NCBI GenBank assembly: GCA_965240325.2
Contig: OZ251251.1
Coordinates: 434,001 to 498,000, forward strand
DNA: 64,000 nt
DNA from: Rebecca billardiae RCC1528
Lineage: Eukaryota; Protista; Haptophyta
Reading direction: 5' to 3'
In this document: positions 1-64,000 of the stretch, one piece after another
Numbering within the stretch: position 1 is the first letter of the stretch
Layout: each line of letters opens with the position of its first letter
Program-made: the position numbers and the translations under genes
The notes under the pieces: model-generated
Told to the model about the DNA's origin: nothing
The model's input: only the letters and a program-made list of their open reading frames with translations
The model's database searches: none

Positions 1-3000
1 GCGCGCGGCGTGCGCGCCGCGCTCAACACCTGGCGCGACGCCGCGCCCGCCGCGGCCGCGGCGCGCGCGCTCGGCGGCCGCGCGGCGGCGGCGTGGGCGG
101 CGGGCGGCGCGGGCCGCGCGCTGCGCGCGTGGGCGGCCGCGGCGCGCGACGGCGCGGCGCTGGCGCGCGTGGCGCGCGCGTGGCGCGCGGCCGACGGCGC
201 GCGCGCGTGGCGCGCGCTCGACGCCGCCACCGCCGCGGGCCGCGCGCGCGCGCGCGCCGGCCGCCTGCTCGCGCGGCGGCGCGCGCGCGCGGCGGCGCGC
301 GCCGCGTGGGCGGCGTGGGCTGCGGACGCGGGCGGCGCGGCCGCGGCGGAGCGCGGCCGGCGGCGCGCGGCGGCGCGCTGGACGTCGGGCGCGCTGGGGC
401 AGTCGTGGGGGCACTGGGCGGCGTCGACGCGCGCGTACGGCGCGGGGCTCCTCGCCATCCTGCGCTGGACCAACGCGCGCCTCGCCGCCGCCCTCACCGC
501 GTGGGCCGACGGCGCGGCCGACGCGGCCGCGCGCCGCCGCGCCGCGGATGCGTGGGCGGCCGCGGACGCGCGCGCGCGCGCGCTGCGCGCGTGGCGCGTG
601 CACGCGGCGTGGGCGGCGGCGGCGCGCGGCGTGGCGCGCGCGGCGGTGCGCCGCTGGGCCGCCGTCTCCGTCCTGCGCGCCACGCGCGCCTGGGCCGCCA
701 ACGCGCGCGCGCGCCGGCTCGGCGGGCGCGCGGTGCGCGCGGCCGCGCGGCTGGCCGAGGCCTCGGCGCTGCGGACGTGGCAGGGCGCGGCGCGCGCGGC
801 CGCGCTGCGCGCGTGGTCGGCGCGCGCGTGGGCGTCGGCGGCGGCGGCGCGCGCGCTGCGCGGCTGGGCGCCCGCCGCCGCGCAGCGCGCCCGCCAGCGC
901 CGCGTCGCCGCCGCGTGGGCGCGCGCCGCCGAGGCGCGCGCGCTGCGCGCGCTCGCGGCGCGCGCCGCGGCCGCGGCCGCGGCGCGGCGCGGCGCGCGCG
1001 CGGCCGCGCTGCGCTGGGCGGGCGGCGCGCTGGGAGGCTCGTGGGCGGCGTGGGGCGAGGAGGTGGCGGCGCACGCGCGGATGCGCCGCGCGCTCGCCGC
1101 CGCGCGCGCCGACGGCGCCGCCGCCGCGCTGCGCGCGTGGGCCGCCGCGGCGCGCGCGGCGGCTCTCGGCGCGCGCGCGGGCCGCGCGCTCGCCGCCGGC
1201 GCGGCCGCGCGCGCGTGGCGCGCGTGGGCGGCCGCGGCCGCCGACGGGCGGCGCGGCGCGCACCGGCTGCGCGCGGGCACGCTGCGCTGGGCGGCGGGCG
1301 CGCTCGCGCGCTCGTGGGCCGAGTGGGCCGACGAGGCCGCCACCGTCGCCACCCTCCTCACCGCTGTCGTGCTCGCGCGCAACTATGGCGCGGGCCGCGC
1401 GCTGCGCGCGTGGGCGGCGGGCGCGCGCGGCCGCGCGCTGCGCGCGCGCGCCGCCGCGGTGCTCGCGGCGGACGGCGCGGGCGCGGCGGCGCTGCGCGCG
1501 CTGAACAGCTGGCGGGCGAACGCGCGCGAGCGCGCGCTCGCCGCCGCCGCCGCGCGCGCCGCGCGCGCGCCGCTCGCCGCGCCGCTCGCGGCGTGGGCGG
1601 CCGCGACCGCGGCGCGGCGCGCGCGCCGCGCGCGGCTGCTGCGCGCGGCCGCGCGCCTCGCCGCCGGCGGCACCGCGGCGGCGTTCGACGCGTGGGCGGC
1701 GGAGGCGCGCGGGCGCGCGCTGCTGCGCGCGGGCGCGCTCGTGCTCGCGGGCGCCAAGGTCGCCGCCGCCTTCCGCGCGTGGGCCGGCGCCACGCCGGCG
1801 CGCGGCGCGCTGCGCGCGCGCGCGCGCGCCGCGGCCGCGGCTGCGACGATCGGCGCCGGCCGCGGCGGCGCGGCGCGCGCGCTGCGCGCGTGGCGGCAGC
1901 ACGGCGCGCTGCGCGCGTACGCGGCGCTCGCGCTCGGCCGCGGCGCGCGCGCGTCGGCCGCGGCGCGCGCGCGCGACGCGCTGCGCGCCTGGCGCACCGC
2001 CGCGCTCGCCGCGCGCTTCGGCGCGGCCGCGCGCGCGCGCGGCGCGGCGCTCGCGCTGCGCGCGTGGGCGGCGGCGCGCGCCGAGCGCCGCGCGGCGCTC
2101 GACGGCGTCGAGCTCGCGCTGGGCGCGTGGGTGGGCGGCGCGCTCGCGTCGGCGTTCTCGCGCTGGCTCGACGCCGCCACCGCGCTCGCGCTCCTCCGCG
2201 CCGCCGCGCTGCCGCTCCTCGGCGGCCGCGCCGCGCGCGCGCTCGGCAGCTGGCGCGCCGCGGCCGCGGACGCGCGCCGCGGCGGCGCGGCGGCGCGCGC
2301 GTTCGCGGGCGGCGCGCGCGCGCGGTGCGTGGCGGCGCTGCGCGCGCACGCGGCCGCGCGGCGCGGCGCGGCGGAGGCGCTCGCCGGCCCCGCGCGCCGC
2401 TGGCGCGCCGGCGCGCTCGGCGCCGCGTACGCCGCGCTCGCCGACCACGCCGACGCGCGGCGCGCGGCGCGCGGCGCGCTGCGCTCCGGCTGGCGCGCGT
2501 GGGCGGGCGGCGCGCTGCGCGACAGCTGGGCGCACTGGCGCGAGGGCGGGCGCGCGGTGCGGCTGGGCGCGCGCGCGGCGGGCGCGCTGCGCGGCTCGGC
2601 GCGCGGCGCGGCGCTGCGCACCTGGGCCGCCGAGGCGCGCCGCCGCGCGCTGCGCGCGTACTCGGCGCTCGCGCTGCGCGGCGGCGCGCGCTGGCGCGCG
2701 CTGCGCGGCTGGCGCGACGCGGCCGCGGCGTGCGCCGCCGCCGCGGCCGAGCTGCGCGCGCGCGGCGCGCGGGTGGGCGCCGTGCTGCTCGCGCGCGGCG
2801 CGGCGCGCGCGACGCGCGCGTGGGCGGAGCACGCGCGGCTGCGCTCGCTCGAGGCGCGCGCCGCGCGCGCGCTCGGCGGCGGCGCGCGCTGGCGCGCGCT
2901 GCAGGCGTGGCGCGACGCGGCGGCGCGGCGGTCGGCGGCGCTCCTGACCCTGGCGTCGCGCGGCGCCGCGGCCGCGGCCGCGCTGCGGCTGCGCGCGCTC

Positions 3001-6000
3001 GCGCCGGCGTGGCGCGGCTGGCGCGCGCACGCGGCGCTCCGCGCGACGCAGGCGCGCGCGGCGCGCGCGCTCGGCGGCGGCGCGCGCTGGCGCGCGCTCG
3101 ATGGCTGGCGCGCGGCCGCGGCGCGGCGCGCGGCGGCGCTCCTGACGCTGACGTCGCGCGGCGCCGCGGCGGCGGCCGCGCTGCGCGGCCGCCGCGTCGC
3201 GCCGGCGTGGCGCGGCTGGCGCGAGCACGCGGCGCTCCGCGCGACGCAGGCGCGCGCGGCGCGCGCGCTCGGCGGCGGCGCGCGCTGGCGCGCGCTGCAG
3301 GCGTGGCGCGACGCGGCGGCGCGGCGCGCGGCGGCGCTCCTGACGCTGACGTCGCGCGGCGCCGCGGCCGCGGCCGCGCTGCGGCTGCGCGCGCTCGCGC
3401 CCGCGTGGCGCGGCTGGCGCGCGGCCGCGGCGCTCCGCGCGACGCAGGCGCGCGCGGCGCGCGCGCTGCGCGGCGGCCCGGCCGCGCGCGCGCTCGACGC
3501 GTGGCGCGCCGCGCTCGGCGCGCGCGCCGCGGCGGCGGCCGCGCTGCGCGCGCCCGCGGCGCGCGCCGCGGCCGCGCTGCGCGGCCGCGCGCTCGCGCCC
3601 GCGTGGCGCGGCTGGCGCGCGGCCGCGCGCGCGCGCGCGCTGCGCGCGTACTCGGCGCTCGCGCTGCGCGGCGGCGCGCGGTACCGCGCGCTGCGCGACT
3701 GGGCCGACACGGCGCGCCGCCGCCGCGCCGCGCGCGACGCGCTCCTCTCCGACGGCGAGCGCGCCGCGCGAGCGTTCGCCCACCGCGCGCTCGCGCCCGC
3801 GTGGCGCGCGTGGGCGCGCGGCGCGCGGCGGCGCGCGCTCGAGCGCCTCTCCGCGCTCGCGCTGCGCGGCGGCGCGCGCTGGCGCGCGCTCGACGCGTGG
3901 CGCCGCGGCGCGGGCGCGCGCGCCGCGCGCGCCGCCGCGCGGCGCGCGGGCGCGCGCGCCGCCGCCGCGCTGCGGCTGCGCGCGCTCGCGCCCGCGTGGC
4001 GCGGCTGGCGCGCGGCCGCGGCGCTGCGCGGTACGGAGGCGCGCGCGGCGCGCGCGCTGCGCGGCGGCGCGCGCTGGCGCGCGGTGCAGGCGTGGCGCGG
4101 CGCGGCGGCGGCGCGCGGCGCGGCGCGCGGCGCGCTGGCCGCGCGCGGCACCGCCGCCGCCGCCGCGCTGCGCCACCGCGCGCTCGCGCCCGCGTGGCGC
4201 GGCTGGCACGCGGCCGCGGCGCTGCGCGCGCTCGAGCGCGCGGCCGCGAGCGCGCTGCGCGGCGGCGGGCGCTGGCGCGCGCTGCAGGCGTGGCGCGACG
4301 GCGCGGGCGCGCGCGCGGCGGCGCGCGGCGCGCTGCGCGCGCGCGGCGCCGCCGCCGCGGCCGCGCTGCTCGCGCGCGCGCGCGCGCCGGCGTGGCGCGC
4401 GTGGGCCGCGCGCGCGCGGCTGCGCGCACTCGAGGCGCGCGCGGCGCGCGCGCTGCGCGGCGGCGCCGCGTGGCGCGCGCTGCAGCGCTGGCGCGCCGCC
4501 GCCGCCGCCGCGGCGGGCGTGGCGGCGGCGCTGCGCGGGGCGGCGGCGCGCGCGGCGGCCGCGCTCGCGCGCCGCCGCTCCGCGCCTGCGTGGCGCGCGT
4601 GGGCCCACTTCGCCGCGCGCCGCGCGCTGCGCGCGTACTCGGCGCTCGCGCTGCGCGGCGGCGCGCGCTGGCGCGCGCTGCGCGGCTGGCGCGACGCGGC
4701 CGCGGCGCGCGGCGCGCGCGCGCGCGCGCTCGCGACGCGCGGCGAGCGCGCGGCGCGCGCGCTGCGCGCGCGGCGCGCGGCGCCCGCGTGGCGCGCGTGG
4801 GCGCACGCCGCGCGCGCGCGCGCGCTCGAGCGCCTCTCCGCGCTCGCGCTGCGCGGCGGCGCGCGCTGGCGCGCGCTCGCGCGCTGGCGCGACGCATGTG
4901 CCGCGCGGCGGCGCGCGGCCGACCCGCTCGCGCGCGCCGCGCGCGTGGGCGCGCACGTGGCGCGGCGCTCGCAGGCGCGCGCGCTGCGCGGCTGGGCCGC
5001 GGCGGCGCGCGAGGCGCGGCAGCGCGGCCGCGCGCTCGCCGCCGCGCGCGGCGGCGCGCGCTGGCGCGCGCTCGACGGCTGGCGCTCGGCGGCGCGCGGC
5101 GCCGCGGCCGGCGCGGCCGCGCTGGCCGCGGGACGGCGCGCCGCGGCCACGCTCGGCGCGCGCCGCGTCGCGCCGGCGTGGCGCGCGTGGGCGGCGTTCG
5201 CGCACTGGGGCGCGCTGCGCGCGTACGCGGCGCTCGCGCTGCGCGGCGGCAAGCGCTGGCGCGCGCTCGACGGCTGGCGCACCGCCGCCGCCAGCGCGAG
5301 GCACAAGCGCGCCGCGGCCGCGGTCGGCGCGACCGCGGCCGCGGCGCTGCGGCAGCACGGCGCGGCGCGCGCGACGCGCGCGTGGGCGGCGGGCGCGCGG
5401 CTGCGCGCGCTCGAGGCGCGCGCGGCGCTCGCGCTGCGCGGCGGCGCCGCGTGGCGCGCGCTCCACCTCTGGCGCGCCGCCGCCGCCGCGCGCGCCGAGG
5501 CGGTGGCGGCGCTGCGCGCGCGCGCCGGCCGCGTCGCGGCCGCGCTGCGGCTGCGGCGCCAAGGCCCCGCGTGGCGCGGCTGGCGTCACTTCGCGCGGCG
5601 GCGCGCGCTGAGCCAGCTCTCGGCGCTCGCGCTGCGCGGCGGGAAGCGCTGGCGCGCGCTCGCGCGCTGGCGCCGCGCGGTCGCCGACCGCAGCGCCGCC
5701 GCGCTCGCCGCGCGCGCCGCGCGCGCGTGGCGCGGCGCGGCGGCCGGCCGCGCGGCGCGCGCGTGGGCGGCGCGCGCGGCCGCGCGCGCGCTGCGGCTGC
5801 GCGCCGCGCGCTCGCTGCGCCTCAGCCGCGCGGCGCGCGCGCTGCGCACGTGGCTGCGCGCGCACCGCGCCGCCGCCGCCGCCGCGCGCATCGCCCACGC
5901 CGCCGACCCGCGCGCGCGCCGCCGCGCGCCGATGCGCGCCGCGTGGCGCCGGCTGCGCGCGACCGCGGCCGCGGCGCGCGCGCTCGGCGGATCGGCGCGC

Positions 6001-7086
6001 GCCGCGGCCGACGCGCGCCGGCGCAAGGCGCTGCGCGCGCTCGGCGCCGCCGCGCGCGCGCGCCGCCTCTTCGCCGCGTCGCTGCTCGAGCGCGGCCTGC
6101 TCGCGCGCAAGCGCGTCGCGCGCCCGCGGCTGCGCGAGGGCGTGCGCACGCTGCGCGCGTACGCGGCGCGACGGCTCGCGTCGTCGCGCCGGCCGACGCC
6201 GCCGCGGCCGCCGCTCGCGCCGCCGCCGCCGCCGCCGCGCGCGCCGCCGCCCGCCGAGCCGCCCGCCGAGCTGCCCCCCGCGCTGCGCCGCTGGCGGCAC
6301 GCCGCGGCGGCGCGGCGCGCGCGCCGCGCGCGCGACGCGGCGGCGAGCCGCCGTCTGCGCGCGCGCTCCGCCGGCGCCGCGCCGGCCGAGCCGCGCGCGC
6401 TCGCCGACACAGCGGGCAACGCGCCGGCCGCGCTCGCGCGCGGCGTGCACGCGTGGCGCGCCTACTCGGACGGCGTGGCGCAGGGCGCGGCGGAGGCGCG
6501 CGCCGCGCGCGCCGCGCGCGCCGCGCGCGCCGACGCGCTCTCGCGCGCGCACGCGCACTGGCGCGTGCGCGCCGCCGCGCACCGCCAGTTCGCCTCGCAA
6601 AACCTGCGCTTTGCGTCGCTGCTCGCCTACGAGGATCGGCTGATTGAGGAGCTGGACCAGCGGCTCACCTCGCTCTCGCAGCTCTCGTCGGCGCACGGCG
6701 GCGCGGTGGGCGGGCTGCTCCGCTCGTCGGAGGACGCGCTGCTCCGCTCGGCGCGCACCAGCGCCGGCGGCGCGCGCGCAGGCTCCGCCTCGCCGCCCAC
6801 GCCGCCGCCCGGCGCCGCCGCGGGCGCGCTCGCCGGCCGGCGCGGCGGCGCGGTCACGCGCGCGCGCGCGCAGAGCTACGGCGGCGGGCTCGTGATCGAG
6901 CACACCGTCTCCTCGCGCGCGCACCGCGCCGCGACCGCCGCCGCGCGCGCGCGCGCCTCCGCCGGCGGCGGCTCGGCGCTCGGCTCGTCGTCGCGCGGCT
7001 ACTCGACGGGCGGCGCGCCGCTCGCGCTGCCGCTGCCGGTCGACCCGAGGCAGCGCCCGCCGTGGCGCCCGATCCACCGCGACTAG
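1..7086 (+). CDS. Giant Sfi1-like Trp-repeat protein (putative centrin-binding scaffold), 5'-truncated at the window edge
   Basis: Frame 1 is open from base 1 to TAG at 7084-7086. It carries dozens of A-x7-(A/L)L-x3-W-x2-W-R motifs (e.g. AAAALRLRALAPAWRGWR) that fit the Sfi1 repeat consensus A-x7-LL-x3-F/L-x2-W-K/R at about 33-aa spacing. The C-terminus has a coiled-coil-like segment (LLAYEDRLIEELDQRLTSL). Confidence 0.7.
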   Translation, partial: ARGVRAALNTWRDAAPAAAAARALGGRAAAAWAAGGAGRALRAWAAAARDGAALARVARAWRAADGARAWRALDAATAAGRARARAGRLLARRRARAAARAAWAAWAADAGGAAAAERGRRRAAARWTSGALGQSWGHWAASTRAYGAGLLAILRWTNARLAAALTAWADGAADAAARRRAADAWAAADARARALRAWRVHAAWAAAARGVARAAVRRWAAVSVLRATRAWAANARARRLGGRAVRAAARLAEASALRTWQGAARAAALRAWSARAWASAAAARALRGWAPAAAQRARQRRVAAAWARAAEARALRALAARAAAAAAARRGARAAALRWAGGALGGSWAAWGEEVAAHARMRRALAAARADGAAAALRAWAAAARAAALGARAGRALAAGAAARAWRAWAAAAADGRRGAHRLRAGTLRWAAGALARSWAEWADEAATVATLLTAVVLARNYGAGRALRAWAAGARGRALRARAAAVLAADGAGAAALRALNSWRANARERALAAAAARAARAPLAAPLAAWAAATAARRARRARLLRAAARLAAGGTAAAFDAWAAEARGRALLRAGALVLAGAKVAAAFRAWAGATPARGALRARARAAAAAATIGAGRGGAARALRAWRQHGALRAYAALALGRGARASAAARARDALRAWRTAALAARFGAAARARGAALALRAWAAARAERRAALDGVELALGAWVGGALASAFSRWLDAATALALLRAAALPLLGGRAARALGSWRAAAADARRGGAAARAFAGGARARCVAALRAHAAARRGAAEALAGPARRWRAGALGAAYAALADHADARRAARGALRSGWRAWAGGALRDSWAHWREGGRAVRLGARAAGALRGSARGAALRTWAAEARRRALRAYSALALRGGARWRALRGWRDAAAACAAAAAELRARGARVGAVLLARGAARATRAWAEHARLRSLEARAARALGGGARWRALQAWRDAAARRSAALLTLASRGAAAAAALRLRALAPAWRGWRAHAALRATQARAARALGGGARWRALDGWRAAAARRAAALLTLTSRGAAAAAALRGRRVAPAWRGWREHAALRATQARAARALGGGARWRALQAWRDAAARRAAALLTLTSRGAAAAAALRLRALAPAWRGWRAAAALRATQARAARALRGGPAARALDAWRAALGARAAAAAALRAPAARAAAALRGRALAPAWRGWRAAARARALRAYSALALRGGARYRALRDWADTARRRRAARDALLSDGERAARAFAHRALAPAWRAWARGARRRALERLSALALRGGARWRALDAWRRGAGARAARAAARRAGARAAAALRLRALAPAWRGWRAAAALRGTEARAARALRGGARWRAVQAWRGAAAARGAARGALAARGTAAAAALRHRALAPAWRGWHAAAALRALERAAASALRGGGRWRALQAWRDGAGARAAARGALRARGAAAAAALLARARAPAWRAWAARARLRALEARAARALRGGAAWRALQRWRAAAAAAAGVAAALRGAAARAAAALARRRSAPAWRAWAHFAARRALRAYSALALRGGARWRALRGWRDAAAARGARARALATRGERAARALRARRAAPAWRAWAHAARARALERLSALALRGGARWRALARWRDACAARRRAADPLARAARVGAHVARRSQARALRGWAAAAREARQRGRALAAARGGARWRALDGWRSAARGAAAGAAALAAGRRAAATLGARRVAPAWRAWAAFAHWGALRAYAALALRGGKRWRALDGWRTAAASARHKRAAAAVGATAAAALRQHGAARATRAWAAGARLRALEARAALALRGGAAWRALHLWRAAAAARAEAVAALRARAGRVAAALRLRRQGPAWRGWRHFARRRALSQLSALALRGGKRWRALARWRRAVADRSAAALAARAARAWRGAAAGRAARAWAARAAARALRLRAARSLRLSRAARALRTWLRAHRAAAAAARIAHAADPRARRRAPMRAAWRRLRATAAAARALGGSARAAADARRRKALRALGAAARARRLFAASLLERGLLARKRVARPRLREGVRTLRAYAARRLASSRRPTPPRPPLAPPPPPPRAPPPAEPPAELPPALRRWRHAAAARRARRARDAAASRRLRARSAGAAPAEPRALADTAGNAPAALARGVHAWRAYSDGVAQGAAEARAARAARAARADALSRAHAHWRVRAAAHRQFASQNLRFASLLAYEDRLIEELDQRLTSLSQLSSAHGGAVGGLLRSSEDALLRSARTSAGGARAGSASPPTPPPGAAAGALAGRRGGAVTRARAQSYGGGLVIEHTVSSRAHRAATAAARARASAGGGSALGSSSRGYSTGGAPLALPLPVDPRQRPPWRPIHRD
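2863..3480 (+). repeat. 198-bp coding tandem repeat (66 aa, two 33-aa Sfi1-type units), about 3 near-identical copies
   Basis: The anchor ctcctgac recurs at 2941, 3139 and 3337, exactly 198 bp apart. Confidence 0.85.
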
Positions 7087-7151
7087 CGCCTCCGGCCTCG
7101 CGCGCCCGGTACACATGATGTGTGTGTGTGTGTAGTGTATATATATATATA

Positions 7152-8235
7152 CAGGGGTCTCTATAAATAACGATTATATATTCAAATAATCGTCACATTC
7201 TGATTTCTGACTGAGCTGCACGCCACTGACGGACTCGCTCGCCCTGCGCCCCCCTGGGCCCCTGGCGGGCGGGCCGTGGCGCCCGGGCGGCCGGGCCCGA
7301 CCGGGCCAGGCGTCAGCGACGGGCCACGGGCTGGCAGTGGCGGGCTGATCCGGATATATCAGCCGCGCACGATCCGGGCGGCCCCCACGGCCCGTGCACG
7401 ACGGTTTCACGATCGACCCATCAGCGCGTCGTCAGCCCCAGCGCGCGTGGGCTGGATTGTTATTGGGCATGACACCAGCAGGTCGAGTGAACTCTCACGC
7501 GGCGGCTGCAGGCGTACAGCCTGTCGCAGCTGGCCCGTGTGGCCTGAATAACGGATCCTGGCACCGCAGGCTTTTTGTCGTCATCACTGGTCCGGTCGCG
7601 GGCAGTGTGGCCCACACAGATCAGTATAGGCCTAAATTGTGACGATGCTTATTGGCCAGTGGATAGTGGTACCCCCTAGGGAGGGCTGTATACCACCTGG
7701 GGGGCGGGAGCTCATAGGATGCAGCTGCTGTCAGCTGTGGCGGCAGCAGTGCCCGATATATATATAATCCCGTGCGCTCCCAGAGTCCCACCTGCGCAAG
7801 GACCTGTCGGGTCAGTTCCCCTGCACTGGGAGGCCAGCAGCAGCACCCGCTGACACACCCCGAGGGTGGCCAGCCACCCGACTTGAGGGGGCTGGAGTGG
7901 GGCTGGTGCAGCCAAGAGCTCCGCTGCAGCCTAGCTGCTGGTGGCTGGCCTGCATGGATTTTCAAGCTGACGACCACCGCCCACTGCTGCCTGCCGCACC
8001 CCTCGCTCGGCACCCACCTGCCACCTGGGCTGCTGCACATGCGCACTCTGGATGGATGGCACCACAGCGGACAGCCCAGCATGGAGAGCTGGCCAAGCAG
8101 CCACCCACTCGTCAGAAAGTATGGCCATCAGAGAGTGGGCTGTGCTAGACCACATATCTAGCCAGGCAATCAAGTGCTCACATGCCCGTCCATCAGTGGC
8201 ACAAACAGAGATACAGCTCATTGTTGAGACCCCTG
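7152..8235. mobile_element. Decayed non-autonomous TIR DNA-transposon relic
   Basis: CAGGGGTCTC (7152-7161) and its reverse complement GAGACCCCTG (8226-8235) bound the segment. The left end abuts a (TA)n run. The interior looks CpG-poor and TpG/CpA-rich relative to the genes. No clean TSD. Confidence 0.4.
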
Positions 8236-8722
8236 TGTACTGCTACGTATATGAATGCGTCATCATTAAGCTATATATATATATACGATTCATCATATAT
8301 CATCATCATCATCATCATCAATATTATCAGTGACAGCGCAGCGTCGTTCCGCGGCGCGGTCCTGCTTTTCGGCCCAGGACCAGCAACGCAGTTGCCGGCG
8401 GGGTGGCGCCGGCCGCCGCAGACTCTCAGATCGACAGCGGCGGCACACTCACAGTCACAGCAGTGCCGTTGCGCGGCTGCTCACTCACTCTCACTCTATG
8501 TGACTGACTCTGACGTCGCCAGTTTATTCGACGTTGTATACTACGCGCGTCGTAGTATTCATCAGCACCGTGATCGGTGATGCCACTGGTCGCGGCCTGC
8601 CAGACTGACGACAGCGCTGATGCTGAGCGGTACCGCCGATGCGGCATTGCGGGCGGCCATGGCGCCCGTCCGCCCCAGGGCCAGGGCCCGAGCGTGGCGC
8701 TCCATCATATGTATATATATAT

Positions 8723-10428
8723 GTCTAACCACTCCGCCATGCCCTGCTCGCTCGAAGCGTCGAGCACGACCGAGAGCTGGATGGTCGTGGCGTGAACTGC
8801 GTCTTGGGACAGTCCACGATGATGATCATGATTGGGACACGATCATGTTACATAGGTCGGGATTTTACCAACGAACGACGGGCGCGGGCAGTGCGGAGGC
8901 GCAGCTGCCCGTGGTCGAGAGGGCGCCCGTGAGGTCCGTCAGTCACGGAGGTCGACGGCCGATCTGGCTGACCAGACAGCACGGGTTGCACAGCACCGTT
9001 ATCCCAGACAGAGGGTGGGAGGGTGGGCAAACAGTGAACCGCCGCCGCGGAGCTGACGCGGCAGCACGTGAGCTGCTGGACGATAATGTGATGCCGGACG
9101 AGCGACGACGCGGCTGCGGTGCGGCGCTGCAGGGCGGAGGCGCTGACAGCAGCAACCTCACCGAGCAGAGGGGACTACCAAAGCAGCGTATACACCTCCT
9201 GTGTGCCGAGCTCACAAGAGTGGTCGGAGGAGAGTGTAGCGTGCGGTGTCGTGGGCCCCCTGCTCGGCTCGGCGCCTTGTGTCATGGCGCCCCCGTACCT
9301 TGGGCCGAGCCGCGCCGAGGCCAGAAGAGTCGCCTCGGATGGAACAGGAATCGCCGAGCAAGTCCTGCAGGCGGTGCCCGGTGCCGACCGGATTGGCTGC
9401 CGAAAAGGGGTCCGACCAGGACTGCGCGCGCTGGGCGGCGGGCGCCCCGGCCGGACAGCTGGTTGATGATGCCAAGCGAGCCGGATCTTGGTGTCGCTCT
9501 TAGACACTCAGTTATTGTGCCAATAACGCCACGTCTAACCACTCCGCCATGCCCTGCTCGCTCGAAGCGTCGAGCACGACCGAGAGCTGGATGGTCGTGG
9601 CGTGAACTGCGTCTTGGGACAGTCCACGATGATGATCATGATTGGGACACGATCATGTTACATAGGTCGGGATTTTACCAACGAACGACGGGCGCGGGCA
9701 GTGCGGAGGCGCAGCTGCCCGTGGTCGAGAGGGCGCCCGTGAGTCCCGTTTATAAGTTAGAGCGGGCGTCCAAGTAGTGGTTGATGAATCCCGTTAAAAG
9801 AAGAGAAAGATTGGGGACTGCGCGTAGCGTTCACACGCGCGCGGTGGCGCGGTGTGTGCCGCGTGTTGAGCGAGAGCGTGCGGCACATGGCGCGACGCGC
9901 GTGCGCGAGGCGTGCGCATATCTCAAACAGTGAACCGCCGCCGCGGAGCTGACGCAGCAGCACGTGAGCTGCTGGACGAGAATGTGATGCCGGACGAGCG
10001 ACGACGCGGCTGCGGTGCGGCGCTGCAGGGCGGAGGCGCTGACAGCAGCAACCTCACCGAGCAGAGGGGACTACCAAAGCAGCGTATACACCTCCTGTGT
10101 GCCGAGCTCACAAGAGTGGTCGGAGGAGAGTGTAGCGTGCGGTGTCGTGGGCCCCCTGCTCGGCTCGGCGCCTTGTGTCATGGCGCCCCCGTACCTTGGG
10201 CCGAGCCGCGCCGAGGCCAGAAGAGTCGCCTCGGATGGAACAGGAATCGCCGAGCAAGTCCTGCAGGCGGTGCCCGGTGCCGACCGGATTGGCTGCCGAA
10301 AAGGGGTCCGACCAGGACTGCGCGCGCTGGGCGGCGGGCGCCCCGGCCGGACAGCTGGTTGATGATGCCAAGCGAGCCGGATCTTGGTGTCGCTCTTAGA
10401 CACTCAGTTATTGTGCCAATAACGCCAC
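8723..10428. mobile_element. Non-autonomous element with split direct repeats (A-X-B-A-Y-B) inserted in a (TA)n microsatellite
   Basis: A = 8723-8933 and 9533-9743 (211 bp, no differences seen). B = 9028-9532 and 9924-10428 (505 bp, 2 substitutions seen). Unique X = 8934-9027, unique Y = 9744-9923. Flanks read ...TATATAT|GTCTAACC and ...GCCAC|ATATAT. Confidence 0.85.
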
Positions 10429-10587
10429 ATATATGATCGATGACGATGCTTATACTGCTGATATATTACCGTGCCGTGAGCTTGTCAAACGCGAGCTCGT
10501 GCGCTGCCCTACGCGGGTGCCAGTTGGTCGTCGCGCGCTCGGGTGGCGAGTAGCGACCGCTGCTTCACTACTCCTTGCGAATGGCCA

Positions 10588-11480
10588 GGAGTCTCAGCTT
10601 CGTTTATTAAGGCTAGCTAGGTCCGCGTCCGCCGCGCAGGACGCGGGCGGGGGCACAGTCGTCGGGGCAGCGCCCCGGCCGCTGAGTACAAGTTTACTAA
10701 CTTAGGCCCGCGGCGGGCGAGCAGGCCCGGATGAAGAAAGGGTTTATATATTATTGGGCGCCGCCTAAGTTTATTAAATTTGGAGCAATAAATCTGCTGG
10801 CGGCGGCAGCATGCTGGTGTTGCATATGGATGCGCCGCGGTGTCAGTACTGGCCACTGGGACTCAGTCAGATTCGCGAATAAAGAAGTGGACTTGGGGCT
10901 GTACCCGGCGTAGTCGGGCCGCGCACGCCGCGTCCGCCACGGGCACGGGCTCGCCTCGGACCAGACGCGGACCTGACGAGCCGCGATCGTAGTCCTGGCG
11001 ATTCCTTAGTGTGACGACTATATACTGTAATAGCAGACGCTATATATGCGTACAGGCAATCGCGGGCAATAAGAAGTCAGAGATCTCACGGCTAGTCACT
11101 CAGTTTCGTGGCAGCCGCCGTTCGGTAGCCCGAGCGCCTACGGAGTCTCAATTTCATAGGTAGGTCCGCCCGCCGCGCAGGCGCGGGGGGCGCAGGGGGC
11201 AGAGCCCCCCGCCTGAGTCTAGGCCCTGCCGGCGAGGCCGAAGAAGAATTTTGATGGGCCATTTTGGAGCAAATATGATGGCATGATATCAGTGTTGCAT
11301 GGATGCCGCGGTGCACTGGCCAGGAGTCAGTCATGGGAGAAGTCGGGACTTGGCCTGTACTCGTAGTCGGGCCGCGCGCCGCGTCCCACAGGCACTGCTG
11401 CCCGTCGGCGGACCACGTCAGCCGCGACGACGTAGTCCCGGTTCAGTCCGTTAGTTAGTGTGACGCTATATGCGTATAGC
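10588..11480. repeat. Two diverged direct copies (about 10588-11050 and 11142-11480) of a repeat downstream of the 5S gene
   Basis: Collinear shared blocks: gagtctca, taggtccgc, ccgcgcagg, tttggagcaa, gtgttgcat, gtagtcgggccgcgc, cgtagtcc, ttagtgtgacg. They are separated by many short indels. Confidence 0.7.
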
Positions 11481-11493
11481 GAATCAGCCAATC

Positions 11494-11725
11494 GCTAGTC
11501 TCAGTTTCCAGGCCAAATCCGCAGATAGCAAGTGCCCCAGTTTCTTAACGTGACAGCTCCGCCTTATTGCCCGCGTGCCTGTATAGCGAACCAGCAGCCG
11601 CGCCACGCTAGTCTCGGCAGTTTCCACTTCTAGGCGGCCAGATCCGTCACAGATACCATTAGCTAGTTCCAGTTCCTTAACGTGTAACAGCTCCTTGTTA
11701 CCCCCATATTGCCCGCGATTGCCTG
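11494..11725. repeat. About 115-bp diverged tandem duplication with inverted homology to 11053-11070
   Basis: The series gctagtctc...cagttt...cttaacgtg...cagctcc...tattgcccgcg occurs twice. attgcccgcgattgcctg (11708) is the reverse complement of caggcaatcgcgggcaat (11053). Confidence 0.6.
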
Positions 11726-11805
11726 CTGCAGCCGGCAGCGCTGTGACACAGCGATTCGGACACAGACCGAGCCCTTCCGAGCACAGCGCAACAGCAGGCG
11801 GCGCG

Positions 11806-11813
11806 AACAAAAA
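11806..11813 (-). terminator. RNA polymerase III oligo-T terminator of the 5S gene
   Basis: TTTTTGTT at the 3' end of the 5S sequence on the minus strand. Confidence 0.8.
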
Positions 11814-11929
11814 CTACAGCAGGAAGACTTCGCCCGTGGTCCCCCACCGGACTACTACCTTCCCGGTTACGCGCTTAACTGCGGAGTTCGGATGGGATCC
11901 GGTGCTTTCGCGCACCTGTGGCCGTAGCT
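11812..11929 (-). rRNA. 5S rRNA: 5S ribosomal RNA gene (single dispersed copy)
   Basis: The minus strand reads AGCTACGGCCACAGGTGCGCGAAAGCACCGGATCCCATCCGAACTCCGCAGTTAAGCGCGTAACCGGGAAGGTAGTAGTCCGGTGGGGGACCACGGGCGAAGTCTTCCTGCTGTAGTT. It has the canonical GATCCCATCCGAAC, AGTTAAGC and TAGTA motifs, and the helices can pair. Confidence 0.95.
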
Positions 11930-13709
11930 GAGCGTCTCGTTCAAACAAGATGAGAAGAAAGTACAGCCGACGCTCAATTTTTCGACGACATGAAACATAA
12001 ACGGGGCGACGGGCCGAGTGAGTGACCATCAGAGTTTATATACGTAGTTACTGTCTGCTGAGCTGTGAGTGCGACGTCTCCGTTACTATAAAACAGCGGG
12101 GGCCTGGCGGCCTTGTCCCGATGGGGCTGGTCGAACACAGCGCGTCTAGGACGCGACGGAGAAGCTGGCGTTAGGGCCGGCAGACCCGACGACGATGGGA
12201 CGAGTTGGCCGTATAGTTCAGCGCTGTAGAACGGTATATCATCCGATGGCGCGCCACCCGTCGCGCGTGCGATACTGCGATTAAGCCCGAGGCGCGGCAG
12301 CGCGGCACTTCTCAGTGCAGTTTTGCAAGGCCCACCGAGGCGCACGGCGAGGCGCGCGTCGATGCAGTCGTCGCTGCGCACGGCCGCTCGGGCACGACGG
12401 CACGGCAACGGCACGCACCGCGGATGGCCCACCGGTCTGCAGGCGCGGGGCGACTGCAGGCGCGGGGCGAGCGGCGCAGGCCGGCCCGGCAGGGCACAAC
12501 CATGCCAGCGTAGACTCCTGCAGCCGTCGCTGAGCACGGCCCGTCGGGCACGACGTGGTACGAGCGGCTCGCGTCGGTGTGCATGTTGTGTTGTGCAGCT
12601 CGCGCCGGTGGGCACGCACCTCCGCGATGGCGCCGCGAGCCGCGGGCGGCGCGGGTGACGGACGAGCCAGGGCGAGTAGTAGTCGGGCAAGTCAACGTGG
12701 CGGCGAGCGGGTGCGGCTTATGGTAGGCTTGTGGTACGAGCTTCTCCATGAGCCCGTTCGTGCACGTCATCTGATGCGGTTGCGGCTGCTTGATCGCCGC
12801 CACGTGCCGCTGGATCTCCGCCAGATTGGCGCAGTTCCTCGCGACGCCGACGATGGCATCTGGCGCTGGGTACAGGCGGAGGGTGAGTCCCGGAGGCCCG
12901 CGGAGCTCAGATCCTCCGGTCGCGCGCATGTGTGCTGAGCGCGAGTGCCGGCAGCGTCGTCGAGCCACGCCGGCTGAGCGCTATCTGCGTGTCGCGCGCG
13001 GCCGTATTCGCCTCCTGCAGCAGCGCGCGCTCGTCCGTCATACTCAATCGTGTGTGCCGAGCGCACGCGGCGCGGCGGCGAAAGCACTCGTGCGTCGCGG
13101 TTCCTCGACTTGGGGGAGCGGATGGTCGTAGAAAAGCGTCAACAAATAGGTGGGAATCGCAACGACATCCCTATGGCGCGCGCTCAAAAAGGTAACGACA
13201 TGCGTTCTCGATTCCCGAGGCGTGCCTAATCAAAAAACGTTTGAGGCCCCATTCTTCGTATTCCTACTCTGGTATTACTTTCCCCATCAGTAGGTGACAC
13301 CCAACTAAAGGGGGTCGGAGCTGGGTCTCCCGGGGCTTTGTCACGCGAATTAAAATTGTTTAAAGCTGCTGTGTTCACCAGAATAAATCGTCATTATTAT
13401 TCGCTACTGTAGCTTATTATTAGTTACCGAAACGACTGTAGCTACGACACGATATACGTACGCATGTAATAATAATATAATAATAAATCCGCGCCCATCA
13501 CTCGCTGCTACTGCTGTCGTCTACTGACGAGTGACGAGTAAGCCAACACCGGTACACCGGCAGGGCCGCGCGCCGCCTCGGCATATCGCTACGCGCTGCG
13601 GCCTAGATGGCCCTGAGGCCTGAGGCTGCGCGCCCGCCACCCGTTCATGCCGCGGCCAGCGTTTGATGGCGCCGGCGTTATTCCGACGAGGACCGGGCTA
13701 TACATAAAA

Positions 13710-14822
13710 CTAGCTACCGCCAACATCATGGCCGCCATTATTAGCATTCTCCGGCGGCGGCGCGGTCGCCGGCGCGGATGATGACGATGACGATGATCGA
13801 TGACGATGCCTAGGGCTGTCGATGATGTCATCGTCGTGATCGTCCTGCTGCACGTACCACTCGGGGTGGCTCTCGGGCGACCTGGGGTCGAAGTGGTAGT
13901 CGACGAGGAGCTCCTCGCCCGCCGCGATCTCGCGTAGGCTCACGAGCGCGATCACGCCTCTCGCGCGCGCCGCGCCCTTGCCCATGGCTGACGTGTTGGG
14001 CCAGGCCACAGGCGACGCGCGCGGCGTGGCGGCGGGTGTCGCCAACAGCGCCGGCGAGCTCACTGGGTACAGCATGCAGTTTGGGACCTGCCCGCGCGGC
14101 GGGTGGTTGCACAGGCTGGCCAGCGTGTGCGGCGCGCCCACGTGCGCAAGCACCGCATCGGCATCCCACCGGCCGGCAAGCTGCGACGCGCCGGCGCGCG
14201 CGTGGCCCGAGCAGGCCCTGCCGTCGATCAGGTAGCCGTCACGCCGCGCGTACATGTAGTCGTTCCCCTGCAGTACGCGGCGCAGGTCCCACGGCCGCCA
14301 GCGCGAGTAGAGCGGGCCACCGTACATCGTGACCACCGCGCCTGCAGGCACCGTGCCGCGAGCGAAGAGGCCCGCGCCACCGCCGGCGATGGCGGAGGGC
14401 TGCTCGTGCGCGGAGAAGCCGCGGGCGGCGTGGACGCACTCGTCGAGCTCGGAGGGCGTCAACGCTGGCATTCGGGCGCGGCACGCGTCCACTGCGGCGA
14501 GCAGCTCGCCCGCGCCATCACCAACGTGCGCCGCATTCGAGGCTTTCGTGTGCGCGCGACCCGCGGCCGCGGCCGCGGCGCCGGCAGCTCGATCGTCACC
14601 GCTCGCCTGCGAGAGCACGCGGTGGAGGATGCGCTGGTCTGCCGGCGCGATGTCGTCTCGGAGGGCGTGCGCCGCAACCTCGGCTGCAACCTGGAACGCC
14701 AGCACCGCGGCGCCCACGCGGGCGACGTTCGCCGCCGCCGTCGCTGCCCGCTCCATGCCGCCCAAGATGCGCGGGTGCTGGCAGCGGCGATGCAGCTTCC
14801 CGGGCGCGACAAACCGTCGCAT
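13710..14822 (-). CDS. SET-domain protein, SETD9-like (alternative start at 14756)
   Basis: GAGLFARGTVPAGAVVTMYGG, YMYARRDGYLIDG, LASLCNHPP...PNC and LVSLREIAAGEELLVDY are the SET motifs (GxG, NH, ELxxDY) in a SETD9-type arrangement. Confidence 0.8.
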   Translation of the reverse strand: MRRFVAPGKLHRRCQHPRILGGMERAATAAANVARVGAAVLAFQVAAEVAAHALRDDIAPADQRILHRVLSQASGDDRAAGAAAAAAGRAHTKASNAAHVGDGAGELLAAVDACRARMPALTPSELDECVHAARGFSAHEQPSAIAGGGAGLFARGTVPAGAVVTMYGGPLYSRWRPWDLRRVLQGNDYMYARRDGYLIDGRACSGHARAGASQLAGRWDADAVLAHVGAPHTLASLCNHPPRGQVPNCMLYPVSSPALLATPAATPRASPVAWPNTSAMGKGAARARGVIALVSLREIAAGEELLVDYHFDPRSPESHPEWYVQQDDHDDDIIDSPRHRHRSSSSSSSAPATAPPPENANNGGHDVGGS

Positions 14823-15314
14823 TCTCGTACATCACTGCATGGCCATCACCGATCACGCACGTCAACGGGGCGTCATAATCATCGACGTTCGGATACATAC
14901 GGCTATTGGGTTACTGCATCAATATACTATGCCGCTGCTGTATTGTACAGTCCGTTCGTTTGACCAAGGGGCTGGCCGATACACAACCCTTAGACCACTC
15001 TGCGCGTGGCCATGGGGCGGGACCCATGCTCTGCGAGCGCATGGTTTCACCACTCAGATCGAGCGAGCCGGGTGTACACATATCACTATCGGGGCGGCCG
15101 GGTGTACACGTAATAAAAATATCTATGATGACTACGTATCACGTGCAGAGTGGCACTATAGCGCGATGCAATACGCAGACTACGATGACTGATGATTGAT
15201 AGATCGATAATAATAAGGACGATATGACTACGACGACGATGACGCGCGCGTGATATGTAGTGTGTACGCACGTGCTGCGGAGTGATGACTGATGGCATCC
15301 TTAGATGGCGCTGA

Positions 15315-15695
15315 TATACACGTATATATATAAATATATATATATATGTTTATATACTAATTCTATGCTTTACAGACACAGGCACGAGGGCGCAGCTCTC
15401 CTGCTGATTCGCGTCTGTCGAAGTACTGATATTGGAGACAGAGGGTGTGAGCGCGTTGGCCGCGGGTCAGAGGTTAAGGTAGTCGTCGCCGATACTATAC
15501 TACAGATCGATATCCGAGCAGCAATTAGTATTATTTGCTATATATACAATATAGTAGATATATATATATATATATATAGATATCTATATATCTATATAGT
15601 ACATATGTGTACGTGTGTGTGTGTGTGTGTGTGTGTGTATAGTGACGATTATGGTGCATATTTACATAAGATGTTATATATATATATATATATAA
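15315..15695. repeat. AT-rich spacer with (TA)n and (TG)n microsatellites
   Basis: Runs are directly visible at about 15323-15347, 15557-15598, 15613-15638 and 15675-15694. Confidence 0.85.
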
Positions 15696-15941
15696 CGTTG
15701 CCGATGCGGATGACGCGGCGTCGCCATCTGCCTGCCTTGCGCCGACGACGCCCGCCGCACAGTCGTCAGCTCGCAAGCCGCAGGGCCAGGGGTGTGCGAC
15801 AGCACGAAGCCGCGGCGCGGCGCGTCACGCGGTCTGCTGCGCGCGCCGTGCTGACCGCGCCGCAGCCTCCATCACCTGCGAGCGAGCTGCTCACATCGCG
15901 CGCAGCCTCCAGGCTCGTGCGCGCGCGCGCACGCACGCCGC

Positions 15942-18094
15942 CTACTTGCGCGGGTCGAGGACGGCGATGTCCTTCTCGTCGAAGAGCCTCGGCACGATGT
16001 ACAGCCGCACCGGCACGAGCGCGGCGATGAGGAACGGCATGGCGCCGCCCGCGCCCACGTAGCGCAGCACGACGATCACCACGAAGCACGCGAGCTGCAG
16101 GCAGGTGAACTTGTGGATCGTCGGCACCTCGAGCTGCTCCACCCAGTCCTCGTCCGGCCACCGGTCCATCTCCCACGTGGCGAAGAGGAACATGCGCGTG
16201 AACATGTTGTTGCCGCGGATCGACGACATGCCGAGGTAGAGGAAAATGCCGATGATGAGGTACTGCGGCACGAGCTTGAGCAGCGGCGTGAGCGCGAGCG
16301 AGACGAACATGAAGAGGTGCACGATCAGGTGCGTGAAGCGCTGCTCCACCATGCCCACCACGCGCGTCTCGCGGTTGCCCTCCTCGTCCGTGACCGTCTC
16401 GTAGATCGTGAGCGCGAACACGTGCGCGAGCGAGCGCACGGTCGCCGCGTGCGTGAAGGGAAGGCCGATCAGGGAGAGCAGCGGGTACATGCCCGCGCCG
16501 CACACGAACAGGTCGAGGTGGTAGCCTGCGGGGGCGGTCGGGGCACGGCGCGGGGTGTGGGCCGTGGGCGGCACGGTGAGCGCGGCGCGCACGGCAGTCG
16601 GCACGCACCCCTGCGAGCGCGGGCGGGGCGGGGAGCGCGCGCCGTCCGCACAGGCGGCAGGCAGCATGCGGCGGGGCGGGGCGGGCGCGCGCACCGGGCG
16701 ACTTCTTCCACAGGCGCTCGCGCTTGTTCACGATCACCTCCGTCAGGTTCTGGTCGAGGTAGCCGAGGATCGTCAGGCCCGCGGCGAACGGGATCGTGAG
16801 GAACACGGCCCAGAACTGCTCGGCGCGCACGGCCGCGGACGAAGGGGCGGCGTGAGGGGTCAGTCAGGTGCGCACGGAGCGCGGCGGAGCGGCGGGCGCA
16901 GCCGCGCGGCGCCGCACGCCGTGCGCGCGCCGCGGTGCGCGCGCGCGCGCCGCGCACCGGGAACGGCTTCTCGATGCCGGACGGGTCGACCATCCACGGG
17001 CGCGGCTGGCCGTTGCTGAGCGTGAGCGTCGGGCGGACCGAGTCGGGCACGTTGAGGAACTGCAGGTCGGTGATGCCCATCGCGGGGATGACGAGGTTGG
17101 TGATGAGCGTGCCGAGGAAGATCACGATCACGACGCCGTAGTTGGAGATGTGCTTGCGCCACGTCTTGTTGAACCAGTCGGACGCGCGCAGGTCGCGGAA
17201 CTTGACGCACGAGATGTACGTGCACGCGGTGAGGATGGCCGAGAAGAGCTGCGTGCCGAGCGTGCGGTCCGAGAGGAAGATGCGGATGATGGCCGTGAGC
17301 GCGGCGGCGATCTCGAGCACCGAGACGATCGACGAGAAGATCTCCTCCGTGAACTGCGTCACGTACTTCATCAGCGCGCACCAGTCGAGCACGGCGCACA
17401 GCACGGTCATCACCGCGGTGAACATGCCCTGCCACCAGCGCGCGGGCAAGAACTCCACGCCGAGCTGCTGGCACAGCTGGTAGAAGACGATGGTGTACGC
17501 GAGCTCGGGGCCGGTCGCGCCCATGATGGTGAGCGGCTGCCCCGAGAAGAGCGCGTAGATCACGCCGCAGATCGCCGTCGAGAGCACCGTCTCGATGATG
17601 CCCACCTGGCCCTCGGTCGCGACGTCGAAGAGCGCGCCGAACGCGAGCGCGGGCGCGTAGCACGCGAAGAAGAGGAAGATCGACGCCGGCGCCACCATCG
17701 CAAAGTTGCCGTTCGTGAACGCGTCCGTCCAGTCCGAGAGGTACGTCTTCGGGTTCATGCGCCGCTTGATGTCGATCATGAGGCCGCCGAGGAACCACTT
17801 GCCCGACCACTCGAGCGGGCCCGGCATGCCGTCGCCCTCCCACGGGTCGACGATCACCTGCTTCTTGCTCTGCATCTCCACGTCCGCCGTCGCGGCGGGC
17901 GGCGTCTTGGGCACGTCCATGCCGGCGGGCTTGCGCCTCGGCGAGTTCTTGCCCGAGCGCGCCGGCGAGCGGCCGTACATGGGCGACGCCTCGGGAGGGG
18001 GCAGGTGGTCGCCCACGGGGATGTTGTTGTTGCGGCGGTTGTCATCCACCTCGGCGTTGTACGGCATGTCGCCGCTCGCGTTGAAGGTCGACAT
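15942..18094 (-). CDS. SLC4: SLC4-family bicarbonate/borate transporter, 3 exons (18094-16958, 16815-16695, 16525-15942), about 613 aa
   Basis: Signature motifs: YLSDWTDA, FLFFACYAPALAFG, FSGQPLTIMGATGP, TQFTEEIF, DQNLT, KKSPGYHLDL (rebuilt across intron 2), AATVRSLAHV, VEQR and GIFLYLG. The GT-AG introns keep the frame. Confidence 0.93.
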
Positions 18095-18119
18095 GGCGGA
18101 GCGGTGGCGCGCGCAGAGC

Positions 18120-18321
18120 CTGCGGTCGCGCGGAGCGCGGGTCGACGCCGCGGGCGCGCGCGCAGGAGGGGGAGCGTGAGCGGCGGGCGTGGGCAGGCGC
18201 GGGGCGCGCACGTGGCAGCCGCGGTGGAAGGCGATGCGCGCGCGCGCGCACGCGTGCGCGTCGCGCGTCGGGCGCGCGAGCGGCGCACGGTCGTGTCGCA
18301 CGGCGCGGACGGAAGGCGCAC
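18120..18321 (-). other. Probable 5'-UTR intron of the SLC4 gene
   Basis: AAG|GTGCGC donor at 18321 and CCGCAG acceptor at 18120. The GC-rich interior resembles the other introns, and it ends 25 nt before the ATG. Confidence 0.55.
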
Positions 18322-18993
18322 CTTTGGGTCCCTCAAGCACACGGATCGATGTTGTTCGAGCTCGACAGTGAGGTTGGGCCCGTGGAACCTTTGGCGCATC
18401 CAGCGAATCTCTGCGCCTAAAACTACCTCAAAGTGCTAAAATTCATCTAGCAACCGGCTTAAACGTACTAATGTTCGCACCGAGCTTCGGCAAGTCAAAC
18501 ATCATCGGCATGTGCAAGCCATGTGAGACGTCATGGTTAACAGTAGCACCGCCGGTCAAAGCCCTATGATACGAAGGGCATCCCAACCGGTCATACGAAC
18601 CGCCTGCTGGTGATTTCGACTGCGCCGATGCATCAGAGCTCGCCGAAGGCAGCGAGGCTTGGCCGAGACCTGAATGATGAGTCGACGACGATTGCAACAA
18701 GCTCGCATGAGCACATCATTCCGCCGTGTGCTCTAGCTATGAAGAGGATTATGATACGCGAATCAATAATTCCATCGGCGGATTCTCAGTGATCTGTTAC
18801 TCACTTCATCAGTACAGGGGGTCCATCAGATTAATGAGTATACTGCATTGACTGTACACTTACCATAGTCCTTACCCCCATACTAGATTCGATTAGTGGC
18901 GGGTCGCCGGGTCGATCACCGCCGGTCGGCACCGCTGTCGACTCGGTCAGACACTGACAGTCGTCACGTTCACAGCGCTAGCACTGCGACGAC

Positions 18994-21900
18994 TCACAGC
19001 AGCATGGTCCTGCGGAGCGCGCGCGCGCGCGTGCGCTCGTCCTCCCACTCCGCGCGGCTCACCCAGAGCGGGCTGAACGCGCCCAGCGTCGTGAGCATGC
19101 TGCCGCCCCGCCACGCGCCGTGCGGGTGGGAGGTGCTGACGGCTGGCGGCTGCTGGACGGACGGCACGCACGCGGAGGCACCGACGATGTGGCGCGGGGC
19201 GCGGCGGCGGATCAGCAGCGGGCGCGCGGCAGGCAGCGCGCGCGGCGCGGGCGGCGTGCGCGGGCTCGGCGACGCGCGCGCGCTCACCATCGGAGCCCCC
19301 GGCTCGTCTGGGCTCTGGACGCGACCGTGGCCGTGGGCATGGCGGCGGTGCCGCGGCGCCGCGCCGCGGAGCTCCGACTCAAGCCTCGCGCCCAGCCCGC
19401 GCAGACGCGCGCCCGGCCCCGACACGACCACCCCGCGATACAGCGCCCCCCGCACTGCCCGGTCGCAGCCTGCAATGGCGGCGCGCACGAGCTCAGGCAG
19501 CGAGCAGCGCGCCGCCTCGGCATCGCAGTCGAGGGCCGTGGCGTTGGGAGCGCGCGCGCCCTCGGCGTCGGCACCGCCGCCGTCCGCAGCCGCCGGGCCG
19601 TCGGCCCGGTCGAGGCCAGTCCGGGTCTCCGCGAAAGTCCGGGAGAAGAGGGCGTCCGAGCCGTGCCAGCACGCGCGCCGCACGCTGGCGGGCATCGGCG
19701 GCGCGTCGTCAGTCGCGCCCGCAACCGCCGTCGCGTTGTCCGCCGTCGCGCTTGTGAGGTTGGCGCGCGGCTCGGCGGAACCGCCGCCCTCGGGCGCGCG
19801 CGGGCGCACGGCGCAGAGGCCGTGCGCGAGCGCAGCGCGCAGCAGGCCTGCCAGCCCAGCCTCGGCCTCAGCCGCCGCCCCTGCCACTGCGCCCGCCGCC
19901 GCCGCCGCCGCCTCCGCCTGTTTGGCCGCGCTGCTCCGCTCGGCGCCGGCGTGCGCGCCCGGTGCGGCGGTGCCGTTGCGCGCCGCGCGCGCGCGCAGCC
20001 GGCGCAGCTCCCGGCGCAGCCACGCGACCCCGGCCGCGTCCAGCGCGCCGCCGAGCCTGCCGCGCACGTGCGCGAGCCCGAGGCGGTGCGCGCCGCGCGC
20101 CCGGCCGGCCAGCGGCAGTCCTTCCACCACCGGTACCGCCCACGCGCCGCGCTCGCCCACCGCCAGAAGCACCCCGGTGCTGTGGCCGCCGTGCTGCAGG
20201 GCGAGCGCGGCGGCGGACGCGACGTGCGCGGCGCGGACGCGCGCGCCACGGAGCAGCTCGCCCACCGCCGCGCCGCGCGCCAGGGCCGCCGAGCCCGGCG
20301 GCTCGAGCAGCAGCACGGCGCGCGCGGCGGCGCCCGGCGCGGGCGAGCCGCGCGCCAGGCCAAGCGCCGGGTGTCGCAGCGCGCGCGCCGCCGCGGCCGC
20401 GAGGCCGGGCCACTCGGGGCCAAGGGCGGGCGCGTCGGCGCCTGCGCGCGGGGCGCGGGGCGGGCGGAGGGTGGCGGAGGGCGCGGCCGCGCTCGTCAGG
20501 GCGCGCGCGGCCCCGCGCAGCGAGGCAGGCAGCACGGGCGCGGGGCGCGGGCGCGCGCGCATGCGGCCGCGCGGGCGCGGCGCGCGCGCGACGCCGCTGC
20601 GCGCGCGCGCACCCGCGGCTAGGGGGCGGCGGTCGCCGAGCGCCGGGCGCGGCGGCGCGCGGAGCACGACGCGGGGCGCGCCCTCGCCGCCAAAGCCGGC
20701 AGCCATCGTGCCGTCCTCCTCCAGCTGCAGGACGATCGGCGGCAGCGCGCCGCGCGCGCCGGGCGCGCGCCCGCCGATCAGGCGGCGCCGCTGCCGACGC
20801 GGTTGGCTGTGGGCTGCGCCGTCGCCGGCAGCCGCCGCGGCGCTGTCCGCCGTGCCGCGCGCGCCGTCGACGGAACGAGGCCGCGCGGGCGCGCGGCCCT
20901 CGGCGCCACGCGCCCGCGCACGCGCCGAGACGGCGCTGACCGGCCCCAGCCCGTGCGGATGGCCGTTGGCGTCGGCGCGAGCGCGGGCGCGCGCTGTGTC
21001 ATTGTTTGGCGGCGCGCCGCCGCGCGCGCGCGCACTCGGCAAGCCCAGCGCGCCGCCGCTGCGGTGCGCGCGGCGGTGGTGGTGGGGGCCGTGCGCGCGG
21101 TGCGCGCGGTGCGCGAGCCCGCGCGCCTCGAGCGGGCCCCTCTCGCCACCATGCCCGCCGCCGTGTGCGCCCCCGCCGCTGTGTGCGCCGCCGCCGCCGT
21201 GTGCGCGCCACGCGCCCTCCTGGCCGCGGCCGCGGCGCGGCCGCAGCGTCGCCAGCAGGGCGCGCAGCGGCGCGCGCGCGCGCTCGAGCGCCGACGGCGG
21301 CGGCGGGCGCGGCGGCGAGTCGCGCGCGAGCTCGTCCAGATCGCGATCTCGTGCCTCGGGCTCGGCAGCATGCTTCTCCCCCCCAGGCGAGGGCGCGCGG
21401 CGCGCTGCACTCTGCGCGTCCGGCCCGTCTGCGCGCGCGAGCGCGGCGGCATGCGCGGCTTCGGCGGCGTCAACCTCGTCGCCGCCGGTGGCGCTCGAGC
21501 TCGCGATCTCGTCGTCCGCACTCGATATCGCGATCTGGACGAGGTCGAACCTCAGGTCGGCGACGCGCGCGGCCGCGCCCGCGTCCGCGCCGCGCGCGCC
21601 GAGCAGCGCGGCGCGCAGCGCGACCGGGTCGTCGTAACGGCCGTCGTAACGGCCGCGCTGGCGGTGCACGGCGCGCGCGCCGGCGCCGTCGTGCGCCGCG
21701 CCGCCCGGCGCGCGCGCACGCGCGTACCGCTGCGCGAACGCGTCGCGCGCCCGCTCGATCGCCGCGCGCAGCTCGAGGCCGAGCTGCGCGTCAGCCCAAA
21801 ACTGGCGCGGCGTGCGGAGCCGCGGGTGGCGGCGCAGCGCGTCCTTGCCCATCCGCGCCTCGTAGCACTGCAGCAGCGCGGCGGTGGCGTTGGGCGGCGA

Positions 21901-22521
21901 GGGCGCGTGCTCGGCCGCCCCGTCCGGCGACGAGTCCGGGGCCGCCCCGCCGGACAGGAACAGCAGGACTGCATCCGGGTGGGGCGCGCTCATGCGCAGC
22001 CGCACGAGCTGCTCGCACGCGTCCTCGCCCTCGTCGGCGTGGACGAGGACGTCGCACGTGGTCGCGTGCGCGTGCCAGCGCGCCGCGCACCGGTCCTCCA
22101 TCCGCGCCACCACGGTGATCAGCACCGCGTCCACCGCCGCCGCCTGCGCGCGGCACTCGTAGCCCGGACCGAGCGCCGACTGCATGCTGACGTTCATCAG
22201 CTCGGCGCCGGCGGGGAGCAGGAGCTCGCGTGCCGTCTCGGCGGCGCGCGAGCCGGACATGCACACGTGGTACGGCTCGTCCCCCCAGCCCGCGCGGCGC
22301 GCGCGCACGTGCTCGCTGAACGCCTCCGCGTCCACGGCGATCGGCAGCTCAGACACGAGGCCGGGCGCGGAGGGTGCCGCGCGGCTGCTCGCGCGGTGGG
22401 CCGGGCGCTGCGGCGCGGCCGCGCGGTGGGCGGCGTGGTCGACGACGAGGAGGAGGAGGGCGGTCGTCGCGAAGCCCGCGCCCAGGGCGCACAGCTTGCG
22501 CACGCCGCCGAGCGGGAGCAT
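18994..22521 (-). CDS. N-terminally membrane-anchored protein with a C-terminal degenerate actin-like domain (about 20745-18994); probable in-frame intron 19287-19153
   Basis: Hydrophobic N-terminus LGAGFATTALLLLVV. Actin-collinear motifs: MAAGFGGEGAPRVVL, VLLLEPP, AALALQHGGHSTGVLLAVGERGAWAVPVVEG, IAGCDRAVRGALYRGVVVSG and AWRGGSMLTTLGAFSPLWVSRAEWED. Confidence 0.7.
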   Translation of the reverse strand: MLPLGGVRKLCALGAGFATTALLLLVVDHAAHRAAAPQRPAHRASSRAAPSAPGLVSELPIAVDAEAFSEHVRARRAGWGDEPYHVCMSGSRAAETARELLLPAGAELMNVSMQSALGPGYECRAQAAAVDAVLITVVARMEDRCAARWHAHATTCDVLVHADEGEDACEQLVRLRMSAPHPDAVLLFLSGGAAPDSSPDGAAEHAPSPPNATAALLQCYEARMGKDALRRHPRLRTPRQFWADAQLGLELRAAIERARDAFAQRYARARAPGGAAHDGAGARAVHRQRGRYDGRYDDPVALRAALLGARGADAGAAARVADLRFDLVQIAISSADDEIASSSATGGDEVDAAEAAHAAALARADGPDAQSAARRAPSPGGEKHAAEPEARDRDLDELARDSPPRPPPPSALERARAPLRALLATLRPRRGRGQEGAWRAHGGGGAHSGGGAHGGGHGGERGPLEARGLAHRAHRAHGPHHHRRAHRSGGALGLPSARARGGAPPNNDTARARARADANGHPHGLGPVSAVSARARARGAEGRAPARPRSVDGARGTADSAAAAAGDGAAHSQPRRQRRRLIGGRAPGARGALPPIVLQLEEDGTMAAGFGGEGAPRVVLRAPPRPALGDRRPLAAGARARSGVARAPRPRGRMRARPRPAPVLPASLRGAARALTSAAAPSATLRPPRAPRAGADAPALGPEWPGLAAAAARALRHPALGLARGSPAPGAAARAVLLLEPPGSAALARGAAVGELLRGARVRAAHVASAAALALQHGGHSTGVLLAVGERGAWAVPVVEGLPLAGRARGAHRLGLAHVRGRLGGALDAAGVAWLRRELRRLRARAARNGTAAPGAHAGAERSSAAKQAEAAAAAAGAVAGAAAEAEAGLAGLLRAALAHGLCAVRPRAPEGGGSAEPRANLTSATADNATAVAGATDDAPPMPASVRRACWHGSDALFSRTFAETRTGLDRADGPAAADGGGADAEGARAPNATALDCDAEAARCSLPELVRAAIAGCDRAVRGALYRGVVVSGPGARLRGLGARLESELRGAAPRHRRHAHGHGRVQSPDEPGAPMVSARASPSPRTPPAPRALPAARPLLIRRRAPRHIVGASACVPSVQQPPAVSTSHPHGAWRGGSMLTTLGAFSPLWVSRAEWEDERTRARALRRTMLL

Positions 22522-22959
22522 GCTCGAGCCCGTCCGCGCCCGCCGCGTGTTCGCGCGCTGATCAAATCGCGCAAGGGATCAAATGAGCAGGGCGGAAAAG
22601 AGGCGGGGCCTCGCATGCGTGATCTCCGGCCGAGATCCTACGGCCAGAGATCCCTGCCAATCCGTTGTCAGAACTGCGCCATACAAACCGCCGAATATTA
22701 TTGTCGACAATGACAGCGAAGGCCGTGCTGGCATGATGAATAGGATCGGAGAATCCTCGATCTGAGCAGTGAGATCCTCGTCGATACTTTACATACTAAT
22801 CTAGTAATCTTCACCCAATTCCTCGCCCGGCTGGGCTCGTCCGTCATCATAAAGTAGTGCCCAGCGCTCGCGCGTTGCGCGCCCGCCGGCCGTCGAGAGA
22901 GCGCCCTCCGAGAGTGGGCCCTCCTCGACGCGACGCCCTCGCGCGCGCGTCGACGCACA

Positions 22960-23200
22960 TCACTCCATGCCCATCAGCCCGGCGAGCTCGCCGATCTCGC
23001 GCTTCTTCGCCTGCTCGGCCGCCCAGCGCTTCTCGAGCTTCTCGACGCGGTCGCCCCACTTGGGGTGGTAGATGCGCCGGCCGCAGCCGGGGTGCTCGCA
23101 GTACCGCACGAAGGGCGGCGAGGTGAGCGCCGTCTCGAGGCAGCCGTGGTGGAACCAGTGGCCGCAGTAGACTCGCTCGATCTGGTCGGCACTCGGCTCA

Positions 23201-23239
<39 letters not shown>

Positions 23240-24303
23240 AGCGCGGCCGCCTGCTCCGCCGGCTCGGCGGGCAGCACGGCGCGGCGGCACAGCGGGCATG
23301 GCTGGACGGGCAGCGTGCGCACGGTCTTCTGCACGGCGTAGCGCACCGTCGCGAGCACGGACGGCAGCGGCACCCGCTCGCCCGCGCCCGCCGCGCCGCC
23401 GCCGCCGCCGCCCGCCGCCGCCAGCCTCTTCTCGCGCGCCTCCGCCTCCGCCTGCTGCTGCTGCATCGTCTTGCGCTCGGCGTGCTCGACGTGCCGCCGG
23501 AGCTTGCGCTCGTCGTGCCCGCGCACCTGCGCCACCTGGTGCAAGAACTCGCGGTCGTGCTGCAGCTGCTTCAGCCCCTTCGACGAGAGGTCGGGCGGCG
23601 GCTCGCCCTTGCGCCCGCCCTTGCCGGGCGGCGGCGCGCCCAGTTGCGAGAGCGCCGCGTCCGCGGGGTAGCCATCGTGCATGCGGCGGACGATCTCGCG
23701 CAGGTTGTTGCTCGCGACGCTGACGATCCGCGGGTCGAAGTTCGTCTCGCCCACCGCCACCTCGGGCGCCGAGTCCGGGTACGAGTCCGGGAGCGTGAGC
23801 TGGAGGGTGAGGTAGTACGCGCCCTGCTGCGCGCGCACCGTGACGCGGCCCGACTTCTCGGCGAGCTTGATCCAGTTGTGCTTGGCGAACTCGGCGGGGT
23901 CCGCGCCGTCGGGCACCTCACTCACCAGCGCGCGCGCCTGCTGCAGCTCGTCCCACGCCGCCAGCAGCCGGTTGCCATCGAGCGCCCGGAGCAGCACGGA
24001 CACGACCGGGACGAGGTGCGTCCGCCCCTCGTGCGCGCGCGCCTCCTTCTCGCACGCGGCCTCGAGCTTGGCGAGCAGCGAGTCGGGGAGGGTGGACGAG
24101 CTCAGCTGCACCGCGAGCACGTCGCCCGACGGGTACGCCGGCGGGATGTTCACGACCGCCGTGAGCCGCTTCACGCGCGTGCGCACGATCTGCAGCCGCA
24201 CCATGTGCGCGACGCACGACTCGATCCACTCGGGCTGGACGGAGGCGCGGAGCTCGGCGAGCTCGGCCTCGCGCGCCGCCGCGTCGTCGCCGCCCGGCGC
24301 CAT
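22960..24303 (-). CDS. RWD/UBC-fold plus RING-H2-like protein (putative E3 ligase)
   Basis: Two RWD-like YP motifs (NIPPAYP, TLPDSYPDSAP) and a C-terminal CPLC...CGHWFHHGC...CEHPGC. Confidence 0.75.
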
Positions 24304-24617
24304 CCGTGCGTGTGCCCGGCGGCGACGACGATCAAGTTCCTTTGAGGTGGTGCTGGGTCGTCGGGCTCTGGACGCCCGCCGCGCTGCTGCGCCGCCTGAG
24401 GAGCCAAGCTAAAAGCTCATCAATGGCGCCCTTCCGGTTCAGCAGTTCAGGTGCAGTTGTCCGGGCCGCCCGGTCGACCGGTGGGCGGTGGCCACTTGGG
24501 TGCACTGGCCAGCCAGAGCCTGTGAGCCGGTGCTGCGCCGGCCCGAAGGTGCCGGATTACTATTGACGGAGATTCTGGCGCCAAAGCGGCCATCGTTGCT
24601 TCCCGACTGCACGGGAC

Positions 24618-25886
24618 ATGATGCTCGCGTGCCGCCGCCTCGGCACCCCGGCTGGCGGCATGGCGCGGCCCGCGTTCGGGCGTGGGCGCGCGCTCGCGCC
24701 GCTCGTCGTGCGCCGCTCGTTTGCCACGGTCGTGCCGCCCACGCCGTCCGCCGTGCAGCAGCCCGTCGCGAGCGCGGCTTCGGCCGCGGGCGCGGCCGTG
24801 GCGGCGCCGCCCGCCGCCGCGGCTGTGCCTCGCGCGGTGGGCTGGTGGCTGCTCGGCTGCAGCGCGAGCGTGTTTGGCATGGTGGTGCTCGGCGGGTACA
24901 CGCGCCTCACGCGCTCCGGCCTCTCCATGGTCGACTGGCGGCCGCAGGGCTCGGCGCTCCCGTCGGACGAAAGCGCATGGCAGGCCGAGTTTGAACGGTA
25001 CAAGGCCTTCCCCGAGTACCAGCGCACGAACCGGGACATGGACCTGGAGGGGTTCAAGCAGATCTACTTCGTCGAGTGGGCGCACCGCATGGCCGGCCGC
25101 GCGATCGGCGTGCTCTTCGCGCTGCCCCTCGCGGGCTTCGCCGCGGCGGGCATGGTGCCGCTCGCACTCGCGCCCAGGCTCGGCTGCGCGTTTGCGCTTG
25201 GCGGCGCGCAGGGGCTGATTGGCTGGTGGATGGTGCGCTCGGGGCTGGAGGAGCCGCCCGCCGACCTGGACGGTGTGCCGCGCGTGAGCCCGTACCGCCT
25301 CGCCACGCACCTCGCCATGGCGTTCACCATCTACTCGCTGCTGCTCTCCACCGCGCTCACCGTCCTGTGGCCGGCGCCGCTCGGCGGCGCGCCGGGCGGC
25401 GCGCGCGCGCTCGGCGCGGCGCGCGCGCTGCGCGGGCCCGCGCACGCGCTCGCCGGGCTGATCGCGATCACCGCGCTCTCGGGCGCGTTCGTCGCCGGGA
25501 TGGGCGCGGGCTACGCGTACAACACCTTCCCGCTCATGGAGGGCAAATGGGTACCGGACGGGTACTGGCGGATCGAGCCGGCGTGGCGGAACCTCTTTGA
25601 GAACATTCCCGCCGTGCAGTTCGACCACCGCGCGCTCGCGATGAGCACGCTGGGCGGGACCGTGGCGCTGTGGGCGTACGCGCGCACGCTGCCGCTGCCG
25701 CGCCCCGTCCGCCTCGCCACGCACGGCGTCCTCGCCGTCACGTGCGCTCAGGCCTCCCTCGGCATCTGGACGCTGCTCGCTGCTGTGCCGGTCGAGCTGG
25801 GGACGGCGCACCAGGCGGGCGCGCTCACGCTCTTCTCGGCCGCGCTCGTGCTGCTGCACACGCTGCGCAAGCTGCCGCGCTGCTGA
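24618..25886 (+). CDS. COX15: Heme A synthase (cytochrome c oxidase assembly protein)
   Basis: Motifs VLGGYTRLTRSGLSMVDW, EFERYKAFPEY, FKQIYFVEWAHR, QGLIGWWMVRSGL, PRVSPYRLATHL, SGAFVAG, YNTFPLM, VQFDHR and HQAG. The Arg-rich N-terminus resembles a mitochondrial presequence. Confidence 0.96.
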   Translation: MMLACRRLGTPAGGMARPAFGRGRALAPLVVRRSFATVVPPTPSAVQQPVASAASAAGAAVAAPPAAAAVPRAVGWWLLGCSASVFGMVVLGGYTRLTRSGLSMVDWRPQGSALPSDESAWQAEFERYKAFPEYQRTNRDMDLEGFKQIYFVEWAHRMAGRAIGVLFALPLAGFAAAGMVPLALAPRLGCAFALGGAQGLIGWWMVRSGLEEPPADLDGVPRVSPYRLATHLAMAFTIYSLLLSTALTVLWPAPLGGAPGGARALGAARALRGPAHALAGLIAITALSGAFVAGMGAGYAYNTFPLMEGKWVPDGYWRIEPAWRNLFENIPAVQFDHRALAMSTLGGTVALWAYARTLPLPRPVRLATHGVLAVTCAQASLGIWTLLAAVPVELGTAHQAGALTLFSAALVLLHTLRKLPRC

Positions 25887-26291
25887 GCCCGCCGGGCCCC
25901 GCGGTCGCCGCGGCGCACGCCGCTGCACGCACGCCGTGGGCGCGCCGGGCCGCGTGCGGCCCGTTGGCGTTGGCGTCGATGCGTCCGCTCATGCGCGCTC
26001 GTTTGGCCGCCGTGTCGTGAGCTCTGCCGCTGCCTGCCAATGCGAGCGCTGCTCAGTGCTGGCTGCTCGGCGGGCGTCTATGGCAGCGGTTCCGTTCGTG
26101 CTCAGCCGTCTGGTTGAGCACATCATAATACGCATCATCACCATTTGATGCATGCATCAAAGTACGGTACGCTAAAGACCATACGTATGTATACGGTACG
26201 GGTATGGCGCGATACGTTTAAAGCCGGCAGTACTTGAGAGCTGTAGAGTGTAGTTGGCGACCAATCTCGGCATTCGTGCCGCGACGAGGTG

Positions 26292-27161
26292 ATGAAGGTC
26301 GCCGTCACGACGGCGAGCGGCCAGCTTGGCGGCGCGATCATCCGCGCCCTCGTGGAGAGCATCGGCGCGGAGAACGTCGTCGGCGTCGCTCGCTCCCCTG
26401 AAAAGGTGAGCCTTGGCGTCGAGGTGCGGCCCGGCGAGTACAGCTCGTCGGAGCAGCTCACGGCCGCCTTCCAGGGCGTGGACACCGTCATCGTGGTCTC
26501 GCTGGCCGGCGACCCGACCAAGCGGCCGCCGCTCCACCGCACCGTCTTCGCTGCCGCCAAAGCCGCCGGGGCGCGCAAGTGCGTGTACACCTCCGTCCAG
26601 GGCCCGGTCAGCGGCGCGAGCTTTGACGCTGTCGTCAACTCCAACCGCGAGACCGAGGAGGACCTCAAGGCGTCTGGGCTCGAGTGGGTGATCGGCCGGA
26701 ACGGCATCTACATCGAGCCCGATGTCGAGTACATTGAGACGTACAAGAAGCTCGGCGAGGTTGCCAACTGCGCTGCCGATGGCAAGTGTGGGTACACGAC
26801 CAGATCCGAGCTCGCACATGCGTACGCACGCGTCGCTGTGACTGACGCGTGCAACGGGCACACCTTCAATCTGAGCGGGCCAGCGCTGACGCAGACCGAG
26901 CTCGTGTCGCACTTGAACGCCGCCTTCGGCACGAGCCTCGTCTTCCGAAACATGACCCACGAGGAGTACCTCAAGGACCGGCAGGCCGAGCTCGGCGAGT
27001 TCATGGGCACAGTGATCGCCGGCATCTACGACGGCATCCGGCAGGGCGCGTTCGCGGAGCCGTCGCAGTTCGAGGAGGCGGCCGGGCGGGCGCACGTGTC
27101 CTGGGAGGCCTACTTTGAGGCCTGCAAGCAGGCCCGCGGGCAGCAGAGCACTGCCGCTTGA
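26292..27161 (+). CDS. NAD(P)-binding atypical SDR / NmrA-like oxidoreductase (QorB/YtfG-like), intronless
   Basis: MKVAVTTASGQLG Rossmann motif, ARSPEK, FQGVD, VYTS and TEEDLKASGLEWVIGRNGIY. Confidence 0.88.
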   Translation: MKVAVTTASGQLGGAIIRALVESIGAENVVGVARSPEKVSLGVEVRPGEYSSSEQLTAAFQGVDTVIVVSLAGDPTKRPPLHRTVFAAAKAAGARKCVYTSVQGPVSGASFDAVVNSNRETEEDLKASGLEWVIGRNGIYIEPDVEYIETYKKLGEVANCAADGKCGYTTRSELAHAYARVAVTDACNGHTFNLSGPALTQTELVSHLNAAFGTSLVFRNMTHEEYLKDRQAELGEFMGTVIAGIYDGIRQGAFAEPSQFEEAAGRAHVSWEAYFEACKQARGQQSTAA

Positions 27162-27805
27162 CGGAGTCGCTCCGTGTGTCCATTCCGCGTTCCGCTCGTC
27201 CGGCGGCGGCTCTGGGCAGAATGCCGGCTCATCATCCGCGACTCACTCATCACTCTGCACTCATTCTCATGTCGAATCCGAGGCCCACGGTCAGACTCAG
27301 GCGGACTCAGCCGAGTGACTCAGTGACGATGGCCTCAGCCGTCAGCGGGGACTGTCAGACTGTGGTGTGTCGTGGGCGAGTGACATCGCAGTGGCGTGCC
27401 GCGAGCAGGCTCTCCCGCTCGGAGTCCGTGCATACATGACTCAGACGAGACGGTCCGTGCGGCGACCGTGGGCGTGGCGGCTAGACGCTAGGTGAAGGAG
27501 TCGCTAGTGCTGACCGGCGGGCCGAGCGCGGGCCGGGCGGCCTCCCGCCAACCGCGAAGCCCGCAGATCGAGCCTGCGCGCTTAGGACACGCGTCGTGCC
27601 CCAATGCGCAATAGCAGGGGCACTTTGAGCGCTGCGAGTGACAGTGAGCTTCGCGACCGTCGTTGAGTCGCGCGGTCACAGAGATACCGAAAAATAAGTC
27701 AGATCGGCGTTAGTGGGCCCGTGACGATTCGCCGCGGACGGTCGGCGCCGCCCGGCCCGCTGCGCATTCAATCATAAGGCGCCGGCGGATGATGCATGCA
27801 ACCTG

Positions 27806-28303
27806 CTACTCCGCGCCCTTTGGCACGCGGCCATTCACCCCGCCGCCCGAAACTGGCGGCGGCGGCGGCGTGCCACGCGTCGACGTGCCGCGCGGCGGAT
27901 CCTCGTGCCGCCGCGAGCCTCGTGCCGCGACAATGTAGAGCGCAAGTGCCAGAACGGAAATGCCCACCACGAGAAACGCCTCCAGGGCACGGCCTGGCTC
28001 GTCCATGAGCTGCTGGAAGGGCGTGCGCTGGCGCACCTGCGACGGGTCGATGAACTCGGCGTGCAGGGCCCCTTCCCACTCGGCCGCGGGCTGCGAGCTC
28101 ACGGCGGCACCGGCCGAGTGTTGACCAGCGGCGTCGTAGCCTTGTGAGCGGAGCATCGCCTCCCAGCGCTCATCTTCTGTGCTGCCGTCGTTAGCAATTG
28201 CCGGCCCGCCCTGACATGCGCCGCCCGGTTGCGCCGCGCAGTGCTGCGCCGCAGCCGCTAGCAAGCCGACCGCCAGCCGGAGGCCGGCAGACATCGTCGT
28301 CAT
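27806..28303 (-). CDS. Hypothetical single-pass membrane protein with signal peptide
   Basis: Signal-like MSAGLRLAVGLLAAAAQHCAA, TM segment FLVVGISVLALALYIVAA and coding-like composition. Confidence 0.55.
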   Translation of the reverse strand: MTTMSAGLRLAVGLLAAAAQHCAAQPGGACQGGPAIANDGSTEDERWEAMLRSQGYDAAGQHSAGAAVSSQPAAEWEGALHAEFIDPSQVRQRTPFQQLMDEPGRALEAFLVVGISVLALALYIVAARGSRRHEDPPRGTSTRGTPPPPPVSGGGVNGRVPKGAE

Positions 28304-28420
28304 CGATCATCAAGCGGCAGCAAGCCAACTACAGTAGCCAAGCTCCGAAAGCCCAGCTGCCGAGACAGCCGAGTGCGCCGTGTTTCGCAGCCGAATCCAG
28401 CAGGTGCCGCGCGAATCACG

Positions 28421-28960
28421 ATGGCGGCTGCTATACGGGCGCAGCTGTCATCCTTGGCGCATCATTGGCCGAAATGGCGGGAATCGAAGCGCGCTCTGGT
28501 GTGCACGGCCGTGGCGATCGTGGCCGGCGCGGTGCCACTTGCGTGCTCCTCGCCGTACCGCACGCTGTACACGACGCCGACCGCATTCTGCCTCGCTGCC
28601 GCGCTCGTCGGCGCCATCGGCGGCCGGCTGAGCAGTGCGCGAGTGCTCGCAGCCTTTGTCGCCTGCGCGCTCACGCTCGCGGTGGTTCATCTGCACTTCT
28701 TCGCACGCACCGTCCACGACGCGCGCTACGGCCCCGATCTCCGCAGACGCTGCGCTGACGCTCCAGAGCCGAGCTGCAGCGCACGACTGGCGCTCGCTGA
28801 GGGCGCGATCGCGGCGCGTGTGGCAGTGTGCTGCACGCTCGGCCTGGTTGTCATGCTGTGGTTCGGTGCGGCGCATTTTGGGCGCCTGCTCCGCGCGAGG
28901 CTGATCGGCGTCGCCGTCGTCGAGCGCCACGCGCAGTACGTCGAGATGATGATGCTTTAA
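28421..28960 (+). CDS. Hypothetical multi-pass membrane protein
   Basis: ATG at 28421 to TAA at 28960, with about 4 hydrophobic segments. It is divergent from the previous gene across about 120 bp. Confidence 0.55.
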   Translation: MAAAIRAQLSSLAHHWPKWRESKRALVCTAVAIVAGAVPLACSSPYRTLYTTPTAFCLAAALVGAIGGRLSSARVLAAFVACALTLAVVHLHFFARTVHDARYGPDLRRRCADAPEPSCSARLALAEGAIAARVAVCCTLGLVVMLWFGAAHFGRLLRARLIGVAVVERHAQYVEMMML

Positions 28961-29320
28961 TAGCCGACGAGCCCAGAGCAGCCAGACGGCTGCCCCGGGC
29001 GTCCATCAGACACTACTCCATCAGATGAGATCAGAGGCGGGCAAAATATGTCGTCGTCGCAAACACATGCATGTCTGAAATGATCCAGCCCGAAATCAGC
29101 TCTAAACACTCGCTAGGGCCCGCGCTCGTGGCGGGCCGTCAGTCTGCAGTCAGTAACGGCTAACGCCACCGAGTCGGCCACTTTGGCGGTCTTTGGCCCC
29201 CGCCCTATCAGCAATCGGCGCGCCGGCCATCGATGCACTGATCGATCCCGCCAGCAGTAGCCAGTAGGCCGGGCCCGGCCTCGGATCCGAACTCAAGCCT
29301 CAGTCAGTGAGTCAACTCTG

Positions 29321-30082
29321 TCAAGCCCCATCCGCGCCGCGCCAGTCCAGCACACAGACGGTCAGAGAGAGTGTCTTCTGGGAGGGCGAATACTTGGCGG
29401 TGAGCGCGCGCTCGGTGCGGAGGACACCCAGCCGGTCGTTGATGCCATACCGGCCGCCGCTCCCCCGGATAGGCGGCATGCCCTTGAAGAAGTCCACGGG
29501 CATCATCTGCACGGAGTACCAGCCGCCCTTCTTGACGAGGGTCTTGAGCTCGGGGTCTGCGCCACGGCCGACGAGCTCGGCGAAGTGGCGCTGCACCACG
29601 CGCTCGATGCGCACCGTGAGCAGCTTGCCGTTCGGCCCGTCCACAAGGTCCCAGTCGCACAGCTTGCGGCACCGCTGATGCGCTTCCTTGAGGATCGCCT
29701 GGATCGTGGCCTGGTCTTCGGCCGTCAGCGGCGCGGGCGCGGGCGGGGGCGCTACTGCGATCTTCTTGCTCGCTGGCGCCGAGCCGTCGGCGACGCCCCC
29801 GCCAAACAGAGCCTTCTCGTGGGCTTTTGCGTCCTCCTCGCGGGCCCGCTTCTTCTTCTCCCGTGCCAAGCGCGCCTCCACCTTGGCCGCGAGGCCCTCC
29901 TCGCCAAACTTGGCGATCGCCGCGCGCTGAACGTCCTTGCGCAAGTATATGCGCGAGTTCCCGGCGCCGAAGCCTCCGACGCGGCTGTAGGGAAGTGCCT
30001 GCAGGTCGGTAGGCGTCAGGAAGAACTCGTGCTTGGCGTCAGCCGCGGCGAGTTCGAACGCGTTCGACCAGATCGACTTCAT
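29321..30082 (-). CDS. XPA C-terminal-like domain protein
   Basis: ADAKHEFFLTPTDL...SRIYLRKDVQRAAIAKFGEEGL followed by a charged helix resembles the XPA_C pattern (AKxxYLLxxxDL...LYLxxxVxxxAxxxWG). No XPA Zn finger. Confidence 0.6.
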   Translation of the reverse strand: MKSIWSNAFELAAADAKHEFFLTPTDLQALPYSRVGGFGAGNSRIYLRKDVQRAAIAKFGEEGLAAKVEARLAREKKKRAREEDAKAHEKALFGGGVADGSAPASKKIAVAPPPAPAPLTAEDQATIQAILKEAHQRCRKLCDWDLVDGPNGKLLTVRIERVVQRHFAELVGRGADPELKTLVKKGGWYSVQMMPVDFFKGMPPIRGSGGRYGINDRLGVLRTERALTAKYSPSQKTLSLTVCVLDWRGADGA

Positions 30083-30343
30083 GGGGACGGTGTCCGTGCG
30101 CGGGCTTTTTGAAGGAGCGGCCAACAGCGCCAACTGGCTCGAGCTCCCCAGCCCGGCACGGGGCGGCCCCGCTGGCCCGGGCTAAAAAAACCCGGATCTC
30201 ATCAAGAGGGAGTCCGGGACGTGGTGTCGAATCTCAATACCGTTCAATTCCAATTCCGTCTTGCCAGCCGGATGACACTCCGCCAGTGGCAGTGCAGATC
30301 TGGCGGATCAAAAGCCGATATCCAATCTCCGCTGATGCAGGCG

Positions 30344-31624
30344 CTACCTGCTCGCCACGAGCCGCCGCGGCACAGAAGCCGCCCTGGGTGCCAGCCTGGC
30401 CGCCCGAGCGCCGGCGGCCCACGCGTCGCCGCCCGGCCCGGGGCCGGGCGGTGCCGGCCGCCTCGGAGCGGAGCGGCATGTCGCGACCGCCCGAGCGCCG
30501 TGCAGCGCCGCCGCGCCGGCCGGCGTGCTGGGCCGCGCATCCGCGGCAGGAGCGGCTGCGCGCGGCGGCCGCCGCGCCCGCTCGCCGCCGCCGCCGCCGC
30601 GCGCCGCGTGCTGCGCGCGTGGCGCCTGCGCGGCGCCCGTGGCGCACCGCAGTCGCTCCGTGGCCGCGCGGCCGCGCGCGGCGAGGCGCGCGCGGGAGAC
30701 CGCGGCGTCCGCCGCGCAGTACGCGGCGAGGGCCGGCCACGTGCCCCCGAGGCTCGCCCACTCCGCCGTGCCCAGCGGCGGCGGCGGGTACGGCGCGCTC
30801 GCGCGCGCCAGCGCGCACGCCACGTCGTCCGCAGCCGCGCACGCGCGCTGCAGCCTCGTGCGCGCTCGCGCGTGCGCGCGCGCGCGCGCACTCGCGCGGC
30901 GCTCGTACGCGGCGCGCTCGCGCGGCGCGAGCTGGGACCAGGCGCGGCGGAGCGAGGCGTGAAAGTGCCGCGCCACCTGTCGCTCGATCTCCGCGCGCAC
31001 CGCCTCCCCGTCCGTCGAGCGCTCGGCCAGCCCGCGCCGCACAAGCCTCGGCAGCTCGTCTGACGTGGCGCGCGCCGCAAAGTCGTCCTCGGCGCTGGGC
31101 GGCGGTTGCGGCGGCGCGGCGCGGCGCGCGCCGACGCAGAGGGCACCCACGCTCACCAGCCGCCACGCCGAGATCCCCGGCGCGCGCCGCGACGGCCGTG
31201 CGTGCGAGACGGCGATGGCGGTCGCGGCGGCCGCCGACGCGGCCGTGCGCGTGCGCGGCGAGGCGAGCGCGGCGGGCGGGGTGGAGACGGCGGCGAAGGC
31301 GCGCGCGGCGAGTGCGAGCGCGGCGCCGAGCTGGTGTATCGCGCCCTCGCTCAGCTCGAGCGCGTGCGTCGGCCGCGTGCCGCCGCCGCCCGCGCCGCGC
31401 TCGCGCTCGGCGGCGGCGGCCGCGTGCGCCGCCGCCGCCGCGCGCTCGAGCGCGCCCAGCGCGGGCGCGGCGGCGGCGTCGACGCGCGCCCACACGAGCG
31501 GCGGTGCGCAGCAGGCGGTGCGCCACGCGGTGCACACCTGCGCGCAGCGCTCGAGGTCGTCGAGCTCCACGTGCGCCAGCACGGCGGACAGCACGTCGTC
31601 GTCGTCCGCGAGCCGCGCCGTCAT
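30344..31624 (-). CDS. F-box protein with an HMG-box-like segment
   Basis: N-terminal F-box LADDDDVLSAVLAHVELDDLERCAQVCTAWR. Later PPSAEDDF...LRRAWSQLAPRERAAYERRA resembles an HMG box. The 3' end is uncertain. Confidence 0.6.
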   Translation of the reverse strand: MTARLADDDDVLSAVLAHVELDDLERCAQVCTAWRTACCAPPLVWARVDAAAAPALGALERAAAAAHAAAAAERERGAGGGGTRPTHALELSEGAIHQLGAALALAARAFAAVSTPPAALASPRTRTAASAAAATAIAVSHARPSRRAPGISAWRLVSVGALCVGARRAAPPQPPPSAEDDFAARATSDELPRLVRRGLAERSTDGEAVRAEIERQVARHFHASLRRAWSQLAPRERAAYERRASARARAHARARTRLQRACAAADDVACALARASAPYPPPPLGTAEWASLGGTWPALAAYCAADAAVSRARLAARGRAATERLRCATGAAQAPRAQHAARGGGGGERARRPPRAAAPAADARPSTPAGAAALHGARAVATCRSAPRRPAPPGPGPGGDAWAAGARAARLAPRAASVPRRLVASR

Positions 31625-32737
31625 GCTTGGCGGCCGTCGCGCGTCGGCGCTTTGCCCGGTGTAACAGTCGCGCAAGGACGGCCCTTGAGTCGCGTGGATT
31701 TATTCCGATTTTCAGCACGGTCGACGAGAGTCCGGTTGACTCCGGAGGCACCACGCCGGAAGGGGCGTCATTCAGCGTCATTGCCCAGCAGGACAAACTT
31801 CCGCGGTCGTCTTTTCAGATCTGATGCGCTTTTCAAAACGAAATGTTCCGCGCTCTGTCCAACGGCAAAGCGCAGCGGATGGCGGCTTCGGCGCCGCAGC
31901 CGATGGCTGGGCGTCGCCGTGCCCGCAGAAGACGTGCGTCGGAGGCAATGAAGCGGGCAGATGGCGCGTCACACGCGTCGTGGAAGTCGGCCGTGACGCT
32001 CGCCCGCCTCAGCGCCCGCGGCGAAGCCACGTCCATGGGCGCCCTGCGTGCAGGCGGCACGGCCACGCCGGCTCGGCCTGACCGGGACCGGCCGTAGGCG
32101 CCGTAGCGACTAGCGGGCGTAGGCCGCCCCGCCCCGCTCGCGGCCCGCCACGGCGACCGGCCTCGCACGCGGCCTAGCGGCGCCGAACGGGCATCCCAGC
32201 TGCGGTCATTCGACTTGCGCGCCGGGAGACGGGTGCCAGCTAGCCAACGCGCACGCGCCGCGAGCTGCAAGGCATGCGCAAACGTCGCCCGCCGCCACCG
32301 CGGCCGAGCGTGCGCCGAAAGCGGCACAGCGTGAGAGGGAGAGGGCCTGCAGAACTACTCAAGAAGGGGCCCCGATCTATTCGAAGGCGGCTCTGGTCGG
32401 GCGCCCTCCTTAAGTGCATGATTTCTGCAGCTTGGGTCGCGTTTGTCCAGCTGGCGCAACGCTCCGGTTCGATCGTCGTTCGGACGAGCCCGGGTCGAAG
32501 GAAACCCCGCCTAAAAACAAGGAAACAAAAAAATAGGCGTAGGATTCGTAGCGCACAAGCAGCTCGCGGCTGGCCTCGTGATGGCTCGTCAGCACGGCGT
32601 CGGCGTCGAAACGCCTCGCCGGGCGGCCGGCGGGGCGCACTCGGCGGCTCTATCGGCCGAGCAGACATCCCGTGCCATCCGCGCGCCCGAGCACCGTCAC
32701 CTCCACGCCGCCGGCGGGTGCCGGGTGGGGGCGCGAG

Positions 32738-35700
32738 CTAGGGCGCCACGGCCTTGAACGGCGCGCCGCCGTTGCCGGGCGCGGCGGCGGCGCCGCCGCC
32801 GCTCGCGGCCGCGCCGCCCCCGCCGAGCTGCGAGCGCGAGGGCTGCGTGCCAAACATGCGGGCGGAGGCGGCGCGCATGCTGTCCATGCGCCTGGGCGGC
32901 GAGGACGGCCGCGCCGCCGTGCCGCTCTCCTCGTCGCCGCCGCTCGGCGCCGGCGGCTTGGCGGGCTTTGCCCCAAAACCCTTCACCAACACCTTGGCCG
33001 GCCCCTTGGGCGGCGACGCCGGCGCCGACGCGGCCGCGCCCATCTTTGTGACGGCGACCGCGCTGAGGCCGCCGGCTTGCGTCGCGCCGCGCTGGCGCAC
33101 CATGTTGCGGACGAGGCGCATGCGCACGCCCGCCGAGCGCTTGCGCAGCCGCGCGCGCCGCTGCGACTCGAGCAGCGACTCGCGCAGCGCGTGCGCCAGC
33201 TCGAGCGTGGACGCGTGCATGTGCACGCCCGGCCGGAGCACGGGCGGATGCGTCTCGAAGAGCACACGCGCGAGCCCGTCCGCGCCCCACTTGGCCGGGA
33301 CGAAGGAGCGGCGGATGTGCTCCCACGGCGCGTAGAGCGGGTCGTTCGTGTCGTGCAGCAGCACGGGCAGCACCGGCAGCTTGGGCGGCAGCCCGTCGCC
33401 CACCGACGACGACGCGTCCGTGCCGTCGTCCAGCTCCTCAGAGTCCGGCTCATCGCGGATGCCGGCGACGGCGCACGCGTTGGCGAGCGTGCGCGCGAGC
33501 TGCGGCGAGCGCGGCCAGAGGATGAGGACGGGGCCGGCGGCGTGCGCCTTCTGCGCCTCCGCGCCGCCGCCGCCGGGCACGCGGCCCCTCGGCGCCTCCG
33601 CCCCCTTCCCACCCGCCTTACCCGCTTTACCCAGCTCGTACGGCGCGCACGCGCGCACAGGCTTGGTCAGCAGCGCGGCGATGTGGGCAAGCGGTTTGGG
33701 ATCGGCGTTGACGATGTGCTCCTCGTCGCGCTCCTGCGGCGCGGCGCGGCGCGTGTGGGGGCAGGAGGGGGTGCGGGCGTGTGGGCACGCGCGCGCGTGC
33801 GTGCGGCCGCGGGCGGCGGCGCCGCGCGTCGCGCCGCGCCGCCCGCCGGCCGCGCCGCCCCGGCCGCCGGCCGCGTCGGCGCGGCGCGGCCCCCCGCGCG
33901 GCGGCGCGCGGCGCGCGGCGCGGCTGCACACCTCGTAAAACTCGCAGCGCACGGCGCGCACGGCGGAGGTGAGCAGCTGCGGCACCTGCGCGGGCGGCAC
34001 GACGGTGGCCTCGTCGCGCCGCGCGGACGAGTTGCCGCCGGCGATGCTCGTGCGGCGCGCCACGCTCGGGCGGTGCGCGCCGGCGCGGCCCGGCGGCGGC
34101 GGCTGCTGCGCGCCGCCGACGCCGCCGCCGCCCTTCTCGGCGCCGCCCGGCTTGTCGGCGCCCTGCCGCCCGCCGGCGGGCGCGTGCGCCGCGTGGTGCG
34201 CGCCGCCCATCAGCAGCGCCGACAGCGTCTTCATGTCGCGCTCCTGATACGCCGCCTTGATGCGCCCGAGCCGCCGCGTGTCGGTTACCACGACGCCGTA
34301 ACCGAACGCGTCTGCGCGCAGCAGCAGCAGCGAGTTGCCGCCGGGCGGCGGCGGCACCGAGCGTCCGGGCTGCGGCACGGCGGAGCCCGGCGTGGCGAAC
34401 GTCGCGAGCACCGGGTCCTCCTCGAGCGGGAAGCTCGCGGAGAGCTCCTCGGTGAGCGGCACGAGGTGGCCGAGCTCGGGCGGTGCGTCGAGCGCCGAGC
34501 CGGCGCCGCGGCCGCGCAGCCGGTTGGCGCTGGCGCTGAGCACGCTCGCGGCGCGCGCGAGCCACGGCGCGCGGCGCCAGAGCGGCGCGAGGCGCGCGTA
34601 CCGCGTCGAGACGGCGTGCACCGGGATCGACGCCGCCGCGTCCTCGCGCAGCAGCGCGTGCTCGAGCACGGCGCGCAGCGGCGCCGCCTCGGCCTCCTCC
34701 TTATCCGCCTTGAGCCCGATCTGCAGCGTGCGCGCCTCGCCCTCGATCTCGCCGAGGTGCGGCTTGAGCCCGCCCGCGCGGCGGAGCAGCTGCGCGGCGC
34801 GCAGGTGCTCCGCGATCGCGAGCGCGGAGGCGGAGAGGTACGCGTCCTCGTCCTCCGGCCGCCCGCCCTGCGCGTGCCACGGGATCATCTCCGCGTCCGG
34901 CACCGCGTCCAGCAGCGCCGCCGCCGCCGCCGAGCCCGACTCGGCGCACTGCGCGCGCAGCTGCTCGATGGTCACGCCGCCGCGCGAGGGCTTGGCGACG
35001 TACACGACGACCACCTTCTTGTCCGGCGCGAGGTGCGCGGCCTGCAGCTGCGCGAGCGCGCCGCCGTCGGCGGTGAAGTAGCCGTCGGAGATGAGCACGA
35101 CCACCGCGCGCGCCTGGTCCATCCGCTCGCGCCACTTCTTCCCGGACTGGCCGATCACGAGGTCCGGGACGAGCGCGCTCACGCGCTCGCGCAGCTCGTT
35201 GGCGGGCTGCTGCCCCGAGTGCCACGCGTACGAGAGGAAGGCGTGGCACCCGCCGGCGACGTGCTCGTCGAGCCGCGTCGCGCGCATGCGCGTCTTGTCC
35301 AGCCGGTCGCGCAGCACGGGCAACTGCCGCTCCTGGTACGCGCGCCACGGCAGCAGCAGCACGGCGGTGAGCAGCACGAGCACAAAGATACCGGTCAGGT
35401 ACGCGCCCAGAATGGACTCGTAGAGGGAGAGCCGCAGCCCGCCCTCGAACAGCGCCTTGGCCGACCACGCGTCGAAGCCGGCGCGGAGCGAGAGGTTGTC
35501 CGCGCCCTCCGAGCCTGCGGTCAGGTGCACCGCAAGCGCGCCCACCAGCATCAGCTCCATGGCGAGCTGCGCCACCAGGACGAGGTCGTTGTCGAGCGCG
35601 GACTGCAGCGGCCGGATGCGCGCGAGCACCGCGACGAAGACGGACTGCACGAAGATCGCCGCGAGCAGCTGCGCGACGGACGCGTACGACGACGCGTCCG

Positions 35701-38700
35701 CGCCGCCGCCCGAGTTGGGCGCGGCGCCGAGCACCGCCACGCGCACCAAGATCACGCCGCCGACCAGCACGAGCTTGCGCAATGTCTCCACCGCCTCCCA
35801 CCAGACGGTGTGCGGCGCGAGCCCGACGCGGATGAAGGAGAGCGGCGACTGCCCCGCCACCCACTCCGAGTCGTCCTTGCGCAGCACGCGGTAGAAGGCG
35901 TAAGGCAGCGCGACCGAGTAGACAAACATCGCGATGTACGCAAACGGCAGGTACGCCTCGTGCTCCGGAGAGTCGAAGTCGACGGAGTAGTCGGACTTGA
36001 GCACGCGCTTCGGACGGCTCGCCTCGACGTCGACCGACTCGGTGTTCACCGCCGAGAAGAGCGACGCGGTCGCGGAGGGCAGGATGAGGTACGCGCTCAT
36101 CAGGAACGGGCGGAGCACCGAGCCCACAAAGTCGCGCCGCTTGTCGAACAGCTTGGAGTGGTGCCGCGCGCGGTGGTAGAGCTCAAAGAGGAGCCACACG
36201 CCGCCGAAGACGGAGAGCACGCCGAGGGGCGCGAGCGCGATCCCGACCATTCCGGTGTGGTACCCCACGCCGATGCAGTTGAACCCGTTGAGGTACAGGT
36301 TGTCGAACGCGAGCCAGCGGAAGCCGCCGAGCGTCTCGCGGAACGCGACCGGCAGCGTGACGCCGTACACGCGCTCGAGCAGCAGCGTGAGCTGCACGAA
36401 CGCGAGCGTGGTGCGCGCCGCCACCTTGAACGAGACGACGACCGCGGGCGTGACCGCGCCCGCCAGCGCCACCTTGAGCTGCGTGAGCAGCTTGCGCGAC
36501 GGCTTGGGCTTCACGCCCGGCTTGTGCCCCTTCAGCCAGCGCGCCAGCGCCGCCGCCTTCTCGTCCATACGCCCGTGGAAGCTCGCGATCACCAGGACGA
36601 CGCACACGAGGGAGAAGCCGATCATCAGCCCGAAGACGAGCTCGGCGCTCCGTGTCGCCGCGGGGCAGACGGCGCACCGGTCGTCGGTGCCCATGAAGAA
36701 GCTGCGCGCGCGGGGGGGGCGAGAGGGGGCGAGAGGGGGTCAGGCGGGGCGCGCGGCGCGGCGCGACACCGGCCGCCGCCGCCCAGCCGCGCGCGCCGCG
36801 CCGCGCGCAAAGGGACGGCGCGGCGCGGCCGCCGGCTGGGCGGCGGCCACGCTGAGAGACGCGCGCGGCGCGCGCACCCTGGGTCACACACTTCGCAGTA
36901 CGGCCCGCCGTGGTGCTCGGCGCAGAGCTCGCCGCTCTTCGCGCCCTTCGAGCCCGGGCACGCGCGCTCGCCGCGGCCGCACTCGCGCAGGTCTGCCGTG
37001 TCCTTGGAGTTGCGCCAGAAGCCGGGCTTCACCTCGAGCGTGGCGAGCGTCGAGCCGACTCTCGCGCACGAGACGGAGGAGTTGCACGCGAAGCAGATTC
37101 GGTTCGACTCGTTGTACTTGCGCTCGTAGTACCCCTGCTGGCACACGCAGCCCGCCTCGGCGTCCGTCCCCTCAAACTCGGTCGTCATGAACGGGTCCAC
37201 GTCCGTGCACTGCTGGCACACGTCGTTGTCGTCCGCGTCGTCCGCCGTGCGGAACGTGCCGATCGGGCAGGGCTCGCTGCGCGCGCAGGGCCGCCGGGCG
37301 CCGGGCGGGGCGGCGCGCGGCGCGCGGCGCAGAGCGTGAGGGCGAGCGCGCCTACCCGGAGACGCGCGGCGCGGCCGTTACGCGCGGCGGTTACGCACCA
37401 CGGCGTGTTGCCCGTGCGGCCGAGGCCGGCGGGGCACGAGCCTCGGTACGTGAAGAGGCCGCCGGCGAAGGCGTCCTGCGCGCCCGTCTGGTTCTTGACG
37501 ATCCGGATGGACGGCACGTCGGCGAAGTCGGCGGTGGGCTTGGGCGGCGCGACGCACCACGCGAACTGCGGCGAGATGATGCCGGGCTCGGAGCACGCCG
37601 TCTGCGCGCCCGTCGCGTCGTCCACCAAGAAGATGGCGATCTGGTCGCACGGCACGTCGCACGCGTCGCCAAAGTTGGCGCCCTGCAGGAAGAGCGGGCC
37701 CGGGTCGTTCGGGTTGAACTCCTGCGCGTTGAGGATGAGGTTGACGACGGCGGAGGGCGGCGGCGGCGAGGGCGGCGGCGGCGAGGGCGGCGGCGAGGGC
37801 GGCGGCGAGGGCGGCGGCAGTGGCGGCGGCGGCGAGGGCGGCGGCGAGGGCGGCGGCGAGGGCGGCGGGCTCGGCGGCGGCGAGGGCGGCGGCGGGCTGG
37901 GCGGCGGGCTCGGCGGCGGCGACGGCGGCGGCGGGCTGGGCGGCGGGCTGGGCGGCGGCGACGGCGGCGGCGACGGCGGCGGCGTAGGCGGCGGCGGCGG
38001 GCTGGGCGGCGGGCTGGGCGGCGGGCTGGGCGGCGGGCTCGGCGGCGGTGACGGCGGCGGGCTCGGCGGCGGCGAGGGCGGCGGCGGGCTGGGCGGCGGG
38101 CTGGGCGGCGGGCTGGGCGGCGGCGAGGGCGGCGGGCTGGGCGGCGGCGAGGGCGGCGGGCTGGGCGGCGGGCTGGGCGGCGGCGAGGGCGGCGGCGGGC
38201 TCGGCGGCGGGCTCGGCGGCGGCGAGGGAGGCGGGCTCGGCGGCGGCGACGGCGGGCTGGGCGGCGGGAAGGGCAGGCCGCGCGGCGGCGGCGGCGGCAG
38301 CGGCGGCGGGCTGGGCGGCGGGCTGGGCGGCGGGCTGGGCGGCGGGCTGGGCGGCGGCGGCGGCGGGCTCGGCGGCGGGCTCGGCGGCACGTTGAGCAGC
38401 GCCACCTTCTGCACCGTCGCGCCCACCGCCTGCTGCAGCGCCGCGCTGTCCGTCTGCGCCACCGTCGCCACCACGTTGACGGGATTGGGCTCGTCCGCCG
38501 GCTGGAAGATCTCCACGTCCACAACGGTCGAGCCGCCGAAGACGGCGATGATCCGGATGCGCCGCTCGTCGAAGTCGCAGCCGCACTCGGCAGAGAGCTG
38601 CGCGTCGATGAAGGCGACCAGCGCCGCCTCCTGCGTCGCGTTCCACGTCGCCACGTCCACGTTGAACTCGTACGAGACGATCGTCACCTCGCCCGGAGGC

Positions 38701-40767
38701 GGCGGCGAGGGCGGCGGGTGCGGCGGCGGGCTGGGCGGCGGGCTGGGCGGCGGGGAGGGCGGCGGCGAGGGCGGCGGCGAGGGCGGCGGGCTCGGCGGCG
38801 GCGAGGGAGGCGGCGGGCTCGGCGGCGGGCTCGGCGGCGGGCTGGGCGGCGGCAGCGGCGGTGGTGGCGGCGGCGACGACGGCGGAGGGCTCGGCGGCGG
38901 CCGCGGCGGCAGCTGCGGCAGCGGCGACGGCGGAGGGCTCGGCGGCGGCAGCGGCGGCAGCTGCGGCAGCGGCGACGGCGGAGGGCTCGGCGGCGGCAGC
39001 GGCGGCAGCTGCGGCAGCGGCGACGGCGGAGGGCTCGGCGGCGGCAGCGGCGGCAGCTGCGGCAGCGGCGACGGCGGAGGGCTCGGCGGCGGGCGCGGCG
39101 GCTGCGCCGGGAACGGCGAGGGCGGAGGGCTCGGCGGCGGGAGCGGCGGTGGTGGCGGCGGGGGCGAGGGCGGCGGGAGCGGGCGCGGTGAAGGCGGGGG
39201 CGAGGGCGGCGGGAGCGGGCGCGGCGAAGGCGGGGCCGCGAAGACAGGGGGCGCAGTGGCGGCGGGAGGGCTTGGCGGGATGCCGCCACCGGTGGCGGGC
39301 GGCACCTGCGCGGCGGCCGGCTCCGGTGGGCTCGGTGGAGTGCCGGCGGCGGGCGGCGCCTGCGCGGCGGCCGGCGGGCTCGGCGGCAGGTTGGCGGTGG
39401 CGGCGGGCGGCGGGCTCGGCGGGTCGTCGGCGGCGGCGGGCGGCGCCTGCGCCACGGGCGGTATCGGCGGGCTCGGCGGGTCGGTGGCGGCGGCGGGCGG
39501 CGCCTGCGCCACGGGCGGTATCGGCGGGCTCGGCGGGTCGGTGGCGGCGGCGGGCGGCGCCTGCGCCACGGGCGGTATCGGCGGGCTCGGCGGGTCGGTG
39601 GCGGCGGCGGGCGGCGCCTGCGCCACGGGCGGTATCGGCGGGCTCGGCGGGTCGGTGGCGGCGGCGGGCGGCGCCTGCGCGGCAGGCGGCTCCGGTGGGC
39701 TCGGCGGGGTGCCGGCGGCGGGCGGCGCCTGCGCGGCAGGCGGCACCGGTGGGCTCGGCGGGGTGCCGGCGGCGGGCGGCGCCTGCGCGATGGGCGGCTC
39801 CGGTGGGCTCGGCGGAGTGCCGGCGGCGGTGGGGGCCGGGCTCTGCACGCCAGGAGGCGCTGCCAACGCGCCGAGGCCCGGCGGCGGCGGCGAGGGCTGG
39901 CACGCCGCGCCCAAGGCGCTCGCGACGAGCTGCACGCGCTGCCCGATCGTCACGCCCGCGAACGTCACGCCGAGCCGGTACGACGGCACAGTCCGGTCGA
40001 TCGCAACGGACTGGAGGGTGGAGAGGTCCGGGCGGCTGAGAAGTGAGAGGACGGCGCCGTCCAGGTCGAGCGCGAGCGCGAGGGGCGCGGCGTCGGAGGA
40101 CCACGGCGCGCCGGTGCTCACGCGCGTCGTGCCCTGCCACGTGTCGCTACGCTCGCGGGGCGCCGTGTCCGCGCGCGCGCGCGCGCGAGCACGAGCCGAT
40201 GAGGCGCGCGGCGCGGCGCGGCGCCGCACGGCCCGGCTCGGGCGGCGCACGCGCGGCAGCGCACGCGCGCGCGCGCGCGCCGCACCCGTTGTTGCACAGC
40301 ATCACGGTGCTGTCGGAGGGCACGACGTCGAAGATGTACGCGAGCAGATCCGGGTCCTCCTTCGGCGTCACGCCGATGCACATCGAGCCCGTCTCCACGC
40401 TGCCCGTGGCGGGCGCGGTGACGGCGGTCGACTGCTGGCCGGCGGGGTTGGTCGTGTCGAGGTACCAGACGTGCGTGCCCTCGAGCGAGTCGACGGACGG
40501 GCCGTAGGCCGAGCCGATCGACGCCCCGCCCGCGAGCGCGTACGGGCCGTCCACGCTCAGCGTCTTCGCCACGCTCCACGAGCTGAGCGGCGTGCAGTGC
40601 ACGAGCTCGGCGGCTCGCGCGCCCGGCAGCACGGCGGCGGTCGCGGCGAGGGCGAGCAGGAGGAGCTGGCGCGTGCGCGGCGGCAGGACGGTGGGCGCCG
40701 TGCGCCCCCGGCCGCAGGGCGAGCGCGACGCTCGCGCGAGCCCGGGCTCGGGCTCCACGCGTGCCAT
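32738..40767 (-). CDS. Giant surface receptor: signal / Pro-rich / SEA-like / IPT-like / Cys-rich / multi-TM / TIR-like; 5 exons (40767-40286, 40146-37399, 37276-36878, 36701-33932, 33733-32738), about 2464 aa
   Basis: Four GT-AG introns give a continuous 7395-nt frame. Motifs: signal LLLLALAATAAVLPGARA, SPPP repeats, GGSTVVDV, LQGANFG...FTY, CEPCPIGTF...CVCQQGYY, PGFWR...C...GPYCEVC, at least 7 hydrophobic helices with WWEAVETLRKL, and TIR-like HAFLSYAW...VVVLISDGYF. Confidence 0.85.
37752..39830 (-). repeat. Coding extensin-like (SPPP)n arrays plus 48-bp and 57-bp minisatellites
   Basis: PPSPPP arrays at about 37752-38387 and 38690-39240. About 4 copies of a 48-bp unit (PPSPPPSPLPQLPPLP) and about 4 copies of a 57-bp unit (PPSPPIPPVAQAPPAAATD). 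Confidence 0.9.
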
Positions 40768-41252
40768 TTGAGCGCGGCGCGATGCGGCGACCGCCGGCCC
40801 GGGCGGTGGACTTTCGGAGCGAACGTGGCGAGGCGCGCCGCGCAAGAGAGCTCGGAAATGGGCTCTCCGAGGTGCGCGCGCTGGCAGTGGCGGCGCCCCG
40901 ACGACCGAGGCATAACAGCATTCGTCAAATGTGGGTGCGCTTCGTGAAAGGACGGCCGTAAAAACTAAAACGTCGTCAGAATTGCATGGCAAGCGCCGAA
41001 GCCTCGTGCTAGGTGAATTGCGAGCAGCGCGGGTGCCACGCTCCCAGCCGGATAGGCGGTCGGCGGGCTGTCGTATGAGCGGGTAACGCGTTTTGGAAGG
41101 GATTGATATCAGCCAACTTCGTCGATTGGCTTCGGCCGCCAGCCTGATCACCCGGAGCCCGTTATAAAGGGGAATTTAAAAGATCACTGCTCATTATCGT
41201 AGTGGTACATAAATCAGTACCCGCCATCAGCCAGCGTCGGCAGCATGCCGAC

Positions 41253-42774
41253 TCAGACGTCGCCGCCCCCGCTCGGCGCGGCCCCGTCGAGGAAGCGGCG
41301 CACCTCGACGAGCGAGCGCAGCCGCTGCACCGCGCCCTGCTCGCGCCCGTCGGGCGCGTAGAAGTAATACTTGTCCACGCGCGCCACCTTCTGCCTGGGA
41401 GCGGCGGCGCACCCGCCACCGGCCGCGGGCGGCGCACCCGCCGGCCCGCTGCCGCCGCCAGCCCCGCCGCTCCATCCGCCGCCGGCTGCGTGCTGCGCTG
41501 TCCGGTCGCAGCGCACCCTGTGGATGTACCAGCCCGCGGGGAGCTCCCCCCGGGGCGCAGGCTCCGCGTCTGCGGGCACGCATATGCGGTGCGTGCCTTG
41601 GCGGCGCCCCCCGCGCGCGCCGCCGCCGCCGGCCGCCGACGCCGACGCCGCCGCTGCTGGCAGCGGGCTGCGCCGGCGCTTGGCGCCGCCGCCGTCCGCA
41701 CCGGCGCGCGGCGCGGCGGCGGCGGCGGCTGCGGCGGCGGCGTGGTGCGGCGGCGGCACGTTGAGCAGCACGTCGGTGCCGCAGTGCGGGCAGCTCGTGA
41801 CCAGATGGGGCCCGAGCGCCCCCCACGACAGCCGGAGCGACAGCTGGCCCGCTGCGAGCGCGCCGGCGCGCCATGCAGATTCGATCGAGATCGAGATCGA
41901 GATCGAGATCGAGGCGTCCGAAGCCGCCGGGCGCCGCCACCGGCCGAGGTTGCAAGCGCGTGGGCAGGGAGGGCGCGCACGGGGCGCGCGCGCCTGAGCT
42001 GGCGGGCCTCGCGCGAGCGCGCGCGCGCTCTTCGCCCGCTCGCGTGCGCGCGCGCGCGCGCGCACCGCCGCCCGGGCAGCTTGCCACGCCGCAGCGGAAG
42101 CGCAGCTCACACTCAGCGGGCGGCGCAGCGGGCGAGGCGGCCGGCGGCAGCGGCACCGGCGCCGCGCTCGCGAGCTGCACGCCCTCGCGCCAGGCGGCGC
42201 GCCAGCGCGCGTCTGCCGGCTCGCCCGCGCCGCCCGCCTCCGCCGCGCCGCCTCCGCCCGCCGGCGCGCCGCCCGCCGCCGTCAGCTGCTCATGCGCCGC
42301 GCGGACGGCAGCGAACGCGTCGGCGGCGAGAGGGTGGTCGCACTTGTCCGGGTGGAGCTGGATACAGAGCGTCCGGTAGGCGCGGCGGATGGCGTCGGCG
42401 CCGGCGCGCGGCGGCAGCCCGAGCACGCTCAGCGCGCCGCGCGCGCCGTCGCGCGCGCGCAGCACGCGGACAATCTCCGCAGCCGCGCCGCCGCCGCCGC
42501 CGCCGCCGCGCTCGCCGCCGGCGCGCGGCGCGGGTGGCGGTGGCGGTGGGGGCGGTGGCGTTTGCGGTGGCACGGCGTCCGCCGCGTGCGACGACCGCGG
42601 CTCCGCCCCGCCGCGCGCCTCCTCCCGCGTCGCCGCCGCCGCCGCCGCCTCCTCGTCCTCGGCGCGAACGCCCGCTTCCCGCAGCGCAGCGACCATCTCC
42701 GCTTTCTCCGTCCAGCCGGCGTCGGGCAGGCCGTGCGCGCGGAGGAGCGCGCGCAGGCGCGAGACGGAGACCAT
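41253..42774 (-). CDS. J-domain (DnaJ) + C4 Zn-ribbon + methyl-CpG-binding-domain-like protein; 2 exons (42774-42066, 41851-41253), about 435 aa
   Basis: J-domain VLGL...IRRAYRTLCIQLHPDKC. CGVASC and CPHC are joined by splicing. MBD-like ELPAGWYIHRVR...DKYYFYAPDG...RLRSLVEVRRFL. The phase-1 GT-AG intron contains (GATCGA)5. Confidence 0.8.
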
Positions 42775-43470
42775 CGCGGGCGCGCGCGCGGCAGGTGTGC
42801 GCGCGGGTGCGCGCGCGGGCACGGCCGCGAGCGTGCCGAGCGCGCGCGGCCGGCCGCGACGGCCGCCGCGACCGTACTGCTTTGGCGGGCGTCGGACGAG
42901 AAGAGCCAAAGTGAAAGTCCTGCGCGAGACAGTCCGGCGCGCACGCCCAGGACTCCCCGCTTCGAATTCCGAGCACCTGCACGCCGGCCGCGCGGTGTAG
43001 AACGCCCATCTGGCGGCACGACCCGATTGGTCGGCTTGGAGTGGCGTTCGTATTCATCACTGCCGGCAGTTGTAGTGCTACGCCCGGTAATGAATATGCC
43101 AATACCCACCCGTACCCGCGCGCCCTTGTAGCCCCGTTCCCGTCATCTGCGCCAGCCCCCCCCCCCCCGCCGCGCGCAAAAGCAAGCCGGTCTCGTGGCT
43201 GGGCGTTTGGGCCGGGCGCTGAATTTGCCGCGCACCGGGCGAGCGCTTCGTGCCGTGCGCGCGCGCAGCCGCCGAGGAGCTGAGCGTCGACCGCTGCGCG
43301 GCGGCTTTTGCGAGGCGCAAAAGGGACGAGTGGCGCCGCTGTCTGTGGCGCGCGTGCGCACGAGTAGCGCGCACGGCACCGGGTCTCCCGAGGGCCCGCG
43401 CACGTCCGTCCGAGGCCGCGCGTGCTGGCCCCGGCGCACGCCGCTCGCTCGCCCCCCGCCACTCCGTCCG

Positions 43471-52357
<8,887 letters not shown>

Positions 52358-52917
52358 GGCGCCGCGGCGCTCCGCCGAGAGGCGCCGCTCGCCGGGGCGG
52401 GCAGCGCAGGGCGGCCGCGGACTGCGGCCGCGCGCCGCCACTCCCATGCTTTCACCCATGACTCGATGCTGGGCCACCACTGACCATGAGCTTCCGCGCG
52501 CGGCGCGGCCGCCATCGGCCCACCGTGCCGGCGGCGTTGCCCGCCACCGTCGGGCCACGCCTGTCGCCGCTGCTGCCGGGGTAGTGACTCGCCGCTCGGT
52601 GAGCGGCCTGGTAACCGACTACCCGCCGGACACTTCAGCCAGATATGCGATATATACGACGTATACTATATACGTCATATCGTAGTACATCATCGTCCGC
52701 CGGATCATCGCGATTCGCGGCGCCGACGATAGCCGCCAGCCTCGTCAGGGCCATGCAGCCTCGTCCGTGACCCGCGCGGCCCGGTCGCCCGCTCCGCGGA
52801 CTCAGAGTCAGACTCAGTCACTACTGCTCGTCGTCAGCAGGTCGCGCTCGGCGCAGCAGATCGACTCAGCTGACCCCGGCTGCGTGATGTGCGTGTCGGC
52901 ACCTTGCATCGTCAGCA

Positions 52918-54810
52918 TCAGTCATTAGCCACTACCCGGACGATCGCCAGCGGCGGGAGCTGGGCGATCTGAACGGGCGTGGGCGTCACAGCGCTACTCG
53001 CAGAGTCGTCGGCCACCGGCAGCACGGTCGCATCCGGCTGGCCCACGCCAAGGCCGAGTGCGCCTGAGTGCATGCCACACGCGTGCACCGCGCCGTGCGC
53101 CGTCACGAACAGCGCGTGGTCGCCGCCGAGCGCACACTGGACCACGCGCTCGTGCGATAGAGCACGCACGCACTCGGGCTCCAGCACGGGGGTGGACCTG
53201 TGCCCGAGACCGAGCTGGCCGCAGCTGTTGTACCCAAACGTGTGCACGCTGCCGTCGGAACACACCACCGCGCTGGTGTTAGAACCGGCAGCGCTGCGCA
53301 GGGCGCGCATGCCCGCCAAAGCTTCGATGCGCGTTGGGAGTAGTTGGTCTGCAGTGTCGCCGTGTCCGACACAGCCCCCATACCCTCCTCCGAAGGAATG
53401 CACGCCGCCCGCCGCGTCCACCACCAGGCTGTGCGAGTCGCCCGCGCTCACGTGCACGGCGCGCACGCCTGCGAGCGCCTCGATGCGCCTCGGCGTGTGC
53501 CGATCCTGCCTGTCGCCATGGCCGAGCTCGCCCAAGTCGCCATTGCCACACGAGTACACGGCACCAGAGGTCGAGAGCAGCAGGGTGTGATCAGTTCCAG
53601 AGTCTATGCCAGCCACGCGGATGCCGTCCAGCGCCTCGATGCGCGTCGGCTCCCACCGATCCTCCTCGTCGCCGTGGCCAAGCTGGCCGTGATCGTTGTA
53701 GCCCCAGCTGTACGCTCGGCCGTCGGCGCTGAGCGCGAGGCTGTAGCAGCTGCCGGCAGCGACGCCAACGACAACCTCTTGCAGCAATGCGTCCAGCAGC
53801 ACAAAAGCTCCGCGCGCACGGTGGTCCCCTAGCCCCAGCTCCCCGCACCAGTTGCTGCCGCAGCCGTACACGGCGCCGGCCTCGCTCAGCGCGAGCAGGT
53901 GGTACCCACCCGCAGCAACGGCGCGCACGCGCACTGCTGAGAGCGAGGGCACGCGCGTCGGCACGAGCACGGGCGGCATTTCGGCCCCGTGTCCAATCGG
54001 GGCAGGCCGGTGGTACACGGTGACCTCCCGCAATTCCCCCTCCTCGTCCTCCTCCTCCTCCACCTCCCCCTCCTCGCCACAGGAGTGCAGCCCGCCCTCC
54101 GCGTCCACAAACGCGCTGAATGCCGTTTCATTACGCAGCACACAAGCGGCGACGCGGGCGTGCCGCGCGCTCATCTCCAGCACGCGCTCACGGTCGATCA
54201 GCTCAGCCGTCCACGTGGGCGGCAACGTCGGCAGCAGCCGCTCGTGCCCACGCGCGTGCGCGCGCTCGCGCAGCGCGTGCTCGACCGCCGAGCGGCCGCT
54301 CGGCGCGCCGCGGAAGAGTCGCGAGGCGGCGTTGGCGGACGCGAGGTCACGCGCGCTCTTGAGATGGAACAGAATGCGCGCGAGAAGCTCGAATGGTAGC
54401 GCGGCCAGCGTAGGCGCCGACACCTGCAGCGCGGCGGCGCTGCCGCGGTACGCCCTGTCCCGCCCTCCACCTGAGGGCGCCACAGCCGTGACGTGGCCTC
54501 TGCCCTCCGCGACCTTGACGTGACGCGAAGCGTCGAGCCGGTGCACACCGGCATACATCGTCGTCGCCGACGCAACGGGGTTGATGCGTCCGCAGCCGGT
54601 GCGGCCGCAGCGCACGGCGCAGCACTCGGACGCGAGCGCGCGCTCGAAGAGGCACACGTTGTGCGCGACGTGCTCCGCGCCGCACGCGAGCTGCGCCCAC
54701 GGCTGCGAGCCGATGTGATCGCCGCAGAGGACGCAGGTTGAGTCGGTTGGCATCGGATTCGGCGCCTCGCGCGCCTCGTCATCGCGCGCGACCGGCGTGA
54801 TGCGCTCCAT
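52918..54810 (-). CDS. RING-H2-like + F-box + RCC1-repeat protein, paralogue 1
   Basis: MERITPV start, CVLC-x13-C-x3-H-x2-H-x2-C-x14-C-x4-C, F-box LAALPFELLARILFHL and repeated YSWGxNxxGQLGHGD blades. Confidence 0.88.
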   Translation of the reverse strand: MERITPVARDDEAREAPNPMPTDSTCVLCGDHIGSQPWAQLACGAEHVAHNVCLFERALASECCAVRCGRTGCGRINPVASATTMYAGVHRLDASRHVKVAEGRGHVTAVAPSGGGRDRAYRGSAAALQVSAPTLAALPFELLARILFHLKSARDLASANAASRLFRGAPSGRSAVEHALRERAHARGHERLLPTLPPTWTAELIDRERVLEMSARHARVAACVLRNETAFSAFVDAEGGLHSCGEEGEVEEEEDEEGELREVTVYHRPAPIGHGAEMPPVLVPTRVPSLSAVRVRAVAAGGYHLLALSEAGAVYGCGSNWCGELGLGDHRARGAFVLLDALLQEVVVGVAAGSCYSLALSADGRAYSWGYNDHGQLGHGDEEDRWEPTRIEALDGIRVAGIDSGTDHTLLLSTSGAVYSCGNGDLGELGHGDRQDRHTPRRIEALAGVRAVHVSAGDSHSLVVDAAGGVHSFGGGYGGCVGHGDTADQLLPTRIEALAGMRALRSAAGSNTSAVVCSDGSVHTFGYNSCGQLGLGHRSTPVLEPECVRALSHERVVQCALGGDHALFVTAHGAVHACGMHSGALGLGVGQPDATVLPVADDSASSAVTPTPVQIAQLPPLAIVRVVAND

Positions 54811-54880
54811 GCCGTCACAAACGTCGCGGTTGAGCTCTCGCAGCGAGGGGCGGCGGGCGAGCTCACGCGAGGGAGGGCGA

Positions 54881-55965
54881 CCAAGGGTGGTCAGGGTCGC
54901 CGACTCTGCCAGCGGAGGCCGGCGCCGGAGCTTCACCTCCGATTTTTTGCAGCGGCGCGGCGCGCGGGGCCGCCGCCGCTGTGGCGGGCCGCTCGGGGCG
55001 TGCACGGCGTGGGCTCGTGCGGCCGCTGCCGCGCACGCCGAGCGATCCGGCGCGGGCTCGCGGCTTGTCGATGGCCTCGCGCGCCGCAGCGCGACGCGCG
55101 CCTTGCCTAGCTTCGCCTGTCTCGCGCCTTGGCCGCCGTGCACGCGTGCGCCGCCAAACCGCAAGCTCGGCATACCTCTCAGCCGAGCGTGCACGTGCCT
55201 TGCGCGACACGACGCGGGCATCGCCGCCAGGCGATGTAGGCGTAGTGCGAGCGCGCGCCGTGAAGCCTCGGCGCGGATCGAGAACAATGAAATGATGCCG
55301 CGTACGCGCGTGGACCGTCTGTTCGTTGAGCAGTGCTGAAAGCTGCACGACTGACTCTCTTGCCGGGGCGATCGTCACGTCGCATCGTCACGCAAGGCTC
55401 ACACACACGTCATAGTGGCGTTCATCGTTTTGGCTACAACGCTCGACTAGTCTTCACGAGTCGCAGCGTCGCGATAGCCCATCGTTCAACGGAGGACCGT
55501 GATGTCCATTGGTGGTTGATGCGTCAGCAGTTGTCGACAGCTGACCGAGACGTTGAAGACACTCTCGATCCGCGCTGAGGCTTCACGGCGCGCGCTCGCA
55601 CTACGCCTACATCGCCTGGCGGCAATGCCCGCGTCGCGTCGCGCAAGGCACGTGCACGCTCGGCTGAGAGGTATGCCGAGCTTGCGGTTTGGCGGCGCAC
55701 GCGTGCACGGCGGCCAAGGCGCGAGACAGGCGAAGCTAGGCAAGGCGCGCGTCGCGCTGCGGCGCGCGAGGCCATCGACAAGCCGCGAGCCCGCGCCGGA
55801 TCGCTCGGCGTGCGCGGCAGCGGCCGCACGAGCCCACGCCGTGCACGCCCCGAGCGGCCCGCCACAGCGGCGGCGGCCCGGCGCGCCGTGCCGTTGTAAA
55901 AAATCGGAGGTGAAGCTCGGGCGCCGGCCTCCGCTGGCAGAGTCGGCGACCCTGACCACCCTTGG
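54881..55965. mobile_element. Foldback-type non-autonomous element: 403-bp TIRs, 279-bp core, 5-bp TSD GGCGA
   Basis: 54881-55283 is the reverse complement of 55563-55965, with about 8 mismatches seen. Termini CCAAGGG...CCCTTGG. GGCGA at 54876-54880 and 55966-55970. The empty site GAGGGCGACGACGGTTGG is present upstream of paralogues 2 and 3. Confidence 0.92.
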
Positions 55966-56095
55966 GGCGACGACGGTTGGCCGTCCCGGTCCGGGAGCTT
56001 CCCGTGCTCGTGAGTCATTGGCTCACCTGCCGCACGATGCCACACTGTGCGGGTCGGACGGGCTCAAATCATCTAGCACTCGCTGGCGATGGTGC

Positions 56096-57961
56096 TCAAC
56101 ACGCCAGCGGAGGGAGCTGCGCGATCTGCACGGGCGTGGGCGTCGCAGCGCTCGCAGACTCGTCGGCCCCCGGCGGCATGAGCACGCTCGCATCCGCGCC
56201 CACGCCGAGGCCGAGCGCGGCTGAGTGCTGGCCGCACGAGTGCACCGCGCCGTCCGCCGTCACGAACAGCGCTTGGGCGCCGCCAAGCGCGCACTGGACC
56301 ACGCGCTCGTGCGACAGAGCACGCACGCACTCGGGCTCCAGCACGGGGGTGGACCTGTGCCCGAGCCCGAGCTGGCCGCAGCCGTTGGACCCAAACGTGT
56401 GCACGCTGCCGTCAGCGCACACCACCGCGCTGCTGCGGTGCCCAGCAGCGCTGCGCACGGCGCGCATGCCCGCCAGTGCCTCGACGCGCGTTGGCAGTGG
56501 TTGGCCTGCCTCGTCGCCGTGCCCAAGGCCGCCGCCATACCCTCCTCCGAAGGAATGCACGCCGCCCGTCGAGTCCACCACCAGGCTGTGACTACTGCCC
56601 GCGCTCACGTGCACGGCGCGCACGCCCTCGAACGCCTCGATGCACTTCGGCGTGCGCCGATCCTGCTCGTCGCCGTGGCCGAGCTGGCCGTGCCGAGCAA
56701 AGCCGCACGAGTAAACGGAGCCACCGGTCGATAGGAGCAGCGTGTGGAAGTGACCTGACGCCACGCCACCCACGCGAATGCCGTCCAGCGCCTCGATGCG
56801 CGTCGGCTGCAGCCGGTGCTCCGTGTCGCCGTGGCCGAGCTGGCCGCAGCTGTTGCCGCCCCAGCTGTACGCACAACCGTCGGCGCTGAGCGCAAGGCTG
56901 TGGCAGCAGCCGGCAGCGATGCCAACGACCACCTCTTGCAGCAACGCGTCCAGCAGCACAAAAGCCCCGCGCTCATGCCGGCCCCCAAGCCCCAGCTGGC
57001 CGTACTCGTTGCTGCCGCAGCCGTACACGGCGCCGGCCTCACTCAGCGCAAGTAGGTGCAACCAACCCGCAGCAACGGCACGCACGCGCACCGCTGAGAG
57101 CGAGGGCACGCGCGTCGGCACGCGCACGGGTGGCGTGTCATGCGATATCCCGTGCCCAATCGCGGCAGGCCGGTGGTACACGGTGACCTCACGCCGTTGC
57201 TCCTCCTCGTCCTCCACCTGGCCACACGTGTGCAGCCAGCCCTCCGCGTCCACAAACGCGCTGAACGTCGGGTCAGACGGGTCGTCATCAAAAGCGCAAA
57301 CGACGACGCGGGCGTGCCGCGCGCTCACCTCCAGCACGCGCTCACGCTCGAGCAGCTCAGTCGGCCACGTGGGCGGCATCGGCGGCAGCAGCCGCTCGTG
57401 CCCGCGCGCGTGCGCGCGCTCGCGCAGCGCGTGCTCGACTGCCGAGCGACCGCCCGGCGCACAGCAGAAGAGACGCGAGGTCGCGTTTGCGGACGCGAGG
57501 TCACGGGCGCTGTTGAGATAGAAAAGGATATGCGCGAGCAACTCGAATGGCAACGCGGCCAGCGAAGGCGCCGCCGCCTGCAGCACGACTGCGCTGCCGC
57601 TGTGCGCCTCGTCCGGCCCTCCGCCCGAGGGCGACACAGCCATGACGTGGCCTCTGCCCTCCGCGACCTTGACGTGACGCGAAGCGTCGAGCCGGTGCAC
57701 ACCTTTGTACATCGTTATCGCCGACGCAACGGGGGTGATGCGTCCGCAGCCGGTGCGGCCGCAGCGCACCGCGCAGCACTCGGACGCGAGCGCGCGCTCG
57801 AAGAGGCACACGTTGTGCGCGACGTGCTCCGCGCCGCACGCGAGCTGCGCCCACGGCTGCGAGCCGATGCGATCGCCGCAGAGGACGCAGAGAGAGTCAG
57901 CAGGCGTCGGGCTCGGCGTCTCGGGCACCTGACAATCGCGGGCGACCGGCGTGCGCTCCAT
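56096..57961 (-). CDS. RING-H2-like + F-box + RCC1-repeat protein, paralogue 2
   Basis: Same architecture as paralogue 1 and collinear with it. Confidence 0.88.
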   Translation of the reverse strand: MERTPVARDCQVPETPSPTPADSLCVLCGDRIGSQPWAQLACGAEHVAHNVCLFERALASECCAVRCGRTGCGRITPVASAITMYKGVHRLDASRHVKVAEGRGHVMAVSPSGGGPDEAHSGSAVVLQAAAPSLAALPFELLAHILFYLNSARDLASANATSRLFCCAPGGRSAVEHALRERAHARGHERLLPPMPPTWPTELLERERVLEVSARHARVVVCAFDDDPSDPTFSAFVDAEGWLHTCGQVEDEEEQRREVTVYHRPAAIGHGISHDTPPVRVPTRVPSLSAVRVRAVAAGWLHLLALSEAGAVYGCGSNEYGQLGLGGRHERGAFVLLDALLQEVVVGIAAGCCHSLALSADGCAYSWGGNSCGQLGHGDTEHRLQPTRIEALDGIRVGGVASGHFHTLLLSTGGSVYSCGFARHGQLGHGDEQDRRTPKCIEAFEGVRAVHVSAGSSHSLVVDSTGGVHSFGGGYGGGLGHGDEAGQPLPTRVEALAGMRAVRSAAGHRSSAVVCADGSVHTFGSNGCGQLGLGHRSTPVLEPECVRALSHERVVQCALGGAQALFVTADGAVHSCGQHSAALGLGVGADASVLMPPGADESASAATPTPVQIAQLPPLAC

Positions 57962-58210
57962 GCCGTCACCGACGTCGCGATGAGCTCTCGCAGGGAGCGG
58001 GGCGGCGGGCGAGCTTTGCGAAGCGCACAGGAGGGAGGGCGACGACGGTTGGCCGTCCGGTCCGGGAGCTTCCCGTCAGTCCGTCACCCTCGCGCAGCCG
58101 GTACAGACTACACAGTGAGTGAGGTGAGTCAACTCCGTCTCATCATGATTGCATGCGGGGCCCGGAGTCCGGAGCACGATGCTGCCACACGGTGGCGGTC
58201 GAACTCAACA

Positions 58211-60097
58211 TCAACTAACACCAGCTGTCGATGGTGCTCGACACGCCAGCGGAGGGAGCTGCGCGATTTGCACGGGCGTGGGCGTTGCAGCGCTCGCAGA
58301 CTCGTCGGCCACCGGCGGCACGCTCGCACCCGCGCTCACGCCGAGGCCGAGTGCGGCTGAGTGCTTGCCGCACGCGTGCGCCGCGCCGTCCGCCGTCACG
58401 AACAGCACGTGGTCGCCACCTAGCGCACACTGGACCACGCGCTCGTGCGAGAGAGCACGCACGCGCTCCGGCCGCTGCACGTTGGAGGCCCTGTGCCCGA
58501 GCCCGAGCTGGCCGCAGCCGTTGTACCCAAACGTGTGCACGCTGCCGTCAGCGCACACCACCGCGCTGCTGCGGTGCCCAGCAGCGCTGCGCACGGCGCG
58601 CATGCCCGCCAGCGCCTCAACGCGCGTTGGCAGTGGTTCGCCTGCCTCGTCACCGTGTCCAAGGCAGCCCTCACGCCCTGCCCCGAAGGAATGCACGCCG
58701 CCCGCTGCGTCCACCACCAGGCTGTGGTAACTGCCCGCGCTCACGTGCACGGCGCGCACGCCTGCGAGCTCCTTGATGCGCCTCGGCGAGCGCCGATCCT
58801 GCTCGTCACCGTGGCCGAGCTGGCCGAAGCTAGCAAGGCCACACGAGTACACGACGCCAGCGATCGATAGGAGCAGCGTGTGGAAGTGGCCTGACGCCAC
58901 GCCACCAACGCGCACGCCGTCCAGCGCCTCGATGCGCGTCGGCTGCAGCCGATCCTCCGTGTCGCCGTGGCCGAGCTGGCCGCAGCTGTTGTAGCCCCAG
59001 CTGTACGCACGGCCGTCGGCGCTGAGCGCGAGGCTGTGAGCACCACTGGCAGCGATGCAAACGACAACCTCTTGCAGCAATGCGCCCAGCAGCACAAAAG
59101 CTCCGCGCGCACGGTGGTCCCCGAGCCCCAGCTGGCCGCGCTCGTTGTCCCCGCAGCCGTACACGGTGCCGGCCTCGCTCAGCGCGAGCAGGTGATGGCA
59201 ACCCGCAGCAACGGCACGCACGCGCACTGCTGAGAGCGAGGGCACGCGCGTCGGCACGAGCACGGGCGGCATTTCGGCCCCGTGGCCAATCGCGGCAGGC
59301 CGTTGGTACACGGTGACCTCACGCCTCTCCCCCTCCTCGTCCTCCGCCTCCGCCGCCTCCTCCACCGCCTCCTCGCCGCACGTGTGCAGCCCGCCCTCCG
59401 CGTCCACAAACGCGCTGAACGGAATGTAGGGCACGGCGCCGCATACCGCAACGCGAGCGTGCCGCGCGCACGTCTCCAGCACACGCTCGCGCTCGATCAG
59501 CTCAGCCGTCCACGTGGGCGGCAACGTCGGCAGCAGCCGCTCGTGCCCACGCGCGTGCGCGCGCTCGCGCAGCGCGTGCTCGACCGCTGAGCGGCCGCAC
59601 GGCGCGCAGCGGAAGAGACGCGAGGCCGCGTTGGCGGACGCGAGGTCACGCGCGCTGTTGAGGTGGAACAGGATGCGCGCGAGCAGCTCGAACGGCAGCG
59701 CGGCCAGCGAAGGCGCTGCCGCCTGCAGCACGGCTGCGCTGCCGCAGTGCGCCCCTCTGCCCGAGGGCGCCACAGCCGTGACGTGGCCTCTGCCCGCCGC
59801 GACCTTGACGTGACGCGAAGCGTCGAGGCGGCGCAGGCCTGCATATATCGTGGTCGCCGACGCCACGGGCGTGATGCGTCCGCAGCCGGTGCGGCCGCAG
59901 CGCACCGCGCAGCACTCAGATACGAGCGCGCGCTCGAAGAGGCACACGTTGTGCGCGACGTGCTCCGCGCCGCACGCGAGCTGCGCCCACGGCTGCGAGC
60001 CGATGTGATCGCCGCAGAGGACGCAGGGAGTGTCGACAGGCGTCAGGCTCGGCGCCTCGGGCACCTCGCCATTGCGCGCGACCGGCGTGCGCTCCAT
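58211..60097 (-). CDS. RING-H2-like + F-box + RCC1-repeat protein, paralogue 3
   Basis: Same architecture. The MERTPV start at 60097 matches the other paralogues. Confidence 0.88.
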   Translation of the reverse strand: MERTPVARNGEVPEAPSLTPVDTPCVLCGDHIGSQPWAQLACGAEHVAHNVCLFERALVSECCAVRCGRTGCGRITPVASATTIYAGLRRLDASRHVKVAAGRGHVTAVAPSGRGAHCGSAAVLQAAAPSLAALPFELLARILFHLNSARDLASANAASRLFRCAPCGRSAVEHALRERAHARGHERLLPTLPPTWTAELIERERVLETCARHARVAVCGAVPYIPFSAFVDAEGGLHTCGEEAVEEAAEAEDEEGERREVTVYQRPAAIGHGAEMPPVLVPTRVPSLSAVRVRAVAAGCHHLLALSEAGTVYGCGDNERGQLGLGDHRARGAFVLLGALLQEVVVCIAASGAHSLALSADGRAYSWGYNSCGQLGHGDTEDRLQPTRIEALDGVRVGGVASGHFHTLLLSIAGVVYSCGLASFGQLGHGDEQDRRSPRRIKELAGVRAVHVSAGSYHSLVVDAAGGVHSFGAGREGCLGHGDEAGEPLPTRVEALAGMRAVRSAAGHRSSAVVCADGSVHTFGYNGCGQLGLGHRASNVQRPERVRALSHERVVQCALGGDHVLFVTADGAAHACGKHSAALGLGVSAGASVPPVADESASAATPTPVQIAQLPPLACRAPSTAGVS

Positions 60098-60329
60098 GCC
60101 GTAATTGATGTTGCGATGAGCTCTCGCAGTGAGGGGCGGCCCCGCCGCCGGACGCACGGGAGAGGGCGACGACGGTTGGCGTCAGGTCCGGGAGCATTTG
60201 ATTTAATTTTGGATTTCTTTCGTCATCCGTCAATCTCGCCTGCCTGTGCTGAGCAAGCTGTGCGTGCGTCTCTTATTCTTAGTCAACTGTAGCTAGCGGT
60301 GGGTGAGTCAATGCGCTCATGCCGGCGGC

Positions 60330-61967
60330 TCACATCAATAATGACCGCTCGTAGCGGCCGGGCCCCAGCCCCTGCTGGCCCTGCCAGAGCAGCTGCAGAC
60401 GTGCAACGCGCGTGGGCGTCCTCATGTCCGCCTCCGGCGCCGCGCGCACGCCGAGGCCGAGCGCCGCCGAGCGCCAGCCGCACGCGTGCGCGGCACCGTC
60501 CGCCGTCACGTACAGCGCGTGCTGCCCGCCAAGCGCGCAGCCGACGACGCGTGCGCCCGCCTCCACCTGCACGCGCGCTGGCAGCAGGCTTCGCGTCGCG
60601 CCGCCGAGGCCGAGTGTGCCATGCGCGTTGCTCCCAAACGCGTGCGCGCTGCCGTCCGCGCCCAGCACCGCGCTGCCGTCGAGGCCACAGCTGGCGCGCA
60701 CCGCGCGCACGCCCGCCAGCGCGTCGACACGCCTTGGCACGGGCTGGAGGGCAGTGTCCCCGTGGCCGAGGCAGCCAGCGGTGCCACGGCCGAAGGAGTG
60801 CACGCCACCCTCCGCGTCGAGCGCCAGGCTGTGCGTGTCGCCCGCGCTCACGTGCACGGCGCGCACGCCCGCGAGCGCCTCGATGCGCCTCGGCGTGAGC
60901 TGATCCTGCCCGCTGTCGTCGCCGTGGCCGAGCTCGCCGCAGGCGCCGTGGCCGCACGAGAAGACAGCGCCGTCGAGCGAGGCCAGCAGTGTGTGGTAGG
61001 CCCCTGCGCTCGCCCCGCCCACCCGCACGCCGCCCAGCGCCTCGATGCGCTTCGGCGCCCACCGGCCGTCCCTGTCGCCGTGGCCGAGCTGGCCGTGGTT
61101 GTTGCCGCCCCAGCTGTACGCGCCGCCCGCTGCGGTGAGCGCGAGGCTGTGGAACTCGCCCGCGGCGATGCACACGGCGTGCTCCTGGGCGAGCGCTCGG
61201 ACGCGCTCGAGCCGGCCGCTTCCGTAGTGCACACCGTCACCCAGCCCGAGCTGGCCGCAGCCGTTGCCGCCGCAGCCGTACACGGCGCCGGCATCGCTCA
61301 GCGCGAGCAGGTGATAGGCGCCGGCCGCCACCGCGACCACGCGCACCGCGGCGAGCGAGACCACGCGCTTCGGCAGCGTGACCACGGGCATGTCCGCGTG
61401 GCCCAGCGCCACCGGCGCAACGTGCTCACCCGTCAGCTCCCCGCTCGCATCCCGCGCCGGCACCTCGCCGCACGTGTGCAGCCCGCCCTCCGCGTCCGCA
61501 AACGCGCTGAACGCCGGGCCGTGGTGGTACCGATTCCACGTCAAGCGCGAGCAGGCGACGACGGCCGCGTGCGCACGCGCGAGCTCGTGCGTGCGCAGCA
61601 GTGCCAGTAGCTCGGCCGTCCACGTGCACGCAGCCGGCGGGAGGGCCGTCGGGATGGCGCGCTCGAGCCCGCGCGCGCGCGCGAGGGCGCGGAGCGCGTG
61701 CTCGACCGGCGAGCGGCCGCCCGGCGCGCCGCGGAAAAGGCGCGCCGTGGCGTTGGCAGCCAGCAGGGTGGGGAGCTCGGACACGCTCGCAAGCATGCGC
61801 TCGATGACCTCGGGCGGCATGTCCGCGAGGCACAGCGCCGCCGCTGCGCGCGATGCGTGCTCCTTGCCAGGGCCCATTGTGACGACTGGACGTCCGCGAA
61901 TCTCGGGATCAACCACATCACGGATCGCGAGATTCGCGACGAGGATGGAGGCGGCCGGACTGGGCAT
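60330..61967 (-). CDS. F-box + RCC1-repeat protein, diverged paralogue 4 without RING (start at 61967 or 61877)
   Basis: F-box LADMPPEVIERMLASV, shared FSAFADAEGGLHTCG and RCC1 blades. No N-terminal Cys/His cluster. Confidence 0.85.
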   Translation of the reverse strand: MPSPAASILVANLAIRDVVDPEIRGRPVVTMGPGKEHASRAAAALCLADMPPEVIERMLASVSELPTLLAANATARLFRGAPGGRSPVEHALRALARARGLERAIPTALPPAACTWTAELLALLRTHELARAHAAVVACSRLTWNRYHHGPAFSAFADAEGGLHTCGEVPARDASGELTGEHVAPVALGHADMPVVTLPKRVVSLAAVRVVAVAAGAYHLLALSDAGAVYGCGGNGCGQLGLGDGVHYGSGRLERVRALAQEHAVCIAAGEFHSLALTAAGGAYSWGGNNHGQLGHGDRDGRWAPKRIEALGGVRVGGASAGAYHTLLASLDGAVFSCGHGACGELGHGDDSGQDQLTPRRIEALAGVRAVHVSAGDTHSLALDAEGGVHSFGRGTAGCLGHGDTALQPVPRRVDALAGVRAVRASCGLDGSAVLGADGSAHAFGSNAHGTLGLGGATRSLLPARVQVEAGARVVGCALGGQHALYVTADGAAHACGWRSAALGLGVRAAPEADMRTPTRVARLQLLWQGQQGLGPGRYERSLLM

Positions 61968-62923
61968 AAGCACGCTCGCTCCCTCGGCGGCCCAGAGCGG
62001 GCGTCGCTGGGCCCGGCGGCCCGGCTGAGGTGCGTGGCGCGACCGTGCGATTATCGGGGCGCCTCGTACGCGCTTTGTCGGGGGGGGCAAGGCGCGCCGC
62101 CGCGCAGCACACGCCTGTGCGGGCGCGCCGAGAGTCACTCAGCGGCGGCTCGCGCGCGAGCGGAGGGGGCGTAGCCCATCGTTATCAACCGTCCGGGGCC
62201 CGGTGGCATCCTCCTTCTTCCCGGCCAACGGGCTCCCAAGCTGGTGGGGGCCGCGCTGCAGGCGGCTGATTTAGTGCCGCAGCCTCAGAGGTGTAATGCT
62301 TGCTTGCGGTGGGGCGTCCAGGGCGTGTTGATTGGTGATACAACAGTGTCGCCCTGCGCCACGCCCACGCTCCGTCCGGCGCCGTGCTCACGCAGAGACC
62401 GTGCGCCGCACACGGTGCCGCACACAATGCGGCGCTCGGCCTCTACGCGGTTGATGTGGCCCGTCACTAGGTCGGTGCGCACTGTTACACTGGGACCGCA
62501 AACTGCCGCAGTCACTAGTGTGAGTCAGCGAGGCGACGTGACTACGTCTCAGGATACTGATGCGCATGCGCATATATATAATGCAGCGGCTTACCCAGCC
62601 CCAGCATGGGGACCGTGCGAGTGATACCGTGATGACGTAGCATATATCATAAGACGGCTAGCCACTCTGGCGTCACTGTGTGACAGTCCGTGCTCATTAT
62701 ATATAAAATTTAAAATAAGAATAAGAATATATATATACGCACATATATATTGAATATATAATAAGCAGTAATATATTGATAGTTAGTACGTGATACAGCA
62801 GCAGTGATGATACTATGATGACTAGTCATCAATATGAGTACGTCGTACTACATGCATGCTGCCGTTACCGCGCCGTCTCAATTCAGTCAAATTATATACG
62901 CCGTACTGCAGGCAGACAGAGTG

Positions 62924-63350
62924 CAGGGGGGTCCAAGTGAAGTTTCCCACTTCCGGGAAAGGAAGCCATGTCGATCCCACGGCGATCCAAGGCCCCAGCG
63001 CCACGGCCGGGTCACCGGGGCGTGGCGTAGGCAGGTTGGTGCGGTCCTACGAGCGCATGGGCGTGAGTGTAACAGCTTCCTCAGTCAATAGTTGATTGCG
63101 CGGTAGTCGTGCGACCGCCGTCCGACACGGCTGCCGTGCGAATAGGATAGCGAGCTGATCAGGACTAGTGACAACCTTCGGTCTGGGACCACGCCACGCC
63201 ATTTGGCGACCTCGGCACCGCTCATTGCTCAATGATGCCCGTCCAGAGGCACGGACGTGCCGCACTTAACCTGGCCAGCCTGGCTAACTGGCTCCACCCG
63301 GCCACTAAGTAGTAAGTGGGGCCCGCCCCGCTGCCACCTGGACCCCTCTG
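62924..63350. mobile_element. Possible MITE relic
   Basis: CAGGGGGGTCCAAGTG (62924-62939) and CACCTGGACCCCTCTG (63335-63350) match 14/16 as an inverted repeat. Flanks are TG and TA. Confidence 0.35.
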
Positions 63351-63671
63351 TAGCCTTCGGATACTGGTAGTATATCGCGCGTATAGCTACTATGCTACTG
63401 ACTCAGAATATAAGGATGTCATATCGTCATCAGCAGACGCCTATATATTCGGTATACGGTGGCCGGCCTGCGCCCGGATGGTCAGCAGCGTGGTGACCTA
63501 CGTCGATCGCTCAGCTGCCGGAGCGGGGGTGCGCGCCGTCTCGCGCCGCAGTCCGGGCGCGTGGGAGAGCCCGCCACCGACGCCGGGCCCGGGAGCGCGC
63601 CGCGCTTGAGCAGCGCGAGCGGAGCCGCACCCACCACGCCCGCCGCGCGTGCCACTGTGCGGTGCGCGCCG

Positions 63672-64000
63672 TCACGCCGGGAGCGCGCCGCGCTTGAGCA
63701 GCACGAACGTCCCCTTGTCCTCGGTGCCGCGCACCTCTCCCCACGCGATCGCCTTTGCAAAGTCCCAGCGCTTCACCTTGCGCGCGGCGGCGTTGCGCTT
63801 GACGCGGCCGGAGATGGCGAGCGAGCCGGGCTCGCCGCCGGGGCCCACGTCGCCCTCGAACACCAGCTCGTCGCCCGACTTCTTCGAGAGCATCGACGCG
63901 CGCACCGCGCGCACGAGCGCGCCGCCGTCCGAGCTGGCCGCCGCGACCGACTTGGCGCCGAGCGGCGCCCACTTGCCCCCGCGCCAGATCTCGGAGGGCG
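63672..64000 (-). CDS. 3' end of a hypothetical protein continuing beyond the window
   Basis: The open frame ...IWRGGKWAPLG...DELVFEGDV...KGTFVLLKRGALPA* has coding-like composition. Confidence 0.55.
   Translation of the reverse strand, partial: PSEIWRGGKWAPLGAKSVAAASSDGGALVRAVRASMLSKKSGDELVFEGDVGPGGEPGSLAISGRVKRNAAARKVKRWDFAKAIAWGEVRGTEDKGTFVLLKRGALPA

Follow-up and report, generated by a model that had tools for sequence, protein, structure and literature searches.

A predicted nine-pass membrane protein of the haptophyte Rebecca billardiae with a stalked ectodomain and a TIR-fold domain lacking the catalytic-type glutamate

Introduction

The locus at 32738–40767 in the window, a 64,000-nucleotide stretch of Rebecca billardiae RCC1528 DNA (contig OZ251251.1), raises the question of whether a single protein joins a modular ectodomain, a multi-pass membrane region and a TIR domain, and what such a protein would do. 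An earlier note, made from the sequence, had read it as an adhesion-GPCR-like receptor coupling ectodomain shedding to TIR signalling, with a possibly undescribed architecture. Every element listed in that note was found, close to where it had been placed. Our preferred reading, to which we assign a probability of roughly 0.6, is that the locus encodes a real nine-pass member of a protist family, with its ectodomain on stalks and a Glu-less TIR domain acting as a non-enzymatic scaffold or regulator.

Gene structure

The window sequence is very GC-rich. We predict a single five-exon gene on the minus strand, to which all coordinates refer, encoding a protein of approximately 2464 residues. Exon 1 (40286..40767) starts at the first ATG in frame, at 40767, and ends at a donor at 40286/40285 (gg/gtgcgg). 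Exon 2 (37399..40146), which comprises 915 codons without a stop, runs from an acceptor at 40147/40146 (gtag/c) to a donor at 37399/37398 (tg/gtgcgt). Exon 3 (36878..37276) encodes Cys-rich ephrin-receptor-like repeats, and exon 4 (33932..36701; acceptor cgcag/c at 36702/36701, donor gag/gtgtgc at 33932/33931) encodes the end of the Cys-rich repeat, a nine-helix core and the TIR domain, followed by a linker of low conservation. As intron 4 (33734..33931; 198 nt, GT...polypyrimidine...CAG) is in frame and free of stops, it was hidden within a 1318-codon open reading frame (ORF). Exon 5 (32741..33733) encodes the predicted cytosolic tail and is followed by a TAG stop codon at 32738–32740. All four introns (139, 122, 176 and 198 nt) conform to GTG(C/T)G...AG, and the exons total 7392 nt, or 2464 codons, with the frame kept.

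The gene has two near-identical paralogues, C14 and C18. Against these copies the intron positions show low identity and indels whose lengths are not divisible by three (in intron 4, identity falls to 0.63–0.65 and the indels are 2, 4, 8, 41 and 46 nt), whereas indels in the coding parts are multiples of three throughout. The in-frame GT-AG model, together with collinearity with paralogues and homologues, supports the earlier proposal of a multi-exon gene that joins a modular ectodomain to a multi-pass core and a TIR domain.

For the join between exons 1 and 2 the evidence is splice logic. Homology to C14 and C18 ends inside the first stalk (at about 38900 and 39200), and the N-terminal part therefore appears to have a separate history. 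This would suit a locus of two genes, in which exons 1 and 2 encode a separate secreted wall glycoprotein and the receptor begins at exon 3 or later. We consider this arrangement very unlikely, as intron 2 splits a Cys codon at the exon 2/exon 3 junction, completing a C..CP.G.F repeat, and the model has neither a stop nor a start between these exons. Homology to C14 and C18 is also uninterrupted between the SEA-like module and the stop codon, in a further paralogue (C23) a SEA-like module likewise precedes the core and TIR domain, and members of the family are single proteins with large ectodomains.

Ectodomain

Exon 1 encodes a long n-region, a hydrophobic core (LLLLALAATAAVL) and the sequence ARA/AE, which we read as a signal peptide or anchor. 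The N-terminal domain starts in this exon and continues into exon 2; no Pfam match was obtained for exon 1 or for this domain. Translation and composition bear out the mucin- or extensin-like stalks that had been suggested on either side of the SEA-like module: stalk 1 (38694..39890) has 399 residues, 53% Pro with Ala and Ser, in repeated PPSPP units, and stalk 2 (37755..38384) has 210 residues, 76% Pro and 21% Ser, in extensin-like SPPP repeats.

Between the stalks, the AlphaFold model of the SEA-like module (38385..38699) has a pLDDT of 91.8 and a beta-alpha-beta-beta-alpha-beta topology. Its structural matches in VIA were the IA-2 ectodomain (Z 9.4), the MUC16 SEA domain (Z 8.3 and 8.0) and PCDH15 MAD12 (Z 8.2), scores of 8–9.4 being within the range reachable by chance for common ferredoxin-like folds; the top Foldseek match was dystroglycan. 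The Pfam SEA model gave no match. SEA domains cleave themselves at a position corresponding to G-S on the beta2-beta3 turn, and this is where GGS/TVV sits in the model (GGSTVV at 38529–38534), so that the G-STVV module of the earlier note is modelled with a SEA-type fold and its G-S at the expected place. Since this Gly-Ser (G56 and S57) is the only invariant pair, and the only invariant residues, among 13 genomic copies of the module, self-cleavage here is plausible. The module resembles the SEA and SEA-like modules of MUC1/MUC16, dystroglycan, IA-2, PCDH15 (MAD12) and some adhesion GPCRs in its fold, its setting in a mucin-like stalk and the position of its G-S. Unlike these, it has no Pfam SEA match, identity is 8–12%, cleavage is putative, and a 210-residue stalk, an IPT-like module and Cys-rich repeats lie between it and the membrane.

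The IPT-like module that had been noted next (37437..37760) gave no match in a Pfam search; its language-model neighbours in the ESM Atlas suggest an IPT/TIG-like domain, PF01833 TIG being present in 28 of the 30 nearest clusters (score 0.96; 186–188 features in common). The Cys-rich modules were recovered by homology: exon 3 aligns with residues 308–457 of a metagenomic homologue, P0001 (BLASTP E 1e-21), in a region where Pfam calls Ephrin_rec_like (residues 295–346). These repeats have a dN/dS of 0.05–0.11.

Membrane core

Hydropathy and AlphaFold place nine transmembrane helices at 35324..36664 (ORF residues 11–457), in agreement with the bundle of at least seven proposed previously. The modelled helices span ORF residues 11–54, 83–104, 145–177, 185–216, 243–272, 299–324, 331–360, 366–404 and 409–457 (pLDDT 85.4, pTM 0.83). 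Loop charges are compatible with an outward N-terminus and an inward C-terminus. With a dN/dS of 0.07–0.09, the core is under stronger constraint than any other part. A Pfam search of it with E up to 10 returned nothing, 7TM and GAIN included, and in Foldseek searches with a model extending beyond the core TM-scores to GPCRs were at most 0.15. With nine helices in addition, we rejected the adhesion-GPCR-like identity of the earlier note.

The one family hint for the core comes from distant paralogues, whose cores match the Pfam TRP model PF06011 at 25.9–26.5 bits (E about 4e-6 to 5e-6), all below the cut-off of 28.5 bits. Model positions 265–382 are covered every time, always by the same segment of the core, and two family members, one from Prymnesium, also match weakly. 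PF06011 comprises fungal Flc/Pkd2-like putative channels whose overall topology is similar (a signal peptide and an ectodomain, then about nine helices and a cytosolic tail). The core could accordingly be a distant relative of these proteins that conducts ions, gated mechanically by the ectodomain, with the TIR domain serving assembly or regulation and not as an immune signalling unit; its strong constraint would fit such a role. We regard this as possible but rather doubtful. The matches span only about three helices, and membrane helices often give chance matches driven by composition. The window protein itself, unlike Pfam TRP proteins, has no TRP_N domain and no PF06011 match in its core, and neither sequence comparison nor the Foldseek searches described above matched the core to a solved structure.

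A protist family

A profile of the core plus TIR domain, searched against 1.84 billion representatives, returned 9131 matches at E <= 1e-3 and 458 clusters at E <= 1e-30; nearly all of the best 150 matches cover both parts. The census of paralogues that the earlier note had called for yielded at least 10 core-plus-TIR loci in the same genome. Named members are hypothetical proteins of Prymnesium parvum (e.g. KAL1499130.1, KAL1499729.1 and KAL1508111.1), and metagenomic members include P0001–P0004. Exon 4 is collinear with P0001 (34% identity over 571 residues, E 3e-58), in which the Cys-rich repeats lead directly into the membrane core and TIR domain. Together with a mention in PMC12489294, these numbers led us to reject a unique or undescribed architecture. 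Judged from these homologies, the window gene belongs to an extensive protist family that has hardly been studied and whose members so far come mainly from haptophytes.

Among 27 matches analysed with Pfam, TIR_2 was found in 23, Ephrin_rec_like in 13, Beta_helix in 6, ANF_receptor in 3 and LRR in 2. The family shares one plan, in which an ectodomain that varies is followed by ephrin-receptor-like Cys-rich repeats, a conserved nine-helix core and a predicted cytosolic TIR domain, mostly with a second TIR-derived module; ectodomains (LRR, ANF-receptor, beta-helix) are swapped among members. The window protein shares with P. parvum and P0001–P0004 the order of repeats, core and TIR domain, as well as the motifs VY.V.LP and WWE..E..R in the core and H.F.S..W..GQ in the TIR fold core. 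It differs in its ectodomain, which has SEA-like, proline-rich and IPT-like elements in place of the LRR, ANF-receptor or beta-helix types of other members, in a TIR domain without the Glu, FLDVDDL and the D of GQD, and in a second TIR-derived module that is barely recognisable.

TIR domain and tail

The domain at 34790..35245 (ORF residues 484–635), noted previously at about 35248–34810, matches Pfam TIR_2 at E 4.3e-4 and 21.2 bits (cut-off 28), so that the assignment is based on homologues together with a model derived from the family alignment. In this model it folds as a TIR domain: the top 17 structural matches are all TIR domains, with VIA placing C. elegans TIR-1 (Z 15.1) and SARM1 (Z 14.8, rmsd 2.0) ahead of AtTIR (Z 13.2) and MyD88 (Z 12.8). 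Because nine helices follow a predicted signal peptide, helix parity would put the N-terminus outside and the TIR domain in the cytosol.

Of 192 TIR domains from the family, 87% have a conserved Glu that aligns with the Glu of SARM1 HKE and plant CLDEL. In the window copy this catalytic-type column holds Q549 or A548, with no Glu or Asp there or adjacent; 6 residues are deleted at FLDVDDL (beta-B/BB-loop), and the Asp of GQD and the S.NC motif are missing. The two close paralogues likewise lack the Glu/Asp, FLDVDDL and S.NC. Since the Glu and the FLDVDDL segment have been lost, the domain probably does not cleave NAD, and TIR signalling in the enzymatic sense, as the earlier note would have it, is unlikely for this copy.

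A receptor in which ligand binding or shedding triggers NAD cleavage or a cyclic-ADPR-type signal by its own TIR domain would draw on the closeness of the fold to the NADases TIR-1 and SARM1, on the Glu kept by most of the family, and on Gephyrocapsa TIR genes with extracellular regions or multiple helices, whose expression rises early during viral infection (PMC12489294). With the Glu/Asp, FLDVDDL and S.NC absent from all three copies, we find this improbable; in a green-algal TIR domain an E-to-Q change was enough to abolish 3'cADPR production (bioRxiv 10.64898/2026.04.20.719644).

The second, degenerate TIR-like module suspected in the last exon finds weak support. Exon 5 aligns with the tails of the nearest homologues (hhalign Prob 84%, E 7e-6), pointing to a possible remnant at about 33155–33535, but neither a general second-module profile nor a TIR profile matched exon 5. 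The dN/dS of this exon is 0.42–0.50.

The losses could also mark a recent duplication turning into pseudogenes. C18 carries a frameshifting 47-nt deletion in exon 3, and the three-copy clade may therefore be starting to decay; the tail evolves fast (dN/dS about 0.4–0.7) and many family-invariant TIR residues are missing from the window copy. Even so, loss of function seems highly improbable here: the 2464-codon frame is intact with good splice sites, coding indels keep the frame, and dN/dS is 0.07–0.15 over the core, TIR domain (0.15, indicating purifying selection) and Cys-rich repeats, even against C14, which is intact.

Discussion

The closest structures to the window TIR domain are those of SARM1 and C. 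elegans TIR-1 (rmsd 2.0–2.6 over 124–134 residues), which are also the best PDB sequence matches of the family profile. SARM1 is soluble, has ARM and SAM domains, and needs its catalytic Glu for activity; the window protein, in contrast, is a predicted membrane protein without this Glu. Animal Toll-like receptors offer a different likeness, with an ectodomain outside and a TIR domain inside; the window TIR domain is probably non-enzymatic and, if so, its signalling would go through assembly. LRR ectodomains, as in Toll-like receptors, are carried by some family members, although not by the window copy. Toll-like receptors cross the membrane once and the window protein is predicted to do so nine times, and we know of no adaptor set for it.

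Among haptophytes, a 2025 study of Gephyrocapsa huxleyi described TIR genes whose products have several N-terminal helices or an extracellular part, without defining the nine-helix core or the family (PMC12489294). These likewise encode haptophyte membrane proteins with a C-terminal cytosolic TIR domain, which does not imply orthology to the window gene. One example (PMC12489294) has a leucine-binding-type domain and an EGF-like region together with a membrane segment and a TIR domain, a combination resembling the ANF-receptor members of the present family. The Gephyrocapsa genes retain the catalytic Glu and have expression data, whereas the window copy has lost the Glu.

We favour a receptor-like protein whose variable part, here and in the two near-identical paralogues, would be an N-terminal domain carried on a pair of proline-rich, extensin-like stalks, set either side of the SEA-like module, with the IPT/TIG-like module coming next. 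The TIR domain has kept its fold under purifying selection, more likely as a non-enzymatic scaffold or regulator. Possible roles are assembly with paralogues whose catalytic residues are intact, or with other TIR proteins, or else modulation of the activity of the membrane core. Partners, trigger and any immune role are speculative, as are self-cleavage itself and a coupling of ectodomain shedding to TIR output. On this reading, the protein would respond to binding at, or mechanical load on, the stalked ectodomain, in which the G-S site of the SEA-like module may undergo self-cleavage.

A five-exon gene on the minus strand

The gene on the minus strand at 40767-32738 was read from its splice junctions as five exons: exon 1 at 40767-40286, exon 2 at 40146-37399, exon 3 at 37276-36878, exon 4 at 36701-33932 and exon 5 at 33733-32741, the last followed by a TAG stop codon. 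All four introns, of 139, 122, 176 and 198 nt, begin with GTG(C/T)G and end with AG, and the exons sum to 7392 nt, or 2464 codons, with the reading frame kept. Since intron 2 interrupts a Cys codon and intron 3 interrupts a Cys-rich repeat, exons 2, 3 and 4 are tied together. Because intron 4 keeps the frame and contains no stop codon, the mechanical ORF list shows a single frame of 1318 codons here. In the analyses that follow, each exon was searched and folded as a separate piece rather than as part of the joined, spliced protein.

The G+C content of the gene region is approximately 75%, and long frames are therefore open on both strands; protein-like products came from minus-strand frames only. 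Two plus-strand ORFs that lie antisense to the gene, at 32672-37129 (1485 codons) and 36910-40947 (1345 codons), encode Gly/Arg/Ala-rich products and were rejected as artefacts of this composition. Elsewhere in the window, positions 1-6000 form a tract of about 6 kb with 90% G+C and a strongly negative AT skew, the remainder being 60-78% G+C.

Two near-identical paralogues, on contigs C14 and C18 of the same genome, provided an independent check of the gene model. In the coding sequence, where identity is 0.9-0.99, every indel relative to these copies is a multiple of three. Introns 2-4, the introns covered by this comparison, fall to an identity of 0.63, and indels of 1, 2, 4, 5, 8, 13, 22, 34, 41 and 46 nt cluster there. 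Together, the junctions, the frame and the paralogue comparison confirm the observation in the earlier note of a gene that joins a modular ectodomain to a multi-pass core and a TIR domain.

The homology to the C14 and C18 copies has one edge exactly at the stop codon and the other inside the first stalk of the ectodomain, which argues that these copies are true gene duplicates and not alleles. All three agree over the SEA-like module and everything downstream of it as far as the stop codon, but their first stalks and N-terminal domains (38900-40767) differ, which suggests that the outermost domain was swapped after the duplication. The C18 copy carries a 47-nt frameshifting deletion in the Cys-rich exon 3 (the equivalent of 37153-37199 in the window; loci L013/L015), and C14 is intact at this position. 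The C18 copy is thus probably a very young pseudogene, or else the deletion is an assembly error.

The ectodomain contains a SEA-like module with an invariant Gly-Ser pair

Exon 1 begins at the first in-frame ATG and encodes a hydrophobic core and then ARA|AE. Exon 2 encodes, in order, the remainder of the N-terminal domain, a stalk of 399 residues (53% Pro), a globular module of 103 residues, a second stalk of 210 residues (76% Pro, 21% Ser) and, finally, a module of approximately 106 residues. This last module had TIG (PF01833) in 28 of its 30 nearest ESM Atlas clusters (0.95-0.96) and was without a Pfam match, as were the SEA-like, N-terminal and Cys-rich pieces and the C-terminal tail. Exon 3 aligned with the ephrin-receptor-like repeats of P0001, a metagenomic homologue, with an E-value of 1e-21. 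The membrane-adjacent part of the ectodomain therefore consists of Cys-rich ephrin-receptor-like repeats, in agreement with the Cys-rich module described from the sequence.

The globular module between the stalks (38385-38699, minus strand) was modelled with AlphaFold (pLDDT 91.8) from the alignment of its copies in this genome. Its topology is beta-alpha-beta-beta-alpha-beta, with strands at residues 3-12, 48-54, 58-67 and 96-101 and helices at 21-39 and 76-92. The Gly and Ser of its GGSTVV motif, G56 and S57, sit in the beta2-beta3 turn, where SEA domains have G|S(V/I)VV, between the strands at 48-54 and 58-67, and they are the only invariant residues among the 13 copies of the module in the R. 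billardiae genome. Foldseek returned dystroglycan first, and by target-normalised TM-score the IA-2/phogrin ectodomain came out highest, at up to 0.70. VIA, an index-free structural search, matched the module to IA-2 (Z 9.4), the SEA domain of MUC16 (8.3 and 8.0) and PCDH15 MAD12 (8.2), followed by lower matches to CELSR1, Gpr126, TMPRSS6 and cadherin-23 MAD28 (a TMPRSS SEA domain at Z 7.0); these Z values are middling, the fold being common. The Pfam SEA model (PF01390) gave no match to the module at E ≤ 10, and in the ESM Atlas a SEA cluster ranked only sixth, with a score of 0.84. The SEA-like reading nonetheless carries weight because the top structural matches are all membrane-adjacent SEA-type modules and because the Gly-Ser pair is invariant. 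The SEA-like module and its Gly-Ser site, both proposed in the earlier note, are thus borne out by the modelled fold, the structural matches and the conservation of G56-S57. By analogy with mucins and dystroglycan, it is possible that the module cleaves itself at this site to give a force-sensitive ectodomain.

A search for the module in 185 fetched family proteins found only one weak match, which lacks the Gly-Ser pair. Within the R. billardiae genome, a core-plus-TIR paralogue at C23:1196773-1201435 (loci L007 and L031) has a SEA-like module upstream of its core, with 33% identity to that of the window gene and the Gly-Ser pair kept. The module was therefore either joined to the core more than once or inherited from before the paralogues split.

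The membrane core has nine helices and no adhesion-GPCR signal

Both hydropathy and the AlphaFold model place nine transmembrane helices in the core encoded by exon 4, where at least seven had been counted from the sequence. The model of core and TIR (635 residues, 55 family sequences) reached a pLDDT of 85.4 and a pTM of 0.83. The loop charges of the core are consistent with an N-out, C-in orientation, and from the parity of a signal peptide followed by nine helices we infer that the TIR domain lies on the cytosolic side.

The core matched no Pfam family, and no 7tm family appeared at E ≤ 10. Foldseek with the 635-residue model gave no clear match for the core (TM-scores ≤ 0.18, with GPCR chains at 0.13-0.15), a search of the PDB with the family profile found no relative of it, and Pfam detected no GAIN domain or GPS in exons 2-4. 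The likeness to adhesion GPCRs that had been suggested for this protein does not survive the helix count, the TM-scores or the absence of Pfam 7tm and GAIN matches. The main rival to a receptor-type core is a channel distantly related to the Pfam TRP family PF06011, as several distant paralogues of the core match this family at 25.9-26.5 bits and do so consistently with one another, always over model positions 265-382; these scores, however, fall below the gathering cut-off of 28.5 bits, and the core of the window gene itself has no Pfam match.

Sub-threshold PF06011 matches (14.3-26.7 bits) occur at seven loci of the same genome, L037-L043 (C8:462813, C18:734271, C17:320409, C1:532847, C17:1461452, C17:1331297 and C16:1948953, respectively). 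All but L042 match the core profile of the family, with E-values of 1e-18 to 1e-38, and two of the four that were scanned with Pfam contain Ephrin_rec_like and DUF7630. No TIR domain was seen in the 3.3 kb fetched at each of these loci.

The TIR fold is conserved and its catalytic residues are lost

Residues 485-634 of the exon-4 ORF were modelled as bA-aA-bB-aB-bC-aC-bD-aD-bE-aE, with block-mean pLDDT values of 78-94. In the VIA structural search the top 17 matches were all TIR or TIR-like (Z 10.3-15.1) and included C. elegans TIR-1 (Z 15.1), SARM1 (Z 14.8, rmsd 2.0 over 124 residues), an Arabidopsis TIR (Z 13.2), TIR-STING (Z 13.1), RPS4 (Z 12.9) and MyD88 (Z 12.8). Foldseek gave a probability of 1.00 against the TIR domains of L6, RUN1, TLR1 and TLR10. 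A single-sequence search of the PDB returned no relevant match, and Pfam TIR_2 (PF13676) matched at 21.2 bits (E 4.3e-4), under its gathering cut-off of 28; the same model scored 27.8, 29.1, 30.9 and 28.7 bits in the homologues P0001, P0002, P0009 and P0017, respectively. By its modelled fold and its structural matches, then, the TIR-like domain noticed in the sequence has a TIR fold. In several of the paralogues, L005, L007 and L008 (on C26 and C23), an intron that the window gene lacks interrupts the TIR directly after its first strand (H.F[IV]SH |.W..GQD).

As marks of a catalytic-type TIR we took the conserved Glu of helix alpha-C (SARM1 E642; CLDEL in plants) and an intact beta-B/BB-loop segment. 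Across 192 family TIR domains, 87% have a conserved Glu that aligns with the catalytic Glu of the SARM1 HKE, TIR-1 HKE and ADR2 LDE motifs; paralogues at the C10 and C26 loci are among those that bear it. In the window gene this column holds Ala or Gln, depending on the aligner, and neighbouring columns contain no acidic residue. The domain also lacks the Asp of GQD and the S.NC motif, and a six-residue deletion has reduced the FLDVDDL segment (beta-B/BB-loop) to IGQSG. The C18 and C14 copies share all of these losses, while the nearest outside homologues, P0001 and P0002, keep the features. The dN/dS values relative to C14 and C18 are 0.07-0.09 (core), 0.05-0.11 (Cys-rich exon), 0.15 (TIR) and 0.4-0.7 (linker and tail); those for TIR and core, despite the motif losses, argue that the fold has been maintained, with the chemistry probably gone. 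In a green-algal TIR, an E-to-Q change is reported to end product formation (preprint, bioRxiv 10.64898/2026.04.20.719644). On these residues we predict that the TIR of the window gene is non-enzymatic, and TIR signalling of the enzymatic kind by this copy, without the catalytic-type Glu and FLDVDDL, is unlikely.

In most family members the TIR is followed by a second module that is homologous to the C-terminal half of the family TIR (hhalign probability 96%, E 4.8e-9). A degenerate second TIR-like module had been suspected in the last exon. Here hhalign aligned exon 5 with the tails of the nearest homologues (probability 84%, E 7e-6), but HMMER found no match between exon 5 and the second-module profile or the nearest homologues, and exon 5 did not match the TIR profile either, so that such a module is weakly supported at best.

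The gene belongs to a large protist family

A word-indexed protein search returned one homologue, P0001, which combines LRRs, ephrin-receptor-like repeats, an equal core and a TIR; its repeats, core and TIR are collinear with those of the window gene. A core-plus-TIR profile was built from the window gene itself, its paralogues and P0001. Against 1.84 billion representatives it matched 9131 proteins at E ≤ 1e-3. At the stricter limit of E ≤ 1e-30 there were 458, and core and TIR are both spanned by almost every one of the 150 top matches. Among 27 matches scanned with Pfam, TIR_2 was found in 23 (at E ≤ 1e-3) and Ephrin_rec_like in 13, and the N-terminal parts included Beta_helix (6), ANF_receptor (3), LRR (2) and Peripla_BP_6 (2); a chitinase-like domain and a filamin repeat turned up in one member each. 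Members with a species name are all hypothetical proteins from Prymnesium parvum, and the others trace to Tara data and marine metagenomes. In the R. billardiae genome, a core followed by a TIR occurs at 10 loci, and further, more distant core paralogues are present.

The window gene is thus a member of a large and barely described protist family, and the idea that its architecture is singular falls with the 458 proteins and 10 loci that share core and TIR. We found no description in the literature of a family with a nine-helix core plus TIR; work on Gephyrocapsa touches on such TIR genes without defining this family (PMC12489294). The gene product would work in a manner like that of TIR-bearing surface receptors, yet it is neither a Toll-like receptor nor an adhesion GPCR. 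Toll-like receptors have an LRR ectodomain and a single helix, whereas the window gene has nine helices and no LRR by Pfam; the homologues P0001 and P0002 do share LRRs with Toll-like receptors.

A possible mode of action and its meaning

The product of the window gene combines a modular ectodomain on stalks with a nine-helix core under strong constraint and with a TIR fold that is conserved but lacks the catalytic-type Glu. The receptor interpretation of the earlier note therefore stands in its modular ectodomain, multi-pass core and cytosolic TIR fold, and not in its GPCR likeness, its uniqueness or its enzymatic TIR. A TIR of this kind could work by assembling with paralogues that bear the Glu or with other TIR proteins; alternatively, it could regulate the core. 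In the boldest version of such a mechanism, to which we give a probability of only about 8%, the stalked ectodomain, having cleaved itself at Gly-Ser, would part under load and gate a TRP-like core, and the Glu-less TIR would act as an adaptor that nucleates active TIR paralogues. The load might come from a grazer, from virus attachment or from wall strain. If this were true, the alga would have a force-triggered TIR pathway in which sensor and enzyme TIRs divide the labour, comparable to the adaptor and enzyme TIRs of animals.

TIR domains are common to immunity across bacteria, plants and animals, and the study of what they do in protists has only begun. By itself the window gene is no new kind of system; it is further evidence for a large and unnamed receptor family in haptophyte-type algae, with swappable ectodomains, a conserved nine-helix core and a cytosolic TIR. 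Its points of interest are that an algal surface protein contains a SEA-like module that may cleave itself, and that its TIR is conserved yet catalytically stripped, which makes the gene a natural candidate for an adaptor-type TIR that is non-enzymatic and lies beyond the animals.
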